Part shown: piece by piece, positions 1 to 20,000 of the stretch
Layout: each line of letters opens with the position of its first letter
Numbering within the stretch: the first letter of the stretch is position 1
IMG/VR virus record: IMGVR_UViG_3300035698_026597
DNA length: 20,000 bases
Reading direction: 5' to 3' (one strand)
DNA from: an uncultured virus (IMG/VR IMGVR_UViG_3300035698_026597)
Lineage: Duplodnaviria; Heunggongvirae; Uroviricota; Caudoviricetes
Notes under the pieces: model-generated
What the model was told of the DNA's origin: nothing
What the model saw: the letters and a program-made list of their open reading frames with translations, nothing else
The model's database searches: none
Translations under genes and position numbers: made by a program

Positions 1-1670
1 GTATCGTATATAACGAAGTGACAAAGAAGGCGATACTGAAAGCGATTGAGAATGCTGGTGACATAGATCTTGATATGGTTGCTGCCTATGAGACCAGGAG
101 AATTTTAGATAGGTTGGTTGGGTTTAAATGTTCTTATCCTGTTAGGCAAGCTACAGGTGGGCCTAGCGCAGGCAGAGTACAAAGCGCTACTCTTCGATTT
201 ATCGCGGATAGAGAAAAAGAGATTCAAGACTTTGTGCCAGTTATATATTGGGACATAACTGCTGAGCTAATCACAGAGAAGTATGAGAAGATCATAGCCA
301 AGCTGACAAAACCTGATAAGCTTAAGGTGAATTCTGCGGAGATGGCGAAAGAGATTTGCGATACTCTTCGCAAAGGCCCTATTGCTGTCTCGAAGTACGA
401 AAAGACAGAATCCAGGGTAAAACCATATGCTCCGTTCGTTACAAGCACTTTGCAGCAAGCCGCATCAACGTTCCTTGGATGGAATCCTAAAAAGGCTATG
501 CAAGTAGCACAGCAGCTTTTCGAAGGAACCTTCATAACCTATCATCGTACCGATAGCACTCATCTGTCATCAGATTTTGTCTCCGCCATGCGCTCGGAGA
601 TATCTTCTGAGTACGGTGATAAGTATCTGCCCACATCCATATGGAGCTATGGCAAGAAGAAGAATGCCCAAGAGGCACATGAGGCTATCAGGCCAACAGA
701 CATCACTAAGACATGTGCCCCGGTTGGTGACCAGAATAAACTCTACAAGATGATACGTAAGAGGACTATGGCAAGCCAAATGAGCCAAGCAGTTTTCTTA
801 AGGTCCAAAGCAGAGTTTACATGCAAGAAGTACGCATTGTCAGTAAATGGATCGACATGCAAGTTTGATGGATGGAGGAAGTGCTGGGATTATGGCTCTC
901 TGGATGATTACGAGGTCCCAGAGCTTAAGGTGGGTCAGAAGGTTAACCTTATAGACGTTACCATGAAGAAAGAGCAGACGAAGCCTCCATCTAGGTTCAC
1001 AGAAGCTTCTACTATCAAGCAGATGGAGAAGCTGGGCATAGGAAGGCCAGCGACGTATGCTGCCACGTTGGATACGCTAAAGAATAGACAGTACATTGAT
1101 GCCAAGAAGAAGGCTATTAATGCCACAGAGCTTGGTATGAGAGTTACCAAGTTCCTGGTGGGCGCAGGTTTCTGTTTCGTTGATCTTTGCTTTACGGCTC
1201 ATATGGAAGAGGATTTGGACAGGGTTGCTGCGGCCGAGACTGGGAAGCTATGCGTTCTTACGGAGTTCTATGATAGGCTGAAAGAGGATCTAAAGAGATC
1301 AAAATCCGTGAAGGAGGTTCAGAACAAAACTGACTATCCCTGCCCTGACTGCAAGAAGGGTGGTAAAGATGCTCATCTTGTGAAGAGGTTTAGCAAGTTC
1401 GGTCCTTTCTATTCGTGTAGCAATTACCCGGACTGCAAATTCTCAGCCAAGATAGGTGAGGGTGGGAAGCCAGAAGTTAAGGTAAAGAAAAAGATTGTGT
1501 ACTCGGATAAAAAGTGTCCCAAGTGTAAGGGAAAGATGGTATTAAGAGAGAGCAAGTTTGGTAAGTTCTCTGGCTGCGCAGCTTTTCCTAAATGCGACGG
1601 AATGAGAGATGAGGCTGGCGAAGAGATCAAGAAGAAGAAAAAGACATTCAAGAAGTACAAGAAAAAATGA
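1..1670 (+). CDS. topA: DNA topoisomerase I (type IA), 5'-partial, with two C-terminal C4 zinc ribbons and a lysine-rich tail
   Basis: The frame is open from the window edge (IVYNEVTKKAI matches the TopA RIxFNEITKxAI motif), so GTG at 18 is not the true start. Motifs: LDRLVG, SAGRVQS, catalytic ITYHRTDS (Tyr codon 540-542), AQEAHEAIRPT, GIGRPATYA, FTAHMEEDLD, and zinc ribbons CPDC..CSNYPDC and CPKC..CAAFPKC. Confidence 0.96.
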   Translation, partial: IVYNEVTKKAILKAIENAGDIDLDMVAAYETRRILDRLVGFKCSYPVRQATGGPSAGRVQSATLRFIADREKEIQDFVPVIYWDITAELITEKYEKIIAKLTKPDKLKVNSAEMAKEICDTLRKGPIAVSKYEKTESRVKPYAPFVTSTLQQAASTFLGWNPKKAMQVAQQLFEGTFITYHRTDSTHLSSDFVSAMRSEISSEYGDKYLPTSIWSYGKKKNAQEAHEAIRPTDITKTCAPVGDQNKLYKMIRKRTMASQMSQAVFLRSKAEFTCKKYALSVNGSTCKFDGWRKCWDYGSLDDYEVPELKVGQKVNLIDVTMKKEQTKPPSRFTEASTIKQMEKLGIGRPATYAATLDTLKNRQYIDAKKKAINATELGMRVTKFLVGAGFCFVDLCFTAHMEEDLDRVAAAETGKLCVLTEFYDRLKEDLKRSKSVKEVQNKTDYPCPDCKKGGKDAHLVKRFSKFGPFYSCSNYPDCKFSAKIGEGGKPEVKVKKKIVYSDKKCPKCKGKMVLRESKFGKFSGCAAFPKCDGMRDEAGEEIKKKKKTFKKYKKK

Positions 1671-2470
1671 CTGAAGAGCTTATTGACTGGATAGATGATA
1701 ATGATATGGATGACCTTTTGTCTAAGGGTCATGCAGATTCATTTGTGCCTGATTTGATAGGGCATGATGCTTCTTTCGATACTCCCCAACAAGCCGTAAG
1801 GGCTATAGGTGGTATTGATTGGGGTCATTGGAGATTTAAGAGGCAGGGGGCTGATATCCTAACTTGTACTGGTAGGACAAGACCAGATGGTAGGATGGAA
1901 CGTATATGTGTTAATCACAGGATAGGGGTTCCATTCGTTAATGCTAAGATCTTTGAAGAGGATGGCTGTAACCATCTGTTCGTTAGCACTAATATCTGGT
2001 CGTCAATAAGAACAAAGATAAAAAATAGGAAGAAAAACCGTTCGAGGAAACCTACCAAAGATTACACTGAGCATATAGTGAAGTCGTTTGATAGGATCGT
2101 TGTGCCAGAAGTTTCCAAAATATCTGTGTACAAGTGGGGTTTTGAGGCTAGTGGAAACGGACCAATTTCAGTAACAGTTGTATCCAGGCGAGACCTGTAC
2201 AGCTATCTTACGCAGTCAGAAGACACAAATTCGGAAGACAGGTTGGATTCTGGAGGTGGAGATTGGGATCTTTTGGGATCGTGCTGGAATGTTAAAGCTT
2301 CGAAAAGATTGTGTATTTGGGAAGACCATGTTGGTACATGGGATCATCGCTTGGAAACATGTGGCATAAACGAAGAGGATATGGATGCTGTTTTAGATGA
2401 CGAGCCCACTGAAGAAGCCAAAAAGATCATGAAGCAATTCGGGCAAAGGATTAAGAAGATCGATATTTAG
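1667..2470 (+). CDS. hypothetical protein (267 aa)
   Basis: Long ORF with an ATGA overlap on the topA stop; no family recognised. Confidence 0.75.
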   Translation: MTEELIDWIDDNDMDDLLSKGHADSFVPDLIGHDASFDTPQQAVRAIGGIDWGHWRFKRQGADILTCTGRTRPDGRMERICVNHRIGVPFVNAKIFEEDGCNHLFVSTNIWSSIRTKIKNRKKNRSRKPTKDYTEHIVKSFDRIVVPEVSKISVYKWGFEASGNGPISVTVVSRRDLYSYLTQSEDTNSEDRLDSGGGDWDLLGSCWNVKASKRLCIWEDHVGTWDHRLETCGINEEDMDAVLDDEPTEEAKKIMKQFGQRIKKIDI

Positions 2471-2475
2471 GAGTT

Positions 2476-3090
2476 ATGATGGCGAAAGGATTACTTGAAG
2501 GATATATATGTTATTTGGCTGGACCAATTGATGAAGCGAAGGATGATGGAGTTGGTTGGAGGAAAGACTTCAAAGAGCTGGTGCATAAGAAGAAAGCATC
2601 TCTTTTATTTCTAGATCCTACGGTTAAGTTCAAGGGGTTAACTTCTGAGGTAGGTAAAGAGAAAGAGAATCAACAGCTTTTGAGGGAGCAAGGAGATTGG
2701 AAGGGACTCCGTAAGATGTTCCGCAAGATCGTAAGGGCGGATCTTCGAATGGTAGACATAGCAGATATTCTAATCGCGAAAGTCGATAAAAACATTCATA
2801 TGTGTGGTACGTATAATGAAATTGTGATTGCGGATATCGAGAAGAAACCTATCCTACTCATTATCGAGGGAGGGAAGAAGCATTGCCCATCTTGGTTATT
2901 TGGCATAGTACACCATAAGTTTATGTTTGACTCTTTGGAAGAATGTGCCGATTATATAAGAAAGGTGAATGAGAAAAAGGTTAAGATAGATGACAAATGG
3001 GTTTTCTTACGTAAGGGAATCAAACAGTTAGAAGCTGCTAATGACGCAATCTTTAGGAGACGCAAAAATGCAGGTAAAGCCGGAATATGA
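2476..3090 (+). CDS. nucleoside 2-deoxyribosyltransferase / nucleotide N-hydrolase superfamily protein
   Basis: YLAGPI at the N-terminus, DLRMVDIADILIA and GTYNE (candidate catalytic Glu) follow the NDT/Rcl pattern; AGGAG RBS upstream. Confidence 0.75.
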   Translation: MMAKGLLEGYICYLAGPIDEAKDDGVGWRKDFKELVHKKKASLLFLDPTVKFKGLTSEVGKEKENQQLLREQGDWKGLRKMFRKIVRADLRMVDIADILIAKVDKNIHMCGTYNEIVIADIEKKPILLIIEGGKKHCPSWLFGIVHHKFMFDSLEECADYIRKVNEKKVKIDDKWVFLRKGIKQLEAANDAIFRRRKNAGKAGI

Positions 3091-3502
3091 ATCTGTAGAA
3101 GAATTCACCAACATCGCATCAGCCCTCGTATCTCGTTTTCCGGAGATCTATTCCGGGGTAGACGTAGATAAGATCCGATGCGTAGCAATAACTAACAAAT
3201 CTCGCGGGAAGAAGAAAAAGCTTTGGGAAGTCAAAGCTGTAGATATGCCAGTACGTATGGATTGTCCATACGCCTGGTATGTCACTGTCTACATGGAAGA
3301 TTGGGCAGAAATGGACGTTGTTCATAGGCAGCATATCGTTGCCGAATCACTTTGCGCGATCCCTGAAGATGGAGAAGAAGGTAAGGTTGTACAACAGGAT
3401 ATGAAAGGATATTCTGTTATAATGCGAACCTTTGGGATCGAGCATCACCAACATGAAGTGCTTCCTGATTTGCTGCAAGACGACATCAACTGGAAGCCGT
3501 AA
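3068..3502 (+). CDS. phage putative-metallopeptidase family homolog with apparently degenerate metal site
   Basis: Start moved to ATG 3068 (AGGAGA at 3055-3060). DWAEMDVVHRQHIVAESLCAI...QQDMKGYSVIMRTFG resembles the family pattern W..l...qr.al..HEL.HI...HD..eF..v..r.G but lacks the His residues. Confidence 0.55.
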   Translation: MQVKPEYESVEEFTNIASALVSRFPEIYSGVDVDKIRCVAITNKSRGKKKKLWEVKAVDMPVRMDCPYAWYVTVYMEDWAEMDVVHRQHIVAESLCAIPEDGEEGKVVQQDMKGYSVIMRTFGIEHHQHEVLPDLLQDDINWKP

Positions 3503-3515
3503 GGAGAGAAGAGCT

Positions 3516-3989
3516 ATGGCGTATCAACTTTGTGCTAGAGATGAGTATAGACATGTAAGCATTCTTGAGGTAGGGACGGAGATAGAGCCCCTTATTGAGA
3601 AGGCTAGAACACTTGTCACAAATGAGAACATGGAAAATGCTCTCACAATGACGGAGAAAGAGAAGGACTTTACTCATATCCTTCCGCAATTTCTTGACGG
3701 TGATCAGCCGACACTAGAGGCAGTTTATGCTGGTCGAGATGGTAAAGACCAGCATGTAGTGCTTCTTGTTGGAGACTCGATTGAGAATAGCGATGAGATT
3801 TCACTATCTTCACTCATGAAGCAAACGGAAGATCTTGGTTTGAGATTCTATATCGGGACGACCATCATAAACCGTAGAGAGGATATTACGAAAGAATTTT
3901 TCGCTAAGAATCTTAGGGGTGATATTATCTCTGATATGGACGACCATGCACTTGAGGGGAAAACCGTCTTCTACATTAAGAAGATATAG
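3516..3989 (+). CDS. hypothetical protein (157 aa)
   Basis: Start moved to ATG 3516 (AAGGAG at 3501-3506), which removes the overlap with the upstream gene. Confidence 0.75.
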   Translation: MAYQLCARDEYRHVSILEVGTEIEPLIEKARTLVTNENMENALTMTEKEKDFTHILPQFLDGDQPTLEAVYAGRDGKDQHVVLLVGDSIENSDEISLSSLMKQTEDLGLRFYIGTTIINRREDITKEFFAKNLRGDIISDMDDHALEGKTVFYIKKI

Positions 3990-3998
3990 GAGGCGTAA

Positions 3999-4748
3999 AT
4001 GAAGCCTATTATTCTTGGTATCTCCGGCGGGAAACAGTCGGGGAAGGATACGGTTGCGCAGTCACTGTTTGATTGGTATTACGGGAAGCCTCTGGTAACG
4101 CTTAATTCATGTTTGAAGTTTAGCTTTGCTACTCCTATCAAAGAGTTCTTGATAGGGGTGATGGGGTTGGATTACGATCAGTGTTGCGGAACGGATGAGG
4201 AGAAGAATAGCCCAACCAAGTACCTGTGGGATGACCTTCCATTTGAGATAAGAGTAAAAAACTCAATAGAAGATCATACGTTTGGCAATGGCGAGATACA
4301 GAGGTTGCCTCGTATCGGGCCCATTACAGGTAGAGAACTGATGCAGATAGTCGGCACGGATATTATGCGAAACATGTTTGACGATAAGGTATGGGTTAAT
4401 GCTTGTCTTAGTAGGATAAAGAATAAATTTGAGACAGCTCATCTTTCTCTGGCAATAATTTCAGATGTTAGGTTCGTGACTGAGGTAGATGCTATACTAT
4501 CAGAACCCAATGGGTACATGATACGTTTAACTAGAAGCCCCCACGATGATGTACATGCTAGTGAACATGACCTGGAAGGCTATAATTGGTTTTCAAGAGG
4601 CTTGCAGAAGTCGATGTTGGTTCATAATGACCTAATTGGGATCGAAAAAACCAACGATTTAGCTTTGCAGTTCATCTATCAATCATTGGCATATGAGGAA
4701 ATAAGGTATGACGCCGCTATCTCTGAAGTACCGTCCGAAAAAGCTTAG
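3999..4748 (+). CDS. deoxynucleoside monophosphate kinase (T4 gp1-like)
   Basis: P-loop GISGGKQSGKDT, SFATPIKE, RELMQIVGTDIMR, WVN, ISDVRFVTE and HASE are the typical phage dNMP kinase motifs; AGGAGG RBS. Confidence 0.88.
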   Translation: MKPIILGISGGKQSGKDTVAQSLFDWYYGKPLVTLNSCLKFSFATPIKEFLIGVMGLDYDQCCGTDEEKNSPTKYLWDDLPFEIRVKNSIEDHTFGNGEIQRLPRIGPITGRELMQIVGTDIMRNMFDDKVWVNACLSRIKNKFETAHLSLAIISDVRFVTEVDAILSEPNGYMIRLTRSPHDDVHASEHDLEGYNWFSRGLQKSMLVHNDLIGIEKTNDLALQFIYQSLAYEEIRYDAAISEVPSEKA

Positions 4749-5835
4749 TGAAGTTGTTGGGCAAGATGTCGTTGTAAGGATACTCTCTAATTCGTTTCAA
4801 AACAACAATCTTCATCACGCCTATATTATGGCTGGTAAGTTTGGTTGTGGAAAAACGACTACAGCTAGGATCTTGGCAGCAATGCTCAACTGCGATGACG
4901 GGCCCACTCTTGAGCCTTGCGGCACATGTAAAAACTGTAAAGAAATTTTTGAGGGTAAGTCTATTGATGTAAAAGAGATGGATGCGGCAAGCAATAGGGG
5001 CATAGACGAGATCAGGGAGCTTAAGAGGGATGTCCAGTATGCTCCTGTGTCTGGTGAATATAAGGTTATTGTTATTGACGAGGCACACAGTTTGACAAAG
5101 CAGGGGGCTGAAGCTCTGCTTAAGCAAATAGAAGAACCTCCTCCAAAGGTCATATTCATTCTATGCACTACAGAGCCAGAAGCGTTGAAGGATACGATTC
5201 ATAGTAGATGTATCCCGTTGACATTTCGCCCGATCCCTTGGACGAACATATACACTCATGTCATAAACGTAGCGAAAGCAGAATCTGTAGAGATAGAAGA
5301 CGCTGCTGTGAAGTTCTTGTCTAAAGCGTCGAAGGGTAGTGCAAGAAATGCTTTACAGAATTTACAGATGTCTATTGACTATTCTGGTGGGGAACCAATT
5401 ACTTTGGATCATGCACAAAAGGCAATTGGTAGCATAGATGATACGTTGTACTTTAAGCTGCTAAATGCGGTTTCTGAGGACAAGATTCCTGACGGGTGGA
5501 AAATAGTAAACGAGCTAATGCTTAGGGGGAGAAATGCCGAGAATATAGTTAAGGGTCTAGAAACCTATTTACGTAATCTTATGATTATACCACTATGTAA
5601 AGACTTGGCACCGAACATGGGATTTACGGAGAGCGAAGTAAAAATGTATTCCCACCAAGCAAAGACGATCAAACCAGTTTTGGCAAATGAAATGCTGAAG
5701 ATATTGGTGGAAGTACAGAGGGCGATAAAAGTGAACTTAGATCCTGAGAACTCTTTGCTTCGCTTTCTGATTGCTTCGATACTGATTAAGAAAAAGTTAG
5801 TGAAAAATAGCAAGAAGGTTGCCAAGAAAACATAA
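4708..5835 (+). CDS. dnaX: DNA polymerase III clamp-loader subunit gamma/tau (gamma-length, 375 aa)
   Basis: KYRP..VVGQ, HAY, Walker A GKFGCGKTT, zinc module LNC..PCGTCKNC, EMDAASNRGIDEIR, Walker B IDEAH, ALLKQIEEPP, SRC arginine finger, sensor 2 GSARNA. Confidence 0.95.
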   Translation: MTPLSLKYRPKKLSEVVGQDVVVRILSNSFQNNNLHHAYIMAGKFGCGKTTTARILAAMLNCDDGPTLEPCGTCKNCKEIFEGKSIDVKEMDAASNRGIDEIRELKRDVQYAPVSGEYKVIVIDEAHSLTKQGAEALLKQIEEPPPKVIFILCTTEPEALKDTIHSRCIPLTFRPIPWTNIYTHVINVAKAESVEIEDAAVKFLSKASKGSARNALQNLQMSIDYSGGEPITLDHAQKAIGSIDDTLYFKLLNAVSEDKIPDGWKIVNELMLRGRNAENIVKGLETYLRNLMIIPLCKDLAPNMGFTESEVKMYSHQAKTIKPVLANEMLKILVEVQRAIKVNLDPENSLLRFLIASILIKKKLVKNSKKVAKKT

Positions 5836-5847
5836 ACAGGAGAGAAA

Positions 5848-6600
5848 ATGGCCAGAGCCCGAAAGGTTCTGGTCGAGGCATCGAAAGAAGCTGTTGTAGG
5901 TTCTAAGAAGCAGCAACAAAAAGAAGAGCAAAAGAAGAGATCAATAAAGTATCTTGAGCTTGTAAACAAAGTAAGAAAGTCTAGGAGTACGGTAAGGTCG
6001 AATGATGCATTCAACGAGATCGTTAAACTTCTACGTACTAAACTTGAACAGATTTCTTACAAAGTCAAGATTCCTGGCTTTACGCACGACGACATCTATC
6101 AAGAAGCGTTATACGCTTTGCGTTATAAGGCTGTAAAGGATTATGACAAAGATAGGAGCACACAAACTGATATATCGCCGTTTGACAAGTTCGCAGTATT
6201 GTGTATAAGGAGGCATCTTTACACGAAACTTAAGTCGAGCTATCAGAACCGACAAAGAATATGGTTATGTTCCATAAGCCTCGACCAAGACAGGAATGGT
6301 TCTTCATCGGATGACGCACTGTTCCTAATAGACATTATAACAGATTCAAAATCAAGCATCTTGGATGACTTGGACAACAAGGAATACTATCGGCGTCTTT
6401 TCACGAAGTTGTTTGACAAATTGTCGGATTTTGAGAAAAGCGTGTTTTTGTTGTACTGCCAAAAATTATCCTATCAAGAGATTGTCGAGAAGATAAGACA
6501 AACTTATAGGGAAAAGACGAATGTAAAAAGCGTGGACAATGCCTTGTCTCGCATAAAACTGAAAGCTAAAGAAGTTTTCGATAAATTCGGAAATCGCTAA
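5848..6600 (+). CDS. SigH-like RNA polymerase sigma-70 family factor
   Basis: Region 2 DDIYQEA..FDKFAVLCIRR, ISLD, and region 4 LSDFEKSVFLLY..SYQEI..VKSVDNALSRIKLK closely follow Firmicute SigH (SYQEI..VKSIDNALQRVKRK); AGGAG RBS at 5838-5842. Confidence 0.85.
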   Translation: MARARKVLVEASKEAVVGSKKQQQKEEQKKRSIKYLELVNKVRKSRSTVRSNDAFNEIVKLLRTKLEQISYKVKIPGFTHDDIYQEALYALRYKAVKDYDKDRSTQTDISPFDKFAVLCIRRHLYTKLKSSYQNRQRIWLCSISLDQDRNGSSSDDALFLIDIITDSKSSILDDLDNKEYYRRLFTKLFDKLSDFEKSVFLLYCQKLSYQEIVEKIRQTYREKTNVKSVDNALSRIKLKAKEVFDKFGNR

Positions 6601-6643
6601 GATAGAAAGATGAACATTTCTTACATAAAGATATAGAAGTGAT

Positions 6644-6681
6644 TGCGCCGTACGTTATTATGATGTACGGCGTATATTTTT
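6644..6681 (+). terminator. candidate intrinsic terminator after the sigma gene
   Basis: TGCGCCGTACGTTA (6644-6657) pairs with TGATGTACGGCGTA (6661-6674): 14 bp including three G-U pairs and a 3-nt loop, followed by TATTTTT. Confidence 0.65.
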
Positions 6682-6717
6682 GAACTAACGGCAAATATAT
6701 GAAGAAGGGATTAAAAG

Positions 6718-7185
6718 ATGAAGATTCGAAAAGGTTTTGTTTCAAACAGTAGTACCTCAAGCTTTTGCATTATAGGCGTTCGGCTAGAGATGTCTAATCA
6801 AGATATGTGTAATAGGGTAAGAGTTAATCATCCAGATAAATTTATGGCTGAACGTGTTCGAACTTGTGTGCATGACACGGACACTTCTGCTACATATTGC
6901 TCGGTTTGTGGGAAAGAGATTTGGGAGAAGAGTGACTACGAGACTGAGGATTTTTCTACAGAGGAGCTTCTAGAATACCTTAGCACTGATACTATATCTG
7001 CCGCACAAGACGAAGAAGATGGTAGAGAATATGTAGGATTTGGTGCGCATGAATTTGAGGCACATCTTAAGGCGGGTAGAGACCCAATAGCAGAACTTGT
7101 CAAAGCTCTTAACGAGAGCGGTTTGGCAGGTCGCACAATAGAGGCAAAAGATATCCGAGTTGTTTCTGGAACCTATTCTTGTTAA
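6718..7185 (+). CDS. hypothetical protein of the 'MKxRxGFVSNSSxSSF' N-terminal motif family, with a possible zinc site
   Basis: N-terminus MKIRKGFVSNSSTSSF; internal CxH...CxxC (CVH..YCSVCG). Confidence 0.8.
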   Translation: MKIRKGFVSNSSTSSFCIIGVRLEMSNQDMCNRVRVNHPDKFMAERVRTCVHDTDTSATYCSVCGKEIWEKSDYETEDFSTEELLEYLSTDTISAAQDEEDGREYVGFGAHEFEAHLKAGRDPIAELVKALNESGLAGRTIEAKDIRVVSGTYSC

Positions 7186-7198
7186 CAAGGAGTATGTA

Positions 7199-8491
7199 AT
7201 GAAGTTTAAGGCTACCGCCGCAGGTTTGATGGAAGGTTTACGTCCGGCAATAGAAGTTGCAACAAGAAATGCTGTTAAAGATTTCGAGTTTGTGGACAGG
7301 GTTGGGATCTCTGTAAAAGAGGACGAGCTAAATATCTTTGCTTGGAATGGAAGGATGAGTATCAGGTCTACACTATCTGATGTAACTCTAGACAACCTGA
7401 ATATGGAAGCTATGGAAGACGGAAAGGTTGTTGTTGATGCCAAGAGTTTGTCAAAAGTGCTTGTATGTTTTAAGGAGACAGATGAACTTGTTGTTAAGCT
7501 GTCTGAGAAGAAAAAGGGTAAAGAGCTTATTTTCGAGCTTGCTTCTGATTCTAAGCAGTATGTGACGGCTAGATGTTATGATGAAGAACTGGTGTTGCCA
7601 GAACCGGCAAAGTCATATACTAAACAGTTACAGATCCGACGTAATCTATTCCTACGTGGAGTGGCTAAGGTTCGTTTTGCTATTGGTTTTGAACAACACC
7701 GGGAGATGTATCTGTATTGGGTGCTTAGGGCAGATCCAGGCAAGGCAAGGTTTATGGCTGGCACAGGACAGAGATTTGCCATTATGGATTTTGAGGGCAA
7801 AGACATTTTCAAGACTCCTCCATCTGAGGGGCTAGTACTGCGTATGCCGAGAGAGCAGACAGATGTATTTACGAAAGTTTTAGCTGGTTCTCCCGATGAT
7901 TACGTATCCATTAGAGAGTCAAGAGGTAAAGAAGGTTTCCATGCAAGAATTCAAACTGATGTCCATGACATGATACTTCTTGGTATAAACCCGGATCTAA
8001 AATATATTGATGAGGATGCTGTTCTCACCGCCAAATATGATAACCAGTTTATTGTCGAGTTGTCTGATTGGGCATATGTTGGCAAGTCTACAATAGCTAC
8101 TTATGACGAGCAGTTAAAGAAAGAGCGTAAACCCCACAGGGCAGTTGCAGAGGTAGACTTCGAGAATAAGGAGATCATCGTCCAGACGAATGAAAGAATG
8201 AGATCTTCCAGGAAGGCTCCTATAATAGACTCAAGGGGTCCTGGTGATTCAATCAGGTTTACAGCAGCAGCTTCATATATTTCGGAGATAGCTGAGAATG
8301 CCGATGAAGATGGCTATATTCAAATATCTCATATTGGCAATAAGGGAAGTAGCGGTCCCAAGTCGAAGAGACCTATATTTGTGCAGTACTATGCCGCCGA
8401 TAAGGTTAGCGACAAAAAGCTAGCAAGAATAAATGATTCGATTGGCGCTACAGAGACATACTGCATCTTCTTCGCACAGTTGCAGGGCTAG
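7199..8491 (+). CDS. dnaN: DNA polymerase III beta sliding clamp-like protein (divergent, 430 aa)
   Basis: Start moved to ATG 7199 (AAGGAG at 7187-7192). MKF start, EDGKVVVDAKSL, KVRFA, and FMAGTGQRFA (corresponding to the clamp vATDGhRLa motif); context between dnaX and a holA-like gene. Confidence 0.75.
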   Translation: MKFKATAAGLMEGLRPAIEVATRNAVKDFEFVDRVGISVKEDELNIFAWNGRMSIRSTLSDVTLDNLNMEAMEDGKVVVDAKSLSKVLVCFKETDELVVKLSEKKKGKELIFELASDSKQYVTARCYDEELVLPEPAKSYTKQLQIRRNLFLRGVAKVRFAIGFEQHREMYLYWVLRADPGKARFMAGTGQRFAIMDFEGKDIFKTPPSEGLVLRMPREQTDVFTKVLAGSPDDYVSIRESRGKEGFHARIQTDVHDMILLGINPDLKYIDEDAVLTAKYDNQFIVELSDWAYVGKSTIATYDEQLKKERKPHRAVAEVDFENKEIIVQTNERMRSSRKAPIIDSRGPGDSIRFTAAASYISEIAENADEDGYIQISHIGNKGSSGPKSKRPIFVQYYAADKVSDKKLARINDSIGATETYCIFFAQLQG

Positions 8492-8493
8492 TT

Positions 8494-9666
8494 ATGGCTG
8501 ATGTCCGTATATGCTGGTTAACGGGAGCCCATGTCTTTCGCAGGCAGTTAAGAGACAAGATACTTGCTTTCCCACAGCATTCGGATAGAGAGATCTATCT
8601 CAGCGAGGAGGGCGAGTCTATAGAAGCGGTAGAAGACAAGATGCTAACCGATTCGCTATTCTCTAAAATGAGAATAGTGATTGTGAAGAGTCTTCCTAAG
8701 ATAGAAGGCAAATCAACAGGCACAGCTACAAACAAAAGATACATAGCTACGTTTGATGCGATTGGCTCGGATTGTCTTGTGATAATAGATGGAGTACCAG
8801 CTTCTTCTTTCCCAAAGCTTTACGATTATGTAAAGGATCATAAGCATGGACAAGTCAATGAGAATCCGTACGCAGTTGATGAATCCTCGGCTTCTTCATG
8901 GCTTACAAAAGAGGCAAAGAATGATGGGAAAGAATTTACCGATGAGTCTTTGAGGCTGTTTATTCGATCCGTAGGCAAAGACCAAGGAGGCAATTCTGAT
9001 TGTGATCTTCTTGATTTGAATTACAGAAAGGTAGTGGCTTATCTGGGACGGCAAAAAAAGATTAAGGAAGATGACGTAAGAGCTGTTGTTGAACCAAATC
9101 AAGAGTTCATTTTGTGGGAGCTGTTTAAGCACGTTGATAATGGCAACTTCAGAGAATCGCAGAGGCATCTTTATATATCTATGTCTTCAGCAAATGACGC
9201 CAGGTCAGGCGCTGAGATGATTCTTAATAGGTTCGCATGGAGGTTTAAGCTTATCTTAGCTTTGAAGGAAGCTAAGATGTCTGGATTGTCTAATCAGGAG
9301 ATCTACAAAGAGTTTAGCGCCATACCGAAGTTGAAGAGAGATGGCTCTGGGGGGACAGCGAAGTTTACGATTGAGAGGAAGCCGAAGAAGGAAGGGGATG
9401 GGGCCCAAATCAATCAATACTCTGAGGGGATGGTAAAAAGCACTTTAAATGGCTACTACGGATCTGTCCCACCTGTCGATAAATATACGAGGGGGGAATT
9501 GTACCGTATTAACAATTGCATAGAAGAATGCTATTTGAAGACAAGATATGACGGCAACGACGTAGATGTAATGGTTATCATGGATAATCTATTGCTTACA
9601 GCATGTTCGCTGATGAAGGAGCGTCGTTTGTCGCCTATTAGGGAGGTAGTAAATGTCGTCTACTAA
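8494..9666 (+). CDS. holA: DNA polymerase III delta subunit (HolA)-like protein
   Basis: N-terminal WLTG, TDSLFSKMRIVIVK (the SLF clamp-binding motif), KVVAYLG..KIKEDDVRAVV, FILWELFKHV (corresponding to nIFdLvdai); directly after the clamp gene. Confidence 0.75.
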   Translation: MADVRICWLTGAHVFRRQLRDKILAFPQHSDREIYLSEEGESIEAVEDKMLTDSLFSKMRIVIVKSLPKIEGKSTGTATNKRYIATFDAIGSDCLVIIDGVPASSFPKLYDYVKDHKHGQVNENPYAVDESSASSWLTKEAKNDGKEFTDESLRLFIRSVGKDQGGNSDCDLLDLNYRKVVAYLGRQKKIKEDDVRAVVEPNQEFILWELFKHVDNGNFRESQRHLYISMSSANDARSGAEMILNRFAWRFKLILALKEAKMSGLSNQEIYKEFSAIPKLKRDGSGGTAKFTIERKPKKEGDGAQINQYSEGMVKSTLNGYYGSVPPVDKYTRGELYRINNCIEECYLKTRYDGNDVDVMVIMDNLLLTACSLMKERRLSPIREVVNVVY

Positions 9667-9913
9667 GTTTTCGATGAGGGATGTATACAAAAAGATTCTT
9701 GATGTGAATTTCTCACTTTCAAGTCTTTACAACACTATGGACGAGTTGGTGGATGGGAACTCTCTTATGGCAGCAGAGGAACTCTTAACAGATATAGAAT
9801 ATCTGGATGAATCTGTGGGGGCCTTGAAAGAAAGAATCATAGCATTAATGGAGGAGATAGTTGGGGAAAAAGGAAATACGGGGGAGCAAACAGATAATGG
9901 GATTAAACTCTAA
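9653..9913 (+). CDS. hypothetical acidic helical protein (86 aa)
   Basis: GGGAGG RBS; fits the gene array. Confidence 0.7.
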   Translation: MSSTKFSMRDVYKKILDVNFSLSSLYNTMDELVDGNSLMAAEELLTDIEYLDESVGALKERIIALMEEIVGEKGNTGEQTDNGIKL

Positions 9914-9925
9914 CCGGAGGCTAAT

Positions 9926-10258
9926 ATGACAGAACGTCAAGAGGGATTGCCATATGATGATGATGAGGTCCCACAAGACGATGAAGGAGTAAAGAGCCAG
10001 AAGGTACTTGATATTTGTGGATATGCTATAGATAAAGCTTGGGATATGATATTTGATAGAGATATCAGTGAGAAGCTTTCGGTAGATGAACTCTCTAAGA
10101 TAATGAAGCTAGCTGGACAAGCGCATATACTAGCAACAGATGTTATAATGAATAGTAGTAAAATAGATTCTCTTGAAGATGGTGAAGACATTCAACAGTA
10201 TAATGCTTATGATGAAGATGACGACGAAGACGACGATGAACTTGGACCTTGGAAATAA
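9926..10258 (+). CDS. hypothetical highly acidic protein (110 aa)
   Basis: GGAGG RBS; D/E-rich N- and C-termini. Confidence 0.75.
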   Translation: MTERQEGLPYDDDEVPQDDEGVKSQKVLDICGYAIDKAWDMIFDRDISEKLSVDELSKIMKLAGQAHILATDVIMNSSKIDSLEDGEDIQQYNAYDEDDDEDDDELGPWK

Positions 10259-10267
10259 GAGGTAATT

Positions 10268-10468
10268 ATGGCAGCGAATGAAAAAGAAGTGGAAATCGTA
10301 ATTGGTAAAGACGGCACAATCAGCGCAGACATGATCGGTTGGGAAGGAAAAGGATGTCATGGTGCTGTTGACGATCTGTTGAAGAAGATCGGCACGAAGG
10401 TGCGGACCAGAAGGAAGCAAGGATTCTTCAAAGAAGATCAGGTTCGTATCAGCCAAAGAACTAATTAG
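10268..10468 (+). CDS. DUF2997-like small protein
   Basis: [29 protein letters not shown] follows the DUF2997 pattern I.I..DG.V...v.G..G..C...L..lG; GAGG RBS. Confidence 0.7.
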
Positions 10469-10473
10469 ATCGT

Positions 10474-11568
10474 ATGAGCGCGGAAGCCACAAAAGACTAT
10501 TACGAAGTTCTAGGCTTGAAGGAAGGCTCGTCTGCTGATTCTGTCAAGAAAGCCTATAGGCAGCTAGCGCTCAAACTCCATCCTGACAATTATAAGGGTG
10601 ACAAGTCGGAAGGGGAGGAGAAATTCAAAGAAGTTACAGAGGCTTATGAGACTCTTTCAGATCCTCATAAAAGAAGTAGGTACGATGCCAGGAAAATGTT
10701 TGTTGGTGATCCTTGGTTTACAGTAACTAGATCTAGACCTTTCAGCAAATACCCCAAGCGAGGAAGTGATGTGGGTATGGCTGTAGATGTCACGTTGAAG
10801 GATGTCTGCAAGGGGGATGTTGAAAAAGAGATAAAAGTTACAAGGATTGAAGAGTGTAGTAAATGTGATGGGACAGGTAAAAAAGATCGTTCTATACCAG
10901 AAGCTTCATGCAATAATTGTTCGGGGAAAGGACATGTTACACATTCTTCAAGAAACAATAATAGCAGGGGGCTATTCGCTCAGATTAGGTATACACAGGC
11001 TTGCCCGGCTTGCCAGGGGACAGGTGAATCTATACCTGAATGGAATAGATGCATATCGTGTGCGAAAGGGTCTGTGAGAAAAAGCAGGAAGATAAAGATC
11101 AAAATTCCACGTGGTGTACATAATGGACAGACAATACATTGTCGAGGTCTTGGTAACTGCGGAGAGAATGGCGGGACGTTTGGAGATCTTGTTGTCCTGG
11201 TAAGGGTGTCTGATGAAGCTGGATTCAAGAGGGATGGGCAGAACCTTCTTTGTGATTTTGAACTTCATATATCTGATTTCGCGCTGGGGGCGAAGAAAGA
11301 AATAGATACTATATATGATAATACTACATATGTTGTGATAGAACCAGGATCTCAAATAGGTGATGTTATACGAGTTAAGTGGTACGGTTGCCCTCAACTG
11401 AATAACAACAGCGTAAAAGGAGACATGCTAGTTAGGTTAACGGCTAGTATTCCCAAGAAACTTCGAGATAAAGAAAGAGAGCTTTTCATAAAGCTTAGAG
11501 AGCTTCACAACGGAGAAGAACATGACAATGAGAAAGAGGATCGAGTCGAAGTCGATCAAGACGATTAA
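10474..11568 (+). CDS. dnaJ: DnaJ chaperone (J domain + zinc finger + C-terminal domain, without a G/F-rich region)
   Basis: [37 protein letters not shown]; four CxxCxGxG-type repeats ([31 protein letters not shown]); [25 protein letters not shown]. Confidence 0.93.
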
Positions 11569-11755
11569 GACAGCAAACGGCTTCATAAAGGGACAGAAGT
11601 TCTATATGTCTGGGGATGTATGGACTGTTATCAAAGAAGAGAAAGCTGACAACACGGCTATGAGAAAGATCTCATCTAAAGACGGCGAAGAAGAGATTGT
11701 AGAATTGAAATCTTTAATTAGAGATCTTCAAGAGGGTCTTATCAAGATCATGTAA
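11522..11755 (+). CDS. hypothetical small beta-rich protein (start 11522 or 11528)
   Basis: GGAGAAG upstream; overlaps the dnaJ 3' end. Confidence 0.65.
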
Positions 11756-11764
11756 GGTTGGGAA

Positions 11765-11962
11765 ATGGTTGAAATAGAATTAGATATTCTTCCCTCAGGC
11801 GAAGTTAGGTTTTCAAGAGATGCTTCTCCTGAAAAGAATCAAGCGCTTTTGGCTGTATTGTCAGAAGTTGCTGGGGTTAGTACGGTTGAAGAGATTCGAG
11901 AGTTTTTCGAAGCTGGTGGCGAGATAGAATTATTGTTTGGGGATGAGCAGTTCTGCGGTTAA
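11765..11962 (+). CDS. hypothetical acidic protein (65 aa)
   Basis: Fills the array between flanking genes; ends in FCG. Confidence 0.65.
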   Translation: MVEIELDILPSGEVRFSRDASPEKNQALLAVLSEVAGVSTVEEIREFFEAGGEIELLFGDEQFCG

Positions 11963-11974
11963 TCCAATTCGATA

Positions 11975-12014
11975 ATCTCTCCGATAATAGAAGTGAGGAA
12001 GTTATCGGAGAGGT
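11975..12014 (+). promoter_or_regulatory. RNA hairpin occluding the ruvC ribosome-binding site
   Basis: ATCTCTCCGATAAT (11975-11988) pairs with GTTATCGGAGAGGT (12001-12014): 11 contiguous Watson-Crick pairs, two G-U pairs and one A-U pair, with a 12-nt loop. The 3' arm contains GGAGAGG, which ends 4 nt before ATG 12018. Confidence 0.75.
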
Positions 12015-12017
12015 ACA

Positions 12018-12656
12018 ATGGCATCACAGAAAAAGGTTTATGTTGGCATAGATCCAGGGGTCCAGGGGGCAATAGCACTTATCTGGGCTGGTGGCGCAGA
12101 AGTTGAGCGCATGCCAATAATCAAATCATCTAAGACCGTCAAAGGCAAAAAGAAGAACAAGACGGAGCTTGACCTAGATGGTATTATTAAGCTTGTTAAA
12201 AGACTTAAGACATCATGTCGTCCAGCATCGGTTTTAGTGGGGATAGAAGCAGTTCATGCGGGACCGGGTGAAGGAAGTGTAAGTATGTTTGGTTTTGGCA
12301 AGGGATATGGTTTTCTTTTGGGCTCTGTTAAGATGGCAGGGTACTCTCTCACTAGTGTCTCTCCTCAAAAATGGAAGAAGTATTTTCCCAAATTGATGAC
12401 GAAAGACATCTTAGACATTAAGGATAGGCAAAAGGTTCTTAGACAGGAAATCAAAAATACCAAGGATGCCACCGAAAAGAAGGAGAAAAAGAAAGAGATA
12501 GAAAAGCTTGGTAGGAAAGCTAAATCCCTAGGCAAAGACAACGCTAGGGCTTTGGCTGGTGAGTTGTATCCTGAGTTGAAAGATAGCTTTAAGAAGAAAA
12601 ATAGTGATGGATTAGCAGAAGCCCTACTAATAGCTGAGTATGTCAGAGACCAATAA
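12018..12656 (+). CDS. ruvC: RuvC-like Holliday junction resolvase (phage type) with a basic helical insertion
   Basis: VGIDPG (Asp), IEAV (Glu), SMFGFGKGYG, VSPQKWKK, DGLAEALLIA (D..E). Confidence 0.85.
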   Translation: MASQKKVYVGIDPGVQGAIALIWAGGAEVERMPIIKSSKTVKGKKKNKTELDLDGIIKLVKRLKTSCRPASVLVGIEAVHAGPGEGSVSMFGFGKGYGFLLGSVKMAGYSLTSVSPQKWKKYFPKLMTKDILDIKDRQKVLRQEIKNTKDATEKKEKKKEIEKLGRKAKSLGKDNARALAGELYPELKDSFKKKNSDGLAEALLIAEYVRDQ

Positions 12657-12672
12657 CGGGAGTCGTAGCGAT

Positions 12673-13068
12673 ATGGGTAACTGGTACAAAATTGCGATAG
12701 TGGAGCTACATCCTTTGTTGAATCATGTAGACACTTTTAAAGACAGAAACATCATAAACGGCAAGATAAGAGAGCTTAAGGGGGTGGCCGCTAGGTTGCT
12801 AAATGTCTCTAAAGGTGGGTACCAGGACATACAAGAGTCTAGAACGATTCTATCAACTCTTATAGCGAATAAAACGCTTTCATCCTATCCTCATATTATT
12901 AGAAAGCTGGAAGCAGCTTTTAGTGTATCATTAGACAACTATGGTAAGATGATGTTTATGTGTGAGGATGCGATGGGTGATGTATATACAGTAGTAAGGA
13001 CCATGGAGAAAGCTAGAAGGGAGTTCGTCGAGAAAACCTTGCCAGAGAAGATGAAGGAGAAAAATTAG
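12673..13068 (+). CDS. hypothetical helical protein with an MGNWYKIA N-terminus (131 aa)
   Basis: Start moved from 12640 to ATG 12673 (GGGAG at 12658-12662, just after the ruvC stop). Confidence 0.75.
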   Translation: MGNWYKIAIVELHPLLNHVDTFKDRNIINGKIRELKGVAARLLNVSKGGYQDIQESRTILSTLIANKTLSSYPHIIRKLEAAFSVSLDNYGKMMFMCEDAMGDVYTVVRTMEKARREFVEKTLPEKMKEKN

Positions 13069-13069
13069 T

Positions 13070-13732
13070 ATGGCAAAGAACCAGTTACAGAAGTCGAATA
13101 CGAAGGCAATCACTAAGTCATCTTTACAATTGTATTCTGAGGGATTACAGAATACTCCGATGGATGTTAAAAGTTGTAAGGTTTGTCAGTCACAGCATAG
13201 GTTGAGAGGAGAGGCGGAGTTTGACAAAACAAACGGAAGCGTCAACGCTGCTTACACTCTATTAAAGCATCTTGGAGAAGACGTATCAAAGACGGGCGTT
13301 AGGAATCATATGCTTAGGCATTACGCTCCTTTGGTAAAAAAGGAAAAGATAGAGCTTTATTCCAAGGATCTTGCTGGCTATTTAAGTGCACAACAAGATA
13401 GGCGGTTGCAATTAAGGGAAAGAACATTTGTTTTGCAAAAGCTGATGTACGATTTGGCAGCAGACTCAGAGGGATGTAACCTAGAAGATAAGAGGAAAAA
13501 TGCTGACGTAATCAAAAAGCTTTCGGACGGTGTGACGGGGCTTGAGGATAAGATACAGGGTCTGGATAAGAGTCTGGAGCCTGTAGAGATCCTGATCGAG
13601 AGATTGGGAGATATCTTCTCTGGTAAAATGAAAGCCACAAAGGATGACGCAACAAAAACTGTCCTCATGGATATCTTAGCTGAGATACAAGCAAAAAGCC
13701 AAGACCTTTTCACTGAGGAAGACCCCGAATGA
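13070..13732 (+). CDS. hypothetical protein with a CxxC...HxxxH putative zinc/HTH domain and a coiled-coil C-terminus
   Basis: CKVCQSQHR...VSKTGVRNHMLRH; AAGGAG RBS. Confidence 0.75.
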   Translation: MAKNQLQKSNTKAITKSSLQLYSEGLQNTPMDVKSCKVCQSQHRLRGEAEFDKTNGSVNAAYTLLKHLGEDVSKTGVRNHMLRHYAPLVKKEKIELYSKDLAGYLSAQQDRRLQLRERTFVLQKLMYDLAADSEGCNLEDKRKNADVIKKLSDGVTGLEDKIQGLDKSLEPVEILIERLGDIFSGKMKATKDDATKTVLMDILAEIQAKSQDLFTEEDPE

Positions 13733-13872
13733 GAAAAAAGAGGCTCAAGTTGGCAAATAGACCGATTAAGAGACTCAAGGGAGATCGTCCAACAACAAAA
13801 CGTATTGTACCAGGTGGCTCGGAAAAAACTGGTGGATGCGGTTGTGGGCGTAAGAAAAAGAAGAAGTCTTAA
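13729..13872 (+). CDS. small basic protein with a CGCG motif (47 aa; absent from the ORF track)
   Basis: MRKKRLKLANRPIKRLKGDRPTTKRIVPGGSEKTGGCGCGRKKKKKS*. ATGA overlap with the upstream stop, GAGGA upstream, and the stop lies 2 nt before the next ATG, so it exactly fills the gap. Confidence 0.75.
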   Translation: MRKKRLKLANRPIKRLKGDRPTTKRIVPGGSEKTGGCGCGRKKKKKS

Positions 13873-13874
13873 TA

Positions 13875-16439
13875 ATGGAAAAATACTCTCAAATAGAAAG
13901 CATGTGCATGGTACACGTTGAGCAGGTAAAGCGCGCGCTTCTTTCTTATCGTGGATTGGCAAGAGAATATGCCGAATATCCAGAGAAAGTCCTCAAAGAT
14001 ATTGCAGAGCAAAGTATAGGTCAAAGGGTAATGTATTTCCCATGCGACCTTATAGAGCTTAGAGTGATTTTGGACTCTGGCGTTATCGATAGAGAAAACC
14101 CACCTATACTGTTTACTATGCCCTTCTGTCAAAAGTATCTGTCAGAGTATGCATTGTTGATTGGAGTGGAGATCCCAAAAGATTTTCGAGTTGTTGGTAG
14201 TATCTCCTTTTCCGCGAGCGATGATAAAGTCAACAGTGTGATAAACGTAGGCGAAGAGATTAGGACAGTTCTTCTTAGTGAAGGAATCGCTAGGGTGTTG
14301 AGCCCGCAGATCACTCAAATAGTTCAATCTACCAATAGGGGGATTTCTATAGGCCAGTTTTCTCAGTTGGCGAGTAAGACTCCAAAATTGGCAGCTACGC
14401 TTTCAGAACACCAAGTTAGCTTAACACCAGGTGAACAGCAACTGTTTTCTTTTTTGAATACGGCAGCAAGCACCCCAGAAATGTCTAATGTAGGGATAAG
14501 GGTGGCTGGAGGCTGGGTAAGAGATAAGCTCATGGGAAAAGAGAGCGATGATATCGATATCGCCCTTACGGGTATCTCAGGTACTGATTTTGCTAATTAT
14601 CTATCCTCCTACGCTAAACAGAACGGGGTTAGTGATGTTGGCGGTTCTTTCCAGATCAGCCTGGACAAAAGTTCGGACCCTAAGGCTACTGAGGTAGTGA
14701 ATGAACTTGAGGTAGGTGGATTGTCTATTTTCGGAGACAGGATAGAGTTTGTAGAAGCTAGAAAAGAAAGCTATCCAAATCCCAACTCAAGGAAACCTGT
14801 TATTGTCCCTACAGATGATATCACAGAAGATGTAAAGAGAAGGGATCTGACAATCAATGCGCTTTACTATAATGTAAGGACAGGTGAGGTAGAAGATTAT
14901 ACCAGTGGAATAGAAGATCTAAAGAATATGATACTTAGGGCACCTGATGACCCTAGGAAGACCTTCTCTGAAGACCCATTAAGGCTTCTCAGAGCCATCA
15001 GGTTCTATGCTCGCTACCCAAATGCCCAACTGGACCCTTCTATAATAGAGTTGCTTAGAGAGACGGGACAGCCTAACACGGAGATGGGCAAGATGTATGA
15101 GCAAAAGATAGCTCCTAGCAGGTCTTCCAAAGAATTCATTAAGATGATGAAGGGGGCCAATCCTGAGAAGGCGATACGGACTCTTTTCGAGACAGGATTC
15201 TATCGTAGGGTATTTGAGATCCCGGAAGATTGGTATCCTATCGAGATGGATCAACAGAGCAAGTATCATAGGCTAACGTTGCTTGACCATACGATGAGCG
15301 TTATTGAGAATATAAACAAGTTGGCGGCAGAAAAGGATCTTCCAGAAGAAGACAGAACCAAATTGCTTTTATCTGCTATGTTTCATGACTTCGGCAAGAT
15401 GCACCCAGATATAAGAGAAGAGCACCCTAAGATGCCAGGAAGGTTCAGGTACGTAGGGCATGAAGCTGAATCTGGTAAGTTTGTGGAACAGATCATGAAG
15501 AGGATGTCTTTCCCAGAGAAGCTTCGTAAATCTGTATCTTCGATTGTCTCTGCTCACATGGAGCCTAATAAGTTCTCTGATGAATTTGAAGGGGCTGGCA
15601 AGAAGAGAGGGACCATATATGGTAGATATGGTAAATTCCTTAGAGAGCATGGTGAGAATGAGAAGCTTGTTATGTTGCTTAGACAGGCTGATCACTCCAG
15701 TAAGGGTGGTAGTACGGAAGAGGAGCTTGATGACATAAGACAACAGAATGAGGCTTTGCAAGGTAGACTTTCTCAATATCAGCAAGAAAGCATGCACCCG
15801 GATTATGGCGCTTTATACTCGAATCCCATATTGAGGGGAGACGAGGTTATCGCTCTTCTTCCTCAAGTGAGTCCTCAACTGGAACAGGACCTTCGCGCCC
15901 AGAATAACAAGTTCTTTGTAACTAATGCTTTCACTGGTGGTATGCCTATGCACTGGGTAAAGTATACTTTGGAGCAATTGCTTAAGCAGCAGCAAAAGCA
16001 CAGGGTATTACAAAGGGAAGATGCCGAAGATTTTGCAATAGGTATTATGAAGCAGATATTTAGTGAGACTATTAGACAGCTACCGGTGGAAGATATGGGG
16101 CAAGAGGCTTCAAATTGGTATAAGCAAGTAAAACAGGCAGATGCCAGTTCCGCGGAGGGTCCAGAAGGATTCGACAATCTCGGGAATGGTGACGCCCTGC
16201 ATGAGGACCAGTTCCCAAGAGTCGTATACGAGGTAGAGCCTCCTTTCCATGTCGGAGATCAGGTGAGGGAAAAACGAGGCGGTATCGGAGATCCACCGGC
16301 AGCCCAGGGAACCGTAATCGAAGTTGGGGGTAATAGGATGAGGGTGAAGTGGGAAAGTGGAAAACGAAAAGGCAAGGTTACGTCTGTTAGTTTAATGGAT
16401 GCCGCCATGCTATCGGCTACATTTGAGAAAGTTATGTAA
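13875..16439 (+). CDS. cca: class II CCA tRNA nucleotidyltransferase with HD domain, a long N-terminal extension and a C-terminal SH3-like module
   Basis: RVAGGWVRDKLMG..DDIDIA (DxD), ARKESY, EDVKRRDLTINALYY, FSEDPLRLLRAIRF (EDxxR templating motif); HD domain YH..DHT..FHDFGK..GHE..HM; C-terminal FHVGDQVRE..GTVIEV..MRVKWE. Confidence 0.88.
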   Translation: MEKYSQIESMCMVHVEQVKRALLSYRGLAREYAEYPEKVLKDIAEQSIGQRVMYFPCDLIELRVILDSGVIDRENPPILFTMPFCQKYLSEYALLIGVEIPKDFRVVGSISFSASDDKVNSVINVGEEIRTVLLSEGIARVLSPQITQIVQSTNRGISIGQFSQLASKTPKLAATLSEHQVSLTPGEQQLFSFLNTAASTPEMSNVGIRVAGGWVRDKLMGKESDDIDIALTGISGTDFANYLSSYAKQNGVSDVGGSFQISLDKSSDPKATEVVNELEVGGLSIFGDRIEFVEARKESYPNPNSRKPVIVPTDDITEDVKRRDLTINALYYNVRTGEVEDYTSGIEDLKNMILRAPDDPRKTFSEDPLRLLRAIRFYARYPNAQLDPSIIELLRETGQPNTEMGKMYEQKIAPSRSSKEFIKMMKGANPEKAIRTLFETGFYRRVFEIPEDWYPIEMDQQSKYHRLTLLDHTMSVIENINKLAAEKDLPEEDRTKLLLSAMFHDFGKMHPDIREEHPKMPGRFRYVGHEAESGKFVEQIMKRMSFPEKLRKSVSSIVSAHMEPNKFSDEFEGAGKKRGTIYGRYGKFLREHGENEKLVMLLRQADHSSKGGSTEEELDDIRQQNEALQGRLSQYQQESMHPDYGALYSNPILRGDEVIALLPQVSPQLEQDLRAQNNKFFVTNAFTGGMPMHWVKYTLEQLLKQQQKHRVLQREDAEDFAIGIMKQIFSETIRQLPVEDMGQEASNWYKQVKQADASSAEGPEGFDNLGNGDALHEDQFPRVVYEVEPPFHVGDQVREKRGGIGDPPAAQGTVIEVGGNRMRVKWESGKRKGKVTSVSLMDAAMLSATFEKVM

Positions 16440-16945
16440 TGTGGTATGTGAGGGCAAAAACAGGTCTATCTAAGGAGGAACTCAACGAGAAGTTGAAGTC
16501 CTTTATCCGTGACTCTGCATTCTTTCACAAGATGTTTGATGACTACGGAATCTCTATGGATAGGATAGACAATGATTTGCATTTCCATTTGGAGCCGTTA
16601 GACGGGATGCATGCTAGGAGTAAGGGTAAGGATGTTTTTCTTGATGATGAGCTATTCAAAGATGGCGACTTTTTTGAGGACAAGATTCATTTCGTTGTGC
16701 ACGAGATGAGCCATTGGCTCACTAGACTTAGGGAAAATGATTGCTATTTTGCTGATCCAGAAGAGATAGAGGCTTTTACTCTTGGAATGGCGTATGAACT
16801 TCTAAAGGGTAGGGGAGAGAGAGAAGTAGCTAAGTTGTTTTTCCCGATCATATCTAAACACTTAAAAATATCAGAGAACGCGGATGTTCTTTTTGGGTCT
16901 CTACTTACAAAGGCTAAGATCAGAGTCAAGAGATTCGGAATATAG
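16439..16945 (+). CDS. zincin-like (HExxH...E) metallopeptidase domain protein
   Basis: VVHEMSHWL followed by DPEEIEAF; TAATG coupling to the cca stop. Confidence 0.7.
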   Translation: MWYVRAKTGLSKEELNEKLKSFIRDSAFFHKMFDDYGISMDRIDNDLHFHLEPLDGMHARSKGKDVFLDDELFKDGDFFEDKIHFVVHEMSHWLTRLRENDCYFADPEEIEAFTLGMAYELLKGRGEREVAKLFFPIISKHLKISENADVLFGSLLTKAKIRVKRFGI

Positions 16946-16951
16946 TATTCT

Positions 16952-16981
16952 GGAGGACATTTCCTCTTACATAGCGAATAA
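16952..16981 (+). promoter_or_regulatory. SigH-type promoter candidate
   Basis: GG-AGGA-CAT-N12-AGC-GAAT-AA versus the B. subtilis sigmaH consensus RNAGGAWWW-N11/12-RNNGAAT; lies in the intergenic gap before ATG 17009. Confidence 0.6.
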
Positions 16982-17008
16982 AAGTACAACAGAGTACGGG
17001 ATTTCGTT

Positions 17009-17719
17009 ATGCGCACACTTAAGGTGAAGCGGTTTATACAGGACAGAGCTTTCTGTGCCGTAGCAGCTTGTGCCTCAGTCGTAAACTTTTATGACGACTC
17101 TTGGGATTATGAGAACGTCAAAAAGAAAGCTATTGAATTTTTCCCATCGCTTAAAGCTGGTGAGGGGCTATATACCCCTGAGACTGGTAGGCTTCTTAAC
17201 GTGCTGGGTATGAGAAAAGTGACTATAGTCTCTACAGATCTTAATTTTCTTGACTATACGTGGGCTTTATATGGCAAACGTAAGATGTTGTCTTGTTTCA
17301 AGGAAAGCGTGAAAAAGAATAAGGGATACAGAAGCATAGCTAAAAGCTATATCAGGTTCTTGGAAGATAATCACTTCGATAACCACCTAGTCATTGATTA
17401 TAATTTCGCGGATAGGATAAGGAAAGCTATAGACAGTGACAAGCCAGTAATGGCATCTTTTAACTGGACAATGTTCTTCAAATTCGGCAAGATCAATGAA
17501 AAGGGTGATCAAGATCCGTATAAGGGAGACTATGAAGATCATATGATTGTGATCAAAGGGTATACGAAGAATTCAGTTTCCATTGTTGACTCTCACAATG
17601 ATTACTACAAATATAAAAGAAAAAGCTATAGATCAGGCGAATATAAGATACCTTGGGAGATTTTTATGACGATACTCGGAACAGGGGATTTACTAATAGC
17701 GGAAGACTATGGGAACTAA
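17009..17719 (+). CDS. papain-fold cysteine protease, C39-like
   Basis: FIQDRAFCAVAAC (oxyanion Gln plus catalytic Cys), KAIDSDKPV, EDHMIVIKGY (His), IVDS (Asp); standalone, with no ABC-transporter domain. Confidence 0.75.
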   Translation: MRTLKVKRFIQDRAFCAVAACASVVNFYDDSWDYENVKKKAIEFFPSLKAGEGLYTPETGRLLNVLGMRKVTIVSTDLNFLDYTWALYGKRKMLSCFKESVKKNKGYRSIAKSYIRFLEDNHFDNHLVIDYNFADRIRKAIDSDKPVMASFNWTMFFKFGKINEKGDQDPYKGDYEDHMIVIKGYTKNSVSIVDSHNDYYKYKRKSYRSGEYKIPWEIFMTILGTGDLLIAEDYGN

Positions 17720-18059
17720 CTGGTATAGATTGTGTAAAAGAGCATTCAACCAAACCACAGAGTCTTTGGCTAGGCTTATAATCCAAATTGACCAAACAGG
17801 CGAAACAGAAGCTATCTCAGGGGAATTGCAACATATCGTTTCTGCTATAGACCAAACAGCGTTGGAGGTATCGATTCGAGAGGCTATGAGTCTTGTTTCA
17901 CAACAAGCGAATAGGGATCTTAGTGATGCGACCTCAAAATTGGTCGGAATGATACGCAGCTTGTTGCAGACCAACATGATGTCGCAGGAGGTAGGAGAAT
18001 ATGATGAACCCGCTCCAGATGCTAACATCATTCAGCAAGAACCTGACGGACAGCAGTAA
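17709..18059 (+). CDS. hypothetical helical protein with an MGTNWYRLCKRA N-terminus (116 aa)
   Basis: GGAAG upstream; 11-nt overlap with the protease gene. Confidence 0.7.
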   Translation: MGTNWYRLCKRAFNQTTESLARLIIQIDQTGETEAISGELQHIVSAIDQTALEVSIREAMSLVSQQANRDLSDATSKLVGMIRSLLQTNMMSQEVGEYDEPAPDANIIQQEPDGQQ

Positions 18060-18360
18060 AAAGTTTGTTGTAGGTTCACATTCTCTTTTCGATATTGGCA
18101 TGGCAGATTCCGTATTTGACTTCAATGTAGAACTGTGCGAAAATATCAGGCGATTCTGCCGAGAAGAATATCTGTTAGAGATAGACAAGATATTGTATCT
18201 GGTCACTATGGATGCGGATGAATTATCTAAGGATGATAGTCACAAATCAGACAGTACATCGTTTATACATATAGTGAGAGAAGGAGAAGACGATGATGCT
18301 AGATACATAGCCTTGGTTTTCTTCGGAGAAAAAATAGAAAGAGCAGAAGCGGGTGACTGA
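18001..18360 (+). CDS. hypothetical protein (119 aa)
   Basis: Strong AGGAGG/AGGAG upstream of ATG 18001/18004. Confidence 0.7.
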   Translation: MMNPLQMLTSFSKNLTDSSKKFVVGSHSLFDIGMADSVFDFNVELCENIRRFCREEYLLEIDKILYLVTMDADELSKDDSHKSDSTSFIHIVREGEDDDARYIALVFFGEKIERAEAGD

Positions 18361-18395
18361 CCCAATGGTACAGTGTGACTATGGGAGCTAGAACA

Positions 18396-18608
18396 ATGAG
18401 AGACGGCTTAAAGATATTGTACGGAATAGCTATTTTCTTGGTTTTGTTTTTCGGACCATTTATTTGTTTATGGATGTTGAATACACTTGTATTGGCTCAT
18501 ATTCCAGGAGCGATGTTGATCCCTTACCTGTTTGGGACAGAGGAATGGCTTGCAATGCTAATCCTTGTGAGTGGGTCAGTCCTTGCGGTTGTCACAGAAA
18601 AACATTAA
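18396..18608 (+). CDS. small membrane protein (two hydrophobic segments)
   Basis: Start moved to ATG 18396 (GGGAG at 18383-18387); hydrophobic ILYGIAIFLVLFFGPFICLWML and WLAMLILVSGSVLAVV. Confidence 0.65.
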   Translation: MRDGLKILYGIAIFLVLFFGPFICLWMLNTLVLAHIPGAMLIPYLFGTEEWLAMLILVSGSVLAVVTEKH

Positions 18609-18680
18609 CTATTTACAAAGGGAAAGTTTGGCGTAAGCTTTAATATGTGTGGAAAGCCTCGTTGTACTGAGTTACTTGTT

Positions 18681-19334
18681 ATGCCTATGAAAAAAATATT
18701 GTTCGAAGGAACATTCGATCCACCGCACTTTGGACACCTTAATTCAGCTATTTTTGCTAAAGAGAAAATAGGGGCAGATGAGGTTATCTTCATCCCGAAA
18801 GCGCACCCAGAGATAGAACCATGGCATCCGGTTCTATCTTTTTATCGTGTAAGCTTTCTCAATATCTATTTGTATGAACATGGTGATGAAAGTATGTACG
18901 TTGAGACAGAAGAGGCGATGACAGATGGAGTAAGCCTTACGATAGATGTTATCAAACGATGTCTTGATAGGCATAAGGAAGAAGATGTAGAGTGGTATTT
19001 CCTTATGGGGGAGGACAAGATCATACCAGCATGCACTTGGAAGAACTGTAGCGAGATAAGCGATTTTATGGCTAGCTCTATTGTGTTATGCTGTCCAGTA
19101 TGCGGGAGAGGAAAAAGGTACTGGGAGGAAAACGGTTTAACTTGCCATTTAGATCTTCATCCAAATTGTATATTTACACATTCTATTCTTATAGATAACG
19201 AAGCATGTTCTCATGTCACTTGTGAGGAGTTGAGGGGAGCCTTGGGGAGAGGAGATCTAACGAACCCAATACTAGAAAAGATGTTCCACCCAGATGTATT
19301 AAGCTCTATTATAAGGCATCATCTCTATGTCTAG
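18681..19334 (+). CDS. nadD: NadD-like nicotinate/nicotinamide mononucleotide adenylyltransferase (HxGH nucleotidyltransferase), divergent
   Basis: GTFDPPHFGHL, VIFIP, SLTIDVI (cf. SYTIDTL), YFLMGED..TWKN, C-terminal V..II.H.LY. Start uncertain (18645, 18681 or 18687). Confidence 0.75.
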   Translation: MPMKKILFEGTFDPPHFGHLNSAIFAKEKIGADEVIFIPKAHPEIEPWHPVLSFYRVSFLNIYLYEHGDESMYVETEEAMTDGVSLTIDVIKRCLDRHKEEDVEWYFLMGEDKIIPACTWKNCSEISDFMASSIVLCCPVCGRGKRYWEENGLTCHLDLHPNCIFTHSILIDNEACSHVTCEELRGALGRGDLTNPILEKMFHPDVLSSIIRHHLYV

Positions 19335-19855
19335 AGATTGATGACCTCTTCGAAGGGGTTCCTCTTGATGTAATCTTGTTCAGCCTGTTCTGCTGGTCCT
19401 TCTCCACCAACAAACTCTCTCTGCTCACTCAAGGAACCTAGATGCCCATGTCCTCCAGCCCCAGAATTCCCTTCATGTGCAAGAATCCTGCCTATCTCGT
19501 AAAGAATGATTTGAGTGGTATGTTCGTCGGTTACGTCATGTCCAGCAGATGTTAGTTGCGCTACAAGATCCTGAACTTGCTCTTTCAAGGCTACCATATT
19601 GACGTAGATGGTGTGTCCTCTTTGATTGCTTACCCATCCAAGTGCACCAGGCTTTGTATCAACGATAATATCGGTTACGCCCGATAGGGCTCCTGGCGAT
19701 GATTGCTGATAGGCGCTGACGGCTTGACTAAGGATGTTGTCGTAAGGCTGTATATGGACTGTGGGCCCGCCAAGGAACTCTGTATGCTCTCCTTGTTCTT
19801 CTTCTGTCTGGAATGGCATCTCCTGAGCGTATTTTTTCAGGTTGAATTTAGGCAT
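19331..19855 (-). CDS. hypothetical protein, zincin-like fold with an interrupted HExxH motif and an MPKFNLKKYAQ N-terminus
   Basis: LGWV..HTIYVN..ILAHEGNSGAGGHGH..GGEGPAEQAE; AGGA RBS at 19868-19865; the only clear minus-strand gene. Confidence 0.75.
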   Translation of the reverse strand: MPKFNLKKYAQEMPFQTEEEQGEHTEFLGGPTVHIQPYDNILSQAVSAYQQSSPGALSGVTDIIVDTKPGALGWVSNQRGHTIYVNMVALKEQVQDLVAQLTSAGHDVTDEHTTQIILYEIGRILAHEGNSGAGGHGHLGSLSEQREFVGGEGPAEQAEQDYIKRNPFEEVINL

Positions 19856-19896
19856 AGTATATTTTCCTGTACGGTAGTGAGTACATATATATTACA

Positions 19897-19926
19897 ATAT
19901 TGTCATGGAGACAAGGTATATCCTCT
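19897..19926 (-). promoter_or_regulatory. SigH-type promoter candidate for the minus-strand gene
   Basis: Minus strand reads AG-AGGA-TAT-N12-TGA-CAAT-AT: same 18-nt AGGA-to-xAAT spacing as the 16952 site, with one core mismatch (C for G). Confidence 0.45.
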
Positions 19927-19941
19927 ACTAAGGAGCAAAAA

Positions 19942-20000
19942 ATGCGCAGCATACATATTGTAGAAGAGACATTGCCGCGGGCGTGGGAACGAGCAGTAAT
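19942..20000 (+). CDS. 3'-partial CDS (MRSIHIVEETLPRAWERAV...), possibly thymidylate synthase-like
   Basis: AAGGAG at 19930-19935 and an open frame to the window end. TLPxAWExA resembles N-termini of archaeal-type ThyA-like proteins, but only 19 residues are visible. Confidence 0.5.
   Translation, partial: MRSIHIVEETLPRAWERAV

Follow-up and report, generated by a model that had tools for sequence, protein, structure and literature searches.

The 20,000-nucleotide stretch of DNA from an uncultured virus of the class Caudoviricetes analysed in the present study (the window) raises the question of why several proteins that have little in common carry almost the same short peptide at or near a start. 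In the initial annotation, this leader was taken for a sorting signal like that of phage T4, cleaved at K/R-x-A and marking proteins that are packaged and injected. The four core sites listed there, starting at 12673, 16095, 16439 and 17709, were all located at the positions claimed, on the plus strand. The first copy, MGNWYKIA (12673..12696), forms the N-terminus of a 131-aa protein, and the second, MGQEASNWYKQVKQA (16095..16139), lies in frame at the junction of a CCA enzyme and a C-terminal module in the 13875-16439 ORF. The third, MWYVRAK (16439..16459), is regarded as a true but decayed copy because the orthologs of its protein begin with MSWYK or MNWFK (MSWYKQANNK in the related phage G004, MNWFKESSNN in L015). 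The fourth, MGTNWYRLCKRA (17709..17744), again contains the NWY[KR] core, and the general form of the tag in the window is MG(x)NWY[K/R].

Six-frame translation of the window yielded NWY[KR] three times and no further copies, against an expectation by composition of 0.011 in its 6,577 coding residues. Among 2,000 residue shuffles, none contained two or more copies and 20 contained a single one. A methionine stands within the six preceding residues at only 16% of window positions, and it does so for all three copies; the claim that such cores near Met are unlikely to arise by chance is thus borne out. The same is true of the stated dissimilarity of the remainder of the four proteins, as BLASTP aligned the 12673 and 17709 proteins only at an E-value of 0.037, carried by the N-terminus, and returned no alignment for the 16095 and 17709 proteins. 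The weaker sites proposed alongside were not supported. The "looser variant" MPKFNLKKYAQ, at the start of a minus-strand protein (19331..19855), has neither the W-Y core nor an ortholog in G004 or L015 and is placed outside the tag system on present evidence. As to the K-x-A ends at 11522 and 13729, a count over the 29 window proteins gave six occurrences of [KR]-x-A among the first 16 residues, with 3.6 expected; neither the 11522-11755 protein nor the 47-aa ORF 13729-13872 has a match in G004 or L015, a blank that weighs little at the length of the latter. At the DNA level, positions 12001-20000 of the window showed no similarity to GenBank phages, a 60-nt stretch from the window's end had no match in metagenome contigs, and a promoter scan of the window remained at chance level (48 found, 40.4 expected). 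The ESM Atlas yielded no usable feature match.

The first carrier (12673..13068, plus strand) is a 131-aa helical-bundle protein conserved beside a RuvC-like gene. Two database homologs (99% and 66% identical) share its MGNWYK start, and elsewhere the start of this gene has been called at MGNWYK and not at the upstream ATG at 12640. Its orthologs begin with MGWYKYAK, MSWYKYSK, MNWYKQAQ and MNWYKRAQ, and M1, W4, Y5 and K6 are invariant in alignment A4, which comprises six homologs at 26-66% identity; no close relatives were found in viral contigs. The AF2 model (mean pLDDT 81.5) places the helical bundle at residues 22-122 and leaves tag residues 1-11 unpacked (pLDDT <50), so that the tag is, in the prediction, a free peptide on a confidently folded bundle. 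A Foldseek search with this model found nothing beyond generic four-helix bundles (best E-value 0.27). An unstructured peptide at the extreme N-terminus could serve as a degradation signal, through which an AAA+ protease of host or phage would give the tagged proteins a short, timed life. N-terminal ClpX recognition signals of one class have a polar-aromatic-aromatic-basic make-up, which the tag resembles, and a preprint on phage G reports phage-encoded ClpP and ClpX. Degrons are usually degenerate, however, whereas W, Y and K are nearly invariant here, and neither internal copies at domain junctions nor a motif shared with head proteins would be expected of them, which makes this explanation improbable.

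The second carrier is the 114-aa C-terminal module (16095..16439, plus strand) of an 854-aa ORF (13875..16439, plus strand), the preceding part of which is a CCA-adding enzyme (tRNA nucleotidyltransferase) with an HD domain (Pfam PolyA_pol, 2e-24, and HD, 1e-8; PHROG 2244, 7.6e-54). The orthologous junctions read MTANWYGKVKVS and MSTSWYDKIKTS, and M1, W8, Y9 and K13 of the module are invariant in alignment A6 at 26-29% identity. Inside the ORF, an SD-like GGTGGA is followed by an ATG (16085..16097, plus strand). In each of the three orthologs an ATG is retained, preceded at a distance of 4-10 nt by an SD-like sequence (GGTGGA, AGGAG and AGGAG), and the residues encoded around the site differ between them. 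To judge by this pattern, the site is probably the internal start of a nested gene, and the module is possibly also made as a separate protein. The third carrier (16439..16945, plus strand) is a 168-aa protein with an H-E-x-x-H (zincin-like) motif, the H88, E89 and H92 of which are invariant in alignment A5; it matched no Pfam family. The fourth (17709..18059, plus strand) is a 116-aa orphan without relatives in viral contigs. When 1.84 billion representatives were searched exhaustively with phmmer, the sole match to it was a repetitive 587-aa protein, which was read as spurious. The tagged genes of the window sit in a replication and nucleotide module.

The motif census for the window's own phage covers 20 kb, and genome-wide enrichment was checked on related phages, where it was evident. 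A DNA pattern for NWYK gave 67 matches in the records of ten related phages, compared with 8 in the reversed control, and G004 contains 13 copies of the motif, compared with 0.41 expected. The NWYR pattern gave 4 matches in five relatives and 3 in the reversed control, and the three of these matches that were read in context lie in stop-filled frames. The 109 distinct NWYK matches comprise 82 situated directly after an ATG with at least 30 open codons, 5 with a Met 1-6 residues upstream, 11 that are internal or follow GTG or TTG, and 11 in frames closed after a short distance. The consensus is an N-terminal peptide of about eight residues, M-N-W-Y-K-x-[A/S]-[Q/K], after which conservation ends; in an unbiased set of 59 tags, A (39) and S (13) prevail at position 7, and Q (36) and K (8) at position 8. 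With the first 10 residues removed, 89 tagged ORFs fell into 72 BLAST families; after metagenome matches had been added to those from viral contigs, the tag was found on 225 distinct ORFs of 136 BLAST families. Complete carrier genomes measure 296-548 kb, contain about 20 tagged genes each and all belong to a single clade of uncultured megaphages akin to Bacillus phage G, which itself has no M-x-W-Y-K starts and contains WYK at the control level (37 and 37). The origin of the copies by chance, or as relics of one ancestral family diverged beyond recognition, has only the shortness of the motif in its favour. It is refuted by the counts in the window and in G004, and the carriers span folds that cannot be homologous (G6PD, GNAT, P-loop kinase, SLT, HTH); the probability left to it is negligible.

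The tag is restricted to viral sequence. MNWYKxAQ occurs in viral contigs in 44 stretches, and 44 of the 46 distinct ORFs are long. In 596 Gb of prokaryote genomes it occurs in 12 stretches, with about 17 expected by chance, and 7 of the 12 ORFs end within 27 aa. What is new is the fixed N-terminal form M-N-W-Y-K-x-A-Q on accessory proteins across the genome, in more than 130 families. The literature search found no description of an NWYK or MNWYK motif and, on megaphage prohead proteases, cleavage motifs and capsid targeting, nothing concerning this clade; the terms "targeting sequence", "prohead protease" and "propeptide" do not occur in a 2026 jumbo-phage review.

The codons of the window copies vary (AAC/AAT, TAC/TAT, AAA/AAG/AGA) and the DNA upstream of them is unrelated between copies; therefore, conservation acts at the level of the peptide, and the tag is under peptide-level selection. 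An effect on translation, through an mRNA element around the start codon or through the nascent peptide, would agree with the 82 of 109 matches that start exactly at the start codon and with the dominance of one codon set in each genome, e.g., AACTGGTATAAA in G006 and AATTGGTATAAA in G015. Yet synonymous codons vary between copies and between genomes, orthologs replace K with R via AGA, N with S or G and Y with F, and conservation does not extend to the upstream DNA. The window copies allow prefixes of 1-6 residues, and in-frame internal copies exist that lack a Met. Such an effect is therefore very improbable, more so than a degradation signal.

The latter part of the tag, aromatic-x-K-x-A-[S/Q], corresponds to a motif with four-fold enrichment in the head proteins of G004, a relative with a complete genome. 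In the 54-100 kb head region of this phage, K-x-A-[S/Q] was observed 28 times, compared with 7.0 expected, while the counts were 9 and 8.5 in the 100-181 kb region and 35 and 38.8 elsewhere. The protease-scaffold protein has 10 sites in G004 (1.34 expected, p 1.6e-6) and a mean of 10.1 in 70 orthologs (1.54 expected, 6.6-fold). In 38 orthologs, with a mean column identity of 40%, K34/A36, K264, Q902 and K1173 are invariant, and S37, A266, K687, A801, K899, A901 and A1175 are at least 90% conserved. The ten G004 sites are unevenly kept: K-x-A is present at the least conserved in 5 of 70 orthologs and at the most conserved in 57 of 69. At the N-terminus of the scaffold, h-x-K-x-A stands in the tag's register in three of six orthologs viewed and one residue earlier in a fourth. 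The portal protein has only 2 sites, compared with 0.34 expected, and the major capsid protein has none; both counts speak against a head address. Phage G is likewise enriched in K-x-A, with 13 sites compared with 3.3 expected in 21 head-region proteins; as it has no tag, the code is independent of the tag. Assignment of the protease domain is by PHROG 18299 (3.4e-8) and 35% identity to gp19 of phage G only; no Pfam or PDB sequence match was obtained. Complex prediction for the N-terminal 400 residues of the protease-scaffold protein with tag 40-mers, run without controls, scored 0.00 and is given no weight either way.

The tag thus exists, is modular and virus-restricted, and shares a motif with head proteins. 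As for the proposed cleavage at K/R-x-A, the over-representation of K-x-A-[S/Q] in G004 only in head-assembly proteins speaks for it, but the window's own tags have I, D or F, not S or Q, after K-x-A, and the full K5-x-A7-[S/Q]8 match is found in 28 of the 59 unbiased tags.

The carriers identified across the clade include G6PD, an AAA_33 kinase, GNAT, ART-PolyVal, SLT, a methyltransferase, PcfJ, HTH proteins, a homolog of the anti-Thoeris protein Tad6 and zincin-like peptidases; the ART-PolyVal match scored 29.4 bits, below the Pfam cut-off of 31.2. Their median length is 152 aa, and they are mostly single-domain, each with its own tag. Fusions are few, e.g., PcfJ proteins with a second, internal tag. 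Polyvalent proteins (Iyer et al. 2017, PMC5512222) combine 2-15 disparate domains per chain and are predicted to be injected with phage DNA. The tagged set is similar to them in its repertoire (ART-PolyVal, metallopeptidase, kinase, GNAT, pol-beta NTase, methylase and peptidoglycan hydrolase) and in predicted early delivery, and differs in its mostly single-domain carriers with few fusions. The reading of the tagged proteins as packaged cargo gains from this overlap but loses from several plainly cytoplasmic carriers. Plainly cytoplasmic roles belong to G6PD, the multi-HTH proteins and the CCA-enzyme module.

Such carriers, together with the kinase, suit another explanation, namely that the tag is a cytoplasmic docking or processing site for a different phage or host factor, such as a papain-fold peptidase, a chaperone or an assembly hub, which would activate, localise or coordinate the set of accessory proteins without packaging. 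A C39-like (papain-fold) peptidase (17009..17719, plus strand; Pfam Peptidase_C39_2, 3.6e-9) is encoded between the tagged genes of the window, and its orthologs (45-47% identity) are found at the corresponding position in G004 and L015; as a candidate only, it might be an alternative enzyme for processing. An operon of G004 that runs into a four-gene tagged array starts with a C1 peptidase of the papain family, interrupted by an intein, and a weak C1 match adjoins a tagged gene in L041. Peptidase adjacency was seen in only these three places, however, and C1/C39 papain-like peptidases as general neighbours of tagged arrays were rejected. The double-glycine leaders cut by C39 peptidases differ from the tag, which has no Gly-Gly, and the window's C39-like protein, at 236 aa, lacks the transporter domain of C39 exporter systems. 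General chaperone-binding peptides are aromatic and basic, as is the tag, but W-Y-K is strictly conserved, which favours a single specific receptor over a loose chaperone motif. The window's DnaJ (10474-11568) was dropped as a tag receptor because it has no homolog in G004 or L015. Docking in the cytoplasm also leaves unexplained the enrichment and conservation of K-x-A-[S/Q] specific to head-assembly proteins. It seems less likely than a head address, though it deserves more credence than a degradation signal.

The position of the tagged genes has been considered as well. In G004, tagged genes directly follow TerL, and 10 other records have them on the strand of the major capsid gene, 0.1-5.7 kb downstream of it; tags are as dense near the capsid gene as in the genome on average (25 in 881 kb). 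Unit heads with a promoter-like motif in G004 lead to tagged genes in 7 of 30 cases and those without it in 7 of 198 (odds ratio 8.3, Fisher p 6e-4, for a motif defined post hoc in one genome). About half of the G004 tagged genes lie behind this motif, and 16 of the 30 motif-bearing unit heads fall within 59-124 kb, among the head genes and the first tail genes. It is possible, from this arrangement, that the tagged genes are expressed late in G004. The motif was not found beside tagged genes in G013, G011 and G012, and the G004 late-type motif could not be transferred to G013, G011, G012, G015 and G006.

Taken as an address, the tag probably directs its proteins to the phage head. More specifically, we put at roughly one half the probability that it is a peptide for capsid targeting and processing, a counterpart of the T4 capsid-targeting sequence (CTS). 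It would be a portable peptide that the clade has placed before many unrelated accessory proteins. Recognition of its aromatic-x-K-x-A-[S/Q] core would fall to the core of the head assembly, that is, the giant protease-scaffold protein, the own sites and N-terminus of which bear the tag's motif. On this model, the prohead would incorporate the tagged protein, the head-maturation protease would probably cut the tag at K-x-A, and the cargo would enter the next host together with the DNA; what we infer is that the head core recognises the tag and that cleavage, packaging and injection take place. Counted against the head address are the full motif in only 28 of 59 tags, the major capsid protein without a site, the cytoplasmic carriers and the location of the window's tagged genes in a replication and nucleotide module.

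In PMC3012670 and PMC5694885, the T4 internal proteins are described as small accessory and anti-defence proteins, diverse and rapidly changing, that share only an N-terminal CTS of 10-20 residues, by which they enter the scaffolding core and which the head protease removes; the T4, phiKZ and SPN3US proteases cut after Glu, at A-X-E and similar sites (PMC5694885). Like the CTS of the internal proteins and Alt, processed by gp21, the eight-residue N-terminal peptide is the only feature common to its at least 136 families, and it bears the motif of the phage's head protease-scaffold protein. The two differ in that they have no sequence similarity, the tag has no Glu and a candidate site K-x-A-[S/Q], and its carriers are far more numerous and extend to metabolic and regulatory proteins. 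The T4-like sorting signal of the initial annotation is partly supported, as a portable N-terminal tag on many unrelated families, without the extra "looser" sites.

Two other systems offer partial parallels. Herpesvirus assemblin and HK97-type proteases resemble the present, putative one in the fusion of a protease to a long scaffold and in repeated candidate cleavage sites with small residues (assemblin cleaves at Ala-Ser), but the assignment of the protease here rests on the PHROG match and gp19 similarity. Cargo-loading peptides of encapsulins are also short terminal peptides on unrelated enzymes, destined for a shell of the HK97 fold; they attach to the shell protein itself and are retained, whereas the capsid protein here has no motif site.

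The wider idea, to which we give a little less credence than to the CTS analogy, is that one eight-residue "zip code" may load exchangeable enzymes, regulators and anti-defence proteins into the capsids of 300-550 kb phages, the set being injected with the DNA. Any gene landing behind the tag would then become cargo, and the injected proteome could be read from the genome. If the tag is a head address, the proteins that uncultured megaphages carry into their hosts could be listed without cultivation, from sequence data, and the list would include anti-defence proteins, e.g., the Tad6 homolog and ADP-ribosyltransferases. The T4 strategy of a CTS plus diverse internal proteins would have arisen independently, on a much larger scale and with a different protease code, and the tag would offer a candidate handle of eight residues with which to load foreign proteins into very large capsids. 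Even should packaging prove wrong, a peptide heading more than 100 unrelated families must bind one specific partner, and the identification of this partner would reveal a hub in megaphage biology.

The window comes from a very large phage; its genes lie closely spaced on the plus strand, and their products include topoisomerase I, a dNMP kinase, the clamp loader and clamp, DnaJ, a RuvC-like resolvase, a CCA-adding enzyme, a C39-like peptidase and a cytidylyltransferase. The search of GenBank phages with the window DNA (12001–20000) gave no match. Gene order and protein similarity (23–53% identity) identified as relatives the 250–275 kb region of G004, a complete 461-kb viral contig with terminal repeats, and the 219-kb fragment G005 (stretch L015). 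The only clear terminator-like hairpin within the window, a strong one of 14 pairs with a T run behind it, lies at 6644–6674. The sequence ATAGAAGTGA, which is repeated in the intergenic stretches 6601–6717 and 11963–12017, may be a promoter element. The 47-aa ORF at 13729–13872 is rich in Lys and Arg at both ends, has a central Gly-Cys run and belongs to no Pfam or PHROGs family.

Six-frame translation of the window revealed three copies of NWY[KR] (12679, 16113 and 17718), all in the coding frame with a Met at most six residues away. Composition predicts 0.011 copies in 6,577 residues, and none of 2,000 shuffles contained two or more, which agrees with the view of the initial annotation that three copies near a Met seem unlikely by chance. 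Its statement that the proteins are otherwise unrelated also holds: the four carriers of this N-terminal tag (a helical bundle, the CCA module, a HExxH protein and an orphan) share no similarity outside the first dozen residues. The codons of the copies vary, and the DNA 5′ of them is unrelated. The window form of the tag is MG-NWYK, in contrast to MNWYK elsewhere. The looser sites at 19855, 11522 and 13729, listed there as weaker variants, found no support. The gene at 12673 shares the start MGNWYK with two database homologs, and MWYVRAK at 16439 is a decayed copy because orthologs of this protein start with MSWYKQANNK and MNWFKESSNN.

A search with the MGNWYKxA DNA pattern led to a 328-aa HExxH protein starting with MGNWYKRAK in two large viral contigs. 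In the 115-kb contig G001 (stretches L006, L009 and L012), each of the six NWYK codon strings comes right after a start codon; half of them lead into long ORFs, and the other three are stopped after 8–30 codons, in L012 by a TAA behind which the open frame resumes. The interrupted starts may represent decaying genes, assembly errors or recoding. Ten further records yielded 67 matches to the NWYK pattern versus 8 for the reversed control. Among 109 distinct matches, 82 stand directly after ATG and begin a frame that stays open for 30 codons or more, five have a Met 1–6 residues upstream, another 11 are internal or stand after GTG/TTG, and the last 11 meet an early stop. G004 contains 13 NWYK copies (0.41 expected). 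No four-residue word is more over-represented in its 712 ORFs than MNWY, and about 20 of these ORFs are tagged when variants such as MSWYK, MGWYK, MNWYL and MFNWFK are counted. The MNWYKxAQ pattern was found in 44 stretches of viral contigs (long ORFs in 44 of 46 distinct cases) and in at least 135 stretches of metagenome contigs, where just 3 of the 157 matches ended before 40 aa. Prokaryote genomes (596 Gb) contained only 12 such stretches, for the most part with junk ORFs; by calculation this is about the number expected by chance.

Complete carrier genomes measure 296–548 kb, and their portals are 51–70% identical to that of G004. At least 121 relatives of the capsid protein occur in viral contigs, the best 80 of which are 71–100% identical. 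No tagged phage is in culture; among cultured phages, Bacillus phage G is the closest (portal 32%, capsid protein 55% identical). Literature searches on the motif and on cleavage or targeting codes in megaphages turned up no description of the tag.

The consensus of an unbiased set of 59 tags is M-N-W-Y-K-x-[A 39, S 13]-[Q 36, K 8], and conservation ends there. After removal of ten residues, 89 carriers, with a median length of 152 aa, fell into 72 BLAST families; a 63-aa protein is among the tagged ones. With metagenome matches included, 225 carriers formed 136 families, a count that may be over-split since many ORFs end at 150 aa, the limit of the fetched flank. The tag is kept in orthologs although the remaining protein drops to 26–34% identity. 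AF2 modelled the bundle of the 12673 family with confidence (pLDDT 81.5), but residues 1–11 fall below 50, so the tag is a free peptide outside the fold. Internal copies are few and occur at domain junctions; in G004, two PcfJ proteins with the start MNWYL carry a second NWYK about 110–140 residues before the C-terminus.

The copy at 16095, described as lying inside the CCA enzyme, sits at the junction with a C-terminal module of 103–114 aa that shows only 26–29% identity across three orthologs. All three possess an in-frame ATG with an SD-like sequence 4–10 nt 5′ of it, although the encoded residues differ. This arrangement (window 16085–16439; L014 from 12041; L015 from 12203) resembles a nested gene and indicates that the module is probably also produced as a separate protein.

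MKIR is a second over-represented start among G004 ORFs (15 versus 1.1 expected), in the forms MKIRN, MKIRQ, MKIRK and MKIRE, and the window gene at 6718–7185 starts with MKIRKGFVSNSS; this start may mark a paralog family instead of a tag. The G004 proteome also contains 287 SSSS words versus 4.2 expected, and Ser runs make up most of a 450-aa ORF (714–2066) at the left end of the genome.

K-x-A-[S/Q] is enriched in the head region of G004 (28 versus 7.0 expected), compared with 9 versus 8.5 in the 100–181 kb stretch with the tail genes and 35 versus 38.8 elsewhere. The initial annotation had proposed a check for K-x-A sites in the capsid, scaffold and portal proteins; K-x-A-[S/Q] is absent from the capsid protein and abundant in the 1834-aa protease-scaffold protein (G004 74390–79894; L152:14390–19891), with 10 versus 1.34 expected and a mean of 10.1 versus 1.54 in 70 orthologs. 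The putative protease domain of this protein takes up about its first 260 residues. Several are invariant or almost so among 38 orthologs. The N-terminus of this protein shows h-x-K-x-A in the tag register in three of six orthologs viewed and one residue earlier in a fourth. Thus W3-Y4-K5-x-A7-Q8 of the tag is an N-terminal instance of the head-protein motif, but of 59 tags only 28 show the full K5-x-A7-[S/Q]8 match. In phage G, M-x-W-Y-K starts are absent and WYK is at control level. Its head-region proteins contain 13 K-x-A-[S/Q] sites versus 3.3 expected, so the code is older than the tag. Between residues 470 and 600 the protease-scaffold protein also contains E-[TV]-I-T-E-[DK]-Q-[LW] five times; the remainder is long, acidic and of low complexity, and some homologs contain inteins.

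The closest known system is the capsid targeting sequence of phage T4, presented in the cited accounts as an N-terminal peptide of 10–20 residues that is the sole common feature of diverse internal proteins, brings them into the scaffolding core and is itself cleaved by the head protease (PMC3012670, PMC5694885). The logic is alike, but the tag has a different motif, without Glu, and a much larger carrier set. The probability that the tag is a similar capsid-targeting and processing peptide can be put at about one half. The next candidate is a site for docking or processing in the cytoplasm, on which the papain-fold peptidases adjoining tagged genes may act; a degron comes after it, and a translational element after that. 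A papain-family C1 peptidase gene, split by an intein with an HNH domain (G004 4581–6659, L149), heads an operon leading into four tagged genes.

Three promoter-like classes were distinguished in G004. The motif A[AT]A[AG]AGG[AT][AT] precedes 30 of 228 unit heads, 16 of them within 59–124 kb, the region of head genes and first tail genes. Unit heads with the motif lead to tagged genes in 7 of 30 cases versus 7 of 198 without it (p 6e-4), a post hoc link in one genome, and the motif does not transfer to relatives. Tagged genes stand directly behind TerL in G004; in 80 capsid-centred loci all 23 real matches lie downstream of the capsid gene, at a density equal to the genome average. The sequence TTGCCAGAGTG has 52 exact copies, 51 within 340–428 kb and one on the minus strand at 42.8 kb; mostly followed by an A-run and TTATAG-like bases and situated upstream of small genes, it resembles a promoter class specific to the phage. 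Another class, which is sigma-A-like, consists of TTGAAAGTGAT followed by TATAAT-like bases (25 exact copies).

Pfam identifies 10 of 47 first-scan carriers: G6PD, PcfJ, AAA_33 kinase, DUF5661, cREC_REC, ART-PolyVal, Tad6, methyltransferase, SLT and GNAT. The named carriers of G004 are PcfJ (twice), DUF5661, SLT with a membrane helix, GNAT, ART-PolyVal, two multi-HTH proteins and DUF4325. This set overlaps with the domains of polyvalent proteins, whose injection with DNA is predicted in the account of Iyer et al. (PMC5512222). The Tad6 match, to the type I Thoeris inhibitor (4.5e-35), belongs to a tagged 141-aa protein encoded on the minus strand (L053:502–924), which would be an anti-defence protein bearing an address peptide.
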